Source of the DNA: Deltaproteobacteria bacterium
GTDB lineage: Bacteria; Myxococcota; JACRCW01
Length of the DNA stretch: 64,000 nt
Assembly (NCBI GenBank): GCA_016218805.1
Contig: JACRCW010000161.1
Location: 1 to 64,000, forward strand
Direction: 5' to 3'
Shown piece after piece: positions 1 to 64,000 of this stretch. The position numbers were made by a program, and so were the translations under genes. The notes beneath the pieces were generated by a model that did no database searches, was not told the origin of the DNA, and saw only the letters and a program-made list of their open reading frames with translations. How positions within the stretch are numbered: the stretch's first letter is position 1; each line of letters opens with the position of its first letter.

Positions 1-261
1 CCCACTTTCCCCCTCCATCATCATCCCCGCGTTCCCTTGCAGCCAATTCCCGGCCTTCCCCGCGCCCTCACGTGTCCGCGCGTTGGTCAAGACCGGGAAG
101 AAACACCCTCTGCCCTGGACTGCAGTGTGAGAGACAACACAGGGCGCCAGCACGTGGCGGATGCTCATGGTGCGCTTCCTAAGCTAAGTCCGGAGCTGAT
201 GGTGGGCATGGCCGGTTCGGGTGCAGGCGGCCTGAGTGAAGGGGATGGCGCCGGTACTTCG

Positions 262-825
262 TCAGCCGGACACGGCGCACGCTGAAAAGTTGCGCAGTTG
301 TTCCAGGGCGGGGCACCCGTTGAGGACGCATTGCCGCACACCCATGTCCGGCGCCCACGCAATCTTGTTGAGAACACCGTCCCGCTCAATCGGACTTGGC
401 TTGGCCTTCCTGCCCACAGGCAGGCCCGGCCAGCACCGACGGCACGCTTCAAGAAGACTCTCCATGTTGTTCTCAAGAACAACCGGGACGACCTTCTGTC
501 CATCCACCGGATGGCGCTTCAGGATCGCACGCCTGATGTCGCCCTCATTTCTTGGGTTATCCAACTGGGCGATCTCACGAAGCCGGTCGCCATCAATCAG
601 CACCAGGATCCAGGCGAAGTCGCACGCAAGGTTCTGAAGGTCTTCCAGCAGGCACCTGGCCACCTTCTCCTTGCCCTTCATCGGGCGGGGGACCAGGCGC
701 TTCTTGAGCTCATGCGGACTCTGCTCCAACAGATCCGCGACGCACTGGATGAGCAGGACGTGCGGGCCGAACTCGGTCACCTGCTGGCCGAGCTGGTCTT
801 CGTACAGGACAATGGATGGCACCAT
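262..825 (-). CDS. TOPRIM-like (DUF4276/DUF4435-like) putative nuclease, partner of the upstream ABC ATPase
   Basis: ATG at 825, 2 nt after the ATPase stop; N-terminal IVLYED, central VLIDGD (DxD) and MESLL motifs resemble TOPRIM partners of AAA_21 ATPases. Confidence 0.55.
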   Translation of the reverse strand: MVPSIVLYEDQLGQQVTEFGPHVLLIQCVADLLEQSPHELKKRLVPRPMKGKEKVARCLLEDLQNLACDFAWILVLIDGDRLREIAQLDNPRNEGDIRRAILKRHPVDGQKVVPVVLENNMESLLEACRRCWPGLPVGRKAKPSPIERDGVLNKIAWAPDMGVRQCVLNGCPALEQLRNFSACAVSG

Positions 826-827
826 GG

Positions 828-2006
828 TCACGGCCGCTTGAAAACGGCGCTTTGCAGGCCTTCCGCGCGAAGCTGGCCGATGCCGCGGTACTTGTCCCGC
901 CACCTGGCCAAGGCCTCTGGATCAGGCCGGACAAGCTGCGTGCCCTGCTCGCCGTCCGCGACGCAAAGGACGACTGACTTCTCTGGCTCGGAGAGCATGT
1001 CCAGCAGCCGGTCCGAATGCGTGGTGATGATCACGGGGCATCTTTCGCCAAGATCCTCAAGCATGGCCACGACGCGACCAAGGAGCGCCGGGTGGAGATG
1101 ATGTTCCGGCTCATCCAGCGCAAGTAGGCTGGGGGCCTTGGGCACCCGGGTGAGGGCCACGAACGCCAGGTAGGCGAGTTGCCCGTCAGAGAGCGTGAAC
1201 GCACGCACGTCCTGCCCGGCGATTCTCACCGAGAGCGCCGCTCTCCCCCCACCAGGGTCCGCGTGAATGTTGATGTCTTCCACGCTTTGACCCAGGCCCA
1301 TCCGGACCAGTTGCAGCGTCTCCTCCCAGGCTGGCCGATCGCCATTCTTGAGTGCGTGCAGCACGTTCACGAGGTTGGCGCCATACCGACTCAAACCCTC
1401 GGCTGGCTCGAACAGGGTGGAGCCGCGCATAGGAGATTCGCGCTGCATTTCACGGAGGGACCACGCCGCCCGGACTTCAAACGGCAGGTGGACGGCCAGC
1501 GCGCCAAGCCTCCCTGCCAGGCTGTCCGTCGGAGGGGGCTCGGTGGCGTCCAGTTGGGCTGCCACAGTCTTGTCGTGAGCAAACGAACTGGCGACCAGAT
1601 CCCCGCGTTCATCCACCATCCTCCCCTGGCGGTCGGTTCTTTCATCCAAGACGTCGCCAGCAACCATCAGTTTCTCGGAGGCGATGTACGCGCCACCGGG
1701 TCGTCTGCCGATCTCACAACTGTAGACGACTGGTGCCGGGCTCTTTCCGTCGTCAAACGAGACACTGAGCATGATGTTGGAACCGTCGGTCCTGCCCAGT
1801 TCCGCAAACCCGCCATGGATGCGGTGAAATTCCGAGATGAACTCCCGCCGCGGCGCCTTCCTCAGCAACTCAATGCCCTCAATGAAGGTGCTCTTGCCGG
1901 TGCCGTTTTCGCCTATCAGGACCGTGAGCCCGCTGTGCAGCGCGAGTTTCACGTCACGGAGGCAGCGCAGCCCGGCAAGCCGGATTTCCGAAATGCGGTC
2001 ACTCAT
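828..2006 (-). CDS. ABC/SMC-type AAA ATPase (AAA_21/AAA_15-like)
   Basis: Walker A GENGTGKS, signature LSDGQ, Walker B LLALDEPE, H-loop ITTHS. Confidence 0.9.
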   Translation of the reverse strand: MSDRISEIRLAGLRCLRDVKLALHSGLTVLIGENGTGKSTFIEGIELLRKAPRREFISEFHRIHGGFAELGRTDGSNIMLSVSFDDGKSPAPVVYSCEIGRRPGGAYIASEKLMVAGDVLDERTDRQGRMVDERGDLVASSFAHDKTVAAQLDATEPPPTDSLAGRLGALAVHLPFEVRAAWSLREMQRESPMRGSTLFEPAEGLSRYGANLVNVLHALKNGDRPAWEETLQLVRMGLGQSVEDINIHADPGGGRAALSVRIAGQDVRAFTLSDGQLAYLAFVALTRVPKAPSLLALDEPEHHLHPALLGRVVAMLEDLGERCPVIITTHSDRLLDMLSEPEKSVVLCVADGEQGTQLVRPDPEALARWRDKYRGIGQLRAEGLQSAVFKRP

Positions 2007-2251
2007 GACGCGTGTCTGCTAACGCAAGTTGGGGAACCTGTCACCGTGGAAACGGGTAGGCCGCCCATCCGGGTGACCCGCTGACCACACACCCCTTCGG
2101 CCCCGCAGAGCCGCCCGTCCGGCCTTCTGGAAACGCGTTGGTATGCATGCATCGGCCATCCCGGGCGGAAATCCTGCACCGCGGCACTCTTTTCGGCCAG
2201 CGGTACTCTGCGCGGGCCGGTGGTCCACGTCGTCATGCGTCTTTGTCGCGC

Positions 2252-2420
2252 TTACGCGGCGAAGTCCGGCGGCCCCATGGCGCGCGGGTGCACGGTGGTC
2301 TGCGCGGTATGTTCCAGATAGCGCGCGATCTCCTCCGGGTCCTCGATGATGGCGATCGCGGTCATCCGCGCGTAGCGCTTCGGGCGGTCGAGCGCGCTGA
2401 TGTCCCACACGCCGTTCTGA
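2252..2420 (-). pseudogene. Remnant of IS91-family transposase C-terminus
   Basis: Translation VWDISALDRPKRYARMTAIAIIEDPEEIARYLEH...PRAMGPP resembles the IS91-like tail (RVF.ID.L.CP.CGG.M.IIA.IEDP.VI..IL.H...RGPP), with the cysteines lost and no upstream body. Confidence 0.55.
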
Positions 2421-2462
2421 CGGTGGTTGCGCCGGTGTGCACGCGGCGGCATATGGCCGGGC

Positions 2463-3740
2463 ATGAGCCGGGTTCTCGTCGTCGCCAGCAAGCGCACCTA
2501 CCGCCTGGATGACATCACTGCGGCCGGCGCCCGCCTGGGGTTGGCGCTGGTGCTTGCCACGGACCGCTGCCACGTGCTGGCCAGCGAATGGAAGGACGAC
2601 ATCCTCACGCTGCGCTCGCTCACCGACCGTGACGAGGCCTGCCGCGTCATCGCCGTGTCCCACGCGCTGGCCCCGTTCACCGCCATCGTCGGCACGTGTG
2701 ACCTGTCCACGGAGCTGGCCGCGTACGCGTCGCGCCGGCTGGGCCTGCCCACCAATCCGCCACAGGCCGCGGCGCTGGCGCGCCACAAGGGGCGCATGCG
2801 CCAGGTGCTGCAGGATGCGGGCGTGGCCGTGCCGCCGTTTCACGAGTTCAGCCTCCGCGCGGACGGCAGCGTGCCCGTTGCCGAGCTGGTGCGGGCGGCG
2901 GAGCAGGACCTGGGCTGGCCCGTGGTGGTGAAGCCGGTGCTGCTGTCCGGCAGCCGCGGCGTCATGCGCGTGGATGATGCGGCCGGCATGGAGGTGGCCG
3001 CGCGCCGGCTGGGCGCCATCCTGGCGGACCCGGAGCTGCGGGCCAGCGGTGAAGAGGGACACCGCCGCGTGCTGGTGGAGCGCTACGTGCCAGGGGACGA
3101 AGTGGCGGTGGAGGGACTGCTGCGCGACGGCGCGCTCAGCGTGCTGGCGTTCTTTGACAAGCCGGACCCGCTGACGGGGCCGTTCTTTGAGGAGACGCTG
3201 TACGTGACGCCGTCACGGCACCCGCCCGCGCGGCAGGCGGCGGTGGTGCGCGCGGTGCAGGACGCCGTGCGGGCCATGGGGCTGGTGCAGGGACCCGTGC
3301 ACGCGGAGGTGCGCATCACGCCGGAGGGCGTGCCGTTTGTGATTGAAGCGGCGGCGCGGTCCATCGGCGGGTTGTGTTCGCGGATGTTGCGCTTTGGCAC
3401 CGGGCGGACGCTGGACGAAGTGGTGCTGGGCGCCGCGGTGGACCGCGCGCTGGAACTGCCCGCACGGGAGGCGCAGGCGGCGGGCGTGATGATGATCCCC
3501 GTGCCGCGCGCGGGCACGCTGCACGGCTGGGAGGGTGAGGCGGAGGCGCGCGCCGTGGAGGGGGTGGTGGAGGTCACCATCACGGCGCGCCCGCATGAGG
3601 AACTGGTCCCGCTGCCGGAGGGGCAGAGCTATCTCGGGTTCATCTTTGCGCGCGCGCGCACGCCGGACGCGGTGGAAGCCGCCCTGCGCGAAGCGCACCG
3701 CCGCCTGCGCTTTGAGGTCACGCCGCGGTTGCTGGCTTGA
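2463..3740 (+). CDS. ATP-grasp domain protein (L-amino-acid ligase-like)
   Basis: Motifs RHKGRMR, WPVVVKP..SGSRGV, VERYVPGDEVAVEG, HAEVR, IEAAARSIGG; strong GC3 bias. Confidence 0.85.
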   Translation: MSRVLVVASKRTYRLDDITAAGARLGLALVLATDRCHVLASEWKDDILTLRSLTDRDEACRVIAVSHALAPFTAIVGTCDLSTELAAYASRRLGLPTNPPQAAALARHKGRMRQVLQDAGVAVPPFHEFSLRADGSVPVAELVRAAEQDLGWPVVVKPVLLSGSRGVMRVDDAAGMEVAARRLGAILADPELRASGEEGHRRVLVERYVPGDEVAVEGLLRDGALSVLAFFDKPDPLTGPFFEETLYVTPSRHPPARQAAVVRAVQDAVRAMGLVQGPVHAEVRITPEGVPFVIEAAARSIGGLCSRMLRFGTGRTLDEVVLGAAVDRALELPAREAQAAGVMMIPVPRAGTLHGWEGEAEARAVEGVVEVTITARPHEELVPLPEGQSYLGFIFARARTPDAVEAALREAHRRLRFEVTPRLLA

Positions 3741-3812
3741 GGGGCCTCAACCCCGCACGTGCTTTCGGGCGCGTTTCCGGAAGGTGCCGCCCGCCGTCGC
3801 TGCCCAAATGCG

Positions 3813-4325
3813 TCACTTTGCCTTCCGGGGCACCAGCTTCTCCAGTTCCGCCAGCACTTCCTCATCATGGCCTTGCGGCTTGACGTCATCCCACGTCCGC
3901 ACCACGCGGCCATCCGGGCCAATGAGCACCGTCTTGCGGGACGCCCACAGGCCGTTCCAGAACCCGTACGCCTTCATCACCTTGCGGTCCGGGTCCACCA
4001 GCAGCGGGAAGTCCAGGCCGTATTTCGCCTTGAACTCGCGGTGGCTCTGCGCGTCCTGGCCGCTGATTCCCAGCACCACCGCGCCCAGCGCGTGCAAGCG
4101 GTCCCGCGCCGCGTTGAACTGCTTGGCCTCCACGGTGCACCCGGGCGTGTCGTCCTTGGGGTACGCGTAGAGAACCACCGGCATGCCGCGGAACTGCTCC
4201 AGGGACACTTTGTTCCCCTGTTCATCCACGGTGGTGAAGGGTGGCGCCGGCTGGCCCGGGGCGGGCAGGGCCCACGCCGGCCAGGAGCAGGCGGTCAGTG
4301 CAATGACGACGAACAGGCGCTTCAT
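3813..4325 (-). CDS. bcp: Peroxiredoxin (BCP/PrxQ family) with signal peptide
   Basis: YAYPKDDTPGCTVEA active-site motif; GGAGG RBS upstream; N-terminal signal peptide. Confidence 0.85.
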   Translation of the reverse strand: MKRLFVVIALTACSWPAWALPAPGQPAPPFTTVDEQGNKVSLEQFRGMPVVLYAYPKDDTPGCTVEAKQFNAARDRLHALGAVVLGISGQDAQSHREFKAKYGLDFPLLVDPDRKVMKAYGFWNGLWASRKTVLIGPDGRVVRTWDDVKPQGHDEEVLAELEKLVPRKAK

Positions 4326-4414
4326 GTCGGGTCCTCCAAGGAGCGCACGGAGCTAACGGGCTCGCCCGGTGCGGGCAACCGGGGGGTTGGCCGCACCCCG
4401 CCGCGCGATGCAGG

Positions 4415-6142
4415 ATGGCCGCGATGGGCGCGCTTGGCTTCGCACTGCTCCTTGCCGTCTCCGCCGCGGAGGCGGATGCGGGCGCCGGCCCAGACCCCGC
4501 AGCACCCGTTCCACCACCGTCCCCGACGATGGCCGCGCTACGTTCCGGCGCGGCGTCGGCGAGGATGCGCGCGGTGGTGGCCCTGACCCGCGCGGGAGAC
4601 CACGCGGCGGTGCCGGAGTTGGTGGACCTGTTGGCCACGGACCCAGACGCGGAAGTACGCGCGCGTGCGGCGTGGGCGCTGGGCGAACTCCACGCCGCGG
4701 ACGCCGAGGCAGCGCTGCTGCGCGCCCTTCGTGAGGATCCTGCGCGGCGGGTGAAGCGCGCCGCGGCGCTGTCACTGGGGACGCTGGACACGGCGCGCGG
4801 GCGCGCCGCGCTGACCGCGGCGCTGCAGGACGACGACCGGCAGGTGGCGGCCGCGGCGGTGGACGCCATGGCGCGGTCCCATGCGCCGGGAGCGCAGGCG
4901 TGGCTGGAGCGGGCGGCCGCAGACTGGCGCCCGCTGGTGCAGCTCACTGCCCGGCGCGCACTGGCCCGCCGGCGGGTGGAGGAACCGGCGTCCCAGGCGC
5001 GCCGTGCCACGCCCGCCTGGCCGGTCCCCGCCGCGCGCGCCTGCCGCGGTGACGAGCGCCCCCCCGACTGCGCCTGGCGCCCGCGCGGCGCGGGCGTCCC
5101 GCGCGCGGACCCGCTGTTCATTGGGAGTGGCGCGCTGCTGGGAGGTCTGGCCGGCGCGTTCCTGCCGGACGCCGTCCGGCCCTACCGGCGCGGCACGGTG
5201 ATGACCCCGCTGCGCTCCGCGCCCGCGGACAACACGCCCTCAGCGCTGGAGCGGGCCATTGCTGGCGCGGTGGGCGCGGCCGCCGGCGCGTCCGCCGCCG
5301 CGGCGTGGACGCTGGTTGACGACGTGTCGCTCACGCGCGTGGGCCTGGTGGGGCTGCTCACGGCGGAGGCGGTGGGCCTGGGCGCGGCCGTGGCGCTGGG
5401 GACCGCCGCGTCACGCCAACCCGCCGCGGGGGCCATGCTGGCGCTGGGTGGCGCTGGCGCGGTGGGCGCCACGCTGCTCACCTGGCCCATGCGGGACCTG
5501 GCCTTGGGTGACGTGGCCGCGGTGGGTGCGGCGGGTGCGCTGGGTTTTGCCAGCGGGTTTCTGGGCGCGTTGGTGGTCGTGCCGGCGGGCGCCGGCCGGC
5601 AGCGCGGGCGCGAAGGCTTTGTCGTCGACATTGCCGACCTGGTGGCGCTGGACCGGGACGTGTACCGGCTGCCGTGGGGCGCCGTGGGGCGGCTGCAGCT
5701 GGCCGCGGCCAGTGGCCTGGTGGGCGCGGCGGCATCCAGCGGCGGCGCGCTGCTGCTGCGGCCGCTGGTGGAGGTGGGCGTCACGCGGATGCTGCTCACC
5801 GTGGGGGCGGCGGCGCTGGCGGCGGGCGTGGTGGCCCTCCCGTTGCTGCTGTGGATGCCGGTCCCGCCGTCCCCGCTGCCCACGCCGGACCGGTTTGCCG
5901 CGGGCACAGCGCTGCTGGCCGGCGCGGGTGCGGGCACGGCCGCGTTTGTCCTGGCCCCCAATGACGACGGGCAGCGGCCGCTGCTGGGCCTGGAGTTCCC
6001 GCGCCTGGCGCGCCGCGGCGGGGCCCGCCCGGCGGTCGCGCTGCGCCCGCCCACCGCGGCGGTCCTCCCCCCCGTCCCCACAGCCACGGGTGCGCTGTCG
6101 TCGCCGGGTCTGTGGCTGGGCCTGGTGGACGCACGGTTCTGA
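4415..6142 (+). CDS. HEAT-repeat protein with Gly/Ala-rich membrane C-terminal region
   Basis: Signal peptide; HEAT repeats (DPDAEVRARAAWALG, DPARRVKRAAALSLG); multiple hydrophobic segments. Confidence 0.7.
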   Translation: MAAMGALGFALLLAVSAAEADAGAGPDPAAPVPPPSPTMAALRSGAASARMRAVVALTRAGDHAAVPELVDLLATDPDAEVRARAAWALGELHAADAEAALLRALREDPARRVKRAAALSLGTLDTARGRAALTAALQDDDRQVAAAAVDAMARSHAPGAQAWLERAAADWRPLVQLTARRALARRRVEEPASQARRATPAWPVPAARACRGDERPPDCAWRPRGAGVPRADPLFIGSGALLGGLAGAFLPDAVRPYRRGTVMTPLRSAPADNTPSALERAIAGAVGAAAGASAAAAWTLVDDVSLTRVGLVGLLTAEAVGLGAAVALGTAASRQPAAGAMLALGGAGAVGATLLTWPMRDLALGDVAAVGAAGALGFASGFLGALVVVPAGAGRQRGREGFVVDIADLVALDRDVYRLPWGAVGRLQLAAASGLVGAAASSGGALLLRPLVEVGVTRMLLTVGAAALAAGVVALPLLLWMPVPPSPLPTPDRFAAGTALLAGAGAGTAAFVLAPNDDGQRPLLGLEFPRLARRGGARPAVALRPPTAAVLPPVPTATGALSSPGLWLGLVDARF

Positions 6143-6188
6143 CGGGGCGCTCTTGCCTCGCCGCGTGGCGGCTTCTAGGACCCACGCC

Positions 6189-7034
6189 ATGGTTGCCATC
6201 CCGCAGACGCAGGAAACGTTCATGGGCCCCGTCCCCGTCGGCGGGAACCACCCGCCGGTGTTCATTGCCGGCCCGTGCGTGGCCGAAGACGCCGCCATGG
6301 CCTTTGGCTACGCGCGCCGCCTCAAGGACATCACCGCGCGGCACGGCGTGCCGTTTGTGTTCAAGGCCAGCTACGACAAGGCCAACCGCACCAGCGGCCA
6401 GAGCTTCCGCGGTCCGGGGCTCAAGGAGGGCCTGGCGTTCCTGGGCGCCGCCGCGCGGGAGGTGGGCGTGCCGTTGTTGGTGGACGTGCATGAAACCGCG
6501 CAGGTGGGGCCCGCCGCGGCGGTGGCGGACGTGCTGCAGGTGCCCGCGTTCCTGTCGCGCCAGACGGACCTGGTGGAGGAATGCGCGCGTTCGGGCCGCG
6601 CGCTCAACGTCAAGAAGGGCCAGTTCCTGGCGCCGGATGACGTCACCCACATCCTGTCCAAAGCGCGCGAAGCCGGCGGGAAGAACCTCACCATCACGGA
6701 GCGCGGCACCACGTTTGGGTACCACAACCTGGTGGTGGACATGCGCGGGCTGTGGCTGATGCGGCAGTACGGCGCGCCGGTGATCTTTGATGCCACGCAT
6801 TCCGTGCAGCTGCCCGGCGGCGCCGGCGGCAAGAGCGGGGGCCAGCGGGAGATGGTGGCGCCGTTGGCGCGGGCCGCCGCGGCGGTGGGCGTGGACGGCT
6901 ACTACATGGAGGTCCACGAGAAGCCCGAGCTGGCCAAGAGCGACGGCCCCAATGCGCTGACGTTTGAAATGCTGGACGAGCTGGTGGGCGACCTGGTGCG
7001 CATCCACCGCGCGGTGGGCCGGGTGACGGCGTGA
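6189..7034 (+). CDS. kdsA: 3-deoxy-8-phosphooctulonate (KDO8P) synthase
   Basis: IAGPCVAE, FKASYDKANRTS, PAFLSRQTDL, NVKKGQFLAP, DATHSVQLPG, SDGPN motifs. Confidence 0.97.
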   Translation: MVAIPQTQETFMGPVPVGGNHPPVFIAGPCVAEDAAMAFGYARRLKDITARHGVPFVFKASYDKANRTSGQSFRGPGLKEGLAFLGAAAREVGVPLLVDVHETAQVGPAAAVADVLQVPAFLSRQTDLVEECARSGRALNVKKGQFLAPDDVTHILSKAREAGGKNLTITERGTTFGYHNLVVDMRGLWLMRQYGAPVIFDATHSVQLPGGAGGKSGGQREMVAPLARAAAAVGVDGYYMEVHEKPELAKSDGPNALTFEMLDELVGDLVRIHRAVGRVTA

Positions 7035-7558
7035 CGCAGCGCCCGGCGCCCGAGCAGCTGGCGCGCGTGCGCATGCTCGCCTTTGACGTGGACGGCGTGC
7101 TGACGGACGCGCGGCTGTCCTACGACGACGGCGGCGGCACGGCGCACAGCTTCCACGTGCGTGACGGCCTGGCGCTGGTGCGCGCGGTCAAGGCCGGTCT
7201 CCCGCTGGCCGCCATCTCCGGCCGCCGCGCCGTGCAGGTGGCGCGCCGGCTGCGCGAGCTGCGCGTCCACCAGGTGCGGCAGGGCGTGGACGACAAAGAC
7301 GCGTGCCTGCGGTCGTTGTGCGGCCCGCGCGGCGTGGATCCGGCGGACGTGGCGTACATCGGTGACGACGTGGTGGACCTCCCCGTGTTTCGCATCGTCG
7401 GCGTGAGTGCGTGTCCGTGTGATGCGGATCCCGCGGTGCTGCGCTTCATGGAGGCGCACGGCGGCTGGGTGATCCCGCACAAGGGTGGGCGCGGCGCGGT
7501 GCGTGAGGTGGTGGAAGCAATCCTGCGCGCCCAGGGGCGCTGGCAGGAGGAGGGCTAG
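7031..7558 (+). CDS. kdsC: KDO 8-phosphate phosphatase (HAD family)
   Basis: FDVDGVLTD and YIGDDVVD motifs, GGRGAVREV; GTGA overlap with kdsA. Confidence 0.93.
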   Translation: MTQRPAPEQLARVRMLAFDVDGVLTDARLSYDDGGGTAHSFHVRDGLALVRAVKAGLPLAAISGRRAVQVARRLRELRVHQVRQGVDDKDACLRSLCGPRGVDPADVAYIGDDVVDLPVFRIVGVSACPCDADPAVLRFMEAHGGWVIPHKGGRGAVREVVEAILRAQGRWQEEG

Positions 7559-7561
7559 CGC

Positions 7562-8524
7562 GTGACCGGCCCCCCGGTAGTGCAGCGCCCCCGGCGCGCG
7601 GCGGCCCGCCGCAAGCCGCTGCGCAAGCGCATCAAGCACGGGATTGCGTACGTGCTGCTCCGCGCGGTGTGGGGCACGCTGTCACTGCTGCCCGCCGGCC
7701 TGCTGGAGCGCCTGGCCCGCGTGCTGGGGACGCTGTTGGCCCTCACGCCGCTGCGCGCCGCGGCCGTCCGCAACATCACGCTGGCCTACGGCGCCGCGCC
7801 CCCGTCGGAGCGGTTCCCCACGGCGGACGCGCTGGCCCGCGCGTGCCTCACCCACTACGCGCTGACCCTGATGGAAGCCGTCTGCCTGGACCGCTGGCAG
7901 CCGCACCTGCTGCAGGCACACGCGTCCATCCCCGCGGGCATGCCGGAGCTGGGTCAGCAGATCATGCAGCGGGGCAGGGGGATCGTCGTCGCCACAGGAC
8001 ACATTGGGAACTGGGAGATGATGGGGCGTGGCATTGCAGCGGCCGGGTATGACGTGTGGTCATTGGCCAAGGCGCCGTTTGACGGGCGCGTGGCGCGGTG
8101 GCTGGAGGACTGGCGCCTGCGCGGGGGCGTGAAGATTGCCAACCGGGGTTCCCAGGCCACGCTGCGCGCGGTGAAGGAACACCTGGGGCGCGGTGGCGGC
8201 CTGGGCGCGCTGGTGGACGTGGACACGCCGGTGAAGAGCGCGTTCGTACCGTTCTTTGGCACACCCGCGCGCACACCCACCGCCGCGGCGGACCTGGCCC
8301 TGCGTTTTGACGCCACGCTCGTTGTCATGTGGTCCTGGCGCGAACGCTTTGGCGTCCACAGCGGCGCCCTGGTGGAACTGCCGCTTGGCCGCACGGGTGA
8401 TGACGACGCCGACGCGGTGCGCCTCACGCAACAGGTCACCGCCGTGCTGGAGCAGGCCATCCGCGCCCACCCGGAACAGTGGATTTGGACCCACCGCCGC
8501 TGGAAGACCCGCCCGCCTGCGTAG
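7562..8524 (+). CDS. Lipid A biosynthesis acyltransferase (LpxL/HtrB family)
   Basis: TGHIGNWE motif, FVPFFG, PEQWIWTHRRWK; in operon with kdsA-kdsC. Confidence 0.9.
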   Translation: MTGPPVVQRPRRAAARRKPLRKRIKHGIAYVLLRAVWGTLSLLPAGLLERLARVLGTLLALTPLRAAAVRNITLAYGAAPPSERFPTADALARACLTHYALTLMEAVCLDRWQPHLLQAHASIPAGMPELGQQIMQRGRGIVVATGHIGNWEMMGRGIAAAGYDVWSLAKAPFDGRVARWLEDWRLRGGVKIANRGSQATLRAVKEHLGRGGGLGALVDVDTPVKSAFVPFFGTPARTPTAAADLALRFDATLVVMWSWRERFGVHSGALVELPLGRTGDDDADAVRLTQQVTAVLEQAIRAHPEQWIWTHRRWKTRPPA

Positions 8525-8653
8525 CCCGGTTCGCACTCAAACGGCGCCAGAGCGGGAGTTCTGCGTATCCGCCTTCGCACCCGCCCACGTTGTTTGATGA
8601 CATGCACAATTATTCCAGGCCGTATGGACGCGGAATTGGGTTTTCCACCGCCC

Positions 8654-8670
8654 TTGGCAGGCCGCTTGCT
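8654..8670 (+). promoter_or_regulatory. Sigma-54 (-24/-12) promoter
   Basis: TTGGCAGGCCGCTTGCT matches the YTGGCACG-N4-TTGCW spacing, about 90 bp upstream of the ORF at 8760. Confidence 0.65.
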
Positions 8671-8759
8671 CAAACGCCGGCCGCCCGCCCGGGGGATTTG
8701 GAGACCCGGTTCGCAAGTTGGACCCAAGGTCGCGGCGGCAAACCAGGAGAGCCACACAC

Positions 8760-8960
8760 ATGTCACCGAGTCTGAAGCATGCGGTCAGCAACGGTAACCT
8801 GATGGGCAAGGCGGAGCTTGCGCGGGTGATGTACCAGGAGCTGCGCGCCAGCGGCTGCGGCACGGAGGACGTGCTGGCCATCTGCACGCAGATCATTGAC
8901 GAGATCACCAGCGAGCTGAGCGCCGACGCCGTGCGCGATGCCGAGGCCACTGCGGCCTGA
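8760..8960 (+). CDS. Small hypothetical protein (66 aa)
   Basis: AGGAGA RBS; strong GC3 bias; amphipathic helical pattern (LARVMYQELRASG...VLAICTQIIDEIT). Confidence 0.75.
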   Translation: MSPSLKHAVSNGNLMGKAELARVMYQELRASGCGTEDVLAICTQIIDEITSELSADAVRDAEATAA

Positions 8961-9106
8961 GACCGGCGCCTGCGGGCGCCACCCCCCCCAACAACCCCAC
9001 ATTCCGACGAAGGGGGCGCCCCTGGAGGGCGCCCGGCCGCATACTTCCGCACGGGCGGGCCACCGTGCGCGGGCCATCCCCGCCGGATGCCCGCGTGCAC
9101 GCCCGG

Positions 9107-9137
9107 AAAAAGAAAGGGCCCGCTTGTCGCGGGCCCT
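9107..9137 (-). terminator. Intrinsic terminator downstream of tRNA-Asn
   Basis: Hairpin AGGGCCCGC-ttgtc-GCGGGCCCT with an A-rich tract on the + strand (U tract on the - strand). Confidence 0.75.
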
Positions 9138-9145
9138 GCGTTGGT

Positions 9146-9221
9146 TGGCTCCGGAGGAGGGACTCGAACCCCCGACCCAGCGGTTAACAGCCGCTTGCTC
9201 TACCGGCTGAGCTACTCCGGA
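9146..9221 (-). tRNA. tRNA-Asn (GTT)
   Basis: Reverse complement TCCGGAGTAGCTCAGCCGGTAGAGCAAGCGGCTGTTAACCGCTGGGTCGGGGGTTCGAGTCCCTCCTCCGGAGCCA: 76-nt cloverleaf, anticodon GTT, encoded CCA. Confidence 0.98.
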
Positions 9222-9287
9222 ACATGACGCCTACGGCGGAGGTTAATCACCACGGCCGGCGTTGCGTGTCAACTGCGGGGGACTTCG

Positions 9288-9500
9288 TCACTGGAATTCG
9301 CAGCCGGTCTTGCACGCCCCGACGTTGAAGTTGCAGCTGTCCGCGCAGCCGCCCTTCTTCTTCTTGCACTTGGCCAGGCACTTCTTCTTGCGCGCCTCAC
9401 ACGCGTTGCGGCACGCCACCACCTTCTTGCGCGGCGCCGCCTCTGCCAGTGACGACGTCAACAGGCCCACTGCCAGCAACCCCGCCACCGCCACGCGCAT
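9288..9500 (-). CDS. Small secreted cationic cysteine-rich protein
   Basis: GGAGG RBS; signal peptide ending AEA-A; 8 Cys in four CxxxC units; strong codon bias. Confidence 0.8.
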   Translation of the reverse strand: MRVAVAGLLAVGLLTSSLAEAAPRKKVVACRNACEARKKKCLAKCKKKKGGCADSCNFNVGACKTGCEFQ

Positions 9501-9571
9501 GCTGTCACCTCCGCGCGGCTGCATAGCACGCGCGCTTGCGGCGGCGGCGCGCGCACGGGATGGTCCGGCGC

Positions 9572-10006
9572 ATGCCGGCTGCCGGTGACACCCTCGTCGT
9601 GGGCCACGTGCGCATCCCCGCGCACGAGCTGCACTTCAGCTACGCGCGCTCCTCAGCGCCCGGCGGGCAGAACGTGAACAAGGTCAACAGCAAGGCGATC
9701 CTGCACTTCAACGCGGTGGCCTCGCCGTCACTGCCGGCTGACGTCAAAGCGCGCTTCCTGGCGCGCTACGGCGCCCGCCTCACGGTGGAGGGTGAGGTTG
9801 TCATTGCCGCGGACACGCACCGTGATCAGCCACGCAACGCGGAAGCGTGCCTGGAGCGCCTGGCCGCGCTCATAGACGCGGTGCTCAAGCCGCCGCGGCC
9901 ACGCCGCCCCACGCGCCCCACGCGCGGCTCCGTGGAGCGGCGCCTGCGTGAGAAGAAGTCCCGGGCAACCAGGAAGGACCAGCGCCGCGGCTCCGGCTGG
10001 GACTGA
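9572..10006 (+). CDS. arfB: Alternative ribosome rescue peptidyl-tRNA hydrolase
   Basis: RSSAPGGQNVNKVNSK (GGQ motif); basic C-terminal tail RRPTRPTRGS..RRL.EKK. Confidence 0.93.
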   Translation: MPAAGDTLVVGHVRIPAHELHFSYARSSAPGGQNVNKVNSKAILHFNAVASPSLPADVKARFLARYGARLTVEGEVVIAADTHRDQPRNAEACLERLAALIDAVLKPPRPRRPTRPTRGSVERRLREKKSRATRKDQRRGSGWD

Positions 10007-10066
10007 TCTGCCCGCAGATCGCCCGGCGGCGCGGTTTTGTCATTTAGAAACATTGGATTGACGGAG

Positions 10067-10091
10067 TTTGTGCAAGTTGCGCTTGCACAAA
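10067..10091. promoter_or_regulatory. Palindromic operator-like site
   Basis: TTTGTGCAAG-ttgcg-CTTGCACAAA perfect 10-bp inverted repeat, just after TTGACG at 10058-10063. Confidence 0.6.
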
Positions 10092-10200
10092 AACTTGGCT
10101 CCACCCGGAGCCTCCCATAGCGTGCGGGGCACAACCTCCCACATCGGTGACGCCCGGAGCCAACGGGTGCCAGCCGGAAAGAAGGACGGAGTCCACGCCC

Positions 10201-10398
10201 ATGAAGCACATTGAGAAGCGCAAGCAGAGCCTGTACTTCCCCGTCGAAATGCTCGACGAGATGCAGCGGGAGGCGGAGCGCCTGGAGCGCCCGGTCTCGT
10301 GGGTCATCCAGCAGGCATGGAAGCTTTCCAAGGACATCATCAGCGGCTATCCGGGCACCAGTGACCTTCCCTCGGTGCTCCCCACGCCCTCCATGTGA
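10201..10398 (+). CDS. TIGR04563 (MXAN_4361/4362-type) small protein, ribbon-helix-helix-like
   Basis: KRKQSLYFP.EML.E...EA.RL.R..SW.IQ.AWK signature. Confidence 0.85.
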   Translation: MKHIEKRKQSLYFPVEMLDEMQREAERLERPVSWVIQQAWKLSKDIISGYPGTSDLPSVLPTPSM

Positions 10399-10447
10399 CA
10401 CCGCGTCCACGGCGAGGGCGCCCACCCCCGCGCCCGCCGCCTGACGC

Positions 10448-11635
10448 ATGCTCCCCGCCTCCACCACCGCCGCGCCGGGCGTTGTCACGGTCCACCGCCG
10501 CGGCGTGGAGCGGCTGCAGCGCGGGGCGCCGTGGGTGTTCCGCGGGGACGTGCTGCAGGCCCCCGCGGCGGACGGTGACGTGGTGGAAATGCGGGACGGA
10601 CGGGGCAAACCGGTGGGCGTGGCGCTGTGGGCGGAGCGCGGTCCGTTGGCGTTGCGCCGCTGGGGTCCGCCCGGCAGCCGCGCTGACAACGAGACCCTGT
10701 GCGCGCGCCTGGACGCCGCCATGGCACTGCGGGAACGCGCGCTGCCGGGGGTGACCGCGGTGCGCCTGGTCCACGGCGAGGCGGACGCGCTGCCGGGGCT
10801 CTTTGTGGACCGCTACGGCGACGCGCTGTGCGTCCAGACCGCGTGCGCGGCCATGGAACGCCGTCTCCCCGCCGTGGTGGCGCGCCTGCGGGCGGCGTGT
10901 GCGCCCGCGCTGGTGGTGCGCCGTGATGACGGCAGCGCGCGCGACCTGGAACAGCTGCCGCGCGTGAAGGAAATCCTCCACGGCGGCCCGGGTACCGCGG
11001 CGCGCTACCGGGTGGGCGCACTCACGCTGGAAGCGGACCTGCTGCACGGTCCCAAGACGGGTGCGTACCTGGACCAGCGTGACAATCACCTGCTGGCGGG
11101 CCGCGTGGCGCGCGGCCGGTGCCTGGACGCGTTCAGTGCGCTCGGGGGATTCGGGCTGCAGATGGCGGCGCGCGCGCAGGCGGTGATCTGCCTGGAACAG
11201 GAGCCCCAGAGCGTGGACGCCATCCGGCGCAACGCCGCGGTCAACGGGCTGTTGGACCGCGTGGATGCGCGTGCGGCCAATGCGTTTGATGCGCTGCGGG
11301 CGCTGCATGACGCCCGCGAACGGTTTGACACCGTGGTGGTGGACCCGCCCGCGCTGGCCAAGCGCGCGGGGCCGCCGGAGGGCGCGCTGCGCGGCTACTT
11401 TGAACTCAACCGCCGCGCCATCCAGCTGTGCCGCCCGGGGGCGTTCCTGCTGAGCTTCTCCTGCAGCGGGCGGGTGACGGTGGACCTGCTGGAGGACGTG
11501 GTGCTGCAGGCCGCGCGCGCCACGCGCCGCTTCCCGCGGCTGCTGGCCCGGCTGGCCGCGGGGCCGGATCACCCGGGGCGGTCCGGCCTGCCGGAGGCCG
11601 AATACCTCAAGGGCGTCCTGCTGCAGGTCCCCTGA
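10448..11635 (+). CDS. Class I SAM-dependent rRNA methyltransferase (RlmI-like)
   Basis: PUA-like N-terminus (GAPWVF), GEADALPGLFVDRY, KTGAYLDQRDN, VVVDPP, FSCS, EAEYLKG. Confidence 0.9.
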   Translation: MLPASTTAAPGVVTVHRRGVERLQRGAPWVFRGDVLQAPAADGDVVEMRDGRGKPVGVALWAERGPLALRRWGPPGSRADNETLCARLDAAMALRERALPGVTAVRLVHGEADALPGLFVDRYGDALCVQTACAAMERRLPAVVARLRAACAPALVVRRDDGSARDLEQLPRVKEILHGGPGTAARYRVGALTLEADLLHGPKTGAYLDQRDNHLLAGRVARGRCLDAFSALGGFGLQMAARAQAVICLEQEPQSVDAIRRNAAVNGLLDRVDARAANAFDALRALHDARERFDTVVVDPPALAKRAGPPEGALRGYFELNRRAIQLCRPGAFLLSFSCSGRVTVDLLEDVVLQAARATRRFPRLLARLAAGPDHPGRSGLPEAEYLKGVLLQVP

Positions 11636-12409
11636 TCACCCGCCGATGATCTCCGTACCCGCGGCAAACGCGACGCCCACCAGCAGCACCACCAGCCGCC
11701 GGCCCGCACCGCGGCGCCGGTCCATCAACGGCAACAGGTTGTGCGAGGCGACGTACAGGAACACGCCCGCGGCCACCGCCGCCAGCGCCTGCGTGGGGAC
11801 GTGCGCGCGCTCCGCCACCACCACACCCAGCACGGGCGTCAAGGACGCGCCGATCATGATGGGCCAGAAGGAGCGCACGCCGCCGCCCAGTTTCAGCAGC
11901 GCCGCACAGGAGACCGCCAGCGGCAGGTGGTGGACCAGCAGCGCCGCCGTGGTGGTCCACAAGCCGCCGGAGGCGCTGGATGCGTGCACCGCCACGCCGT
12001 CAATGACGCCGTGGAGCGAGAAACCCAGCACGGCGCTCACCGCCAGGTGCCGCTCGTGTGCGTCCACGCCCACGTGGTGCATGTGCGGCTGGTCGTCGTG
12101 TTCGTGGCCATGCGTGTGGTCGTGCGGGGGCTCCGGTGCGCCGTCTTCCGGCGTGATGCGCTGGATGAGCGCCTCCAGCAGCAGCACGCCCAGGAACCCG
12201 GCCAGTACGCCGTAGCCCAGGTGGCTCCCCAGCGGCGCCGCACCGGGCAGCATGTGGAGCGCGGCCGTGCCAATGAGCAGGCCCGCGCTCAGCGTCAGCA
12301 GCCCGTCCCGGTGGCGTTCCCACACGCCGGAGATGCCGGGTGCCAGCGCGCCCACCAGCGCGCCCACCGCCAGCAGACCCGCTCCCGCCAGGCATTGCGT
12401 TCCGTGCAT
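11636..12409 (-). CDS. ZIP-family metal transporter
   Basis: Multiple TM helices, LHMLP, His-rich loop (HDHTHGHEH), LHGVIDG, HHLP, AGVFLYVA. Confidence 0.85.
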   Translation of the reverse strand: MHGTQCLAGAGLLAVGALVGALAPGISGVWERHRDGLLTLSAGLLIGTAALHMLPGAAPLGSHLGYGVLAGFLGVLLLEALIQRITPEDGAPEPPHDHTHGHEHDDQPHMHHVGVDAHERHLAVSAVLGFSLHGVIDGVAVHASSASGGLWTTTAALLVHHLPLAVSCAALLKLGGGVRSFWPIMIGASLTPVLGVVVAERAHVPTQALAAVAAGVFLYVASHNLLPLMDRRRGAGRRLVVLLVGVAFAAGTEIIGG

Positions 12410-12443
12410 GTGCCTTCCGCCGCCGTGCGGCGAACCCCGCCGT

Positions 12444-13208
12444 TCAGCTCTCCACCACCTTGACGAGCACGGCGGTGATGTTGTCCGGCCCGCCGTTCTC
12501 GTTGGCGCGCGCAATGAGCGCGTTGGCCGCTTCCACAATGTCCGGGTGCGCGCCCAGGATCTCCGTGATCTCCGCGTCCGGCACCGGGCCGCTGAGCCCG
12601 TCCGAGCACAGCACGTAGACGTCATTGGCCATGGGCTCCAGGCGGCTCACGTCCACCTGCACGCCCTCCTTCATCCCCAGCGCGCGGACAATGACGTTCT
12701 TGTGCGGGAACGCCTCAATCTCCTCCGGCGTGAGCTTGTTGGCGCGGATGTAGTCATTGAGCAGCGAGTGGTCCTCCGTCAGCTGCTCCAGCACGCCGCC
12801 GCGGAAGCGGTACGCGCGGCTGTCACCCACATGCCCGATGTACACCGTCCCGTCGGTGAACAGGCTCCCCACCACGGTGGTGCCCATGCCGCGGAAGCGC
12901 GAGTCCGAGGTGGAACTCTCAAAGATGCGCAGGTTGGCCAGCTTGATGGCCGTGACCAGGCGGTTCTCCTCGTAGCGCAGGCCCTTCTCTTCCTTGAAGG
13001 GCCAAGTCACCTCGTCGTTCTCGCTGGTCTCCTTGAAGAACTTGGCCAGGTTCTCCACCGCCATCTGGCTGGCCACTTCCCCGCAGGCATGCCCACCCAT
13101 GCCGTCCGCCACCACGTACAGACACTGGTCCTCCACCAGGAGGTAGTTGTCCTCGTTGTGGTTCCGCTTCATGCCGACATCCGTCCGGCCGACGGCGAAG
13201 ACTTTCAT
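12444..13208 (-). CDS. PP2C-type Ser/Thr phosphatase (Stp1/IreP family)
   Basis: RNHNED, VADGMGGH, GMGTT, HVGDSRAY, LCSDGL, GPDNIT. Confidence 0.95.
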   Translation of the reverse strand: MKVFAVGRTDVGMKRNHNEDNYLLVEDQCLYVVADGMGGHACGEVASQMAVENLAKFFKETSENDEVTWPFKEEKGLRYEENRLVTAIKLANLRIFESSTSDSRFRGMGTTVVGSLFTDGTVYIGHVGDSRAYRFRGGVLEQLTEDHSLLNDYIRANKLTPEEIEAFPHKNVIVRALGMKEGVQVDVSRLEPMANDVYVLCSDGLSGPVPDAEITEILGAHPDIVEAANALIARANENGGPDNITAVLVKVVES

Positions 13209-13336
13209 GGCACTCCGGTGACACCCAACGTCCGGCCCCGCGGGGCCGCGAGTCCTTCAGAGAACGCCGGGATATCAAGCAGGGCCCGTCGCCTGTCAAT
13301 CTTGCACCGACCCGTCGGGTGGACGGTGTGGAAAAG

Positions 13337-13396
13337 TTGACCGCACGCCGGAACCCGGCCTTGACCGCACGGGGGTGACCTGCGCTATTGTTCAGT
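13337..13396 (+). promoter_or_regulatory. lexA promoter region with candidate LexA box and an 11-bp direct repeat
   Basis: TTGACCGCACG at 13337 and 13361; CTGCGCTATTGTTCAG at 13380-13395 partly matches the Myxococcus-type LexA box (CTR..GTTCAG) and overlaps a TATTGT -10-like hexamer. Confidence 0.55.
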
Positions 13397-13432
13397 CCTG
13401 TAATCCCGTTCTGTACTGCACGGAGGTTGCCC

Positions 13433-14101
13433 ATGCCGTTGGACCCCCTGACAGACCGCCAGCAGGAGATCCTGGATTTCATCCAGCATGAAACGATGAA
13501 GAACGGCTACGCGCCCACCATCCGTGAGATTGGCGAGCGGCTGGGCATCCGCTCCACCAACGGGGTGAATGACCATCTCAAAGCGCTGGAGCGCAAGGGC
13601 TACATCCGGCGGGACAAGGACAAGAGCCGCACGCTGCGCCTGACGCGCCACCCGGCGTCCACGCCGCCCGGTGCGGACGGTGCCATCCGGGCGCTCACGC
13701 CGCCTTCGCCGCTGCTGTCCATCCCCATCCTGGGGCGCGTGGCCGCCGGTGAGCCCATCCTGGCCGAAGAGCAGGCGCTGGGGCGCGTGCAGGTGGACAG
13801 CTTCTTTGTGGGCACCACCAAGAAGGTGTTTGCGCTCAAGGTGGTGGGTGACTCCATGATTGAGGACGGGATTCATGACGGTGACTACCTGTTCGTCAAG
13901 AAGCAGGCGCACGCCAACAAGGGTGAAATCGTCATTGCCATGATTGAGGGCGAAGCCACCTGCAAGCGCTTCTTCCCGGAGGGTGACCGGGTGCGGTTCC
14001 AGCCGGCCAACGCGCGGCTCAAGCCCATCTACGTGAGCCGTGACCAGTTCCGGGAGACGCAGATCCTGGGCGTGGTGTGCGGCGTCTACCGCCAGGTGTG
14101 A
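13433..14101 (+). CDS. lexA: SOS repressor LexA
   Basis: GGAGG RBS; LTDRQQEIL, PTIREIG, VAAGEP cleavage site, GDSM Ser, TCKR Lys. Confidence 0.97.
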   Translation: MPLDPLTDRQQEILDFIQHETMKNGYAPTIREIGERLGIRSTNGVNDHLKALERKGYIRRDKDKSRTLRLTRHPASTPPGADGAIRALTPPSPLLSIPILGRVAAGEPILAEEQALGRVQVDSFFVGTTKKVFALKVVGDSMIEDGIHDGDYLFVKKQAHANKGEIVIAMIEGEATCKRFFPEGDRVRFQPANARLKPIYVSRDQFRETQILGVVCGVYRQV

Positions 14102-14106
14102 CCCCT

Positions 14107-14646
14107 TCAGCTCCGCCGGCGGCGCGCCGGCGCGGGGCCCGGGGGGGCGTGCTCCTCAAAGAACATGGGCGGCGCGTCTTCGGCCAGGTCCGCCTTTTCC
14201 AGCCATTCCTGCAGGCCCACCGCCAGCGCCTGCCGGCGCTCCGTGGGCAGCGTGCCCAGCGCAGTGATGAGCTGGACCTGCAGGGGCGAAGGTTCCCGGG
14301 CAACCACGGAGCGGCCGCGGGGCGTGATGGACACCTCCACGCGGCGCCGGTCTTCCTCTGCGGGGCGGGTGGTGCACAGGCCGCGCTCCTTGAGGCGGGA
14401 CACCACCACCGACACGGACGACTGGTGCGTGCGGGTGGCGGCGGCCAGTTCGTTGATGGACAGGCTCTGCCCGGTGGCCAGCTGCTGCAGCACAAACAGC
14501 TGCGCCCCGCTGATCCCGTGGCGCGCTTCCGTGGCGTGGCTGAAGGCGCGGATGCGGCTGAACAGGACGCGGACGGCGTCCATGATCACGCGGGCATCCT
14601 GGTCACTGTCGGTGGCGCGGCGGGTCTTCCGGGAGGGGGTGGCCAT
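14107..14646 (-). CDS. MarR-family transcriptional regulator
   Basis: GISGAQLFVL, SINELA, QSSVSVVVSRL..GL, EDRRRVEVSITPRG. Confidence 0.9.
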   Translation of the reverse strand: MATPSRKTRRATDSDQDARVIMDAVRVLFSRIRAFSHATEARHGISGAQLFVLQQLATGQSLSINELAAATRTHQSSVSVVVSRLKERGLCTTRPAEEDRRRVEVSITPRGRSVVAREPSPLQVQLITALGTLPTERRQALAVGLQEWLEKADLAEDAPPMFFEEHAPPGPAPARRRRS

Positions 14647-14663
14647 GGACGTGTCCGGGCGTC

Positions 14664-16325
14664 TCAAGGGCCCGTCTCCTGGGTGACGTGGAAGAGGTCC
14701 CGTACCGCGGCCTCGCGGATCAGCGCCAGCGGTTTGACGTGGTCCCCGGCGTGGCCTTGCCGCGCGCGTTCCGCCTGGACCTGCGCAAACCCGCCGGGTG
14801 CCACGCGGGACACCGTGAGTGCGGCGGCGCGTCCCCCTTCCAGCGCGCGGCGGTAGCCGGGATTGGACGCGCGCAGCGCGCCATCCAGCGCGCGCGCCAG
14901 CTCCGCGTCTGACGGCCCGCCTTCCGCGGCGCGCTCAACCAGAAAGGTGTAGCGCTTGACGCCCGCGGGCCCGCGCAGCGGTGACAGCGCCAGCGCCCAG
15001 CGCCCCAGCGGCCGCCCCAGGCTGCCCTGCACGTGCTCCACGGCAGCGCGCGCGTGGATCTCCGTGGTGGCGTCCCGGTGCACGTTGAGCGCGCCGCCCA
15101 GCTTGTGCAGGTAGCGGATGCGCGGGGCCCGGCCGCGGAAGCCCTCCACCGCCACCACGTCGTCCATGCGGTAGCGCGCCAGGCCCGTGGCGTTGGTCAC
15201 CACCATCGTGTAGCGGCCGCCGTCCTGCAGCTCGTGCGCCAGCACCGGCGCCCCGCGCGCCTCGCCGTTGTCGTCCACGGGGATGAACTCGTAGAAATCG
15301 TGCAGCACGTTGAGCACGCCGGGCGCGTCGCCGTCCTCCAGCGGCAGGGAGAACCAGCCTTCGCTGGCGGCGTACATGAAGCCGCGCACCGGCGCGCCGG
15401 GGATGGCGGCAGTGACCTCCGGGAGGAACGCGGCGCCGCCGCCGTGGGTCCAGCAGGACAGCAGCCGCAGGTCCGGCCAGGCGGCGCGCGGCGTCAGGCC
15501 GCCGGCGGACTGGGCGCGCTGCGCAATGCGGGCCGCGGCGTCCGGGTGCGGCCGCAGCCAGGGCGCCAGCGCACGGCGGATTTCAGAGGGCACCTCCACG
15601 CCCAGCGTGCCGTCCCTCAGATCCCGCAGCAGGTCATCCGCACGGGTGCGCAGGACTTCAATCACCTGGTGCAGCACGTGACTGGAGATGGCAAACAGCC
15701 AGCGCACCGGCCGCGCCAGCGCCACGCGCGCCACCACGTACGCGCGCGTTCCCGGATCGCGCACCTCAAACGCCTCCCACGGCGCGCCGTACCGCCGCTG
15801 CACCACCGTCGGCACGCGCCGGAACGTGTAGCCGCTCATGTTGCCAATGGGTGTGCCGTCGGTGGCCAGGTCCACGCGCGCCGGCGCCACAAAGTGGATC
15901 ACCTCGCCGTCAAGTACTGACGCGTGGTCCCGCCAGGTGGCGTCAAACCAGACGGACATGCCCGCCAGCAGCTCCTCCATGCGCTGATCGGTGATGGGGA
16001 ACACCTTGCGCCAGCCCGTGGTCCCCGCCGTGGCGCTCCAGAAGCGCACCGGCGCGGGGACCAGCACGTTGCGTTCACCGTGCAGCATCCGGTCAATGCG
16101 TGACGAGAAAAAATCATACCCCTCCATGGTCACGCGCTGCAGGAAGTCATCCACGCTGCGCACGGACGCATACCCGTGCTCACGGCCAAACTCCGTGTTC
16201 CGGTGCTGCTTCACCAGGCGCAGCAGGGTCCGCTCCTGCGCGGCGGCCAGGTCCCGGCACGCGGAGTCCAGCGCCGCCTTGACGCCCCATTGCGACAGGC
16301 GCCACATCGTGACGCGCGGGTCCAT
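14664..16325 (-). CDS. GH3 family acyl-adenylate/amido synthetase-like protein
   Basis: TEFGREHG, ATAGTTG, YAASEG, FYEFIP, GLARYRMDDVV motifs. Confidence 0.88.
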   Translation of the reverse strand: MDPRVTMWRLSQWGVKAALDSACRDLAAAQERTLLRLVKQHRNTEFGREHGYASVRSVDDFLQRVTMEGYDFFSSRIDRMLHGERNVLVPAPVRFWSATAGTTGWRKVFPITDQRMEELLAGMSVWFDATWRDHASVLDGEVIHFVAPARVDLATDGTPIGNMSGYTFRRVPTVVQRRYGAPWEAFEVRDPGTRAYVVARVALARPVRWLFAISSHVLHQVIEVLRTRADDLLRDLRDGTLGVEVPSEIRRALAPWLRPHPDAAARIAQRAQSAGGLTPRAAWPDLRLLSCWTHGGGAAFLPEVTAAIPGAPVRGFMYAASEGWFSLPLEDGDAPGVLNVLHDFYEFIPVDDNGEARGAPVLAHELQDGGRYTMVVTNATGLARYRMDDVVAVEGFRGRAPRIRYLHKLGGALNVHRDATTEIHARAAVEHVQGSLGRPLGRWALALSPLRGPAGVKRYTFLVERAAEGGPSDAELARALDGALRASNPGYRRALEGGRAAALTVSRVAPGGFAQVQAERARQGHAGDHVKPLALIREAAVRDLFHVTQETGP

Positions 16326-16421
16326 GCCGGCCTCTCCGGGGCGCCTGGAAACGCGACGCCACGTCGGGCGTCTATCAGACGCGCCGGGTGGCGGGCAGCC
16401 CGGCTGAACGGAGGCAGAACC

Positions 16422-17438
16422 ATGAGCGCAGTCCCGAGCACCTTCCTGATGCTGGTGGGCATGGCGGCGCAGGCGCCGGGCGTGGAGGTGGGCCTCCGGG
16501 GCGTGGTGCCCGTGGGGCAGAAGCCCGCGGTGGTGGTGCGTGCACAGCAGCCGGTGGTCAACGCGTGGGTGGTGCTCAAGCGGTCAGACGGCCGCGAGGT
16601 GAAGCTGCAGACGGGCCGGCTCAAGCCCGGCCAGGAGAAGGCGCTGACCATGGACCAGCCGGAAGGCGTGTTCCATTACGAGGGCACGCTGTCCGCGCGC
16701 TATGCGGGCGCGGAGGAGGAGCAGTCCATGCCGCTGTCCTTTGACGGCGTGGTGCTGCCGCCGCCGGTGCTCTCCGTGGCGCCGGAGGATGTGCACCTGG
16801 AGGATCACCGCGCGGAGGTCACCCTCAGCCGGCCCGCGCGCCGGGTGACCTTCACCGTCTGGGGTGATGACGGCACCGTGGTGGACCGCGGTGACGCCAG
16901 CTACAAGGACGCACCCGCCGGCGAAAAGCTCCCCGTGGTGTGGCAGGTCACCGACGCCAAGGTGCTGCGCATTGACATCATCGGGCATGACCAGCACGGC
17001 TACTTCAGCCCCACGCTCAGCCTGTTCCCCTGGTCCCTGGAGATCCCGCACGAGGACGTGAACTTCCCCACGGGCCAGTCCGTGATTCCTCCCGCGGAGT
17101 TGCCCAAGGTGCAGGCGGCCGTGGGCGAGATCCAGCAGGCGTGCCGGCGCTACGGGAAGGTGGTGAAGATCCGTCTGTTTGTGGCGGGGCACACCGACAC
17201 GGTGGGCAGCCCGGAGAGCAACCGCACGCTCAGCGAAGCGCGCGCGCAGTCCATTGCGCGTGCATTCCGCAAGGGCGGCATCAGCGTGCCCATCCTCTAT
17301 CGCGGCTTTGGGGAGGACAGCCCGCTGGTGGTGACGCCGGATGACACCGACGAGCCGCGCAACCGGCGCGCCGCGTACATCCTGTCGGTGGAGGAGCCGG
17401 CGGTGACGGGCGGCACGGGGCCGTGGCGGCCGCTGTGA
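16422..17438 (+). CDS. OmpA-family peptidoglycan-binding protein
   Basis: C-terminal VAGHTDTVG..SN..LSEARA...GFGE...NRRA; GGAGG RBS. Confidence 0.88.
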   Translation: MSAVPSTFLMLVGMAAQAPGVEVGLRGVVPVGQKPAVVVRAQQPVVNAWVVLKRSDGREVKLQTGRLKPGQEKALTMDQPEGVFHYEGTLSARYAGAEEEQSMPLSFDGVVLPPPVLSVAPEDVHLEDHRAEVTLSRPARRVTFTVWGDDGTVVDRGDASYKDAPAGEKLPVVWQVTDAKVLRIDIIGHDQHGYFSPTLSLFPWSLEIPHEDVNFPTGQSVIPPAELPKVQAAVGEIQQACRRYGKVVKIRLFVAGHTDTVGSPESNRTLSEARAQSIARAFRKGGISVPILYRGFGEDSPLVVTPDDTDEPRNRRAAYILSVEEPAVTGGTGPWRPL

Positions 17439-17441
17439 GGT

Positions 17442-18446
17442 TCACGTCGTCGGCAGGGTGACGCGGCCCTGGCGGTAGTCCAGCCAGAAGAAGTCCTTGA
17501 GGAAGTCGGCCAGCAGGGCGCGTTCATTGCTGCGCGCAAAGGCCAGCTCATCCAGCGCGGCCAGGAACCGGGCGGCGGTGGGGAAGCGGTTGCGCGGTTT
17601 GCGCTCCAGCGCGGTGAGGAGGATCTTCTCCAGGTCCCGCGGGAACGCCGGGTCCACCTTGGTGGGCCGCGCCACGCGGCCGTCCAGCAGGCGCTCCAGG
17701 ACCGCCTCGTCGGGCTCGCCCGCGGCGCGCGGAAAGGCCGGCTGGCCCACGCACAGCTCGTAGAGGATGCAACCCACCGCAAACAGGTCCGTCCGCCCGT
17801 CCAGCGGCTGGCGCAGCACCTGCTCCGGGGCCAGGTAGCCCAGCTTGCCCACCGCGGGCTCTTCGCCCTGCAGCTCAATGCCGTTGAGCAGCGCCACCCC
17901 AAAGTCCGTCAGCGCCACGCTCCCGTCATACCCAAGCAGCACGTTCTCCGGCGTCACGTCCCGGTGCACCACGTTGAGCATCTGGCCGGCCGGGCTGCGC
18001 AGCTGGTGGACGTGGTCCAACCCGCGCAGCAGTTCCATGACAATGTAGACCCCGTGCGCCGTGTCCAGCACGTGGAAGCGTTCGCGCAGCTCCCGCAGCA
18101 CCGCGCCCAGGTCCCGCCCGTCCACGTAGTCAATGGTCACGTACGGCTGGCCGTCCAGCAGGCCCACCTCGTGACCGCCGGCCACGTTGGGGTGGTGCAG
18201 CATCTGCAGCAGGTCCGCCTCCGCGTGGAAGCGCTCTGAGAAGAACGGGTTTTGCGCGGCCTCCTGGCGCATCTTCTTGACCACCACCAGGTCCGGGGCG
18301 GCGCCGGGGCGGCGGCGGATGGCGCGGAACACTTCAGCCACGCCGCCCACGCCCAGCCGGTCCAGAATCTCCAGCGAAGACCCCTTGGAGGCCACGGCTG
18401 CGAGGGCCGCCGGGGTGCGGCGCGGGGGTTGCTGCCCGGGGTTCAT
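17442..18446 (-). CDS. Eukaryotic-like Ser/Thr protein kinase
   Basis: LGVGGVAEVF, VVKK, HRDVTPEN, TDFG, GKLGYLAPEQ, DLFAVG; start chosen at MNPGQQ. Confidence 0.92.
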   Translation of the reverse strand: MNPGQQPPRRTPAALAAVASKGSSLEILDRLGVGGVAEVFRAIRRRPGAAPDLVVVKKMRQEAAQNPFFSERFHAEADLLQMLHHPNVAGGHEVGLLDGQPYVTIDYVDGRDLGAVLRELRERFHVLDTAHGVYIVMELLRGLDHVHQLRSPAGQMLNVVHRDVTPENVLLGYDGSVALTDFGVALLNGIELQGEEPAVGKLGYLAPEQVLRQPLDGRTDLFAVGCILYELCVGQPAFPRAAGEPDEAVLERLLDGRVARPTKVDPAFPRDLEKILLTALERKPRNRFPTAARFLAALDELAFARSNERALLADFLKDFFWLDYRQGRVTLPTT

Positions 18447-18542
18447 GTGAGGCCCGCACTGGACCACACGACGCACGCGCGGCGCAACGCGATCCTGCGG
18501 GAAGCTGGCGACCAGTCCCGTCCCCGGGGTAGCTTTCGGCGC

Positions 18543-18908
18543 ATGGATCGCGTGCGCGGCGTGTACCTGCCGGTGGTGCTGGTGGTCATTGCCGTCCTGC
18601 TGGCACTGCTGGGCAGCCTCTCGGTGGACGACGGGCGGATGCTGGCTGCGCGCGCGCAGCAGATGGGATCCATGGAGTTGATCGGCCCGGCACCCAAGGC
18701 GCAGGCAGAGGCGCGCAAGCGCGTGGCGCTCAAGCGCGCCCACGCCGCATCCACCGAAGGCCTGGCGCTGTACGGCGCGGCCATGCTGCTGGGCGCCGCC
18801 GCGGCGCTGTTGCTCCTGTTCCACCTCCGTTACTTCCGCCCCGAGGAGGAGGTCGCCCTGGTGGCCCCGCCCACGGGCGCGGGTCCCGCGGGTCCGCCCG
18901 GCTCGTGA
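18543..18908 (+). CDS. Small two-TM hypothetical protein
   Basis: Two hydrophobic segments; GTGA overlap with the next gene. Confidence 0.65.
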   Translation: MDRVRGVYLPVVLVVIAVLLALLGSLSVDDGRMLAARAQQMGSMELIGPAPKAQAEARKRVALKRAHAASTEGLALYGAAMLLGAAAALLLLFHLRYFRPEEEVALVAPPTGAGPAGPPGS

Positions 18909-20044
18909 GCCTGCCTTCCCAGCAGCAGTCCCTGGTGGACGCGGTGTGCGCCGCCGCGTTGGCTGAGGCGCGCGCGCACCTGGCCGCGCGCCTGGGCCGG
19001 GCCGCGTCACAGGCAGCGCTGGACGCGCGGCTGGCGGACGGCCTGCGCGAGCTCAATGCCCTGCTGACGAGCCACCGCGCGGAGCGCCACCGGGACTATC
19101 TGTCCGACCCGCGGCTGCAGCTGGCATACCTGGCGCACCACCTGCCCATGCATGCCGCCAAGGTGGCGCTGCTGGTGCAGGAGAATATTGGGCCGCGGCC
19201 GGAGGGGGAGCTGCGCATCCTGGACGTGGGGGCGGGCCCGCTGTCCGGGGCGCTGGGCGTGGGGGCCGCGCTGGGCCAGCCCGCGCGCGTGGTGGCCCTG
19301 GACCGCGTGGGGGCCATGATGCGCGTGGGCGCCGGGGTGCTGGCGCGGTTGGCGCCGGGGGTGCGCGCAGAGCTGGTGGTGGAGGGGGTACAGGCGGCGG
19401 CGGGGCTGGCGCGCCGGCACCGGCCGCACGTGGTGGTGCTGGCCAACGTGGTGGGGGAGCTGGGCACCGGTGGCCGCGCGCTGGATGAGCGGGCGGCGCT
19501 GCTGCGCGGGCTGCTGGAGGCGCTGGAGCCCTCCGCGCACCTGCTGGTGCTGGAGCCCGGCACGCGCATCCATGCAGGGGAACTGGTGGCGGTGCGCGAG
19601 CGCCTGTTGCGGACAGCCGGGGTCCACGTGCATGCGCCCTGCGTGGGCGTGCCGGCCTGCCCCCTGGCCGGTGGGCGGGACTGGTGCCACGCCGACCGGT
19701 GGGTCCAGTGGCCGGCGGACTACGCCGCGCTGGCCGCGCGCGCGGGCATCCGCGCCGCCGCGCTCAAGTTCTCCTTCCTCTGGCTGTCGCGCTCACCGGC
19801 GCCGGCGCGGCCGGGGCTGCTGCGGCTCATTGGCGGGCCCATGTCACCGCGGCCGGCAACCACGCTGCGCTACGCCTGCGGCCCGCGCGGCCGCGTCACG
19901 CTGTCCGCCCGCGACCCCGCCGCCCAACGCCTCCTGGCGGCCCCCCCCCGTGGCGCGCTGTTCGCCCCCGGGGCCAACGTCGAGCAGACCGTGGAAGGCC
20001 CACCCCAGCCTACACGCGGGCGCAGGCGGCGGCGGCCGTCTTGA
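18905..20044 (+). CDS. Rsm22-family SAM-dependent methyltransferase
   Basis: AYLAHHLP, ILDVGAGP, LVLEPGT, APC....CPL....DWCH, KFSFL. Confidence 0.85.
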   Translation: MSLPSQQQSLVDAVCAAALAEARAHLAARLGRAASQAALDARLADGLRELNALLTSHRAERHRDYLSDPRLQLAYLAHHLPMHAAKVALLVQENIGPRPEGELRILDVGAGPLSGALGVGAALGQPARVVALDRVGAMMRVGAGVLARLAPGVRAELVVEGVQAAAGLARRHRPHVVVLANVVGELGTGGRALDERAALLRGLLEALEPSAHLLVLEPGTRIHAGELVAVRERLLRTAGVHVHAPCVGVPACPLAGGRDWCHADRWVQWPADYAALAARAGIRAAALKFSFLWLSRSPAPARPGLLRLIGGPMSPRPATTLRYACGPRGRVTLSARDPAAQRLLAAPPRGALFAPGANVEQTVEGPPQPTRGRRRRRPS

Positions 20045-20097
20045 TGGTGCGGTCCGGCGTGGTTAGCATCGCCCCAGACGCGGCGTGATCCCATGCC

Positions 20098-23000
20098 GTG
20101 CATGACCAGCTTCGGCCGCCCGGCCGCGGGATTATCGTGCCATACGGCTCCTCCACACGTTCGCGCCTCGGGCGCTTCTTCGCGGTCCTTTCGCGCCTGG
20201 GGGTGCTGGCGCTGCTGCTGGGCGCGGCGGCGGGCGTGCGCACCCAGGCGTCCCTGGAGCATTCGCTGGCGGAAGGCGGCCTGGGCGGGCCCGCGCTGGG
20301 CGGTGCGTCCGACGCAGACGACGACGATGGGGAGTACAAGCTCTCCAGTCTGCGCATCCTCAACCGCGCGGTGCTCCACATCAAGGAGCAGTACGTGGAC
20401 CCCAAGCGCGTGGTCCCGCGGGACATGCTGCTGTCCGGGTTGGAGGCCATTGAGAAGCAGGTGGCCGAAGTGATGGTGGAGGAATCCGCCGCCAAGGACG
20501 CGGTGCTGGTGTCCGTGGGGGCGGAGCAGAAGTCATTTGACATCAAGAACGTGGACAGCCTGTGGGAGATGAGCTTCAAGCTGCGTGACGTGCTGCGCTT
20601 TGTGGAGCCGCGCCTGCAGCCGGACCAGGACAAGCGCGACGTGGAGTACGCCACCATCAACGGCATGCTGTCCACGCTGGACCCGCATTCCGTGCTGCTC
20701 CCGCCCAGCGTCTTTGAAGAGATGAAGATGACCACCCAGGGCGAGTTTGGCGGCCTGGGCATTGTCATTGGCCTGCGTGACGGCGCGCTCACCATCATCA
20801 GCCCCATGGACGGGACCCCCGCGGCCGAGGTGGGCCTGGAGGCCAAGGACCAGATCACCAAGATTGGGGACGAGTCCACCATCAACATGGCGCTGGACGA
20901 GGCGGTCAAGCGCCTGCGCGGCAAGCCCGGGACGCAGGTCACCATCTGGGTGCTGCGCAAGGGGTGGACGGAACCGCGCCGGTTCGCCATCACGCGCGCC
21001 ATCATCAAGATCGTCAACGTGACGCACAAGCTGCTGCCGGACAACGTGGGCTGGGTGAAGGTCAAGAACTTCCAGCAGGACACCGCCAGTGACGTGCAGG
21101 ACGCCATCCGCACCATGCGCACCGCCGCGGGCGGCGCGCTGGCCGGCCTCATCCTGGACCTGCGCAACAACCCCGGCGGCCTGTTGGAGCAGGCGGTGGA
21201 CCTGTCTGACCTGTTCCTGGACACCGGCGTGATTGTCAGCACCGTGGGCGAGGGTGACCGCGTCCGCGAGGAGAAGACCGCGCGCTGGGCGGGCACCGAG
21301 CGCGACCTCCCCGTGGTGGTGCTGGTCAATGGCGGCAGCGCGTCGGCGTCAGAGATTGTGGCCGGGGCGCTCAAGAACAATGACCGGGCGCTGGTGGCGG
21401 GCACCACAACGTTTGGCAAGGGAAGCGTGCAGACGCTGCTCAACTTCAAGGACAACAGCGCGCTGAAGCTGACCATTGCGCAGTACCTGACGCCCGGTGA
21501 CATCTCCATCCAGTCCATTGGCATCACGCCGGACGTGGAGCTGGCGCCGGTCAGCGTGGGCAAGGAGTCCGTGGACCTGTTCCCGGACACCTCCGGCGGC
21601 CGCGAGAAAGACCTGGACAAGCACCTGGAGGACGCCCGCACGCGGACCTCCAAGCCCTCGCTGGTGGTGCGCCACCTGGAAGACCCGCCCGGCGAGGACG
21701 ACGAGAAGGACGCCCGCGAGGTGGGCGACAAGTTCAAGAGCGACTTTGAGATTGAGTTTGCGCGCGGGACGCTGCTGCGCGGCGGTGCCGAGGGCCGGAC
21801 GCGCAAGGCGCTGCTGGAAGCGGCCGAGCAGTTTGCCGCAGGCGCGGTGGCGGAGCAGGAAGGCAAGCTGGTGGAGGTGCTCAAGGGTCTGGGCGTGGAC
21901 TGGACCGCGCCGGCGCCGCTGGAGGGCCGCGAGCCCGCCCGCCTCACCGCGCGCGTGCTGGGACCCGTCACCGCCACGGCGGGCGAGAGCCTGGAACTGC
22001 GCGTGGAGGTGCAGAATGATGGGCCGGGCACGGTCCACCGCCTGCGCGCGGCCACGGAGAGCGACAACACCTTCTACGCGGACCGCGAGTTGTTGTTCGG
22101 GCGGCTGGCTCCGGGCGAGAAGCGCGAGTGGACCGTCAAGGTGAAGCTGCCCAAGGACATGCCGGCGCGCGCGGACGAGGTGAAGGTGGTGTTCCACGAG
22201 GCGGGCGACCGGGTGCCCGCACCGCTGGAGGTCCGCACGCTGGTGAAGGACCTGCCGCGGCCGGCGTTCCGCTACACGGTGTTCCTGGATGACGGGAAGG
22301 GCAACGGGGACGGACAGCTGCAGCCGGGTGAGTCCGCGGACCTGGTGCTCACGGTCACCAACGACGGGCCGGGCGTGGCCGAGGAACCGCTGGTCCTCCT
22401 CAAGAACATGGGTGGCCGGGAGCTGTTCATCAAGGAGGGCCGCGCCAAGCTGGAGAAGCTGGCGGCGGGACAGTCCGTGACGGCGCACGTGGCCTTTGAG
22501 GCGCAGCCGGACGTGAAGCGCCAGGTGGAGATGCGGCTGACCGTGATGGACAGCGCCATGGCGGAGTACCTGAGCGAGAAGTTTGTGTTCCCCGTGGTGG
22601 ACAGCCGCCCGCCGGTGAAGCCGGGGCGCCAGGGTGCCACGGTGACCGCGGACACCCCCCTGCTGGCGGCGGCCGTGCCCTCCGCGGCGCCGGTGGCGCG
22701 GCTGCGCAAGGGCGCGCACGTGGCGGTGGACCGGATGGTGGCGGAATACGCGCGCGTGGACCTGGGCGAGGGCCGGTTTGGGTTCCTCCCGTTCTCCGCG
22801 CTGCGCCTGGGCGGCGCCAAGGACGCGCCCAAGGGTGCGCCCCCCGGGGTCACCTGGCTGGTGCACCACCGCGCGCCGGACGTCAGCGTCATGGGACCGC
22901 CGCCCGGCACCACCACGGCCAAGGGCGCCCTGGCGCTGTCCGCCAGCGTGGCGGACCCGCGGGGACTCAAGGACACCTACGTGTTTGTGAATGACCAGAA

Positions 23001-23220
23001 GGTCTTCTACCGCTCGCTGGCGGGCGCGGCGGGGCAGCCCGCCTCCACGCAGGCGCGCCTGGAAGCGCAGCTGCCACTGAAGAAGGGCACCAACTACGTG
23101 AGCCTGGTGGTGCGCGTGGACAATGAGCTGACCGCGCGGCGCATCCTGGTCATCCACCGGGACCAGGAACCGGAGACAGCGCAGCGGCCCGCGCAGGACA
23201 ACGGGCTCCGGCACCGCTGA
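20098..23220 (+). CDS. S41 carboxy-terminal processing protease, MXAN_5808-type with C-terminal extensions
   Basis: LDPHS, PDZ GEFGGLG, DLRNNPGG, SASASEIVAG, FGKGSVQ, long Ig-like C-terminus; start uncertain. Confidence 0.93.
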   Translation: MHDQLRPPGRGIIVPYGSSTRSRLGRFFAVLSRLGVLALLLGAAAGVRTQASLEHSLAEGGLGGPALGGASDADDDDGEYKLSSLRILNRAVLHIKEQYVDPKRVVPRDMLLSGLEAIEKQVAEVMVEESAAKDAVLVSVGAEQKSFDIKNVDSLWEMSFKLRDVLRFVEPRLQPDQDKRDVEYATINGMLSTLDPHSVLLPPSVFEEMKMTTQGEFGGLGIVIGLRDGALTIISPMDGTPAAEVGLEAKDQITKIGDESTINMALDEAVKRLRGKPGTQVTIWVLRKGWTEPRRFAITRAIIKIVNVTHKLLPDNVGWVKVKNFQQDTASDVQDAIRTMRTAAGGALAGLILDLRNNPGGLLEQAVDLSDLFLDTGVIVSTVGEGDRVREEKTARWAGTERDLPVVVLVNGGSASASEIVAGALKNNDRALVAGTTTFGKGSVQTLLNFKDNSALKLTIAQYLTPGDISIQSIGITPDVELAPVSVGKESVDLFPDTSGGREKDLDKHLEDARTRTSKPSLVVRHLEDPPGEDDEKDAREVGDKFKSDFEIEFARGTLLRGGAEGRTRKALLEAAEQFAAGAVAEQEGKLVEVLKGLGVDWTAPAPLEGREPARLTARVLGPVTATAGESLELRVEVQNDGPGTVHRLRAATESDNTFYADRELLFGRLAPGEKREWTVKVKLPKDMPARADEVKVVFHEAGDRVPAPLEVRTLVKDLPRPAFRYTVFLDDGKGNGDGQLQPGESADLVLTVTNDGPGVAEEPLVLLKNMGGRELFIKEGRAKLEKLAAGQSVTAHVAFEAQPDVKRQVEMRLTVMDSAMAEYLSEKFVFPVVDSRPPVKPGRQGATVTADTPLLAAAVPSAAPVARLRKGAHVAVDRMVAEYARVDLGEGRFGFLPFSALRLGGAKDAPKGAPPGVTWLVHHRAPDVSVMGPPPGTTTAKGALALSASVADPRGLKDTYVFVNDQKVFYRSLAGAAGQPASTQARLEAQLPLKKGTNYVSLVVRVDNELTARRILVIHRDQEPETAQRPAQDNGLRHR

Positions 23221-23271
23221 GGTTCCATGCTATGGCTGGGCGGTCGTCCGCACAGCCCAGGAGGCACGGAC

Positions 23272-23754
23272 ATGAGCGCGGCGCTGTTCTCGGTGCTTCT
23301 TCTCGTCGTAGACAGTCAGGCCCCCGTGGCCGCTCCGCCGCCGCCGCCCGCGGCGGCTCCGGCACCTGAGCCCGCACCGCCCCCGGCCGCCGCGCCCGCG
23401 GAGAGTTCCTCCCCCAAGCAGGCCGCCCCGCCGGTGCCCTGGAAGCTGATCACCAAGATCACATCGGTGGTGGCCTATGGCGTGTGGGTGGGGCTGTGGA
23501 CGCTGGCCGTGCCGGTGGGCGCCGTGGGGTTGGTGCTCATTGGCCTGGCGCGCGGGTCCGGGGACGCGGGACCGGGCGCGGGCGGCGCCGTGCTGCTGGT
23601 GGCATCCGCCGCGCTGGGCTTGATTGGCGTGGGGGCATTGGCCGCGGGTGCCGGGTTTGGCGTGGGCACCACGGTGTTCCAGCTGCTCAAGCCGGACCAC
23701 GAGGCCGCCGACGCCATGCTGACCATGTTCCTGCCGCGCACCATCCTATTGTGA
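23272..23754 (+). CDS. Hypothetical membrane protein with Pro-rich linker
   Basis: AGGAGG RBS; Pro/Ala linker followed by hydrophobic segments. Confidence 0.7.
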   Translation: MSAALFSVLLLVVDSQAPVAAPPPPPAAAPAPEPAPPPAAAPAESSSPKQAAPPVPWKLITKITSVVAYGVWVGLWTLAVPVGAVGLVLIGLARGSGDAGPGAGGAVLLVASAALGLIGVGALAAGAGFGVGTTVFQLLKPDHEAADAMLTMFLPRTILL

Positions 23755-24924
23755 TCAGTCGCGGCACAATGCGCGCGCAATGACCAGGTGTTGCACCTCG
23801 CTGGTGCCTTCATAGATGCGCAGCGCGCGCACCTCCCGGTACAGCCGCTCCACCACGCTGCCTGCCATCACCCCCTCACCGCCGTGGATCTGCACGGCGT
23901 CATCCACAATGCGGCCCGCCGCCTCCGTGGCAAACAGCTTGGCCTGGCTCACCGCGCCGGTGGCGTCTCCGCCCGCGTCCACCTCCGCGCACGCGCGCGC
24001 CGCCAGCAGCTGCGCCGCCGCCAGGTCCGTGGCCATGCGCGCCAGCTTCTGCCCAATGAGCTGGTGCTCCCACAGCGGCTTGCCAAACTGCTTGCGCGTC
24101 CGCGCCCGCGTGATGGATTCGGCCAGCGCGCGGCGGGCCATGCCACAGGCGGCCGCCGCCACCGACGGACGGCAGACGTCCAGCGCCCGCAACGCCGTCC
24201 GCATCCCCGTGCCCTCCTCCCCCAGGCGGTGCGCCGCGGGGACCCGCACGCCGTCCAGGTGCACTTCGCCCAGCGGGTGGGGTGCCATGGGCGCCTGCGG
24301 CACCACGGACAGGCCCGGCGCGCTGCGCTCCACCGCAAACGCTGAGATGCCGCGCGCGCCGTCCCCGCCCGTGCGCGCAAACACGACGAGCAGGTCCGCC
24401 ACCGTGGCCTGGCTGATGAAGCGCTTGTGCCCGTGCAGGACGTAGGCGTCACCCGTGCGCGTGGCGCGGGTGGCCAGCGCCGCCACGTCACTGCCGGCCT
24501 CCGGTTCCGTGAGCGCAAACGCCGTGATGGTCCGCCCCGCGGCCACCCCGGGCAGCCAGCGCGCGCACTGCTCCGGCGTCCCGGCCAGGCTGATGGGCAG
24601 GCTCCCCAGCGCCTGCATCACGAGCACCAGGTCCGCCACGCCGCAGGCGCCTGCCAGGGATTCGCGCAGGACCGCCAGCGCGCGCGTGTCCAGCGCCGCG
24701 CGTGTCTCCACCGCCAGGCCGCCGTGGACCACCGGCACGCAGTAACGGGTGAACCCCGCGCCGGAGATGAGGCCCAGCAGCGCGCGCGCGTCGTCGTCGG
24801 TGCGGGCATCCGCGCGGGGCGCCACCTCGCGCGTGACAAACTCCTCCACAGTCCGTGCAAACGCCCGGTGGCCGTCGGCCAGGTAGGGCGTGTCCGTGAT
24901 GCGGGGCAGCGCCGCGGGGCTCAC
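23755..24924 (-). CDS. Acyl-CoA dehydrogenase
   Basis: AFALTEPEAGSD, GHKRFIS, RKQFG, AVQIHGG, RIYEGTSEVQ. Confidence 0.95.
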   Translation of the reverse strand: MSPAALPRITDTPYLADGHRAFARTVEEFVTREVAPRADARTDDDARALLGLISGAGFTRYCVPVVHGGLAVETRAALDTRALAVLRESLAGACGVADLVLVMQALGSLPISLAGTPEQCARWLPGVAAGRTITAFALTEPEAGSDVAALATRATRTGDAYVLHGHKRFISQATVADLLVVFARTGGDGARGISAFAVERSAPGLSVVPQAPMAPHPLGEVHLDGVRVPAAHRLGEEGTGMRTALRALDVCRPSVAAAACGMARRALAESITRARTRKQFGKPLWEHQLIGQKLARMATDLAAAQLLAARACAEVDAGGDATGAVSQAKLFATEAAGRIVDDAVQIHGGEGVMAGSVVERLYREVRALRIYEGTSEVQHLVIARALCRD

Positions 24925-26024
24925 TCGTCCTCTTCCTCGTCGTCGTCGGCGGCGGCGGACGCGCCCTTCTTCTTGCGCGCGGGGGGATCATCCTCCACGT
25001 CACCGCCGCCACCGCCGCCGCCACCACGCAGGAAGAACAGCGCACCGGTCACCCCACCCCCGATGAGCAGCGAGACCAGGGACCCGCACCCCACCGCGAA
25101 GCAGGGCGCGGAACAACAGAACATGCCCGCCAGCGCGGCATAGCCGTTGTTGTTGCTGGCCGCGCCGCCAATCAGCATGCCCACCGGCAGGCCCACCACG
25201 CCTCCCAGGCACCCCAGCGCGGTGCCGCACGCGGCCACGCCGTTGGCCGCAGCGGAGGCGATCCACCCAAAGCGTCTGCCCGCACTCGGGGTCTGGCCGT
25301 CGTCGTCCGCGCTCTTCTTCTTGGGGGCCTTCTTCGCCTTGGTCTTCTTCTTCTTGGGCTGGTCTTCGTCGTCCTCGTCCTCATCATCTGACGCCTTGGA
25401 GCCGTGACCCGCCGGCTCCAGGTGGGCCGCGGGCTCCTCCGCCGGTGCCGCAGCCGCGGGGTCCGCCGCGGGTGGCGGGGGCTGCCCCTCCGCCGTGGGC
25501 CAGTTGCTCACGCGCCCCAGCTGGATGCCCACCGCCCGGCCAAACCGCGTGGCCAGCCGCTGCACGGCCTCCAGCAGCTTGCGCTCATCCTTCCCCGGCA
25601 CCGTCTCCTGGTCCGCCGCCACCGGCACGCCGCCAGCGGTGACGTCCACCAGCTTCACCAGGATGAGAAACGCGGAGCCCACCTTGGCAAACCGCGTGGT
25701 GATGAGGTGCCTGACCCCCAGCGCGCCGCCCAGTTCCGCCAGGCAACTCCCGCTTTCACACCCCACCAGCTGCTTCTGCTTTTCAAAGCCCACCGTGGCG
25801 GCCAGGTCAGACTGGGACACCGTGTTGAGCATGCTGGCCCGGGCAAACGACACTTGGAAGCTGTCCAGCAGCGTCTCCGCCATCTTGGGGTCCAGGCCCG
25901 CCGCGTCCACCAGGACAATGGCTACGTCCGCCGTTGCGGCCCGCGCCCCGGGCGCTCCTCCCAACATCAGGAGCAACGCCACCCAGAACCGCCAGAGTCC
26001 AGCCACACCCCGGGACCCGCCCAT
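24921..26024 (-). CDS. Hypothetical secreted/membrane protein (CsgG/TolB-N-like N-terminal domain, charged linker, C-terminal TMs)
   Basis: Signal peptide; KQLVGC..SCLAELGGALG motif; acidic/basic linker; Cys-containing TM region; start uncertain. Confidence 0.65.
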   Translation of the reverse strand: MGGSRGVAGLWRFWVALLLMLGGAPGARAATADVAIVLVDAAGLDPKMAETLLDSFQVSFARASMLNTVSQSDLAATVGFEKQKQLVGCESGSCLAELGGALGVRHLITTRFAKVGSAFLILVKLVDVTAGGVPVAADQETVPGKDERKLLEAVQRLATRFGRAVGIQLGRVSNWPTAEGQPPPPAADPAAAAPAEEPAAHLEPAGHGSKASDDEDEDDEDQPKKKKTKAKKAPKKKSADDDGQTPSAGRRFGWIASAAANGVAACGTALGCLGGVVGLPVGMLIGGAASNNNGYAALAGMFCCSAPCFAVGCGSLVSLLIGGGVTGALFFLRGGGGGGGGDVEDDPPARKKKGASAAADDDEEEDE

Positions 26025-26095
26025 GCCACCTCCGCAGGGGAGGCATTCTCCGGTGCAGACCCGCGGTCGCACAACTGCCCGGGGGGCCGGTGACC

Positions 26096-27595
26096 TTAGC
26101 GCCCCTTCCAGTGGCGGATGGCTTCGCGGTCCGGCCCGAACCGGAACTGCGGCGTCAGCTCCCGCGTGTGGCAGTTGCGGCACAGCCGCTCACCCGCACC
26201 GCGCTCAATGTTGTCCCGCCCGCCCTGCTCAGCCACGTGGTTGCGGCCGGGACCGTGGCAGGCTTCGCACTGCACTTCAGCAAAGCCGCCCATGCGCGCC
26301 GGGTCCCGGAAGCCCCCCGCCGTGCCAAACGCTGTGGAGTGGCAGCCCACGCATTCGCGGTCCATGTCCTGCGCGGTCTTGCGCAGGCTGGCCATGGCGC
26401 GGCTGTGGCGCGTGTTGAGCCACGAAGTGAACTCCTGCTCATGGCAGGACGTGCACGCGCGGCTGCCGGCAAACGGGCTGCCCGGCGGCGGCTCCCCCTG
26501 CGGGGTCATCTGGTCCAGCAGCTGGCTTTCGCGCTCCGCGTTGCGGCGCTGGTAGGCCGCCACTTCCGCCGCCACCACGGGGTCCTCCGGCAGGGAGAGC
26601 TCCATGGCCACCGGTTCAAAGTCCAGGCGGGACCGCGCCTGGTCCGCCGTGATCTGCGCTTCCAGCGCCTGGAGCTCCGCACGCAGGCGCGCGTCCTCGC
26701 CGGACTGCAGCTTCCGGCGCAGGTTCTCCGCCCCCACGCGCGTGCGCTGGTAGTCCTCACCGCCCAGCAGGGTCCGCTCTCCCGCGCGCACGTGCACCGT
26801 GGCCCGCGCCAGGTACTTGCCGCCCTTGCCACCGCTGAGCACCACGCTGGCCGCCGGCTCCCCGTTCAGCACCACCCGCCGGGGCGCAAACATCAGGTGC
26901 CCGCCGTGGCCCGTGACAACCAGCGAGAACCCACCCGCTTCAGCGGCCCACGCCGCGGCGGTGTCCACCGTGGTGTGGGCCAGCAGGATGGCCAGGTCAT
27001 GCGCCTGCGCGCGCGCCAGCGCCTCCCGCAGCGCCGGCACCGCCGGCGTGGCGTTCAATGACAGGCCCGCGGGCCACAGCGCCGGGTCGGTGGCCCCCAC
27101 AAGCAGCACGCGCAGCCCCGCAACCTCCCGCACCGCGTGCGGCGGAAAAGCGGGCTTGCCCTCCTTGTCCACCAGGTTGGCCGCAATGGCCGGCAGCGCG
27201 TTGCGCGCCACCACGTCACGCATCCAGCGCGCGTTGTCGCCCGCGTCCAGGTCACCCGGCACAAACGCGTCCAGGAACCGCCCGTAGGACCGCGCCACCA
27301 CCTCCGCCTTGTCGCCGTACTGCTGGCGCACCGGCGCGGGGATGGGCAGCCCCTTGAGAAACGCGTCTCCCACGTCCAGGGCCAGCGTGGGGCCCCGGCG
27401 CCGTTCGTCCTCCACCAACCTTGCGTGCCTGGCCAGACCGCCAAGCGGGCGCTTGGGTCAACCGCAGGGGGCCAGCTCACCGTCCCGGCTGCTGGACAGG
27501 ATGATGCTGAACACCTTCAGGTCATTGACCGGTGCGCCCGCTGACGTTGCCGAAACCACCAGGGCCAGTGCAGCGAGCCGTGACGCGTTGTTCAT
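26096..27595 (-). CDS. Putative selenoprotein: UshA-like metallophosphoesterase-fold domain fused to a tetraheme cytochrome c (UGA at 27460-27458 read as Sec)
   Basis: ORF 27595-27458 (signal peptide ...GELAPCG*) is in frame with ORF 27418-26096, bridged by UPKRPLGGLARHARL; LDVGD, AANL, LLAH, TGH motifs; CTSCH, CVGCH, CEACH, CRNCH heme sites. Confidence 0.85.
27421..27457 (-). promoter_or_regulatory. Bacterial SECIS-like hairpin
   Basis: After UGA: 11 nt, then stem GCUUGGC, loop GGUCUG, stem GCCAGGC; G-first loop similar to the fdhF-type GGUCU apex. Confidence 0.7.
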
Positions 27596-27873
27596 GGCCG
27601 CGCAGTCTACGCAGGCCCCGGGCGGTGTGGGAAGCGGCACCGCTTGCCCGGGGCGGCGTCGCCGCGAGGAACCTCGCCTTTCAATGGGGAACCACTGGCG
27701 AGCACGCCGTTACCAGAACCCACCACCCCGCGACGCGCACGGCTCGCCGCCAGGGCTGGCATGGTGCGAGGGCGGCGGCTCGCGGGTTCGGCTTGGGCAG
27801 GGATGGCGAGGGACCGGCCGGAAACGCGCCGCACCGCTGCCGGCAGGACCTGGTCACCCGGCTTTGGGCAGAA

Positions 27874-27896
27874 AGTGTCTCGAATTATGAGACACT
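27874..27896. promoter_or_regulatory. Palindromic transcription-factor site
   Basis: AGTGTCTC-gaattat-GAGACACT perfect 8-bp inverted repeat with AT-rich spacer, in an intergenic region. Confidence 0.55.
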
Positions 27897-27952
27897 CGTG
27901 CGCGGACAGGGCTGAAGGCCCGTCCCGGTAGGGTGGCGGACATTCATTCAGT

Positions 27953-28966
27953 TCAGTGCACGCGCTCCGGGTCCGTGAACACCTGGTCATCCGCGGCAGG
28001 CGCATCAAACGGCGCGGGTGCCGCGCGCGGGGCCGGCAACAGCGTGACGTCATCCACCAGCGGGAGCTCCGCGGACGCGCGCGCCAGCGCCGGGGCGGGC
28101 AGCGCCTCAATCTCCGGGGCCACCAGTGCCTCCAGCGAGCCCATCACCGGCAACACCATCTGCGCCGCCCGCGGGTGCGCCTCCGCGGGGCGGAAGCGGT
28201 GGAACAACGCCTCCTCCATCATGCCCGCCGCAATGGTGGCCACCAGGAACACGGCCAGCGCGGTCACCGCGGGACCGCCGCGCCACAGGTGCCACGCCGC
28301 CACGGCGGCCCAAGACGCCAGCGTGAGGCTTCGCGTGCGCCAGCCAAAGCTGCGGAACACGCGCCACCGCACCGGCAGCGCCACCAGCGCCGCCAGCGCG
28401 GCCACCGTGGTTGCCACGGCTTTCACGGACGCCGGCCCGGCGCGTTCCGCCACGGCGGCCGCGGACAGCGCCAGCACGGCGCCCGCGCCCATGGACAGCG
28501 GCAGGCCCAGGTTGTCCCGCAGGCCGGCGCGCGCCAGCACGCGGGCGCGCAACGCGCGGTAGAGCACCACGGCCACCCAGCCGGCCACCAGCAGCGCCCC
28601 GGCCGGCTGGATGCCGCCCACCGCACGGCGCAGCGCCATGGCGGGCACCAGCCCCGCCACCACGAGCCACACCACCAGGCCCAGGTCACGGATGACTTCG
28701 GCCCCGGCGCGGTTGGTGCGCGAGCCGCCTTCCGAGAAGCCCTCCAGCAGCAGCCCCAGGCACCCGGCCCATGCGGCCCATTGGGTGGCCTGCACGTCGG
28801 TGCTGTCACCCAGCGCCAGCGCGGTGACGCCCAGTGCCACCGCGGACGCCAGCCACACGCCGGGCGCGCCGAACACGACGGCCAACGCCAGGTGCGCTTC
28901 GCGCGCTTTCAGGGCGGTCCCGCGTTCCTTCTGCAGCCTGAGTGAACCGATCTCGTGGTGGGGCAT
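27953..28966 (-). CDS. Hypothetical multi-pass membrane protein
   Basis: GGAGG RBS before MPHHEIG; about 8 hydrophobic segments. Confidence 0.7.
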   Translation of the reverse strand: MPHHEIGSLRLQKERGTALKAREAHLALAVVFGAPGVWLASAVALGVTALALGDSTDVQATQWAAWAGCLGLLLEGFSEGGSRTNRAGAEVIRDLGLVVWLVVAGLVPAMALRRAVGGIQPAGALLVAGWVAVVLYRALRARVLARAGLRDNLGLPLSMGAGAVLALSAAAVAERAGPASVKAVATTVAALAALVALPVRWRVFRSFGWRTRSLTLASWAAVAAWHLWRGGPAVTALAVFLVATIAAGMMEEALFHRFRPAEAHPRAAQMVLPVMGSLEALVAPEIEALPAPALARASAELPLVDDVTLLPAPRAAPAPFDAPAADDQVFTDPERVH

Positions 28967-29036
28967 CAGCTTGCCTCCGCGTCCCGTGGGGTGATCGGTA
29001 ACAGGTGGGGCCGCCGCGCGTGGCCGGGCGGGTGAC

Positions 29037-29972
29037 CTACGACGATCGCCCGGTGGGGGCGGGTGCGAGCCACGCGGCGACGGCCGCGGTGACGCTGTCA
29101 CCGGTCTTCTCTTCCTGGTCCAGCCAGATGGGCGAGGAGTTGCACTCCAGGAACACCAGGCGCCCGCGCGGCGTCCGCCGCAGGTCCACGCCGGCCAGGA
29201 CCAGGCCATTGGCGCGCGCCCACGCCACCGCCGCGCGGCGGATGTCCGCGGGGAGGCGCACCGGTTCATAGGTGGCGCGGCCGGCCTGGTAGGCGGCGCT
29301 ACCGCGGAAATCCACCACGGGCGCGCCCGGCAGGCGCAGCGCGCGGCAGGACAGCACGCGGCCGCCCAGCAGGAACAGGCGCACGTCGTCGCCGGGGATG
29401 CGCTCCTGCAGGATGACCGGGGAGGCGCGCAGCGCGTGCAGCGGCTCACGCGGGCCCACCACGCGGGCCAGCGCGCCACCCGAAGCGGGCTTGGCAATGA
29501 CCTGCCGGTGGCGCCGGATGAAGGCCCGCGCCGCGGCGGGGTCATTGGTGACCCGCGTGCGCGGCAACGGGACGCCCAGGCGCTGACCGCACAGCAGTTG
29601 CTGCAGCTTGTTCTGGGCAAACCCGCCGGGCCCCGGCGGGTTCAGCAGCCGCACGCCGCGCGCGTGCCATTCCAGCAGCAGGCCGGTGACCACGTCCGCG
29701 CGTTCGCGCGCCAGCATGAACGGGGTAAGCCACCGCTCCGCCACCAGTGCACGCCCGTCAGCGCCGGGACGCAGCGGCGGGAAGGTGGAGGGGAGGGCGC
29801 GCACATAGACGGCGGCGGGGAGCGGCGGGCGCGCGGGGTCCAAGGTGAACGGTTCACCGTGGGCCAGCGCGGAGACATCCAGCAGTTCCGCCCGGCCGCC
29901 CAGCGCGCGCGTGACGGCGCGGACCTGGGCGTCACCCGGCGGACCCACCAGGACCACGCGTCCCGGGCGCAC
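29037..29972 (-). CDS. RimK-like ATP-grasp ligase
   Basis: NKLQQL, PRTRVTNDP, IAKPASGG, LQERIPGDDVR, GVDL, FLECNSSP. Confidence 0.88.
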   Translation of the reverse strand: MRPGRVVLVGPPGDAQVRAVTRALGGRAELLDVSALAHGEPFTLDPARPPLPAAVYVRALPSTFPPLRPGADGRALVAERWLTPFMLARERADVVTGLLLEWHARGVRLLNPPGPGGFAQNKLQQLLCGQRLGVPLPRTRVTNDPAAARAFIRRHRQVIAKPASGGALARVVGPREPLHALRASPVILQERIPGDDVRLFLLGGRVLSCRALRLPGAPVVDFRGSAAYQAGRATYEPVRLPADIRRAAVAWARANGLVLAGVDLRRTPRGRLVFLECNSSPIWLDQEEKTGDSVTAAVAAWLAPAPTGRSS

Positions 29973-29979
29973 GCGCGGC

Positions 29980-32454
29980 TCAGGCCACGGCGGGGTGGCG
30001 CTTGCGGTCGCGCCAGACCCACCACAGGCCCAGCGCGGTCAGCGCCCAGCCCAGCCACGTACTGAAGCTCAACCACCGCGTGTAGAACGCGCTGGCCTGG
30101 TCGGACTTGGGCAGCAGCGCCATGCGGTCACCGCTCATGCGGAACAGCGTGCCGTCAAAGGTGTGCCAGTACGGGAAGTACGAATAGTTCAAGCGGTACA
30201 GCTGACCCGGCTGCAGTCCGCTCACGGAGAAGGACTGGTTGTTGCTGCCCCAGCTGAACGCGGGGCTGGCGGCAGCGGCAGGCGGCGCGGCGGTGTCCGG
30301 GAACTTCTTGACCAGTTCCAGCTTGTTGAGGAACTTGCCCACGTCGTCAAAGTCGTCAATTTCCGGGTTGTGCTGGTACCAGGTGCCGTAGTGCCGCATG
30401 GGGTAGGGCGCGTAGTAGTCAAAGGAGACCAGCCGCGGTGGGGCGCCGCCGGCGGCCACCACGGACGCCTTCATCTTCTCAAACGCGGACTCCACGGAAG
30501 ACGCCGAGCCGTGCAGCAGCACCACCTCCACCTGCGGGGGCAGGTCGTCACCCGGCTTCACGGCCAGCACTTCGTAGTTGGGGCTGAGTTGCTGCTTGGC
30601 GTAGAAGTACAGTTCCACGTACTTGAAGGGGACGTTCCCCTTGAGGTCCGCGTAGGCCACCACGTGCTTGTGGACGGGCGTGACCACGGGCGTGGGGTGC
30701 TCCTGCAGCTTGAGGATCTTGTACAGCCCAATGACGACGGGTTCGCCGATGGAATACGGCTTCATCTTGTTGAAGAACTCATCCCCGCCGGCCACCACCC
30801 AGCTGATGCCGTATTCCTTCATCTGCGCCACGCGCGCGTCATCCGTCAGGTCCGTCACCGACGGGTAGAGCAGCGGGCCGTTGTAGCTGTTGGCTTTCAG
30901 CTGGTTCGCCGCGCCCATGGGGAAGTGGTAGGCTAGGCTGGACTGCACAAACAGGCCATTGATGGCCTCATGCCCGGTCTCCCGCCACAAGGACGTGGAC
31001 ATGAAGTGACAGGAGAGGAACGGGTAACGGCCGTAGTCGCTGAAGTACTCAAACAGCACGCGGCCCTTTTCGGGCTGGTTCCGGAAGAAATCCAGCACTT
31101 TGTATTCATTGGACAGGTACGCCTTGTTGGCGGTGGCCATCACCTTGTCGCGCTCATTGTGCGGGAGCGCTGCGGTGGTGATCCAGCACAGCGCCATGAG
31201 TCCGCCGAACACGACCTGGTAGGCCGGCAGCATCCAATCCGGGCGCCCCGGTGCCAGCGCGCTGCGCAGGTAGAACACGGTGGCGGGCGTCAGCACCACC
31301 AGGGCGAACAGCATCATGTACGCCATGAACCGGTAGTAGTGGAAACCCATGGGCACGCTGGTGGCGATGAACCCGCTGGTCAGGATGCACAGTCCCAGCG
31401 CCAGGAACGCGGCAAAGGTGACCAGCGTGGTGGAGCGGTGCGCGTGCCGGTGCGCCACCAGGCTGGTGGCCAGGAACACCAGCGTGGGTTCGGTGGCGCC
31501 AATGAGGACAAACTGCCCGTGGAACACGTCCCGCAGCACGCGGAAGTACGCAAAGAACGGGTAGCGGAAGAAGACCTCAAAGAAGTCACCCTGCGGGCGG
31601 TGGATGTCCAGGCCGGTGTAGGAGGTCAGGAACGCCGCCATGGGCAGCACCCAGAATGCCATCAACAGCGCGGCGATGGCGTGCGCCTTGATGATGTCCC
31701 AGCGGCGCTCGCGGTACCAAAGCAACGCCATGAACGCGATGTAGAAGCTGAACACCGCCGTCATGGTGTGCGTGAGCAGCAGGATGGCAAACCAGATGGC
31801 GGTCCAGCGCACCTCGTGCGGGCGGCCGTTGCGCAGCAGGCGCGTCAGGCTGCCAATGTGCATGATCATGAAGTGCCAGCCAAACGCCTGGCTGAACAGC
31901 CCAATGTTCATGACGGCGGCGGCGCCGATGCCCCACCACTGGTAGTCATGGTTGATGAACCAGAACGAGAACGCGCAGGCGGTGAGCGCCGTCCACCAGC
32001 GCGCGCGCTGCACGTGCTCCGGGCGGTGCTCCATGATCTCTTCCACCCACGGCCGCACCGCCCAGATCCACGGCAGCGGCAGGGTCATCATGGCCAGCAC
32101 CAGCAGCAGGTGGGAGGACAGGCGCACCGGGTCCGACGAAATCAGCGTCAGCGGAACGGAGAGGATGGCCCCCGCCCAGTGCACCAGGAACGAGTAGAAC
32201 TGGAAGGCGGCATATCCGGTGAAACAGCTGATGTCATAGAACGTGTAGCCCAGCGTGAGCAGGTTGCTGCGCAGCCCGTGCATGGCCTGGATGTGGCCCG
32301 GCAGGTCCACCGCGGCAATGGGCTCCGTGGAGAAGTAGATGCGGAACCACCACGCCATGAAGGCTACGTAGACGAGGTACACCACCGGGGTGGGGTCCCA
32401 CGGGAGGCGGGAGGAGGGCCCGGCGGCAGCCGGCGTGCTGGGTTCTGCGCTCAT
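29980..32454 (-). CDS. Large membrane protein, PTPS-related/GT-C glycosyltransferase-like
   Basis: DLPGH near the N-terminus, FTGY..FQFY, about 12 TMs, periplasmic domain, YSYFPYW, C-terminal TM. Confidence 0.75.
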   Translation of the reverse strand: MSAEPSTPAAAGPSSRLPWDPTPVVYLVYVAFMAWWFRIYFSTEPIAAVDLPGHIQAMHGLRSNLLTLGYTFYDISCFTGYAAFQFYSFLVHWAGAILSVPLTLISSDPVRLSSHLLLVLAMMTLPLPWIWAVRPWVEEIMEHRPEHVQRARWWTALTACAFSFWFINHDYQWWGIGAAAVMNIGLFSQAFGWHFMIMHIGSLTRLLRNGRPHEVRWTAIWFAILLLTHTMTAVFSFYIAFMALLWYRERRWDIIKAHAIAALLMAFWVLPMAAFLTSYTGLDIHRPQGDFFEVFFRYPFFAYFRVLRDVFHGQFVLIGATEPTLVFLATSLVAHRHAHRSTTLVTFAAFLALGLCILTSGFIATSVPMGFHYYRFMAYMMLFALVVLTPATVFYLRSALAPGRPDWMLPAYQVVFGGLMALCWITTAALPHNERDKVMATANKAYLSNEYKVLDFFRNQPEKGRVLFEYFSDYGRYPFLSCHFMSTSLWRETGHEAINGLFVQSSLAYHFPMGAANQLKANSYNGPLLYPSVTDLTDDARVAQMKEYGISWVVAGGDEFFNKMKPYSIGEPVVIGLYKILKLQEHPTPVVTPVHKHVVAYADLKGNVPFKYVELYFYAKQQLSPNYEVLAVKPGDDLPPQVEVVLLHGSASSVESAFEKMKASVVAAGGAPPRLVSFDYYAPYPMRHYGTWYQHNPEIDDFDDVGKFLNKLELVKKFPDTAAPPAAAASPAFSWGSNNQSFSVSGLQPGQLYRLNYSYFPYWHTFDGTLFRMSGDRMALLPKSDQASAFYTRWLSFSTWLGWALTALGLWWVWRDRKRHPAVA

Positions 32455-32507
32455 GAGGGGCGGGACATGAATGCGGCGGGGCGCGGCATGTCAAGAGGGC
32501 CGGGCCG

Positions 32508-35500
32508 TCAGAACTCCCAGCGGTACCGCAGGTCCCCCCCGGCATCCCCGTACTGCTGCAGCGACGAGGCGCGGTCCCAGACCAGCCGGCCGGAGAAGTG
32601 CTCGCTCCAGCGCTTCTCCAACTCCACGCTCTGGTCATTGGTGTTGCCGGATGGGTCCAGGATGGTGCTGGTGAGGCGCAGCCGAGTGCCCGGCCACAGC
32701 TCCGTCCCCACCACCAGCGCGGGCACGCTGCCCTGCGCCGCGCCGGACGCGCGGCGGGGCGTGCGGCTGGTCAAATAGAACTCGTCCACCACCTGCTTGG
32801 GCAGCGCGCGCCGCACCTCCTTGTCCACGCCGGTGGCGCGGGTGACAAAGTCCAGCCCGCCCGCCATGGCCACCGCCCCGGACGCGCTGGTCCCCTGGTT
32901 CACATCTCCCTGCGTGAAGCCAAACAGCACCAGCGACAGCACGTCCACCGCGGGCAGGTCCGGGCGGGACCACATGCGGATCCCGCGCTCGGCGGACAGC
33001 TGCTCCACCGGTCCCTGAACCTCCACCCACACGTCATAGCCCTTGATGCGCGAGCGGGCCTCCACGTCCACGTTGACGGCTATGCGGGTGCGCTCCGTGA
33101 AATCCGCGGAGGTGCGCCCCAGCTCAAACTGGTTGTTGCGGTACCAGGCCTGGCCGCCCAACGCGGTGAGCGTGCCAATGAGGCCGGGGCGCTCGTTGGA
33201 GCCGGTCAGGTGCAGGTCCCCGCGGAACTCGGCGTCCATCTGGTCATTCTTGACAAAGATCTTGTCATCCGCGCGCAGGTGCACGTCAAAGCTCAGCCAC
33301 TCCTTGTCCTTGGCAAACACCTTGGGGGCCAGGCGGCGGCGGCGCAGCTCCACGCCAATGCGTTCCCACTCCCAGGCGTCTGTGTAACGCGCTTCCAGCA
33401 CGTCCACGTCACCCACCAGGAGCATGTCATTGGAGGTGCCGGTCATGGTGATGGCGCCGCTCAGGCGGCTGGGCAGGTAGTCCGGCACGCGGAACCTCAG
33501 GTCCTGGAAGCGCGCGGTGAGCGTGATGTTCCCCAAGGAGAAACCGTTGAGCGCCACGTCTGCGTGGCCGCGCACCGGGCTGTCATCCAGCGTGCACACC
33601 AGCGGGTCCAGGACCACGCGGTCACGCAGGAAGCTGATGGAGGTGTCCAGGTTGCGGAACTTGTGCGGGAACCCCTCCACCACCAGCAGGCCGCCGCTCA
33701 GGCGCCCCTGTCCCACCAGCACCGGCTGGGACGCGGTACCGGAGACGGTCAGCTTGAGAGTGAGCGGGCCGTAGGCTTCACGCACGCTGTCCACAAACAG
33801 GCGGGACGAGGACAGGTCCCCGGCGAGTTCCAAGTCCAGGTCCAGGTTGCTGCCCTGCACACCGCCGCGTGCGTCCAGCCGCGCGCCCTCATCGGTGGTG
33901 AGCGCCAGTTGCTGCAGCGTGACGCGGTCCCCCGCGAACCGGAACCGGACGTCTCCGTCGGAGTGGGCGGCCAGCCGGTTGTACCCCAGCGCCACCTGCG
34001 TGAGCGTGACCTGCCCGCGGGTGCGGGAGGCTTCGCTCAGCGCGCCCTCAGCGTGGACCCGGCCGCCAAAGGTGAGCGACAGCAGGCGCGGCAGCGTGTC
34101 CCGCCCGATGAGATCCTGCGCGGGCCCGCGCTCCACGCGGCCGTCCGCGGAAAACTGCCAGGGCGGTTCCAGCTTCATGTTCCAGTCCAGCGCCGCCCGC
34201 CCGTCAAAGATGGGCCCGGTGCCGCGGATGCGCCCGCCGCCCATCACCAGGTCCAGGCCGCCGGTGCCCACCGGGATGTCCCCCACGGCCACCTCACGCA
34301 CGTCCAACCGCACCGGGCCCTGCCAGTCACCAATGGCGCCGCGCACGTTGGCATCCACGTCAAAGGTACCGGCCAGTGCCATGGGCACGTCACTGAGCGC
34401 GTCCAGGTGCGCCACCGGCATGTCCCGGATGGCCACGTCCAGTTTCACCGCGCCGTCCTTGCGGGCAATCCACCCCGCGGTGCGCCAGGAGGAGCCGGCG
34501 CGCCGCAGGTCCACGTCGTCAAAGTACACGCGCTGCCGGTCCATGTGCGCGCTGACGTGGTGGCCGTCAAACGCCTGGCCGTACAGGTCCACGGCGCCCA
34601 CGTTGAACTCCGTCTCAAACGTCAGGTCCTCCACCGTCCCGTCACCCACCGCGCCGCGCGCGTCCGCCCACCCGGAGACCCACCCGTTGACGGGCACCGT
34701 GCGCAGGTACTCCATCACTTCGCCCCAGCCGGGAGGGATGATGGCCCGGATGTCCTCCGCGCGGCCGGTGATGTTGCGCGCGGCCACGTCCACAAACAGC
34801 GTGTCCCGCTTGGTGCGCGGGCGTTTGAGCGGCTTTCCGTCCGGGCCCTGCCCCAGGTAAGCGCGCCAATTCAGGTCCGCACGTCCCTCCCACACCGTCT
34901 CCTGCTTCTTGCCCTTCACGTCGATGAACTTGACCAGCAGGTTGCGGTAGTCCACCCGTCCTTCGGCGTCACCCAGGTGGTAGCCCTCAATGGACACGTT
35001 GTTGACCTTGGCCTCCGCCCACACGTGCGGGTCCCAGTACAGCCCGCGCACGTGCACCTTTCCTGGCCCGCGGCAGGTGAGGTGGACCGGCCCAATGGGC
35101 GAGAACGTCTCGCAGTCCGCCATGCCCCCCTCCGCGGGGTCTGCGCGGCCCTCCACCCAGAACTCGTTGTCGGGGAGGTAGGGGAGGAACACGTCGCCGT
35201 GGACGGTGGTCTTGCCGTCGGTGAGCATGCCCTGGAGGAAGGAGAAGTGCTCCAGGTCAAACTCCATGCGGCTGTGGCCGGTGACCGGGGCCAGCGCCAT
35301 GACCAGGTCCTCCGGCGGCGCCACCGCGGCGTCCTGCGAATACACACGGAAGTTGGTGCACAGCGCGTCCCCGACGCCGGTGAAGAAGACCTTGGGATAC
35401 AGCGTGCCGCGGAAGTCCACGGTGGCGTCAATGTTGAAGTCCACCCAGCTGCCGGGGATGCGGATGTTGGCCATGCCCGCGGCAAACGACGCGTGGCTGC

Positions 35501-36599
35501 CCTGCGCCTGGAAGTGCGCGGTCACCTCATCACCAAACTCCACGCGGCCCGCCCCGCGGATGTCCCCGCTGGCAAAGTCACTGCGCACGTCCGTGAAGTC
35601 CACGCCCGTCAGGTCCGCCACAAACGCCCCCGCCCAGTTGCCAATGACAAAGTCGTTCATGGTGATGCCCTTGAGTTCGCCGGCACCGGTGAGCGTGGGG
35701 TGCCGCGCCCCAAACGCGGAGCGCAGATTGGCGTTGAACTCCACCGTGCCGCGGACCGGGACCAGGTCCGGGACCCAGGCGTTCACCACCGTGAGGGGGA
35801 TGTACGCGGCAATGGCCAGGTCCGCGGCGGGGATGAGCCCGGTGTGCAGCGGGGCAAAGCGCACGGCGCCGTGCAGCGTGCCGCGGATGTCGTCCAGCGC
35901 CAGGCGCGCGCCGTCAATGTCCAGTTGTTCGGGGCGCAACAGGCCTTCGCCGTGCAGCACCGCGCGGCCGTCCACGCCGTCCAGGTGCGCCTGCCGCCCC
36001 GTGGGCAGGTCAATGGTCCCGTCCTCCAGCGCAAACACGCCCTCATGCGTTTCCATGTCGCGCGCGTGGAGCACGGCGCGCGCGCCGCGCAGGCGGATGT
36101 CAAAGGGGTGCTTGGCGTCCACCTTCACCCGCACGTCCAGCCCGGACATGGCAAAGTGCTCCACGTAGAAACGGAAGAACAGGTCTTCTGAGAGCGGTTC
36201 TGCGGGGCCATCCCGGGGCGGCGGGCGCGGCACGCCCACCATCCACCCGTCCCGGATGGTGAGGTTCACGTAGGGGTCCCCCACCTCCAGCGCCGCCACC
36301 ACCACCGTGCCGGACAGCAGTTGCAGCGGTGCCAGGCTCACCCGCACGCTGGCGGCGCCCGCCAGCCGCGGCGCTCCGTTGCCGTCCACGCGGACGTCCA
36401 GCAGTTCCACTTCAGACAGCCAGGGGTGCACCTCCACGTCACCAATGCCCACGCGCAGCCCCGTGGCGCGCTCCAACTCATCCTGCACCAGCGAGATGAT
36501 GACCGCCTTGCCCTCCGGCGTGTCCGCCAGCATGACCACGCCCGCCGCGGCCGACAGGATGGCCCCGAGGAACAGCAGGATGGCCAGCTTCCGGATCAT
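32508..36599 (-). CDS. tamB: Translocation and assembly module TamB
   Basis: N-terminal TM, AsmA-like beta-taco repeats, DUF490-like end (SRPDLP..DVLSLVLFG...DLRYRWEF); real start MIRKLA; the 2166-aa ORF is over-extended. Confidence 0.88.
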   Translation of the reverse strand: MIRKLAILLFLGAILSAAAGVVMLADTPEGKAVIISLVQDELERATGLRVGIGDVEVHPWLSEVELLDVRVDGNGAPRLAGAASVRVSLAPLQLLSGTVVVAALEVGDPYVNLTIRDGWMVGVPRPPPRDGPAEPLSEDLFFRFYVEHFAMSGLDVRVKVDAKHPFDIRLRGARAVLHARDMETHEGVFALEDGTIDLPTGRQAHLDGVDGRAVLHGEGLLRPEQLDIDGARLALDDIRGTLHGAVRFAPLHTGLIPAADLAIAAYIPLTVVNAWVPDLVPVRGTVEFNANLRSAFGARHPTLTGAGELKGITMNDFVIGNWAGAFVADLTGVDFTDVRSDFASGDIRGAGRVEFGDEVTAHFQAQGSHASFAAGMANIRIPGSWVDFNIDATVDFRGTLYPKVFFTGVGDALCTNFRVYSQDAAVAPPEDLVMALAPVTGHSRMEFDLEHFSFLQGMLTDGKTTVHGDVFLPYLPDNEFWVEGRADPAEGGMADCETFSPIGPVHLTCRGPGKVHVRGLYWDPHVWAEAKVNNVSIEGYHLGDAEGRVDYRNLLVKFIDVKGKKQETVWEGRADLNWRAYLGQGPDGKPLKRPRTKRDTLFVDVAARNITGRAEDIRAIIPPGWGEVMEYLRTVPVNGWVSGWADARGAVGDGTVEDLTFETEFNVGAVDLYGQAFDGHHVSAHMDRQRVYFDDVDLRRAGSSWRTAGWIARKDGAVKLDVAIRDMPVAHLDALSDVPMALAGTFDVDANVRGAIGDWQGPVRLDVREVAVGDIPVGTGGLDLVMGGGRIRGTGPIFDGRAALDWNMKLEPPWQFSADGRVERGPAQDLIGRDTLPRLLSLTFGGRVHAEGALSEASRTRGQVTLTQVALGYNRLAAHSDGDVRFRFAGDRVTLQQLALTTDEGARLDARGGVQGSNLDLDLELAGDLSSSRLFVDSVREAYGPLTLKLTVSGTASQPVLVGQGRLSGGLLVVEGFPHKFRNLDTSISFLRDRVVLDPLVCTLDDSPVRGHADVALNGFSLGNITLTARFQDLRFRVPDYLPSRLSGAITMTGTSNDMLLVGDVDVLEARYTDAWEWERIGVELRRRRLAPKVFAKDKEWLSFDVHLRADDKIFVKNDQMDAEFRGDLHLTGSNERPGLIGTLTALGGQAWYRNNQFELGRTSADFTERTRIAVNVDVEARSRIKGYDVWVEVQGPVEQLSAERGIRMWSRPDLPAVDVLSLVLFGFTQGDVNQGTSASGAVAMAGGLDFVTRATGVDKEVRRALPKQVVDEFYLTSRTPRRASGAAQGSVPALVVGTELWPGTRLRLTSTILDPSGNTNDQSVELEKRWSEHFSGRLVWDRASSLQQYGDAGGDLRYRWEF

Positions 36600-36774
36600 C
36601 CCCGACGACGCCTCCAGGAACGGACATCCTCCCGCGCGTTCACGGACGTAGCAAACTCCCCGCCATTCACAATGGCCATGAAGTTCCGCGGCCCCCCGCG
36701 CGGGTGGGACGGAGGCCCACAGCCGGATGGGGCAGGATGACCCACCCCACGCGTTGCCACGGGGGCACACCGGG

Positions 36775-36800
36775 TGAAACCTCCGGAACGACCGGCCGTT
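36775..36800 (+). promoter_or_regulatory. ECF-sigma-type promoter
   Basis: TGAAAC-N16-CGTT upstream of the GGAGGAGG RBS and ATG at 36849. Confidence 0.5.
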
Positions 36801-36848
36801 GAAAGGTGTCCGCTGCTGGGGCCCCGGGGGGCCCGGAGGAGGTCGTCC

Positions 36849-39269
36849 ATGTTCGCGCCGTGGTTGTTGCTGGTGTCCGCTGCGCCGCCGCCGCCGGCGC
36901 CGCCGGGGGGCGAGGTGGTGATGCCGTTGCCCGCGTACGAGCAGTTGCTGGAGGCGGCTGCAGGAGGCGCTCCCCGGGCGCCGGAGCCGCCGGTGCACGC
37001 CACGGTGCGCCAGGCGAAGTATTCGGTGAACGTGACGGGGACGCTGGCGCGGGTGCAGATGACCGCGCGGGTGGATGTGCTGGGCACCGAGCGGCAGGTG
37101 CAGCCGTTGCTGGGAAGCGCGGGTGCGCTGCTGGGCGCGCGCGTGGACGGCAAGCCCGCGGGTGCGTCGCTGGCGGGGGACCGTTACGCGGTGGCGCTGG
37201 CGCCGGGCAGCCACGTGGTGGAGATGGAGGTGGTGGTGCCCGTGGCCAGCGAGGGCCCGTCTGAGCTGGCGCTGGCCGTGCCCTCCGCCGTGGCGGCGCA
37301 GCTCACCGCGGAGCTGCCGGGGCGCGGCTGGCAGGTGCAGGTGGGCGGCGCGCCGGACGTGGCGGTCAGGGCGGAGGGCGCGCGCACCACGGTGAGCACC
37401 GCGCTGGGCGTGACGGAGACGCTGAGCATGAGCTGGGTCCGCGGTGAGGGCGAGGCGCCTGACGAAGAGCTCCCCGACGAGAAGCCCGATGGGGCGGCGG
37501 CGCAGCCGGGCAAGGCGCGCGCCACGGTGCTGCACGAGGTGGCGGTGGACGAGACGGTACTGCGTGGCACGGTGCGGGTGACGGCGACGATCCAGAAGGG
37601 CACGCGGACCTCCATGGTGGTGGCGCTGCCCTCCGGCGTGGAGGTGCTGGACGTCACCGCTCCGGATCTCCGCGAATGGAACGCGGCCCAGGACGGGGAC
37701 CGCAAGCGGGTGAACGTGGTGTTCCGCTACGGGCGCACCGGCGAGGTGCCCCTCACGCTGCGCTACGAGCAGGCCATCAAGGAGGCGGGTGACAAGGCCA
37801 CCGTGCAGGTCCCCGAGCCGGTGGTGGAGGAGATGGAGAGCGAGCGCGGCTTTGTGGGCGTGGAGGCGGCGCCCGGCGTGGAGGTGTCCCTGAGCCGCGT
37901 GGAGGGCGGCGAAGCGATGGACGGCCGCGACCTCCCGTCCGACCTGTGGAGCATGGCGGGCACGCCGCTGGTGCTGGGCGTGAAGTACCTGGAACACCCC
38001 GTCAGCGTGGCGCTGGGCGTGTCCCGCCGGGCCAAGGTGGCGGTGGCGGACACCACGGTGGACCGGGCGGTGTTTGAAACGGTGGTGAACGCCGAGGGGC
38101 GCAGCGTGAGCGCGGTGACCTGGCACGTGCGCAACCACCAGCGGCAATTCCTGGAGGTGAAGATGCCCGCCAAGGCCGCCGTGCTGACCTGCTTTGTGGG
38201 CGGCAAGCCGGTGCGCCCGGCCCGCGGCGCTGACGACGCGCTGTTCATCCCGCTGGACCGCTCCACCGCGGCGGAGGGCGCGGGCGCGGCGTTTCCCGTG
38301 GAGCTCGTGTTCGCGCGTGAGATGGGGAAGCTGTGGCCCGTCTCCAGCCTGGCCCTGGAGATGCCCGCCACGGGTGTGCAGGCCATGGAGCTCACCTGGC
38401 GGGTGTTCGTCCCGTCCACGCATGTGGGCGTGCTGTTTGGGGGCAACTTCAGCGTGTATCCGGACCCGCGGCGCATGGAACGGTGGCTGGCATCCGTGCT
38501 GTCCACCGCGCCGGACGCCCAGGCGGGTGAACTGCTCAAGACCTCCAAGGCGCTGGAAGGGTATGACATGAGCCAGGGCGTGAAAGCGCGCTGGGCCCCG
38601 CGCCCGGTGGCCGAACAGGCTGCCGCCGCGGTGCGCGTGTCCCGCCCGCTCGTCGGACGCGCGTATGACTTCCGCGCCAACCTGCTGCGCGCGGAGGCGC
38701 CGCGCCTGCGCATGGGCCTGGTGAAGTTTGCCGCGCTGGAGAGCCTGGGCACCATCCTGGCGCTGCTGGCGCTGATGGGGGCCTGGGGGCTGGCGGAGCG
38801 CTTCCGGCGCCGCCGCGCGGACCTGCGGTTGGCGCCGCCGCCGGACGTTGGCGACGACCGCTTGGGCGGGCTGCCCGCATGGGTGCTGCCGTCCATGGTG
38901 GGCGGGGCGCTGCTGCTGGCGCTGCCCGTGGGGCTGATTGTGGATGGGGTGGTGGGGGACGTGGTGTTGGCCGCGGTGGCCGCGCCCGCCTGGCTGGTGG
39001 GGGTACACCTGCGCGTCAGCCTGCGCCCGGGCAACCGCTGGTGGGGCTGGCCCGTGTGGGCCGTGGCGGACCTGTTGCTTGTCGGCGCGGTGGTGAGCGG
39101 CGTCGCGGCGCGCTCCCCCATGGGGGCGCTCATGCTGCTGGGGCCCGCCGCGGTGTGCGCGTGGGCCGCGCGCCGCGCGCTGTGGAAGCCGGTGTCCACC
39201 ACCGCGCCGCCCTCAGGGACGCCGGTGGCCGCTGCCTCGTCCGCGGAGCCGGCGGGAGGTGCAGCATGA
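36849..39269 (+). CDS. Large hypothetical exported protein with C-terminal TMs (paralog A)
   Basis: Strong RBS; signal-like N-terminus; beta-rich repeats; VRNHQRQFLEV motif; C-terminal TM helices. Confidence 0.8.
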   Translation: MFAPWLLLVSAAPPPPAPPGGEVVMPLPAYEQLLEAAAGGAPRAPEPPVHATVRQAKYSVNVTGTLARVQMTARVDVLGTERQVQPLLGSAGALLGARVDGKPAGASLAGDRYAVALAPGSHVVEMEVVVPVASEGPSELALAVPSAVAAQLTAELPGRGWQVQVGGAPDVAVRAEGARTTVSTALGVTETLSMSWVRGEGEAPDEELPDEKPDGAAAQPGKARATVLHEVAVDETVLRGTVRVTATIQKGTRTSMVVALPSGVEVLDVTAPDLREWNAAQDGDRKRVNVVFRYGRTGEVPLTLRYEQAIKEAGDKATVQVPEPVVEEMESERGFVGVEAAPGVEVSLSRVEGGEAMDGRDLPSDLWSMAGTPLVLGVKYLEHPVSVALGVSRRAKVAVADTTVDRAVFETVVNAEGRSVSAVTWHVRNHQRQFLEVKMPAKAAVLTCFVGGKPVRPARGADDALFIPLDRSTAAEGAGAAFPVELVFAREMGKLWPVSSLALEMPATGVQAMELTWRVFVPSTHVGVLFGGNFSVYPDPRRMERWLASVLSTAPDAQAGELLKTSKALEGYDMSQGVKARWAPRPVAEQAAAAVRVSRPLVGRAYDFRANLLRAEAPRLRMGLVKFAALESLGTILALLALMGAWGLAERFRRRRADLRLAPPPDVGDDRLGGLPAWVLPSMVGGALLLALPVGLIVDGVVGDVVLAAVAAPAWLVGVHLRVSLRPGNRWWGWPVWAVADLLLVGAVVSGVAARSPMGALMLLGPAAVCAWAARRALWKPVSTTAPPSGTPVAAASSAEPAGGAA

Positions 39270-41581
39270 AGACGCTCCCGGTGATGTCCCTGTTACTGGC
39301 GGCCGCATTCGCAAACGCGGACCCCGATTTCACCGACGGCCAGGTGCGCATTCCGCTGGCCACCTACCTGGAACTGAAAGCCCGGGCCGCGCGCGCCACC
39401 GAGGCCGACAGCCAGGAGGAGGACCTGCAGCAGGACGAGCAGGAAGGGGCCGGCACCGCGCCCATGGTGCTGGAAGCGCGCATCAGCGGGCGGCTCACGC
39501 GCCGGGCGCTGGAGCTGACGGTGCAAGCCACGGTGGAAGGCACCCGCAATGACTGGCACCTCCAGCCGCTGCTGCCTGACGACGTGGCGCTGGCGGAACT
39601 CACCACGGACGCGGGTGCCACCGTGCTCTCCATGGACGGGCGGCGCTACCTGGCGTTTGCCGGGACCGGGCGGCACACCGTGACCATGAAGCTGGTCACC
39701 TCCGGCGGCGAAAGCGGGTCCTCGCGCCAGGTGGACCTGGCCATCCTGCCGGGCGCCAGCCGCCAGCTGGCGTTGGAGGTGCCCCCGCGGCTGGACGTGG
39801 AAGTCACGCCGTCTGACCTGGTGACGACGGACCGCAGCGGTGGCAAGCGCGTGCTGCGCGGGTACGTCCCCGCGGGACAGGAGACGCTGTCCATCCGCTG
39901 GGACACGGACGCCGTGGCGGAGGATGCCGCGCCGGAGCCCGCGGTCCGCCCGCCCACCTCCACCAGCAAGGAGCCGCCGCGCCTCAACGTCACGGCGTCC
40001 ATGCTCGCCAGCGTGGGCGAACGCCTGCTCACCGTTTACACGACGCTGCGATACGCCATCTTCCACGCGCCGGTGAGCCGCTTTGAATGGACAGTGCCCG
40101 CCGGCGTGGAGGTCATTGGCGTGCAGGGCCGCGGCGTGACGGAGTGGAACTGCGCCCCGGGCCAGGCCGGCCTGCTGTGCAGCGTGGAGCTGCCCTTCCC
40201 GGTGCAGCGCACCTACGAACTGTCCATCCAGCTGGAACAGGCGCTGCCCAAGGACCTCTCGCAGCTGGTGGTGCCCGCGCCCACCGCGCGCGGCGTGCAG
40301 CGGCAATCCGGACACGTGGCCGTGGAGGTGGTGGGCAGCGCGGAGGTCAAACCGGCGGACGGCACCACCGCCGTGCGCGAAGACGTGCGGGAGTTGCCGC
40401 CTGACCTCTTCGCCGGCCAGAGCACGCCCATCCTGCTGGCCTTCAAGTTCCTGGAGCCCCCTGTGGTCCTGGCCCTGGACGTCAAGCGCCGCGAATCCGT
40501 GGAACTGTCCCCCATCTCCGTGGACGACGCGGCGTACACCACCGTGTGGACGACGGAGGGGCGCACCATCACCGAGGGCACCTTCCAGGTGCGCAACCGC
40601 CAGCGCCAGTTCCTGGCCATGCGCCTGCCTGAAGGCGCGGTCATCCAGAGCGCGTTTGTGGCGGACGCGCCGGTGAAGCCGTCCACCGGGGATGACGGTC
40701 GCCTGCGCATCCCATTGCGCAGCGGGCGCGGCGCGGAGGGCGAGTCTTTTGTGGTCCAGGTGGTGTACGCGCTGGATGATCAGCCGCTCCCCGCCGTGGG
40801 CCGCATGGAGACGCTGCTGCCGACCATGGACGCCGAGGTGGGCGCGCTGCACCACACGCTCATCCTGCCGGAACACCAGCAGCTGTGGGCGTTTGACGGT
40901 GACCTGTCCACCGAACCCCCCGCGATGATCGAGCCGGGCCGGGTTGATGGCGTCTCGTTTGGACTGGGCATGGCCAAGCGGGACGTGATGATGGCGCCGC
41001 CCGCGGCGCCGCCCATGCAGATGGCCATGGAGCGCGCGGACCTGGACGAGGAGCTGGCGCTGAAGACGGAGGACCGCCGCGAGCAGGCCCGGGCGCGTGT
41101 GCCCCGGCAGAGCAACATTGGCGCGCTGCGGATGTCCGCGCTGATGGGAGCAGGTCCCGGCGGCGGCGGCATGAATGCGGCGGTGGTGCAGCAGGGCGTG
41201 CTCCCCGTACGCATCCAGATCCCGCAAGCGGGCGAACGCTACACGGCGCACGCCTTCTACATCCCACCGGACCGCGCGCTGCGTTGGGCGTCGCGCGTGG
41301 CGTCGGAAGGGAGCCTGGGCGTGCTGTGGGTGCTGCTGGCGCTGTTGGGCCTGGCGTTGGGCGTGCTGGCGTTCCGCCAGGGTGCGCGCCTGCTGGTCCT
41401 GGAGGGCATGGACCGGGACCGCGTGCTGCTGCTGGCGGGGATGGTGGTGGCCGTGGTGCTCACCGCCTACTTCCGGCGGCACGTGGCCATCCTGCCGCTG
41501 TTTGTCCTGGCTGGCGCGCTGGCGGCCTGGCTCACCGCGCGGCTGCGCAGCCCGCGTCCGCCGCCCGCACCCGCCGCCTGA
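39266..41581 (+). CDS. Large hypothetical exported protein with C-terminal TMs (paralog B)
   Basis: ATGA overlap; signal peptide MKTL...ANA; VRNRQRQFLAM motif; same architecture as paralog A. Confidence 0.8.
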   Translation: MKTLPVMSLLLAAAFANADPDFTDGQVRIPLATYLELKARAARATEADSQEEDLQQDEQEGAGTAPMVLEARISGRLTRRALELTVQATVEGTRNDWHLQPLLPDDVALAELTTDAGATVLSMDGRRYLAFAGTGRHTVTMKLVTSGGESGSSRQVDLAILPGASRQLALEVPPRLDVEVTPSDLVTTDRSGGKRVLRGYVPAGQETLSIRWDTDAVAEDAAPEPAVRPPTSTSKEPPRLNVTASMLASVGERLLTVYTTLRYAIFHAPVSRFEWTVPAGVEVIGVQGRGVTEWNCAPGQAGLLCSVELPFPVQRTYELSIQLEQALPKDLSQLVVPAPTARGVQRQSGHVAVEVVGSAEVKPADGTTAVREDVRELPPDLFAGQSTPILLAFKFLEPPVVLALDVKRRESVELSPISVDDAAYTTVWTTEGRTITEGTFQVRNRQRQFLAMRLPEGAVIQSAFVADAPVKPSTGDDGRLRIPLRSGRGAEGESFVVQVVYALDDQPLPAVGRMETLLPTMDAEVGALHHTLILPEHQQLWAFDGDLSTEPPAMIEPGRVDGVSFGLGMAKRDVMMAPPAAPPMQMAMERADLDEELALKTEDRREQARARVPRQSNIGALRMSALMGAGPGGGGMNAAVVQQGVLPVRIQIPQAGERYTAHAFYIPPDRALRWASRVASEGSLGVLWVLLALLGLALGVLAFRQGARLLVLEGMDRDRVLLLAGMVVAVVLTAYFRRHVAILPLFVLAGALAAWLTARLRSPRPPPAPAA

Positions 41582-41672
41582 GCCGCTTGCGTCCCCACTT
41601 CCGGCACCGCGCGGACTCCCGCATCCGGGACGCGGAGCGTCGGCGCGGACCTGCGCTAGGATGCGCGCACGG

Positions 41673-43232
41673 ATGCCCGGAGCCGCTGCGTGGGTACTGT
41701 CGTCGTGGGTGGCGGCGCAGGCGGTGACGCCGGCGGGCGCCACGGATGCGCGGCCGCGCACCTCCGCCGGGGAGTACGCCAGCGCGCTGGGCATCTCCGG
41801 CCTCCCCCGCCGCGCGGTGGAAGACCCCTTTGGCCTGTTCACCGGCATCCCGGACAACGTCCGCTACCAGACGTGGGGCTTTGTCCTCACCGTGCAGAAC
41901 ATCCCCATCCTGGAGACCGGCTACTGGGACCGCGCCATTGGCGGGCCGTATGACCTCAACCGTTCCACCAACGTGAAGCTGCGGCAGCTGCCCGCCGTGC
42001 TGCGGATGGTGTTCTATGACAACTACATGCGGTCGCTGGGCGTGTTTGCGCTGGACCGCAGCCCGGACGCCGCCTACCGCGCCGGCGGCCTGGAGAACGC
42101 GTGGACCTCCGTGCACCTGGGGCTGACCGGTCCGGACAGCCAGGCGCTGTTCAGCCAGGTGAGCGGCGCCCTGTCCTCCCGGTTCAGTCCGGAAGAGATG
42201 GCAGACCTGGCGGTGTGGCTGCTGGCCCAGGCGCTGCCGCACAAGTTCACCCGTGACGAATGGCGCCATGCCCAGCACGTGGCCTTCTACAACGCCGCGT
42301 GGGTGGGCGCGGCGTTCTTTGGCTACCAGTTCAGCCAGAACAACGCGCAGCTGCGCGGCGGGCGGTGGTTCCAGCTGTCCAACTTCTCCGTCGGAACGTT
42401 TGCCACGGTGCGCCGCCTGGGCGTGCGCTGGCGCCCGGACTACGCGGCGGACCTGCGCTTTTCGGTGCCGGGCATGGAGACCTCGTTCACCGTGGGGGGG
42501 CGGTTGGACGACCGGCCGGAGACGGAGCTGTTGGGCCTGGACGCCGGCGTGCGGGTGAACTGGCTCAACTACTTTGCCCGCTCCATGGGCTGGGACCTGT
42601 TTGCCGCGGCCCGCGCGCACCACACGCTGCTGCACACCACCGCCGCGCGCGAGCGTGACCTCACCACGGAAGGCCGGCTGAGCGGGCGCCGCGAGAACCT
42701 GGGAGACCTGGACGGGCTGGCGCTGGGCGTGGACGGCGCCGTGCGCACGGACTGGTACCGCACCGCCGCGGTGGAGGGCAGCGTGGCCGTGGAGCACGTC
42801 CCCGCCGAGGCCGCCGCCGGCATGCGCCTGTCCACGGTGGGCTACCGTGACAAGCGCTCGGAGTTTGCCTGGGCGTTCTTCCTGGCCGCGCCGTTCCGGC
42901 CGCCCACGGAACGGCCGTTGGAGCGCGACTACCAGCTGCACGCCCGCCTGATGCGCGAGCAGGCCCTGGTGGTGCAGCGCCTGCTGGAGGGCGAGGCGCG
43001 GGCCCGCCGGCGGGACGCGCGCGCGCGCGGCGCGGAGGTGCCCGCTGGCACGGCCCATTCGCTGGAGCTGGCGCGCCGGTCCCTGTTGCAGCGTGTGGAC
43101 GCCACCCAGGACGCGCGTGACAAATGGCGCGCCTCCCTGCGCGGGCGGGACCGGCCGCTGGAAGGCTACGTGACGGAGGAAGAGCTGGCCGCCGCCCGCG
43201 CGCTGGCCGGGGAGCGCGCGGAGGCGCCGTGA
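41673..43232 (+). CDS. Hypothetical protein, possibly with an outer-membrane beta-strand region
   Basis: GC3-biased frame; aromatic-rich alternating segments in the middle; helical C-terminus; start uncertain. Confidence 0.65.
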   Translation: MPGAAAWVLSSWVAAQAVTPAGATDARPRTSAGEYASALGISGLPRRAVEDPFGLFTGIPDNVRYQTWGFVLTVQNIPILETGYWDRAIGGPYDLNRSTNVKLRQLPAVLRMVFYDNYMRSLGVFALDRSPDAAYRAGGLENAWTSVHLGLTGPDSQALFSQVSGALSSRFSPEEMADLAVWLLAQALPHKFTRDEWRHAQHVAFYNAAWVGAAFFGYQFSQNNAQLRGGRWFQLSNFSVGTFATVRRLGVRWRPDYAADLRFSVPGMETSFTVGGRLDDRPETELLGLDAGVRVNWLNYFARSMGWDLFAAARAHHTLLHTTAARERDLTTEGRLSGRRENLGDLDGLALGVDGAVRTDWYRTAAVEGSVAVEHVPAEAAAGMRLSTVGYRDKRSEFAWAFFLAAPFRPPTERPLERDYQLHARLMREQALVVQRLLEGEARARRRDARARGAEVPAGTAHSLELARRSLLQRVDATQDARDKWRASLRGRDRPLEGYVTEEELAAARALAGERAEAP

Positions 43233-43269
43233 CTTGACGGGCGCGCGCGCGCCTGCCCCAATCTGCTGC

Positions 43270-44334
43270 ATGAGCCAGTTCAAACTTCCCGCACACAACA
43301 GCACGGGCAACCTGGCGCAGGCGGCGGCGCAGGCCCGCGCCCTGGCACAGGGCGTCCAACGCCAGAGCGCCCGCCAGGCCAAGGACGCGGAAAAATCCGG
43401 CGAAGCCAAGGCCGGCGAGCAGGCGCAGGCCAAGGGCCCGGCGGGTTCGTCGCCAACCGCCTCCAAGGGTGAGCCCAAGGCCCCGCCGGCCCCTTTGGCG
43501 CGGCCGGGCGCGGGCGCGCGGCCGCTCACCACGCAGAAGGCACCCACCCAGCAGGGCGGCAAGGCGCAGCAGGCCAAGGGCGGCGCCAAGGCCACGGATG
43601 AAGCGGAGCTCAGCAAGCTCAAGGCGCACGAGGCCGCTGAACTGGACAGCCACTCCGGGGACAGCTTCCAGGCGGACAGCTCCATCACGGACATGCGGCG
43701 CTTCTGGGGCGAGGAGGGCACCGGCAGCCACGTGGCCGTCAAGGACCTGGACCTGTTTGACCCCAACCTGTCACCGGCGGAAGTGGAGCAGCTGGGGAGC
43801 CTGCGCGGTGCCGTCCACGTGGCGCGCCTGCTGCAGCACTGGGGCAACAGCGGCATGGACCAGGGCCAGGCCACCCACGACGCGGCGCAGATGCTGCTGG
43901 CGTTTGCCCGGCCGGAGCAGGCCCGCGGCGTCATGCGTGAGCTGGAACGCGCGCCCATCACGCACGTCTACCCCATGCAGATCCAGCTGCAGATCATGGA
44001 GGAGCACCCGGAGTTCTGGCCCAACGTGTCCCGCGGGCCGGTGGTGGAGAACAAGGACGCCCTGGCCCAGGGCGACCGGGTCATGGCCGGCCACAACTTC
44101 CGCGTGCACGTCCCCACCACCATGAAGCTCAAGGCGTTTGCGCTGCTGGGACCGGAGAAGCCCGGCTATGAATTCGAGCCCGTGCGCTCCGGCGTCTACC
44201 GCATGCTGGTGGACACGCCGGGGTCCTACACGTTTGCCGTGCGCGGCGAGGTGGCGGGCAAGCAGCTGCTGGACACTTTCCAAGTCACCGTCCACCAACC
44301 GGGCAGCCTGCCGGAGCCCACCGAAGAGCTCTGA
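43270..44334 (+). CDS. Hypothetical protein with Ala/Gln/Lys-rich disordered N-terminus
   Basis: Strong codon bias; low-complexity first third, globular remainder. Confidence 0.75.
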   Translation: MSQFKLPAHNSTGNLAQAAAQARALAQGVQRQSARQAKDAEKSGEAKAGEQAQAKGPAGSSPTASKGEPKAPPAPLARPGAGARPLTTQKAPTQQGGKAQQAKGGAKATDEAELSKLKAHEAAELDSHSGDSFQADSSITDMRRFWGEEGTGSHVAVKDLDLFDPNLSPAEVEQLGSLRGAVHVARLLQHWGNSGMDQGQATHDAAQMLLAFARPEQARGVMRELERAPITHVYPMQIQLQIMEEHPEFWPNVSRGPVVENKDALAQGDRVMAGHNFRVHVPTTMKLKAFALLGPEKPGYEFEPVRSGVYRMLVDTPGSYTFAVRGEVAGKQLLDTFQVTVHQPGSLPEPTEEL

Positions 44335-44340
44335 CGGCCA

Positions 44341-45546
44341 TCAGCTGGCCGCCGCCAGCGCGGCTTCCGCCAGCCGGCGCGTGTGCGTGCCGGCCTCCGC
44401 CTCCGCCGCCTGCTGCCAGGCCGCGCGCGCCTCTTCCCGGCGGCCCAGTGCCAGCAGCGCGTTGCCCCGGTGCAGCGCCGCCACCTTGGCCGTGTAGGGG
44501 GCGGGGTTCCCTGACAGCGCGTCCTCCAGCGCCGCCAGCGCGTCCGCCGGGCGCCCCGCCTCCGCCAGCGCACGCCCCCGCGCCAGCAGCAGCTCCACCC
44601 GAAGGCTGCGGCTGGCGGTGATGCGCCCCGCCATGTCCGCCGCCGCCGCCAGGTCCTTCTCCATGGGCGCCACGTCCCCGCGTTGCGCCGCGCAGCGCGC
44701 CCGCGTGGCAAAAAAATGCATGCCCACGGCCGGGTGATGGCCCAGCACCGCCGCCGCCCGGCTCAGGTGGAACTCCGCCGCCCGCACGTCACCGCGCTCC
44801 AGGTGCACCATGGCGGCCTGGATGTGCGGCGCCGGCTGCACCACCTGCCCGCGCTCCGCCTCCTGCGCTGCCAGCAGCTCCTGGCCCTGCTCATCCGCCT
44901 GCAGGCGTGCGCGGTCCCGCTCCGCCAGCTGCGGCAGCCCCGCCCGCGGCGTGTGCTCCAACTCGGTGAGCGCTTCGTCAAACCGGCCCAGCTCCGCCAG
45001 CGCCGCGGAGGCCGCCAGGTGCGAGGCCTCGTCCGCCGGGTCCCGCGCCAGCACCTCCCGCGCGGTGGCCAGCCCGTCCGCAATGCGGCCCTCCGCCAGC
45101 GCGGCGGTGGTGCCGGACGCCAACAGCGCCGCGGGGGCCGCCGGCATGGCCCGCAGCGCGTCAAACATGGTGCGCGCTTCATCAAACCGGTGCAGCCCGG
45201 ACAGCGCCAGCACGGCGGTGGCGCGCGCCGCCGCCAGGATGGCGGGCTTGTGGGCGGACAGCTCCAGCGCGCGCTGGCTCAGCGCCCACGCCCGGTCATG
45301 CAGCCCCATGTTGTAGAAATGCAGCGAACAGGACGCCTCGGTGGCGCCGGGAATCAGCAGGTGCTGCACCAGGCGCCAGAATGGGCGGCGCTGGCGCAGG
45401 CCGGCTTCACAGTGCTCCGCCAGCAGGTCAAAGCGCCCCGCCGCCGCCAGCACGCTGAGGTCCGTGTTCCACCGCATCATCGCGCGCACGTCGGACCACA
45501 GCCACGCAAACAACCCCACCCCAGTCAGCGAGATGACCCAGCCCAC
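44341..45546 (-). CDS. TPR-repeat membrane-anchored protein
   Basis: N-terminal TM; repeated ALAELGRFDEAL / ALLALGRREEA motifs. Confidence 0.8.
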   Translation of the reverse strand: MGWVISLTGVGLFAWLWSDVRAMMRWNTDLSVLAAAGRFDLLAEHCEAGLRQRRPFWRLVQHLLIPGATEASCSLHFYNMGLHDRAWALSQRALELSAHKPAILAAARATAVLALSGLHRFDEARTMFDALRAMPAAPAALLASGTTAALAEGRIADGLATAREVLARDPADEASHLAASAALAELGRFDEALTELEHTPRAGLPQLAERDRARLQADEQGQELLAAQEAERGQVVQPAPHIQAAMVHLERGDVRAAEFHLSRAAAVLGHHPAVGMHFFATRARCAAQRGDVAPMEKDLAAAADMAGRITASRSLRVELLLARGRALAEAGRPADALAALEDALSGNPAPYTAKVAALHRGNALLALGRREEARAAWQQAAEAEAGTHTRRLAEAALAAAS

Positions 45547-45558
45547 GCCGCCTCCCCC

Positions 45559-46167
45559 TCACGCGCCGTCCACCGGGGTCAGGCGCGCCGTCACCGTGGC
45601 GCCGGGCCCACCCAGGCGGTCCTGCACCGCGCCGTCCAGGACCACCACCGCATCGCGCAGGCCCGCGGGGCACTCCAGGGTCACCGGTCCGCCCAGCGCC
45701 TCCGCCCAGCTGGAGACCTCCAGCGCGTAGGCCGCGCCGGGTACCAACGACAAACGCCGCGCCACGCCCTCCGGCAGCAGGATGCGTGGCGCCGCCCGGC
45801 TCACCCCGTCCGCCAGCACCACCGTGCCCCGCGGTCCGGACAGCGCCGCCCCGGGCCCGGGCCCGCGCGCGGGCACCCGCAGGTCCAGTTGCTGCAGCGC
45901 CTGCGCCGTGAGCGCCAGGCGTGACACCGGTGTGGCCACCGCCACCACGCGCGCCCGCGCTTCGCGGCGGTTGCCGCCCACCACGCCCACGCGCTCCAGG
46001 CACAGCGGCTCCGCCAGCAGCCCCGCCCAGCACGGCACCGGCCGGTGCCCCGCCCCAAACACCGCCTCCAGGTGCGCCGCGGACAGATAGGCGCGGTTGC
46101 CCGCCCGCACCGCGCGCACCGTGACCGACCGCGTGGCCGCAACCGGCTCGGTGGTGGTGGTGGTCAT
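45559..46167 (-). CDS. Degenerate PduL-like (phosphate propanoyltransferase fold) protein
   Basis: NRAYLS..HLEAVFGAG and GAALSGPRGTVVLADGV resemble PduL repeats but lack the HxH motifs; ATGA overlap with the deaminase. Confidence 0.55.
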   Translation of the reverse strand: MTTTTTEPVAATRSVTVRAVRAGNRAYLSAAHLEAVFGAGHRPVPCWAGLLAEPLCLERVGVVGGNRREARARVVAVATPVSRLALTAQALQQLDLRVPARGPGPGAALSGPRGTVVLADGVSRAAPRILLPEGVARRLSLVPGAAYALEVSSWAEALGGPVTLECPAGLRDAVVVLDGAVQDRLGGPGATVTARLTPVDGA

Positions 46168-47186
46168 GGGATGAAGGTCGCCTTCTCCGCCACGCGGAAG
46201 GCCTCCGCCACGTCCTCCTGGCTGAGGATCCCCGCATCCATCAGCATGGTGCATTCGCGCGCCATGTTGGTGTCCAGCAGGTAGGGGCCGTCCGTGTTGA
46301 GTGTGAAGGGCACGCGCGCCTGCTTGAAGGTGCGCAGCACGTGGCCCAGTTCACTGAGGTCCTGCACCGCGTGCGTGGCCAGGTTGGAGGACGGGCAGAT
46401 CTCCAGCACGGTGCCGGACTCGCGCAGCATCTCCAGCGCCTCGGTGTTGTACGCCGCCCGGATGCCGTGCCCAATGCGGTCCGGTTTCAGATAGCGCAGC
46501 ACCGCAATGACCCCCTCCCCGGAAGTGTGCGGCGTTTCCCCGGTGTGCACCGTGGTGCGCAGGCCCGCCTCCCGCGCCTTGCGGAACAGCGCCTCGTAGC
46601 GGGCCGCGTCCCCCACGCGCAGCTCCAGGTTCATGCTCTCCGGCCCGGCCAGGTCAATGCCCACCACGCCACGGTCACGGTAGCGGATGGCCTTGTTCAC
46701 CATGATCTCGTTGAGCTCAAAGCTGAACTCGCGCGCCAGGCAGAAGATGAGCGCGCAGCGCGTGCCGTACTCCAGGCACGCGTCATCCATGCCGTGCACC
46801 GCGGCCTGGATGATGTGGTCCAGATCGCGTTCGCCCTGCAGGTTGCGTTTCATGGGATTGAAGCGCAGCTCCATCCTGGTCACGCGGCTGCCGCGGTATT
46901 CCTTGCCAATGACCTCATAGACGCTGCGCTGGATGGCGGCGGGACTGGATTGGATCTTCTCGGTCCACTCGTGCATCACCTTGAGGTAGTCCTCCAGGTT
47001 CTTGGTCTTCTCCGGTTTGACCGTCACCATCTCCACAAACGACCAGTAGTCCCGCACCGGCAGCTTGAAGCCCGCCTGGTGCGCAATGCTGAACAGGATG
47101 TGCGGGGCGACCGCACCACCCACGTGGATGTGCAGGTCCGTCAACTCGGAGGGGAGCCGGGCGTCCCAGGGCGGCTTGATGGACAT
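46164..47186 (-). CDS. add: Adenosine deaminase family protein
   Basis: DLHIHVGG, GIDLAGPE, TVHTGE, DRIGHG, EICPSSN, NTDGP. Confidence 0.9.
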   Translation of the reverse strand: MSIKPPWDARLPSELTDLHIHVGGAVAPHILFSIAHQAGFKLPVRDYWSFVEMVTVKPEKTKNLEDYLKVMHEWTEKIQSSPAAIQRSVYEVIGKEYRGSRVTRMELRFNPMKRNLQGERDLDHIIQAAVHGMDDACLEYGTRCALIFCLAREFSFELNEIMVNKAIRYRDRGVVGIDLAGPESMNLELRVGDAARYEALFRKAREAGLRTTVHTGETPHTSGEGVIAVLRYLKPDRIGHGIRAAYNTEALEMLRESGTVLEICPSSNLATHAVQDLSELGHVLRTFKQARVPFTLNTDGPYLLDTNMARECTMLMDAGILSQEDVAEAFRVAEKATFIP

Positions 47187-47630
47187 GTACGGGTGGCTAC
47201 CACGCCGGCCGCGGGGGCGTCAGGCCGCGTGGCCGGGGCGGTAGGCATGCTGGGAGGGCAGGCTCGCCGCCGCGTCCATGCCGGGCGCCGCGCGGGGGGG
47301 GGCGTCTGCGCGGCCAGCGCGTGCCGCCGGCTGTTGGAAACCCGTGCCTTCCCCCGAACTCCGCCCGGGCCGCCCGGAGAGGGGTTGTTCCCCGCGGCGG
47401 ATGTTCGTGCACGATATTTCGGGCGGGGCGAGGGGTGGCTTCGGACGCGGGCCGACGCGGAAGACACGGCGTGAACCGCGATGCTGGCCTGCCGAGTCCC
47501 GCGCTCGCCATGCCCGGCGGCTCCCGTGCTGGTGCACGGTGGAACTTCGGGACCCTAGGACTCCCCCGGCCTCCCGGCCGCGTTGGATGGCCGAGGAGAC
47601 CGGGATCGCTGGCGCAGTTGGGCGAACGAG

Positions 47631-48446
47631 TCAGTGAGCGACGAACCCAATCACCATGCCCGCATTGCCGTAGACGACGGGGCTCGACTGGAGGTTCGCC
47701 TGCAAGGTGAGAGACACCTGGCCCGCCTGGATGTCGGCCGCCGTCGCGAATCCACCCCCGACGCACCCCGCGATGTCGTCCGTCGTCGCATCCTCGTCGT
47801 AGAGGCAGATGCAGAAGGCCGACGACGTGTTCATGAGGGTGGAGGCGGTGATGGAGCTCGCGAGGGTGGTGTTGAATGTCGCGGAGAACGCGTCGCTGGT
47901 CACTGCGGTGCATGCCGACCCAGTGCCCGCAGCACAGTTGTCGAACCAGCAGATGAAGCCGTCAGGCGCACCACCGAGGGCATCCCAGGATTCGCCGCCG
48001 CCCTGGGTCGTCTGGAACGTCGCCGAGCGCGCGATGACGTCCCACGTCGAGTTGGGATTGGTCTGCAGGCACTCCACCGTGGCTCCGGTCGCCGAACAAC
48101 CACCGGGGCACGTCTGGGACGTCCACGCCCCCGACGTGCACCTCAGCATCGCCGTCGAGGAGCTGCACGTGGCGGTGCCCTCGCTCGACCTCGGACACGC
48201 CTCACCGGCCGAGTTCCCGGATGCGTCACACCGCACGATGTCGTTGTTGGAAGTGCATCCCCCGGCACCCTTGCACGCGTAGGGCTTGAAGACCCCGTCT
48301 TCGCACACGAGCGATGCGCTGCTCCCGTCGCACTTGGCACCCCCTTCGGGGCTGCACTTGTCGCCTTCGCTCCCACCGCCAGTGCAGCCGACCCACGCCG
48401 AGCCCATGAGGCCTACGAGAACAACCAGTCCCTGGTTCATGAACAC
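47631..48446 (-). CDS. Cys-rich lipoprotein with C2-like C-terminal domain
   Basis: GGAGG RBS; lipobox WVGC; Cys repeats; WD..GGAPD....YDED...DD motif; atypical codon usage. Confidence 0.75.
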   Translation of the reverse strand: MFMNQGLVVLVGLMGSAWVGCTGGGSEGDKCSPEGGAKCDGSSASLVCEDGVFKPYACKGAGGCTSNNDIVRCDASGNSAGEACPRSSEGTATCSSSTAMLRCTSGAWTSQTCPGGCSATGATVECLQTNPNSTWDVIARSATFQTTQGGGESWDALGGAPDGFICWFDNCAAGTGSACTAVTSDAFSATFNTTLASSITASTLMNTSSAFCICLYDEDATTDDIAGCVGGGFATAADIQAGQVSLTLQANLQSSPVVYGNAGMVIGFVAH

Positions 48447-48500
48447 CCTCCTTGCTGTCGCCCGCCGCCACCGTGGGTGGCATGGGATGAGTGCTCACCG

Positions 48501-48514
48501 TGAACTAAAGTTCA
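48501..48514. promoter_or_regulatory. Palindromic operator between divergent genes
   Basis: TGAACT-aa-AGTTCA, next to a minus-strand TTGACT at 48521-48526. Confidence 0.55.
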
Positions 48515-48547
48515 TGACGGAAGTCAAGGCTCTGGTCTGCTGGCCGT

Positions 48548-48760
48548 GTGGATGCGACTCACCAGGCCTTCACGGCCCGCCTGCGCGCCCTGATGGCGAA
48601 GAAGGGTTGGTCGGCCAACAGGCTCGGCGATCTCTCCGGCCTGACGGGAAGCGCCGTCGCCGCGATGCTCCGCGGCGAGAAGTCCCCCACCCTGCGCAGC
48701 ATGAAGAAGTTGGCGGAGGCCCTGGGCGTACGCGTCACGGACCTGCTCGATGGCCAGTAG
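48548..48760 (+). CDS. XRE/Cro-family HTH regulator
   Basis: RLRALM..KGWS...LG..SGL...V....RGEKSPTL..MKKLAEALGV...DLL. Confidence 0.9.
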   Translation: MDATHQAFTARLRALMAKKGWSANRLGDLSGLTGSAVAAMLRGEKSPTLRSMKKLAEALGVRVTDLLDGQ

Positions 48761-49007
48761 CAGTACCTGGCCGGCTGCGGCTTGAGCGTTTCTGGCGCGC
48801 CCGCGGTCCGCGCCAAAGCCAGCGGGCTGCCCCGCACTGGCGTGCCAAGCGGCCCCGGGGCCCCGGGGGGGCGGGGCAGCGGGCGGGCCGGCCCGCCCGC
48901 CCGCCACCCGTGACAGGCGACTGGCGGCGTCCGGGATTACCGAACCCCCACGGACCAGAATGTGTGGGGGTTGCCGCCACACAGCGGGCTGGCTACAGGA
49001 CGACATC

Positions 49008-49469
49008 ATGGTCACCGCTCGCGTGTTGCGCAGTCCCCACGAGATGGACGGTCAGCTCTCCGGCTTTTGGGTGGGGCCGGGCGACGATTTGAGAGTGCGG
49101 CCCACCTATGGGCCCACCGGTGCCATCCTTCCCCGTCCTGGTGCGCCGGTTCTGGGCGAGTTCCTCTGTCTGGACCTGGTGACGGTGGACGAGTTCTGGT
49201 GCCCGCTGTCAGAGGCGGGGCAGTACACCTACGCGCACTCCAGTGGTCTGCTGCGCGGGCAGCCGTGGCGTTTTTTCCGCTGGCCGCTGCAGGCGACCTC
49301 AACGTCGCCCCTGACCACGCCGCCGGAGAAGTACGTGGTGACGCTGGCGCCGCCGTTGCCGCCGGACGCGGTGGCGGGAGCCTACGGACAGCGTGCGGGC
49401 GAGTTGTGCCGCCCGGACCGCAAGGCGGTCCAGCTGCGGGTGTTGAGGCTGCCACCGCTGGCGCCATGA
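49008..49469 (+). CDS. Hypothetical protein
   Basis: AGGA RBS; GC3-biased frame; ATGA overlap with the next gene. Confidence 0.6.
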   Translation: MVTARVLRSPHEMDGQLSGFWVGPGDDLRVRPTYGPTGAILPRPGAPVLGEFLCLDLVTVDEFWCPLSEAGQYTYAHSSGLLRGQPWRFFRWPLQATSTSPLTTPPEKYVVTLAPPLPPDAVAGAYGQRAGELCRPDRKAVQLRVLRLPPLAP

Positions 49470-50023
49470 GGTCCTGGAACGAGCAGTTTGCCCAGACCTG
49501 GCTCACGCCGGGAGAGGCCCGCGCCCAAATGGACGCGTGGGTGCGAACTCGCCTGCGGGGACATCGGGTACATGCGGCGCCCAGCTTGGAAAGCGTCGCG
49601 GCGTGGAGCGTTGACCTCCTCGCCGACGACATCCAGCGCTTCGGAAACGGGTGCCAGTGGCTGTGGTGCACCACTGCAGTGGGGCTGGCTGCCGAATTGA
49701 TCTTCGGCTCCATCGCGGGGGGCACGTTCCCCAAGGACACTCCCTTCAGGTACGACCTCAAGCGCGTCGTCGACGCATTGAGGGAGATCAGGAACGCCAC
49801 GGTTCATCCCGCGTTCCAGAACGCGGCCGCAGGCCAGGGAGTGCCGCCGGTGGAACGGCTCTATGACATCCTTGACCAGGACGATGACGCGGCGGTGAAG
49901 GAACTGGCGTTGCGTCTCACGGAGGACTGGTCGCTCCTGGCGGACAGACCGCTTTCCACATTTGCGCTTCGGCAGCTGGATGCCGCGGGGCGCCTGCTGG
50001 CCGAGGAGTACAGCATCTGGTGA
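49466..50023 (+). CDS. Putative HEPN-domain protein
   Basis: Helical protein with LREIRNATVH (Rx4H) motif; translationally coupled to the upstream ORF. Confidence 0.55.
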   Translation: MRSWNEQFAQTWLTPGEARAQMDAWVRTRLRGHRVHAAPSLESVAAWSVDLLADDIQRFGNGCQWLWCTTAVGLAAELIFGSIAGGTFPKDTPFRYDLKRVVDALREIRNATVHPAFQNAAAGQGVPPVERLYDILDQDDDAAVKELALRLTEDWSLLADRPLSTFALRQLDAAGRLLAEEYSIW

Positions 50024-50053
50024 GCCGCCTCAGTCTGGGTTGCGCCGCGGGAT

Positions 50054-51130
50054 TCAGTACCCAATGGCCAGGTAGGTGAAGTTCTCCGTGCCATCCACCG
50101 CGTCCGCCCGGTCCATGGTGAACCCCGCGGTGGTGCAGGAGATGGGGTCAAACGGGTTGGCCGTCCCCGCCGTCAGGCGGTTGGCGTAGACGCCCAGGCA
50201 CGCCGTGGTGAAGGGCCGGAGGAAGGTGAAGACCTGCTGGGTATCCAGGTTGGAGACGCCCGTGCCCCAGTACAGTGACAGCGGGCTGCCGGGGATGCGC
50301 GCGTAGCCATTGGTGTTCATGCTGGTGGCGGCGGCCGCGTCCGTCACCGTGAGCGAGCCCGCGGTGACCTGGGTGGACGCGGTGACGGTGGGCGCGGTGA
50401 CGGAGCTGGCGGTGATGGCGGCCGCGGTGAGCGTGCCCGCCTGGGTGGTGGTGCTGGTCAGTGAGGTGGTGGTCACGCTGTTGGCGGTCAGCGCGCCGGT
50501 CACCTGGAAGTCCTCCGCCTGGGCCGCGTAACCGGCGCGCACCGCATAGGGGACGGGCACCAGCAGCTGCCGGTTGGCGAGTTGCTGGCCGTTCACACTG
50601 ACATCCAGAAACGCCTCATGGCGGTCCAGGAACAGGCGGCCAGGCAGCGGGGTGCCCGCACCACCCAGCACCACCGAGAACCGTCCCGCCGTGACCGGCA
50701 CGTCCTGCTGCCCGGAGTTCCACAGCTCGGCGCCGCCGCTGGCCGCGTCGTACAGCGCAAACGTCATGGGCGTGCTGCCGTTCACCGGCAGGCCGTCGCT
50801 CTCCAGCACGCCTTGGTACGGGATGAGCGCGGGGATGCCCGCCACCAGGGTGGCGTTGAGGTAGTTGGCGCGCACCTGCCAGGCGAGACCCAGCGCCAGC
50901 GCCACCGCAGCGCCCATCACCGCCACGCGCGTGCGCGGCGCCATCCGCGCCGCCGGCAGGCCGCGGCTGCCCCGGCGCGCCAGGAACGCGTCCAGGTCCG
51001 CACGCGTGAACAGCAGGTGGTCAGCCAGCCGAGCCGCGGTCAGCTCCCCGCGGTCCACCAGCGCCGCCACCTCCCCCGGCGTCAGGCGCAGCAGGTCAGC
51101 GGCATCGGCAAGCGTGAGAACAGGTCTCAT
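50054..51130 (-). CDS. Excisionase-type HTH fused to an exported tail-fibre-like protein
   Basis: N-terminal LTLADAADLLRL...V..GEL.A HTH_17; hydrophobic segment; IPYQGVL...FALYDAASGG domain; Thr-rich repeats; C-terminal NGYARIPG..L.WG. Confidence 0.7.
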   Translation of the reverse strand: MRPVLTLADAADLLRLTPGEVAALVDRGELTAARLADHLLFTRADLDAFLARRGSRGLPAARMAPRTRVAVMGAAVALALGLAWQVRANYLNATLVAGIPALIPYQGVLESDGLPVNGSTPMTFALYDAASGGAELWNSGQQDVPVTAGRFSVVLGGAGTPLPGRLFLDRHEAFLDVSVNGQQLANRQLLVPVPYAVRAGYAAQAEDFQVTGALTANSVTTTSLTSTTTQAGTLTAAAITASSVTAPTVTASTQVTAGSLTVTDAAAATSMNTNGYARIPGSPLSLYWGTGVSNLDTQQVFTFLRPFTTACLGVYANRLTAGTANPFDPISCTTAGFTMDRADAVDGTENFTYLAIGY

Positions 51131-51210
51131 GGGACCCCCGTTGGGTGTGTGCGTGGTGGGACGTTACGTAGAAACCCCGTCACGCCCTGTCCAGTGGCGC
51201 CCTGATACCG

Positions 51211-52509
51211 TCAGTTCTTGATGAGGACCTTGCCGCCCGCGCCCACCACGATGACGCGTGACGGCGGCGGTCCCGCCTCCGGGGTGGCCAGGCCGCCGTC
51301 GTAATCCAGCCGGGCGCCGCCCACCGCGCGCAGGTGCTCCACCACGCCGCTAGGCAGTTCCTCGTCAAACCAGCCCACGCCGGCGTCCGTCATGGGGTAG
51401 CCGTCATAGCGCAGCACCACGCCGGAGAAGCCCACCGCGTAGATGTCACGGCCACCCGTGCCCCACATGCCCTGCACAAAAGCCGGCGTGGGAATGGTGG
51501 TGGGCTCCCACGCGCCAGAGCGCTTGCGCATCAGCCGCCCGTCCTGGCCCGCGCAGTACACGTTGCCTGGTCCGGTGCCCCACGCCGTGGACAGCGCGTC
51601 GCGCGTGTAGGGGACGTTGTCGGCCAGTTCGCTGCGGGTCCACTGGGCCGCCGTGGCGTCAAACTCAAAGATGGACCCGCCGGCGCCGCACGCCACCGCG
51701 TAGTCCCCGCTGGCCCACACGCTCTTGAGGTCCGCGTCCACGCCCACGCGGCCAAACATGGGGCCGCCGTCGGCTTCGCAGCGCTGCGGGTAGCAGCAGA
51801 AGCCGCCCTGCGTGGCAAACGGGCAGCACTCCGCCGGCGTGCCACATCCCGCGTAGCGGTCCGGCCCGAACACCAGCCCGCCGTCCGGCGTGTCATGCGC
51901 CACCAGCTGCGTGGTGCACACCGGGACGGCTTCCTCAATGTTGTTGACGCGCGTTTCACAGACGGGGAAGCGCTGCAGCGTGGTCTCCGCGGCCATCAGG
52001 CGCACACCGCCGTCGGGCGGGTCGCGCGTGGCAATCTCGCCGCGTTCGCCCACCATGTAGACGCGGTCACCGCTGCCGTGGACTGAGAAGAAGGACCGCG
52101 TGGTCAGCCGCTCACCGCCGTCCGGACCTTGCTGCGTGACCTCCGTGAACACGCCGTCCACGCCGTGCAGGATGACGCCGTACAGGCCCACGGCCCACAG
52201 CTCCGTCTCATCCCGGCCCCAGATGGCCTCCAGCGTCTCCGTGGTGGGCGAGGAAACCTGGGACCAATGCACCCCGTCCCAGCGCATGATCCGGCCGTGG
52301 TCACCCACGATGTACGCCAGGTCATGCCGCCCGACCCACACGCCGTGCCAGTTGGCAACGGACGGGTCCGGCACCTCCACGCGCCAGGCGGGGCGGCCGG
52401 CGTCACGGAAGGGGGAGACCTGTTCGGGGATCGCGTTCTTGATGGCCTCGCACGCACCCAGGAGTGCCACCAGGCCCAGCAGCAGCGCCGCAACGCGGGG
52501 AGTGGACAT
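51211..52509 (-). CDS. Beta-propeller (WD40/YVTN/BNR-like) lipoprotein
   Basis: Lipobox LGAC; repeated L..VWG.....AVG..G.I..DG..W blades; DGG repeats. Confidence 0.8.
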   Translation of the reverse strand: MSTPRVAALLLGLVALLGACEAIKNAIPEQVSPFRDAGRPAWRVEVPDPSVANWHGVWVGRHDLAYIVGDHGRIMRWDGVHWSQVSSPTTETLEAIWGRDETELWAVGLYGVILHGVDGVFTEVTQQGPDGGERLTTRSFFSVHGSGDRVYMVGERGEIATRDPPDGGVRLMAAETTLQRFPVCETRVNNIEEAVPVCTTQLVAHDTPDGGLVFGPDRYAGCGTPAECCPFATQGGFCCYPQRCEADGGPMFGRVGVDADLKSVWASGDYAVACGAGGSIFEFDATAAQWTRSELADNVPYTRDALSTAWGTGPGNVYCAGQDGRLMRKRSGAWEPTTIPTPAFVQGMWGTGGRDIYAVGFSGVVLRYDGYPMTDAGVGWFDEELPSGVVEHLRAVGGARLDYDGGLATPEAGPPPSRVIVVGAGGKVLIKN

Positions 52510-52541
52510 GGAGCGGAACCTTAGCACGCCCGCGCGCAGCG

Positions 52542-52964
52542 TCAGTTCTTGCGTTCCATCTTGAGGTCACAGCGGATGGTGCCCTGGAAGTTCCAGAACG
52601 TGGCGACGATCTCGACGTCACCCTCCATGGCGGTGGGGCCGGCGTTCTTCAGATCCACCGTCCAGCGCTCAGTGGCGCCGTTGAAGTCGTAAAACGCCTC
52701 GTACTGGATGCCCACCATCCCGCCCGAGCTGTCGTCAATCTCCGTCATGACCCAGGTGTCGCGGTCGTTGGGTTCGGCGGTGCCCGCCCAGCCGGTGGGG
52801 GAGGGCGCGCGCGGGAGATCCACGCGCAGGAGCACCTGCTGGTCTTCAAAGCCGTTGTTGTCACAACGGGAGAGCGTGCCCTCCCAGTGTTCCTGAGCAA
52901 TGCCGCAACCCGACGCCAGCAGCGCAAGAACGGAACCCAGCACCAGCGCGGTTGCACGCACCAT
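52542..52964 (-). CDS. Lipoprotein (paralog 1 of a divergent pair)
   Basis: GGAGG RBS; lipobox ASGC. Confidence 0.75.
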   Translation of the reverse strand: MVRATALVLGSVLALLASGCGIAQEHWEGTLSRCDNNGFEDQQVLLRVDLPRAPSPTGWAGTAEPNDRDTWVMTEIDDSSGGMVGIQYEAFYDFNGATERWTVDLKNAGPTAMEGDVEIVATFWNFQGTIRCDLKMERKN

Positions 52965-53121
52965 GAATCACCTCCCACGCCTGAATGGCACCCCGTGAAA
53001 TCATGCAACCGGGATGCCCCCGTCAAGGCGGGATGCGGCTTGACGGATGGCGTTCGGCACCCGGATAACGGGTGCTCACACGCAAACGGTGACCCGGCAA
53101 GTCCGGGGTGGCAGGTGCGGC

Positions 53122-53520
53122 ATGCGGATGATGCGTCTGGCTGCGGGGCTGGCGTTGTGCCTGGGGATGGCGGGGTGCCTGTCGGACCAGCGCTGGGAGG
53201 GGCGCGCGGACCGCTGTTCGGGTGGCGTGGAGTGGAACCTCATCATGCTGTTGGACTGGCCGGTAGGTCCGGTGGTCACGGGCTGGTGGGGCATTGCACT
53301 CAATGGGCGGCAGGACGTGTTTCAGATGGCGCCCATCGAGTCGTCGACCAACATGTTCGGGACGCTGAAGTTTGACTCAGTGTTCCAGAGCGGGAACTCC
53401 ACCACGCGGTGGAAGGTGGAACTCAAGCACGGTCCCATGGGCGGTGATTACGAAGGCGACGTGGAGATCCTGGGGTCCAGCAGCACCATCCGCTGCGACG
53501 CCAAGCTGTCCGCCGAGTAG
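53122..53520 (+). CDS. Lipoprotein (paralog 2 of a divergent pair)
   Basis: Lipobox MAGC; shares WEG..RC, RW.V.LK, EGDVEI and TIRCD with paralog 1. Confidence 0.75.
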   Translation: MRMMRLAAGLALCLGMAGCLSDQRWEGRADRCSGGVEWNLIMLLDWPVGPVVTGWWGIALNGRQDVFQMAPIESSTNMFGTLKFDSVFQSGNSTTRWKVELKHGPMGGDYEGDVEILGSSSTIRCDAKLSAE

Positions 53521-53526
53521 CCCGCC

Positions 53527-54399
53527 GTGCCGGAACTCCCCGAGGTGGAACTGCACCGGCGGCACCTGCGCGGCTGGCTGTGCGGGCGCGTGGTGGTGCG
53601 CGCGGTGGTCCGTCCGGCGGGGTTGCTCAAGGGGAGCACGGCCGGCTCCATGACGCGCGCCCTGCGGCGGGTCCGCTTCCTGGAGCCCACGCGCCTGGGC
53701 AAGCACCTGCTGCTTCCCACGGACGGAGGCGCGGCGCTGTACGTGCACCTGGGCATGACGGGGCACCTGTCACGCCGGCGCGCCGCGGAGCCCGCGCCGC
53801 GGTACGCGGTGATGTCCCTGGAACTGGATGACGGGCACGTGGTGGATCTCACGGACCCGCGGCGGTTCTCCGTGGTGGGGATGTTTGCGGCGGGCTGCCT
53901 GCCGCCGCCCATGGCCAAACTGGGGCCGGACCTGCTGGACGCGCCTCCCACGGCGGCGGAGCTGGTACAGATCCTGTCGCGTACGGGTAAGGCGATCAAA
54001 GTGGCGCTGATGGAGCAGGAGCGCGTGGCGGGGCTGGGGAACATCCACGCCGCCGAAGCGCTGTGGCGTGCGCGCATCCACCCGGACCTGCCGGCGCGCG
54101 CGTTGACCCTGCCGCAGGCGCGCGCGCTGTTGCGCGGCATCCGCGGCACGCTGGACCTGGTGCTGCAGGACGACGACGGCGAGGCGGTCTACTACGTGGA
54201 GGTGGCCGGGAACCCCAACCCGTTCCGGCTGTATGACCGCGAAGGTGAACCCTGTCCGCGGTGCCGCGGTCCCATTGCGCGGGACGTGCACGGCGGGCGC
54301 AGCACCTACTGGTGCCCGCGCTGCCAGCCGCTCAGTTCTCCTCCACCAGCTCCCCGGTCACGTCGTAGTCGTGCGCCTGGGTCACGCGCACGCGGATGA
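53527..54399 (+). CDS. mutM: Formamidopyrimidine-DNA glycosylase
   Basis: MPELPEVE, GKHL, HLGMTG, DPRRF, GLGNI..EAL, CPRC..CPRCQ zinc finger. Confidence 0.93.
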   Translation: MPELPEVELHRRHLRGWLCGRVVVRAVVRPAGLLKGSTAGSMTRALRRVRFLEPTRLGKHLLLPTDGGAALYVHLGMTGHLSRRRAAEPAPRYAVMSLELDDGHVVDLTDPRRFSVVGMFAAGCLPPPMAKLGPDLLDAPPTAAELVQILSRTGKAIKVALMEQERVAGLGNIHAAEALWRARIHPDLPARALTLPQARALLRGIRGTLDLVLQDDDGEAVYYVEVAGNPNPFRLYDREGEPCPRCRGPIARDVHGGRSTYWCPRCQPLSSPPPAPRSRRSRAPGSRARG

Positions 54400-55768
54400 G
54401 GTCCCCCGGCGTGAGCGGCTGGTCTGACGAGATGTAACAGACCCCGTCCACTTCCGGCGCCTGGCTCCACAGCCGGCCCTGCAGCAGCAGCGGGTGCTCC
54501 GGGCTGGGGCCCTCCACCAGGCACTCATGTTCCGTGCCCAGCAGCGCCTCCTGCTGCGCGCGCGAAATGCGGCGCTGCCGGCGCATCAGTTTCTCCCAGC
54601 GGGCGCGCTTCACCTTGGCCGGCACGCGGTCCGGGAAGTCGTACGCCGGGGTGTTCTCCTCGTCGGAATAGCGGAACGCGCCCAGGCGCTCAAACCGGAT
54701 TTCCTCGACGAAGTCCAGCAGTTCCTCAAAGTCCCGCTCCGTCTCACCGGGGAAGCCAACGATCACCGTGCTGCGCAGCACCAGGCGCGGAATGCGGTCA
54801 CGCAGCCCCAGCAGGATCTTCCGCAGCTTCCCGGTGTCCCGCCCGCGGCGCATCAGCTTGAGCACGCGGTCACTGCCGTGCTGCACCGGGATGTCCAGGT
54901 ACGGCAGCACGGCGGGCACGTCGGTGAAGGCGGTGATGACGTGCTCGTTGAAGGTGCGCGGGTAGGCGTACATGCAGCGGATCCAGCGGATGCCCTTGAC
55001 GCCGCCCAGCGCGCGCAGCAGGTGGCCCAGGTTGGGGCGGCCTGGGAGGTCGTGGCCCCACGCCGTGAGATCCTCGGCAATGAGCGTGAGTTCCTTGACG
55101 CCTGAGGCGGCCAGCTGCTCCGCCTCGCGCACCAGGTCCTCCGCGGTGCGGCTGCGCTGTGTGCCGCGCAACTTGGGGATGATGCAGAACGCGCAGTCGT
55201 TGTCGCAGCCCTCGCTGATCTTCAGGTACGCGGCGGCCTGGTGCAGCGTGTTGACGCGCGGCAGGTCGTAGCGGGCCAGGAACTCCAGCTCGTGGGTGAC
55301 CAGGTCTTTCGCCTCGTGGTGCTCCCCGCGGCCGAGGTCATCCTGCAGCACCTCCGCAATGCGCGTGTAGTCACCGGTCCCCAGGAAGTGATCCACCTCC
55401 GGAATCTCCGTGCCCAGGTCCGTGGAATACCGCTGCGCCAGGCACCCGGTGACGACGAGGCTCCTGAGCGCGCCTTTCTGCCGCAGGTCACAGAACTGCA
55501 GGATGGCATCCACGGATTCCTGCTTGGCCTCGCCAATGAACGAGCACGTGTTCACGACGACGGCGTCGGCGCCCTCGGCCCGCTCCGTGAGATCAAACCC
55601 CGCTTCCTGGGCAAGCCCCAGCATGTGCTCCGCGTCCACGCGGTTGCGCGCGCAGCCCAGTGACACAAAGTGCACGCGGGGCCGGCGGCCGCGGCGGCCC
55701 GGTCCCTTCCCAGCGGCGGGACGGGCGGTGGGGGCGTCGGACAGGACGGGGAGCCTCAAGCTGGACAC
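54332..55768 (-). CDS. rimO: Ribosomal protein S12 methylthiotransferase
   Basis: SLGCARN.VD, NTCSFI..AK.ES, KISEGCDNDCAFCIIP, IVGFPGET, APEVDG; GTG start with GAGG RBS. Confidence 0.95.
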   Translation of the reverse strand: MSSLRLPVLSDAPTARPAAGKGPGRRGRRPRVHFVSLGCARNRVDAEHMLGLAQEAGFDLTERAEGADAVVVNTCSFIGEAKQESVDAILQFCDLRQKGALRSLVVTGCLAQRYSTDLGTEIPEVDHFLGTGDYTRIAEVLQDDLGRGEHHEAKDLVTHELEFLARYDLPRVNTLHQAAAYLKISEGCDNDCAFCIIPKLRGTQRSRTAEDLVREAEQLAASGVKELTLIAEDLTAWGHDLPGRPNLGHLLRALGGVKGIRWIRCMYAYPRTFNEHVITAFTDVPAVLPYLDIPVQHGSDRVLKLMRRGRDTGKLRKILLGLRDRIPRLVLRSTVIVGFPGETERDFEELLDFVEEIRFERLGAFRYSDEENTPAYDFPDRVPAKVKRARWEKLMRRQRRISRAQQEALLGTEHECLVEGPSPEHPLLLQGRLWSQAPEVDGVCYISSDQPLTPGDLIRVRVTQAHDYDVTGELVEEN

Positions 55769-55861
55769 GGTGGACCTCGGTGTGACGGGACGGGGTCTAT
55801 GGCGTTCGTGATCATCGCCGTCAAGCGCGGGGGGCCGCGGGCGTGCTAGCCCTTCACCGCC

Positions 55862-56917
55862 ATGGACGAGGAACAACAGAACGCTGCGTACACCGCAGCG
55901 GCGTGGGACCTGGGGGCGCCCCCGAGCGTGGAGCCCATCCCCGGCGGACTCATCAACCGCACCTACCTGGTGACGGCGGGCCCGCGCCGCGCGGTGCTGC
56001 AGCGCGTGAACGCCATCTTCAAGCCCGCCGTGCACCGCGACATTGACGCCATCACCGCGCACCTGGAGGCGGGCGGGATGCGCACACCGCGGCTGCTGCC
56101 CACGCGCGCGGGCGCGCTGTGGCATGAGTCCGCCGACGGCACCGTGTGGCGGATGCTCACCTGGCTGGAGGGCCGCGTCGTTGACAAGGTGGGTTCGCCC
56201 GCGCTGGCCACGGCCGCCGGCGCGCTGGTGGCGCGGTTCCACCGCGTGGTGTCCACCCTGCAGCACGCCTTCCACTTCAGCCGTCCCGGTGCGCATGACA
56301 CGCCGGCGCACATGGCGCGGCTGGAGCGTGCGCTGGCGGAGCACACCGGGCATGCGCAGTACGCGCGCGTGGCCCCGCTGGCCGAAGCAATCCTGGACGA
56401 GTGGCGCCACCTGGAGCGCCTCCCCGTCCTGCCCACGCGCATCATCCACGGCGACCTGAAGATCTCCAACCTGCTGTTCAACGCCGCGCTCGACGAGGGA
56501 ATTGCGCTGCTGGACCTGGACACCATGGCGCACGGGGTGATCCCCGTGGAACTGGGGGACGCGTTCCGGTCATGGTGCAACCCCGCGGGTGAAGACGCGG
56601 AAGCGGCGCGCGTGCAGCCGGAGCTGTTTGCCGCGGCGGTGGCGGGCTACGCGCGCGCGGCCCAGGGGTTGCTCACGCCCGACGAGGCGGCCGGACTGGT
56701 GCTGGGTACGCAGACCATTGCGCTGGAGTTGTCCGCGCGCTTCTGCGCGGATGCGCTGCTGGAGACGTACTTTGGGTGGAACAGCCGCAAGTACGCCACG
56801 CGCAGCGAACACAACCGGGTCCGCGCCACCAGCCAGCTGGCGGTCAGCCGGAGCGCCGGGGCGCAGCGCGCCGCGCTGGAGTCCGCAACCCGGGTTGCTC
56901 TTTCCGCGGTCCGGTGA
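55862..56917 (+). CDS. Aminoglycoside phosphotransferase-like sugar kinase
   Basis: GLINRTY, LQRVN, IIHGDLKISN, LDLDT, GDAFRSWCN. Confidence 0.85.
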   Translation: MDEEQQNAAYTAAAWDLGAPPSVEPIPGGLINRTYLVTAGPRRAVLQRVNAIFKPAVHRDIDAITAHLEAGGMRTPRLLPTRAGALWHESADGTVWRMLTWLEGRVVDKVGSPALATAAGALVARFHRVVSTLQHAFHFSRPGAHDTPAHMARLERALAEHTGHAQYARVAPLAEAILDEWRHLERLPVLPTRIIHGDLKISNLLFNAALDEGIALLDLDTMAHGVIPVELGDAFRSWCNPAGEDAEAARVQPELFAAAVAGYARAAQGLLTPDEAAGLVLGTQTIALELSARFCADALLETYFGWNSRKYATRSEHNRVRATSQLAVSRSAGAQRAALESATRVALSAVR

Positions 56918-57016
56918 CGACGTCACCCCTGCGCTCCTCCGCCACCTGCCGGATGGACGGGTGGACGATGCCCAGCGCGCCGCTCCGGGGGTACGACATG
57001 TGTGGCGGAGGTGTTT

Positions 57017-59152
57017 ATGCGTCCCACATGGTTCAGTGCGTGGTTGTTGGCGGCGGTGGTGGTTCCCAGCGCGGCGCGGGCGGCGGTGGGTGACAACACG
57101 GTGGGCGTGAACATCCACGTGGGTTACCCGTCATTCATTGCGGCGGCGGCGGACCTGGGCGTGGCGTGGGTGCGCGTGGATGGGAACTGGGACGCGCTCA
57201 ACCCGGCCAACGGTTCCTACAACTGGGGCTGGATGGATGAGACGGTGAACCGCGCCCACGCGGCCGGTCTCAAGGTGTTCATGTCGTTGGGGTATGGGCC
57301 CGCGTGGGTGCCGCGGCACGGGGACACCGACGGGCGCGCGGGCAATGACGTGCCGGACAGCAGCGCGGAGTGGGCGGCGTTTGTGACCGCGGCGGTGCAG
57401 CACTACCGGGCGCTGGGCGTGACGCACTTTGGGCTGTGGAATGAGGCCAACCTGGAGAGTTTCTTTGAGGGCACACCGCAGGAGTACGTGGACCTCATTG
57501 CGGTGCCGGGGGCGGCGGCCCTCCGCGCGGCGTGCGCGGACTGCAAGGTGCTGGGCCCGGAGGCCGCCAACGTGGGCGAGTGCGACGACTGGCTGGAAGC
57601 GGTGCTCACGCGCGCGCCGATCACGACGTGGGACATCATCACCCACCACAGCTACAACGGGTTTGCGGACATGGGGACCAACATCTGGGACGGGGACACG
57701 TTTATCAACGCGTTGGAGGAGCAGCGGTTCTTCTTCACGCGGCGCTCGCTGCGGCAGATCCTGGACCTGGCCGGATGGAACGGCGAAGTGTGGATCACGG
57801 AGACCGGCTACCGCGCCAACCCGATTGGCGACGCGGGCGAGGAGGGGCGGCAGGCGACGTACGTGCGGCGCGTGCTGGAGGAGCAGTTGGCGCGGGCCTG
57901 GTACACCAACACGTTCTTCTACGAGATTGAGGACTGCGGACCCGCCCAGCCCGCGTGCGACATTGACGGGTTTGGGCTCATGCACGCGACCTCCAGCGGT
58001 GACGAGGGCACCAAGACGTTCCCGGGCGACTACCGGCGCAAGCCCGCGTTCCAGGCCATCAAGGATTTCATTGCCGCGCACCCGGCCATCACCGGGCAGA
58101 CGCCGCCGCCGCAGTGTGGCGACGGCGACGACAACGACGGGGACGGCCGCACCGACGGGGCGGACCGCGGGTGCTCCGGCGCGCTGGATGACAATGAGGC
58201 GGATGACCCGCCGCGCCGCACGCTGTCCGCGTACGTGACGCCGGGGCTCAACGTGGACGGCGAGTTCACCGACTGGGGCGCGGAGGGTTGGGTGACGCTG
58301 GGGGCGGCGGACTGGCATGGCACGGAGCCGCTGGGCGCGGGGGACCAGGAGGTGCGTGTGGCGGCGCGGTGGTCCTCCGCAGGGTTGGCGCTGGCGTTGG
58401 AGGTCACGGATGACACGCAGGAGAACGGCCACGCGGACGCGGACCTGTGGCAGGGTGACAGCGTGCAGCTGGCGTTTGACACGGGGCGCAACGGTGGCAC
58501 GGGATACGACGCCACCGACGACCACGAGATCAATTTCGCGCGGGTGGCGGGGCAGCCGCGCAGCTACCGCTTCAAGGGCCCGGCGGGCGCCACGTCGGAC
58601 TGGCAGTTCGCGGTGCAGCGCGCGGGCACCGTCACCCGGTACGAAATACAACTACCGCCGCCCGCCGTGCCGGGCCTCCCCACCAGCGCGGGGAACGAGA
58701 CGGGGTTCTCGTTCCTGGTCAATGACGCCGATGGATCGGGGCGCGCGGGCTGGACGGAATGGACGGCGGGCATTGGTGTGGGGAAGGTGCCGGAGTTGTT
58801 CGGGCGCATCCACTACGAGTCGCAGTCCGCCGGCGGCGGCGTCGCCTCGTCCAGCGGACCGGCGCCGCAGTCGTCGTCCTCGGTGGCGGGCGCGTCCTCG
58901 TCCGCGGGCGGTGGCGGGAGCAGCGCGGCGGTGGGCACGTCCTCCACCGCCGGCGGAGGGAGCTCGGGAACCGCGCCAGGCTCGTCCGCGGCGGGGGTGA
59001 GCGGCGGTGGCGCGGGCAGGGCGTCGTCGGGTGACGCGTCAGATGACGTGCCGCCGGATGCGTGCGCGTGCAGCGACGTTCCACGCCGCACGCCGCTGGC
59101 GGGGCTGGTCCTGCTGGGCGCGCTCGCGACGTTCCGGCGGCGGCGGCACTGA
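57017..59152 (+). CDS. Clan GH-A glycoside hydrolase with CBM9-like domain and MYXO-CTERM-like tail
   Basis: Signal peptide; WNEAN and WITETG catalytic Glu motifs; DGDDNDGDG Ca-loop; GDSVQLAFD/GFSFLVND CBM9-like region; Ser/Gly linker; CAC..TM..RRRRH. Confidence 0.85.
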   Translation: MRPTWFSAWLLAAVVVPSAARAAVGDNTVGVNIHVGYPSFIAAAADLGVAWVRVDGNWDALNPANGSYNWGWMDETVNRAHAAGLKVFMSLGYGPAWVPRHGDTDGRAGNDVPDSSAEWAAFVTAAVQHYRALGVTHFGLWNEANLESFFEGTPQEYVDLIAVPGAAALRAACADCKVLGPEAANVGECDDWLEAVLTRAPITTWDIITHHSYNGFADMGTNIWDGDTFINALEEQRFFFTRRSLRQILDLAGWNGEVWITETGYRANPIGDAGEEGRQATYVRRVLEEQLARAWYTNTFFYEIEDCGPAQPACDIDGFGLMHATSSGDEGTKTFPGDYRRKPAFQAIKDFIAAHPAITGQTPPPQCGDGDDNDGDGRTDGADRGCSGALDDNEADDPPRRTLSAYVTPGLNVDGEFTDWGAEGWVTLGAADWHGTEPLGAGDQEVRVAARWSSAGLALALEVTDDTQENGHADADLWQGDSVQLAFDTGRNGGTGYDATDDHEINFARVAGQPRSYRFKGPAGATSDWQFAVQRAGTVTRYEIQLPPPAVPGLPTSAGNETGFSFLVNDADGSGRAGWTEWTAGIGVGKVPELFGRIHYESQSAGGGVASSSGPAPQSSSSVAGASSSAGGGGSSAAVGTSSTAGGGSSGTAPGSSAAGVSGGGAGRASSGDASDDVPPDACACSDVPRRTPLAGLVLLGALATFRRRRH

Positions 59153-59207
59153 CTTGTGGGGGATGTCGGGCGGCGGCTAGCGTCGGCCCACCTCAACGGA
59201 GGTGGGC

Positions 59208-61115
59208 ATGAGTCCACGTCGGGTAGCGTTGTTCATCGCGTCGGCATGGCTGAGCGCCTGTCCCCTCCCCGCCAGCGAATGCGCCGACGGCGGCACCGAC
59301 TGCGCAGACGGCGGTGCCGCGCACGGGAGCACCGGTGACGTGGGGCAGGCGTGTTCGCCCGGTGGCAGCGGTTGCACCAACGTCTGCCTGGAGCTGCAGA
59401 GCGGCGCGGGGGTGTGCATTGACACGTGTGGTCCGCAGGGCCGCGTGGACTGCCCGTCCGGTTACGTGTGCAATACGCGCCCGCTGGACAGCGGGGACAC
59501 CGTGGACATCTGCCTGCCCAATGGCAGCTGCGGCAGCCTCACCTACCAGGGCTATTGTGACGGGGCCACGCTGCATTACTGCGGCAATGAGGGCCCGCTC
59601 GTCGTGGATTGCGCGCAGGTCACCGGACAGAACGGGCAGGCCATGCAGTGCGCGGTGGTGAACCCGTCCATTGGCAGCAACTGCGTGTCCAGCGAGTTCA
59701 GCAGCGGCTGTGGTGCGGAGACGGAGAACGGGCGGTGTGACGGCAACGCCGTGGTGTTCTGCCAGTCGCTGGCCAGCGGCAATGTGGTGCGGCAGGACTG
59801 CACCGGCGGGCAGCAGTGCGTGGTGTCCCCGGACGGGCATGCCGGGTGCGTGACGTCGGGTGCCACCGGCTGCGGGAGCGTCACCTACCAGGGCTACTGC
59901 GAAGGCGCGACGCTGGTCTACTGCCTCAACGACAACGTGACCCGCCTGGATTGCACCAACGGCCGGGAGTGCGCGTTTGTGAGCAATGAGATCGGGTACG
60001 ACTGCGTGCAGCCCATCACGGCGGGTACGGGGAGCAAGCGCGCGCGGGGGAGTTTCTCGTTTGAGAAGCGGCCTCTGACGCTCAGCGGGTTGGGCTCGGT
60101 CCAGCAGCACCCGGTGCGCCAGGCCATCGTGCGGGTGCTGCGGTCGTCGGACAACCAGATTCTGTCGTCGGGATACACCGGGACGGATGGCCGGTTTGAC
60201 CTGCTGTTTGAGGAAACCGGTGAGGTGTACGTGGCGGTGTTTGCCGCGGCGGACAATGACCAGTTTGCCGTGGCGGTGCGGGATTGCCCGCTGGATGACT
60301 GCGGCGGCGCTGGCAACGTGTACGCCATCCGCTCCGCGGGTTTCACGCCGTCCGCGGACACGGACGTGGGCGGCCTGCTGGTGGGCGAGGCCAACGGGGC
60401 GGGCGCCTTCAACGTGTTTGACGTCTTTGTGACGGGGCAGGCGTACGCCACGCAGAACTACGGCCAGCGGCCCCCGGCGCTGACCGCGCAATGGAGCCGC
60501 GGGTCCAACACGCGCTGCAACACGTCCTGTTTCTCCGGCCGCAGCAACACCATCTACGTGCTCTCCACGTCGGAAGACACGGACGAGTACGACGACCCGG
60601 TGCTGCTGCACGAGTTCGGGCACTACATGGAGTCCGCGTTCTCGCATTCGGACAGCCCTGGCGGCGCGCATGACGGCAGCCCCACGGACCCGCGCCTGGC
60701 GTGGGGCGAGGGCTACGGCACCTGGGTGGGCTGCTCCATTGCGGGTTCACCGCTGTACGTGGACTCGCGGCCGGGTGGCGCTTCCGTCACCGACGTCAGC
60801 GACACGGGAATCCACGCCAGCGGCGGCGGTGGCATGCTGCAGTTGATGAGCGAGTACACCGTCTCCGAGGCGCTGTGGCACCTGTCCGTCTCCCACAACG
60901 GCACGCAGGGCACGGGCACGCAGCCCGTGTTTGACGTCCTGGGCCACTACTTCACCGGCGGGTCGTTCCAGGACCGCGGCGTGGGCGGGGTGGATTTCGT
61001 GGACTTCCTGGACGGCTGGTATTGCCGCGCCCACGGCAATGATGCGTACGTACGCTCCGTCGTCAGCTACGTCTCCTTCCCGTACGACTACAACGGCCCC
61101 ACCTCCTGCCCGTGA
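59208..61115 (+). CDS. Cys-rich lipoprotein metallopeptidase
   Basis: Lipobox LSAC; Cys repeats; D..VLLHEFGHY and AWGEG (gluzincin-like). Confidence 0.8.
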   Translation: MSPRRVALFIASAWLSACPLPASECADGGTDCADGGAAHGSTGDVGQACSPGGSGCTNVCLELQSGAGVCIDTCGPQGRVDCPSGYVCNTRPLDSGDTVDICLPNGSCGSLTYQGYCDGATLHYCGNEGPLVVDCAQVTGQNGQAMQCAVVNPSIGSNCVSSEFSSGCGAETENGRCDGNAVVFCQSLASGNVVRQDCTGGQQCVVSPDGHAGCVTSGATGCGSVTYQGYCEGATLVYCLNDNVTRLDCTNGRECAFVSNEIGYDCVQPITAGTGSKRARGSFSFEKRPLTLSGLGSVQQHPVRQAIVRVLRSSDNQILSSGYTGTDGRFDLLFEETGEVYVAVFAAADNDQFAVAVRDCPLDDCGGAGNVYAIRSAGFTPSADTDVGGLLVGEANGAGAFNVFDVFVTGQAYATQNYGQRPPALTAQWSRGSNTRCNTSCFSGRSNTIYVLSTSEDTDEYDDPVLLHEFGHYMESAFSHSDSPGGAHDGSPTDPRLAWGEGYGTWVGCSIAGSPLYVDSRPGGASVTDVSDTGIHASGGGGMLQLMSEYTVSEALWHLSVSHNGTQGTGTQPVFDVLGHYFTGGSFQDRGVGGVDFVDFLDGWYCRAHGNDAYVRSVVSYVSFPYDYNGPTSCP

Positions 61116-61618
61116 GCACACCCACCATGCGCCACCTCACTGCCGCCCTGCTCCTCCCCGCGCTGTTGGCCTGCTCGTCCGGCAGCAGCAGCACGCGCTC
61201 CTCCCCGCCTTCCGCGGTCCAGAACAAGGCGGAGGCGCCCCTGGACCTGGTGTTGTCCACCGCATCCGTGGGTGACGGTGAAGTGCAGGTCGCCCTGGTC
61301 ATCCGCGCGCGCGCCGATGTCCCGCGCGCGGTGGCGCGCTTTGTCCCGCCGGAGGGGTGCACGCTCAAGGACGGCGCGGTGGAGACGGACCTGGGCGCGC
61401 TGCACGCCGGTGAGGAACGCACCCTGGTGGCCACGCTGCGGGTCCCGGCCCGCGAGGGGCTGGTGCTGGCCGCCGGCGTGGATGTGCACCTGGCCACGGG
61501 CGTGAAGCTCAACGCATCCCGCACGGCGGCGCTGGGCGCGGCCGCACCCGCCGCACCGGCAGGCAAGGTCATCCAACTGCCCAACGGCGAATCCGTCCGC
61601 ATGCAGAACGCGCAATGA
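61112..61618 (+). CDS. Lipoprotein with Ig-like fold
   Basis: Lipobox LLAC; GTGA overlap with the peptidase. Confidence 0.7.
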   Translation: MSTPTMRHLTAALLLPALLACSSGSSSTRSSPPSAVQNKAEAPLDLVLSTASVGDGEVQVALVIRARADVPRAVARFVPPEGCTLKDGAVETDLGALHAGEERTLVATLRVPAREGLVLAAGVDVHLATGVKLNASRTAALGAAAPAAPAGKVIQLPNGESVRMQNAQ

Positions 61619-61778
61619 CCGCCCGGTCAGTGTGACCCACCAGTCAGATTCCTCGTCGAGGTCTGGGCCGGAAGCGATGCCGCGCCGCGGCACGGCAGGC
61701 CTTGTGGATCACGTGCCGGCGGTGGATGGTCAACGCCGCTTGACGTGGCGCGGGGGACGCGCCGGACGGGGTGCACGG

Positions 61779-62324
61779 ATGCACGGTGTGGATGTGGCGG
61801 GCCTCCTGGCGGAGCTCCGGGGGCATTTTGGGCGCGCCAACGCGTCCAAGTTTGACGGGGGCGTTCCGCAGGCCACGGTGGTGGTGAACCCGCGGTTGCG
61901 CGCGCTGGTGGGGCGCGTGGTGTTTGCTGAGCGGCGCATTGAGCTCAGCGGATATCACCTGGCGCAGGAGTACGCGCGGCACGTGGCGTTCAAGACGCTG
62001 GAGCATGAGATGCTCCACCTGTGGCTGGACGCGCGCGGCCTGCCGTCCGGACACACGTCGCTGTTCAAGGAGATGGCGCGTGACCGGGCCATCCCGGTAT
62101 GGCACGCGCTGCCCTACCCCAAGAACCAGTTCCGCCCGCGCACGCACGTCTATGAATGTCCCGCGTGCGAACGCCGCGTGGAGCGCGCGCGCCGCCTCAG
62201 CCTCACGCAGCGCAGCGCATGCGGCGCGTGCTGCCGGTTGCACAACGGTGGCCGGTTTGATGAGCGGTTCGTGATGCGGTGGGTGGAGACGGTGGAGCCG
62301 CTGCCGCTGCGGCGGGTGGCCTGA
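61779..62324 (+). CDS. SprT-like metalloprotease
   Basis: NPRL...GR, TLEHEMLH, GH...FK, YECPAC...CGAC. Confidence 0.85.
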   Translation: MHGVDVAGLLAELRGHFGRANASKFDGGVPQATVVVNPRLRALVGRVVFAERRIELSGYHLAQEYARHVAFKTLEHEMLHLWLDARGLPSGHTSLFKEMARDRAIPVWHALPYPKNQFRPRTHVYECPACERRVERARRLSLTQRSACGACCRLHNGGRFDERFVMRWVETVEPLPLRRVA

Positions 62325-62331
62325 GGGACGG

Positions 62332-63156
62332 TCAGTCCTCGTCGGCGGCGGGGGGATCTCCCAGCACCACCGCCTGGATGGACAGGTTCACGTAGCCCAG
62401 CGTCATCAGCGCCCACACCAGGAACGCGCCGGGGATTGCCACGTCCATGGCGTCCAGGAACGCGTTGGCCAGCAGGGCGGGGGTCATGGCCACGGCGGTC
62501 AGGCGCATGGCCACGTCATACGTGAGCCCCATGTCCAGGCGCGCGGCCAGCATGCGCGTGATGAAGCCCATGATGGCCGCCTGCAGCACGTGCAGCAGCC
62601 AGCCCAGCACCACGGCCAGCAGGAAGAACATGACCGCGCCCCAGTTGCGCAGCAGGAGCATGGCGGCGGTGACCAGCGGCCCGTCCACGGACATGCCTTC
62701 CAGCGGGGCCAGCGGGGTGGACTCCACGGTGCCGTCCGGCTGCCGTGTGAGCACGTGGTCCTTGAGCAGGAGCATCCGCACGGAGGACCCATCCAGCGTC
62801 GTGAGCGTCCCGGTGGTGTCCACCACGATCACCGGCGTGGCATCGTCTCCTGCGCCCTCCTGCAGCAGCGTGAGCGGTTGGGTGGCCTCCAGGCGCAGCT
62901 GGCCGCCCTCCACCCGCAGCGGCGGTATGCGGGAGACCTGGGCCAGCACGTCATCCGTGATGCCGGCCCGCGCAGCCACGTGGACGCGCAGCGCCTGGGG
63001 CAGCGTCACCAGCGCCGCCACCAGCAACAGGTAGGCGGCGCCGTAGCCCCGCCAGTGGTGCGCCACGTCCCGGTAAAGCGGCCGCGAGTAGAACGCCAGG
63101 ATGGGCGCGTGCAGGAACGCGTACTCGCGCTGCGGCGTGGGGGCGGGGGCGGTCAT
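62332..63156 (-). CDS. DUF1189-like membrane protein
   Basis: AFYS..LYRDVA..WRG....YL; periplasmic domain; RLTAVAMTP TM region. Confidence 0.7.
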   Translation of the reverse strand: MTAPAPTPQREYAFLHAPILAFYSRPLYRDVAHHWRGYGAAYLLLVAALVTLPQALRVHVAARAGITDDVLAQVSRIPPLRVEGGQLRLEATQPLTLLQEGAGDDATPVIVVDTTGTLTTLDGSSVRMLLLKDHVLTRQPDGTVESTPLAPLEGMSVDGPLVTAAMLLLRNWGAVMFFLLAVVLGWLLHVLQAAIMGFITRMLAARLDMGLTYDVAMRLTAVAMTPALLANAFLDAMDVAIPGAFLVWALMTLGYVNLSIQAVVLGDPPAADED

Positions 63157-63830
63157 GCCGGGCTCCCGGTGCGCCGGAACAGCAGGCGCCAGATGCGGTG
63201 GCCGCGTGCGGCGTGGTCCGCTTCGCGGCCGCTGCGCGCGCCCAGGACCGCGTGCGGCGCGTACCGTCCCGGGCCCATTTCATTGCGCAACCCGTCGGTA
63301 GCGGTGAGCAGCTCCATGATCTCGGCCGCCAGCATCTGCTGGTCGGTGGCGACGTGCAGCAAGCCGCCCGGGCGCAGCACCCGCACCAGCAGGCCGCGCG
63401 TGGTGGCGTTGATGATGCGCCGCTTGTGGTGGCGCTTCTTGAACCACGGATCCGGGAAGTAGACCACAACGTGGCGCAGGCTGGCGGGGGCCAGCCATTC
63501 GCGCAGGCACAGGGTGCCCTCCGCGTGCAGGAAGTGCAGGTGCGGCAGCGGGCGGTCCAGGCGGGCCAGCGCTTCCCGGCAGCGCTCCACGTAGGCCCAG
63601 CGCACGTCAATCCCCAGGATGCGCGCGGAGGGACGCATGGCTGCGCGGGCCAGCAGCAGCTCCCCCAGCCCAAAGCCAATCTCCAGCTCCTCCGGCGGCC
63701 CGCCCATCACGGCGTGCCAGTCCGGCGGCTCCCGCGCCCCCTGGAAGGCCAGCGGGTTGGTGTGTTGCCGCAAGCGGCGGGGCCGCGGACGGCTTTCGCG
63801 CGGGTCCGGGCGGGCAACGGGAAGGCTCAT
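63153..63830 (-). CDS. trmB: tRNA (guanine-N7)-methyltransferase
   Basis: RLRQHTNP, LEIGFGLG, YFPDPWFKKRHHKRR, VATD. Confidence 0.93.
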   Translation of the reverse strand: MSLPVARPDPRESRPRPRRLRQHTNPLAFQGAREPPDWHAVMGGPPEELEIGFGLGELLLARAAMRPSARILGIDVRWAYVERCREALARLDRPLPHLHFLHAEGTLCLREWLAPASLRHVVVYFPDPWFKKRHHKRRIINATTRGLLVRVLRPGGLLHVATDQQMLAAEIMELLTATDGLRNEMGPGRYAPHAVLGARSGREADHAARGHRIWRLLFRRTGSPA

Positions 63831-63926
63831 GGGCGCGGGCAACCTAGGCGCTTGTGCCTGTCCGCGCCACACGCGCGCTGCCCATCCTGCGCTATGGTCC
63901 CGGCCATGGCGACGGATCCGAGGGCG

Positions 63927-64000
63927 ATGCGCATGCGTGGCACAATGGGACTGCTGGTGGCGGCGGTGATGACGGCGGGATGCCCGCAGAAGGCCGAATG
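63927..64000 (+). CDS. Lipoprotein, 5' part only (runs off the window)
   Basis: GAGG RBS; MRMRGTMGLLVAAVMTAGC lipobox. Confidence 0.55.
   Translation, partial: MRMRGTMGLLVAAVMTAGCPQKAE

Follow-up and report, generated by a model that had tools for sequence, protein, structure and literature searches.

The UshA-like PCGU family, represented by the profile NF041198 (UshA_like_PCGU, 519 positions), corresponds to the 'COG0737, UshA-like, CxU' selenoproteins of Zhang and Gladyshev 2008, whose GOS marine survey lists 76 selenocysteine (Sec) sequences of it (PMC2398784), and the family is also tabulated in PMC9312934 and PMC13188914. The passages on the family in these three papers make no mention of hemes, a metal site or a function. 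Term look-ups in PMC10454023 and PMC12013277 returned nothing on the family, and the relevant part of PMC8840924 gives background on heme packing only. A literature search of articles without their supplements retrieved no experimental study of the family, and no paper joining 'nucleotidase' and 'cytochrome c554'.

Other described systems share single features with the locus. MccSep/ExtKL of Geobacter sulfurreducens (NF040886) is a periplasmic multiheme protein with both Sec and Cys, having five hemes and a C-terminal Ig-like Sec domain; according to the passages of PMC13510729 on this protein, the Cys ligates heme 2, and the Sec of another domain lies beside heme 2. Heme 2 is described as the active site in c554, OcwA and MccA in the corresponding part of bioRxiv 10.1101/641308. 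A second UshA-like (seleno)protein family has its own model (NF049981, 262 positions) and, according to PMC13188914, a CxxU motif.

The gene studied here lies in a 64,000-nucleotide stretch (the window) of a Deltaproteobacteria genome, G000, whose assembly is 92% complete in 170 contigs. As judged by profile and motif comparison, the gene is a member of the catalogued UshA-like (seleno)protein family. Its features, all on the minus strand, are:

26096..27595, minus: whole gene, UshA-like PCGU domain and c554-like tetraheme domain, 499 aa with TGA46 as Sec
27536..27595, minus: probable Sec-pathway signal peptide, residues 1 to about 20, judged by eye
26591..27520, minus: 5'-nucleotidase/SoxB-type metallophosphoesterase N-terminal fold, residues about 26-335, by structural and profile alignment
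27458..27466, minus: C44-G45-U46 motif, TGA at 27460-27458
27427..27446, minus: predicted bacterial SECIS hairpin, 7-bp stem, loop GGUCUG, -11.9 kcal/mol
27367-27365 (D77), 27253-27251 (D115), 26977-26975 (H207) and 26908-26906 (H230), minus: site-2 positions kept, by HMMER alignment to 2z1a
26513..26581, minus: long linker helix, residues 339-361, by DSSP of the model
26099..26485, minus: cytochrome c554-like tetraheme domain, residues 371-499 (PF13435 E 1e-14; 1bvb E 8e-15)
26455-26441, 26353-26339 (heme 2), 26269-26255 and 26182-26168, minus: CxxCH sites, by motif

Comparison with described systems

Scored with C for U, the read-through protein matched NF041198 with 224.1 bits (E 3e-66) over both domains (profile positions 3-266 and 320-518, the heme part at protein residues 294-486), and it shared with the family PCG[U/C] followed by GGxAR, the degenerate nucleotidase domain and the heme region. 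Since the score lies below the curated cut-off of 275, the protein is a divergent relative in the wider family and not an equivalog. The cut-off was passed by P0011 (296 bits), P0019 (297), P0110 (334) and P0112 (343), and the Cys paralog of G000 (224) and P0103 (235) fell below it as well. An earlier note on this DNA had described the joining of a nucleotidase fold and hemes in one chain; because NF041198 already spans the hemes, this architecture was catalogued before and is no surprise. The family profile matched 199 of the 201 phylum genomes (E <=1e-10, one-domain matches included). The gene itself thus adds little to a catalogued family, and its value is as a tractable entry to a large one. 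The present analysis contributes a comparative SECIS test, the correlation with selA, the site-2 subtype pattern and the probable open heme 2, the last two of which translate into concrete variants and assays.

The likeness to UshA/CD73 and SoxB lay in the fold (3ivd Z 33.3, rmsd 2.2 A, 276 residues; SoxB Z 30.8-30.9) and in the kept site 2. Unlike these enzymes, the protein has neither the DxH motif nor the His of GNH, a CxU is inserted after motif I, and a tetraheme domain stands in place of the C-terminal substrate-binding domain of 5'-nucleotidases. The N-terminal metallophosphoesterase fold was present but the two-metal site and the C-terminal nucleotide-binding domain were not, and identification of the read-through protein as a 5'-nucleotidase was rejected. 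Residues 371-499 aligned with residues 1-199 of Nitrosomonas europaea c554 (1bvb) at 33% identity, with four hemes and three candidate distal His; the domain is however shorter and fused to an enzyme-like scaffold, its host is not known to be an ammonia oxidiser, and it scored 49 on NF043010 against a cut-off of 400. The resemblance to MccSep is one of analogy, as the protein has four hemes and an N-terminal Sec, no homology over the Sec domain, and a weak, heme-motif driven match to NF040886 (21 bits against a cut-off of 250); assignment to MccSep was likewise rejected. The match to NF049981 was weak and N-terminal (E 0.005, 16 bits against a cut-off of 140).

A single frame interrupted by TGA

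Reading through TGA46 gave a single minus-strand frame of 499 codons and a TAA from 27595 to 26096, in which codon 46 (27460-27458) was the sole departure from table 11. Retrieval of this frame agreed with the proposal that two ORFs are one gene split by the TGA alone. The motif C44-G45-U46 sits in GELAPCG-U-PKRPLGGLAR, and the four CxxCH motifs begin at residues 381, 415, 443 and 472. Standard ORF calling yielded only the downstream 440-aa ORF (26096-27418), and the protein collection holds a 439-aa fragment of the read-through protein (P0002), so standard gene callers do miss the full gene, as had been expected. Five close homologs (P0003-P0007, 44-52% identity) begin just after the UGA as stored; Sec forms of the UshA-like PCGU family are kept in collections as N-truncated cytochromes.

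Inspected by eye, the leader (residues 1 to ~20) showed a basic n-region, a hydrophobic core and a small-residue cleavage region. Similar hydrophobic leaders were found upstream of the TGA in 13 homolog loci, and residues 1-20 had low pLDDT in the AlphaFold2 model. No promoter or terminator consensus was found.

The TGA codon was unchanged in contigs of the metagenome runs X1 and X3, of which X1 is possibly the source of the assembly and thus not independent, and X3 comes from the same study. Record 22 of X3 had 0 differing letters against the window over 27201-27716. All runs carrying the gene were groundwater metagenomes of one study, and no RNA dataset was among those listed as carrying it. 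When related contigs were compared, 26 of 30 listed differences fell at third codon positions, which points to selection on the frame downstream of the TGA.

Recoding of TGA46 and the SECIS element

At the codon aligned with codon 46, homologs carried TGC/TGT or TGA, which is the in-frame UGA opposite Cys by which selenoproteins are recognised. P0103, a natural Cys form of 47% identity, was placed in the clade of the query beside four Sec forms. In the 146-row alignment A1, Cys was found in 99% of the rows covering each of positions 44 and 46, most of these rows having been picked for CxC. A FastTree tree needed 5 Sec/Cys changes; it had many open forks and long branches, and we therefore claim no order of events.

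The hairpin GCUUGGC-GGUCUG-GCCAGGC starts 11 nt past the UGA, where the earlier note had put it, and folding of the stretch placed the stem in the MFE structure. Its stability alone was no better than chance in a shuffle test (40-nt stretch, z -0.97, 32 of 200 shuffles folding as well; 61- and 101-nt stretches, z positive), so the weight of the hairpin comes from comparison among loci. The bacterial SECIS model, as given in PMC13188914, has a loop of 3-9 nt, a stem of 4-16 bp, a G in the first two loop positions, a distance of 16-37 nt from the UGA and an energy of at most -7.5 kcal/mol. The query hairpin fell within every limit (6 nt, 7 bp, GG, 18 nt, -11.9 kcal/mol).

The stem as defined on the query was then compared among loci that are related to each other: at least 6 of 7 pairs were formed in the same register in 19 of 20 other TGA loci versus 0 of 32 Cys loci. 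Stem pairs 1, 2 and 4 were changed on both sides (GC/UA, CG/UA/AU and UA/GC). Cys forms sharing the GG[LF]AR peptide were all removed by the filter behind these 20 TGA and 32 Cys loci. An earlier, looser set, which overlaps with this one, had five GGLAR Cys forms, with 3, 3, 4, 5 and 6 stem pairs. In that earlier set, at least 6 pairs were present in 6 of 7 TGA forms (query included) versus 2 of 33 Cys forms. The postulated SECIS element directly 3' of the UGA was thus upheld by the model and by a stem kept among TGA forms and not among Cys forms. Together with the selA correlation, the tRNA-Sec and the Sec-type SelD described below, the alternation of Cys and Sec and the conserved hairpin supported read-through with Sec. 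By comparison among loci, TGA46 encodes selenocysteine in this lineage, and presumably in this cell.

Nucleotidase-type domain and metal site 2

The read-through protein was modelled with AlphaFold2 on a 146-row alignment, in which row 1 had C for U and 110 rows had been picked for CxC and hemes. The model reached a pLDDT of 92.9 and a pTM of 0.90, the latter of which suggests that the N-domain and the heme domain pack against each other in a defined way. The N-domain superposed on 5'-nucleotidases with Z 33 and rmsd 2.1-2.2 A over 275-276 residues, in accord with the nucleotidase fold predicted before, and the alignments reached about residue 358. In the model, helix 339-361 would be placed like the interdomain helix of 5'-nucleotidases.

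The metal-ligand roles of individual positions were assigned from E. coli UshA, which we take to apply here. When aligned to 2z1a with HMMER, the query had S36/D38 at the place of the site-1 DxH and L116 at that of the catalytic His of GNH; with S36, D38, L116 and G232 in the query, the site-1 ligands and the catalytic His are lost. The view that the usual metal ligands are altered was therefore correct for site 1 and the catalytic His and incorrect for site 2, as D77, D115, H207 and H230 are all present. Among the 146 rows, DxH was found in one and the catalytic His in one, whereas the heme ligands were invariant.

The site-2 ligands had a bimodal distribution in A1, four being present in 52 rows, 2-3 in 20 and 0-1 in 74 (n=146). 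All four were found in 5 of 5 Sec-plus-heme loci (query included), four of these five forming one clade, versus two or fewer in 17 of 18 heme-less Sec forms. Heme-fused Cys forms were mixed, with a complete site 2 in 7 of 35. Across the aligned loci, the pattern is that metal site 2 is retained in the subtype with Sec and hemes and lost from the heme-less Sec forms.

Cytochrome c554-like domain

The C-terminal domain matched PF13435 with 55.7 bits against a gathering score of 20.8, and residues 371-499 superposed on the 1bvb structure with Z 11.8 and rmsd 3.1 over 129 aligned residues. Four CxxCH motifs and these matches were in line with the four c-type hemes predicted from the sequence. Ten homologs appeared to have three hemes, and most of them (8 of 10) carried a CxxxCH and are four-heme proteins. 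A cytochrome c assembly family, PF01578, was found twice in G000.

H397, H453 (invariant) and H495 are candidate distal His ligands, and 127 of 146 rows had a C-terminal His 14-26 residues past the final heme motif. Four hemes thus share three candidate distal His, and by homology heme 2 (C415-H419) is probably the open one; it was singled out with the ligand numbering of c554, which we assume to hold here.

The c554 module was also seen, in octaheme forms, fused to AhpC/thioredoxin-like domains, some of these with CPHC (P0021, P0152, P0173, P0219 and P0243). A stand-alone c554-like tetraheme cytochrome was located beside a ResB-like maturation gene in G000 (G000:C75:11922-13882; L125:5922-7882). 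Proteins of the UshA-like family were in turn fused to a DsbA-like domain (P0160), or to DUF1573 with its own CGC (P0014, P0114 and P0196); PMC13188914 includes DUF1573 among selenoprotein families, with the motif UGC.

Proposed function

The reading we prefer, with a probability of about 0.5, is that the protein is a periplasmic thiol/selenol oxidoreductase and that the c554 module recycles it. UGA46 would be recoded in a SelB-dependent manner through the in-frame SECIS, as comparison argues for the lineage and as we infer for this cell. The leader, the CxxCH motifs and the two cytochrome c assembly genes suggest that the protein is exported and that four c-type hemes are attached. With site 1 and the catalytic His lost, the N-domain would serve as a nucleotidase-derived scaffold without two-metal phosphoester hydrolysis, and it may present C44 and U46 as a redox pair running a selenenylsulfide cycle. 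The c554-like domain could then supply or remove the two electrons that recycle the selenenylsulfide. The most likely job would be to reduce S-S, S-O or peroxide bonds in the periplasm, with the respiratory chain as the electron source. In the Sec-plus-heme subtype, site 2 may hold one metal that binds the substrate or polarises it. This proposal draws on the exchange of Cys and Sec, the SECIS, the catalytic losses beside invariant heme ligands and the pTM of 0.90, as well as on the recurrent fusion of c554 modules to AhpC/thioredoxin-like domains and the precedent of MccSep as described in part of PMC13510729. If the redox coupling is true, selenocysteine and a multiheme chain would be joined here in a second architecture.

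Several observations count against the oxidoreductase. No heme motif was present in 16 of the 20 other TGA forms, including a sister clade in G002 and G003, and most heme-fused forms carried Cys; the Sec domain can thus work without a fused cytochrome, which argues against the wiring of Sec to hemes. The joint retention of four site-2 ligands in 52 of 146 rows fits metal binding and a non-redox or mixed chemistry. The neighbours were not conserved, and selA and selB were not found in G000.

A different use of the same parts is a composite site, in which the open face of heme 2 is contacted by C44 or U46, either through axial ligation or via a soft metal such as Cu(I). The protein would then act as terminal reductase of polysulfide, sulfite, selenite or an N-oxide and would have converged on MccSep or MccA. 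The shortage of one distal His and the placement of Cys and Sec at heme 2 in the MccSep described in PMC13510729 are consistent with this, as are MccA-type NCBIfam/PDB matches, which were weak and heme-motif driven (4rkm E 2e-5). We consider it unlikely, because heme-less Sec forms were the majority of the TGA forms seen, no sulfur-respiration genes adjoin the gene, and the family is common in the GOS marine samples covered in PMC2398784, which does not point to sulfur respirers only.

The kept site 2 would be accounted for by a single-metal hydrolase or transferase, with one metal bound by D77/D115/H207/H230, with D38, C44 or U46 completing the site or acting as the nucleophile on a thioester, S-sulfonate (SoxB-like) or phosphoester, and with hemes that set or sense the redox state. 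The 5 of 5 Sec-plus-heme loci (query included), the 52/20/74 distribution and the SoxB fold (Z 30.8-30.9) speak for such an enzyme. It appears rather improbable, however, given that 94 of 146 rows had lost at least one site-2 ligand and yet kept the hemes, that the Cys paralog had none of the four, and that the protein lacks the catalytic His and has another domain in place of the substrate-binding C-domain of nucleotidases.

That the Sec-plus-heme subtype is a three-centre periplasmic enzyme of a kind not described so far is a quite doubtful further possibility: the Cys/Sec pair, one site-2 metal and the open heme 2 would form one active site, closed by the hinge motion of 5'-nucleotidases, and reduce sulfur-sulfur or sulfur-oxygen bonds. 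If true, Sec-heme catalysis would have been invented independently of MccSep and have spread far beyond sulfur respirers.

Selenocysteine machinery in the genome and across the phylum

The genome was searched for the sel genes whose presence the earlier note had made a check on read-through, and the outcome was divided. G000 has a tRNA-Sec (selC; 72.7 bits, anticodon TCA) and a selD with its own in-frame TGA (ASSGG-U-AAK) in an intact frame (G000:C28:1894-2829, minus strand; L017), whereas selA and selB were not found in the 92%-complete assembly with TIGR00474, TIGR00475, PF03841 and PF09107 or by tblastn with the SelA of G001. A second selenoprotein gene of the SelT/SelW/SelH family was also intact, with CAV-U (CxxU) at G000:C157:43943-44176 (plus strand; L156:943-1176), a TIGR02174 score of 52 bits against a cut-off of 34 and a hairpin with a GGUCU loop.

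We examined the genomic context of selA and selB in relatives. G001 (same family) and G002 and G003 (same class) all have both genes, on different contigs, so two gaps are needed in G000 unless the genes are linked there. Genes that follow selA in relatives (a MinD-like ortholog and a DnaJ/HTH-like gene) were not found in G000 by a query that also missed those of G002; the best MinD-like match in G000 was a flagellar-cluster paralog. In G002, rho is located about 2.5 kb upstream of selA; in G000, 64 nt separate the end of rho from the end of contig C57. The neighbours of selB were not conserved among relatives. This synteny is suggestive only as to gap versus loss. In our judgement an assembly gap is considerably likelier than loss.

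A DNA pattern for the TGA form was run against the 201 genomes of the phylum and matched 83. The matches were sorted by hand and 70 genomes with the right 15-nt spacing were kept, only fetched loci being translated and checked. With G000 and the unpublished G166 left out, selA was present in 68 of 68 other genomes with the form, and the form was present in 0 of 59 other genomes without selA. As 58 of the 68 belong to one family, the correlation amounts to seven families and not to 68 events. G000 was the only one of the 70 pattern-positive genomes without selA, yet it has selC, a Sec-type selD and two further TGA genes. G153, which is 100% complete, gave no match to selA and none to the TGA pattern with the right spacing, whereas three sampled genus mates have both; a joint loss of selA and the TGA gene is possible there.

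These results bear on whether the gene is a relic, a true Sec gene by descent that is no longer read through after loss of selA and selB, with the Cys paralog on contig C59 doing the job. An assembly that is 92% complete would seldom miss both genes through independent gaps, and the solitary position of G000 among the pattern-positive genomes agrees with loss. We find a relic highly doubtful all the same, in view of the well-scoring tRNA-Sec with its TCA anticodon, the intact selD and SelW-like frames, the perfect SECIS of the query, and the retention of selA and selB in the same-family G001 and both same-class genomes; the gene block after selA was also not found in G000, as if a whole contig were absent, which is a weak point since the query missed G002 too.

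The view of TGA46 as an error of the assembly, as a nonsense mutation or as a codon for Trp is almost certainly wrong and already largely refuted: although the hairpin alone was not significant against shuffles and the codon was verified at the level of contigs, TGA was found at the same codon in 20 other loci and in the contigs of two runs, the aligned residue is Cys and not Trp, and the third-position bias (26/30) indicates selection on the downstream frame.

G000 was also surveyed for further TGA genes. A first genome-wide survey was too strict and missed known cases. The second survey recovered the present gene and the SelW-like one, but selD, with its bulged stem, escaped it, so it is no census. 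One candidate, C28:6357, had no family match.

Gene neighbourhoods and additional observations

Gene neighbourhoods were compared at 10 TGA loci and at three loci of G000, 13 in all, and 42 of their ORFs were scanned in Pfam; no shared pathway and no conserved neighbour naming a substrate emerged, and no sulfur-respiration genes were adjacent. In four loci (L060, L070, L071 and L123), and not in the window, the gene immediately after the Sec gene encodes a PilZ domain. In G002 and G003, the heme-less Sec form is immediately preceded by a NuoE/NuoF pair (L122:8538-10346 and L123:3342-5154). Upstream of the gene, the window encodes an ATP-grasp protein (29037-29972, minus strand), which best matched RiPP-maturase models below their cut-off, and a membrane protein of 824 aa that matched no family (29980-32454, minus strand); this pair also precedes the ortholog in L070.

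The Cys paralog of G000 (G000:C59:20511-22196, minus strand; L068:6511-8196) has PCGC, four hemes and a probable lipoprotein leader, retains 0 of 4 site-2 ligands and was placed in a different, all-Cys clade. A candidate on contig C35 of G000 was rejected as an ordinary metallophosphoesterase outside the UshA-like PCGU family. A cluster of tRNA or tRNA-like genes occupies the contig start G000:C19:1-2300, with an HNH-like ORF, so labelled by eye, inside it (about 1152-1727); a homolog of this ORF follows selA in G001, G003 and G035. Elsewhere in the window, a 1040-aa S41 carboxy-terminal protease with a PDZ and extra Ig-like domains (20098-23220, plus strand) was ordinary.
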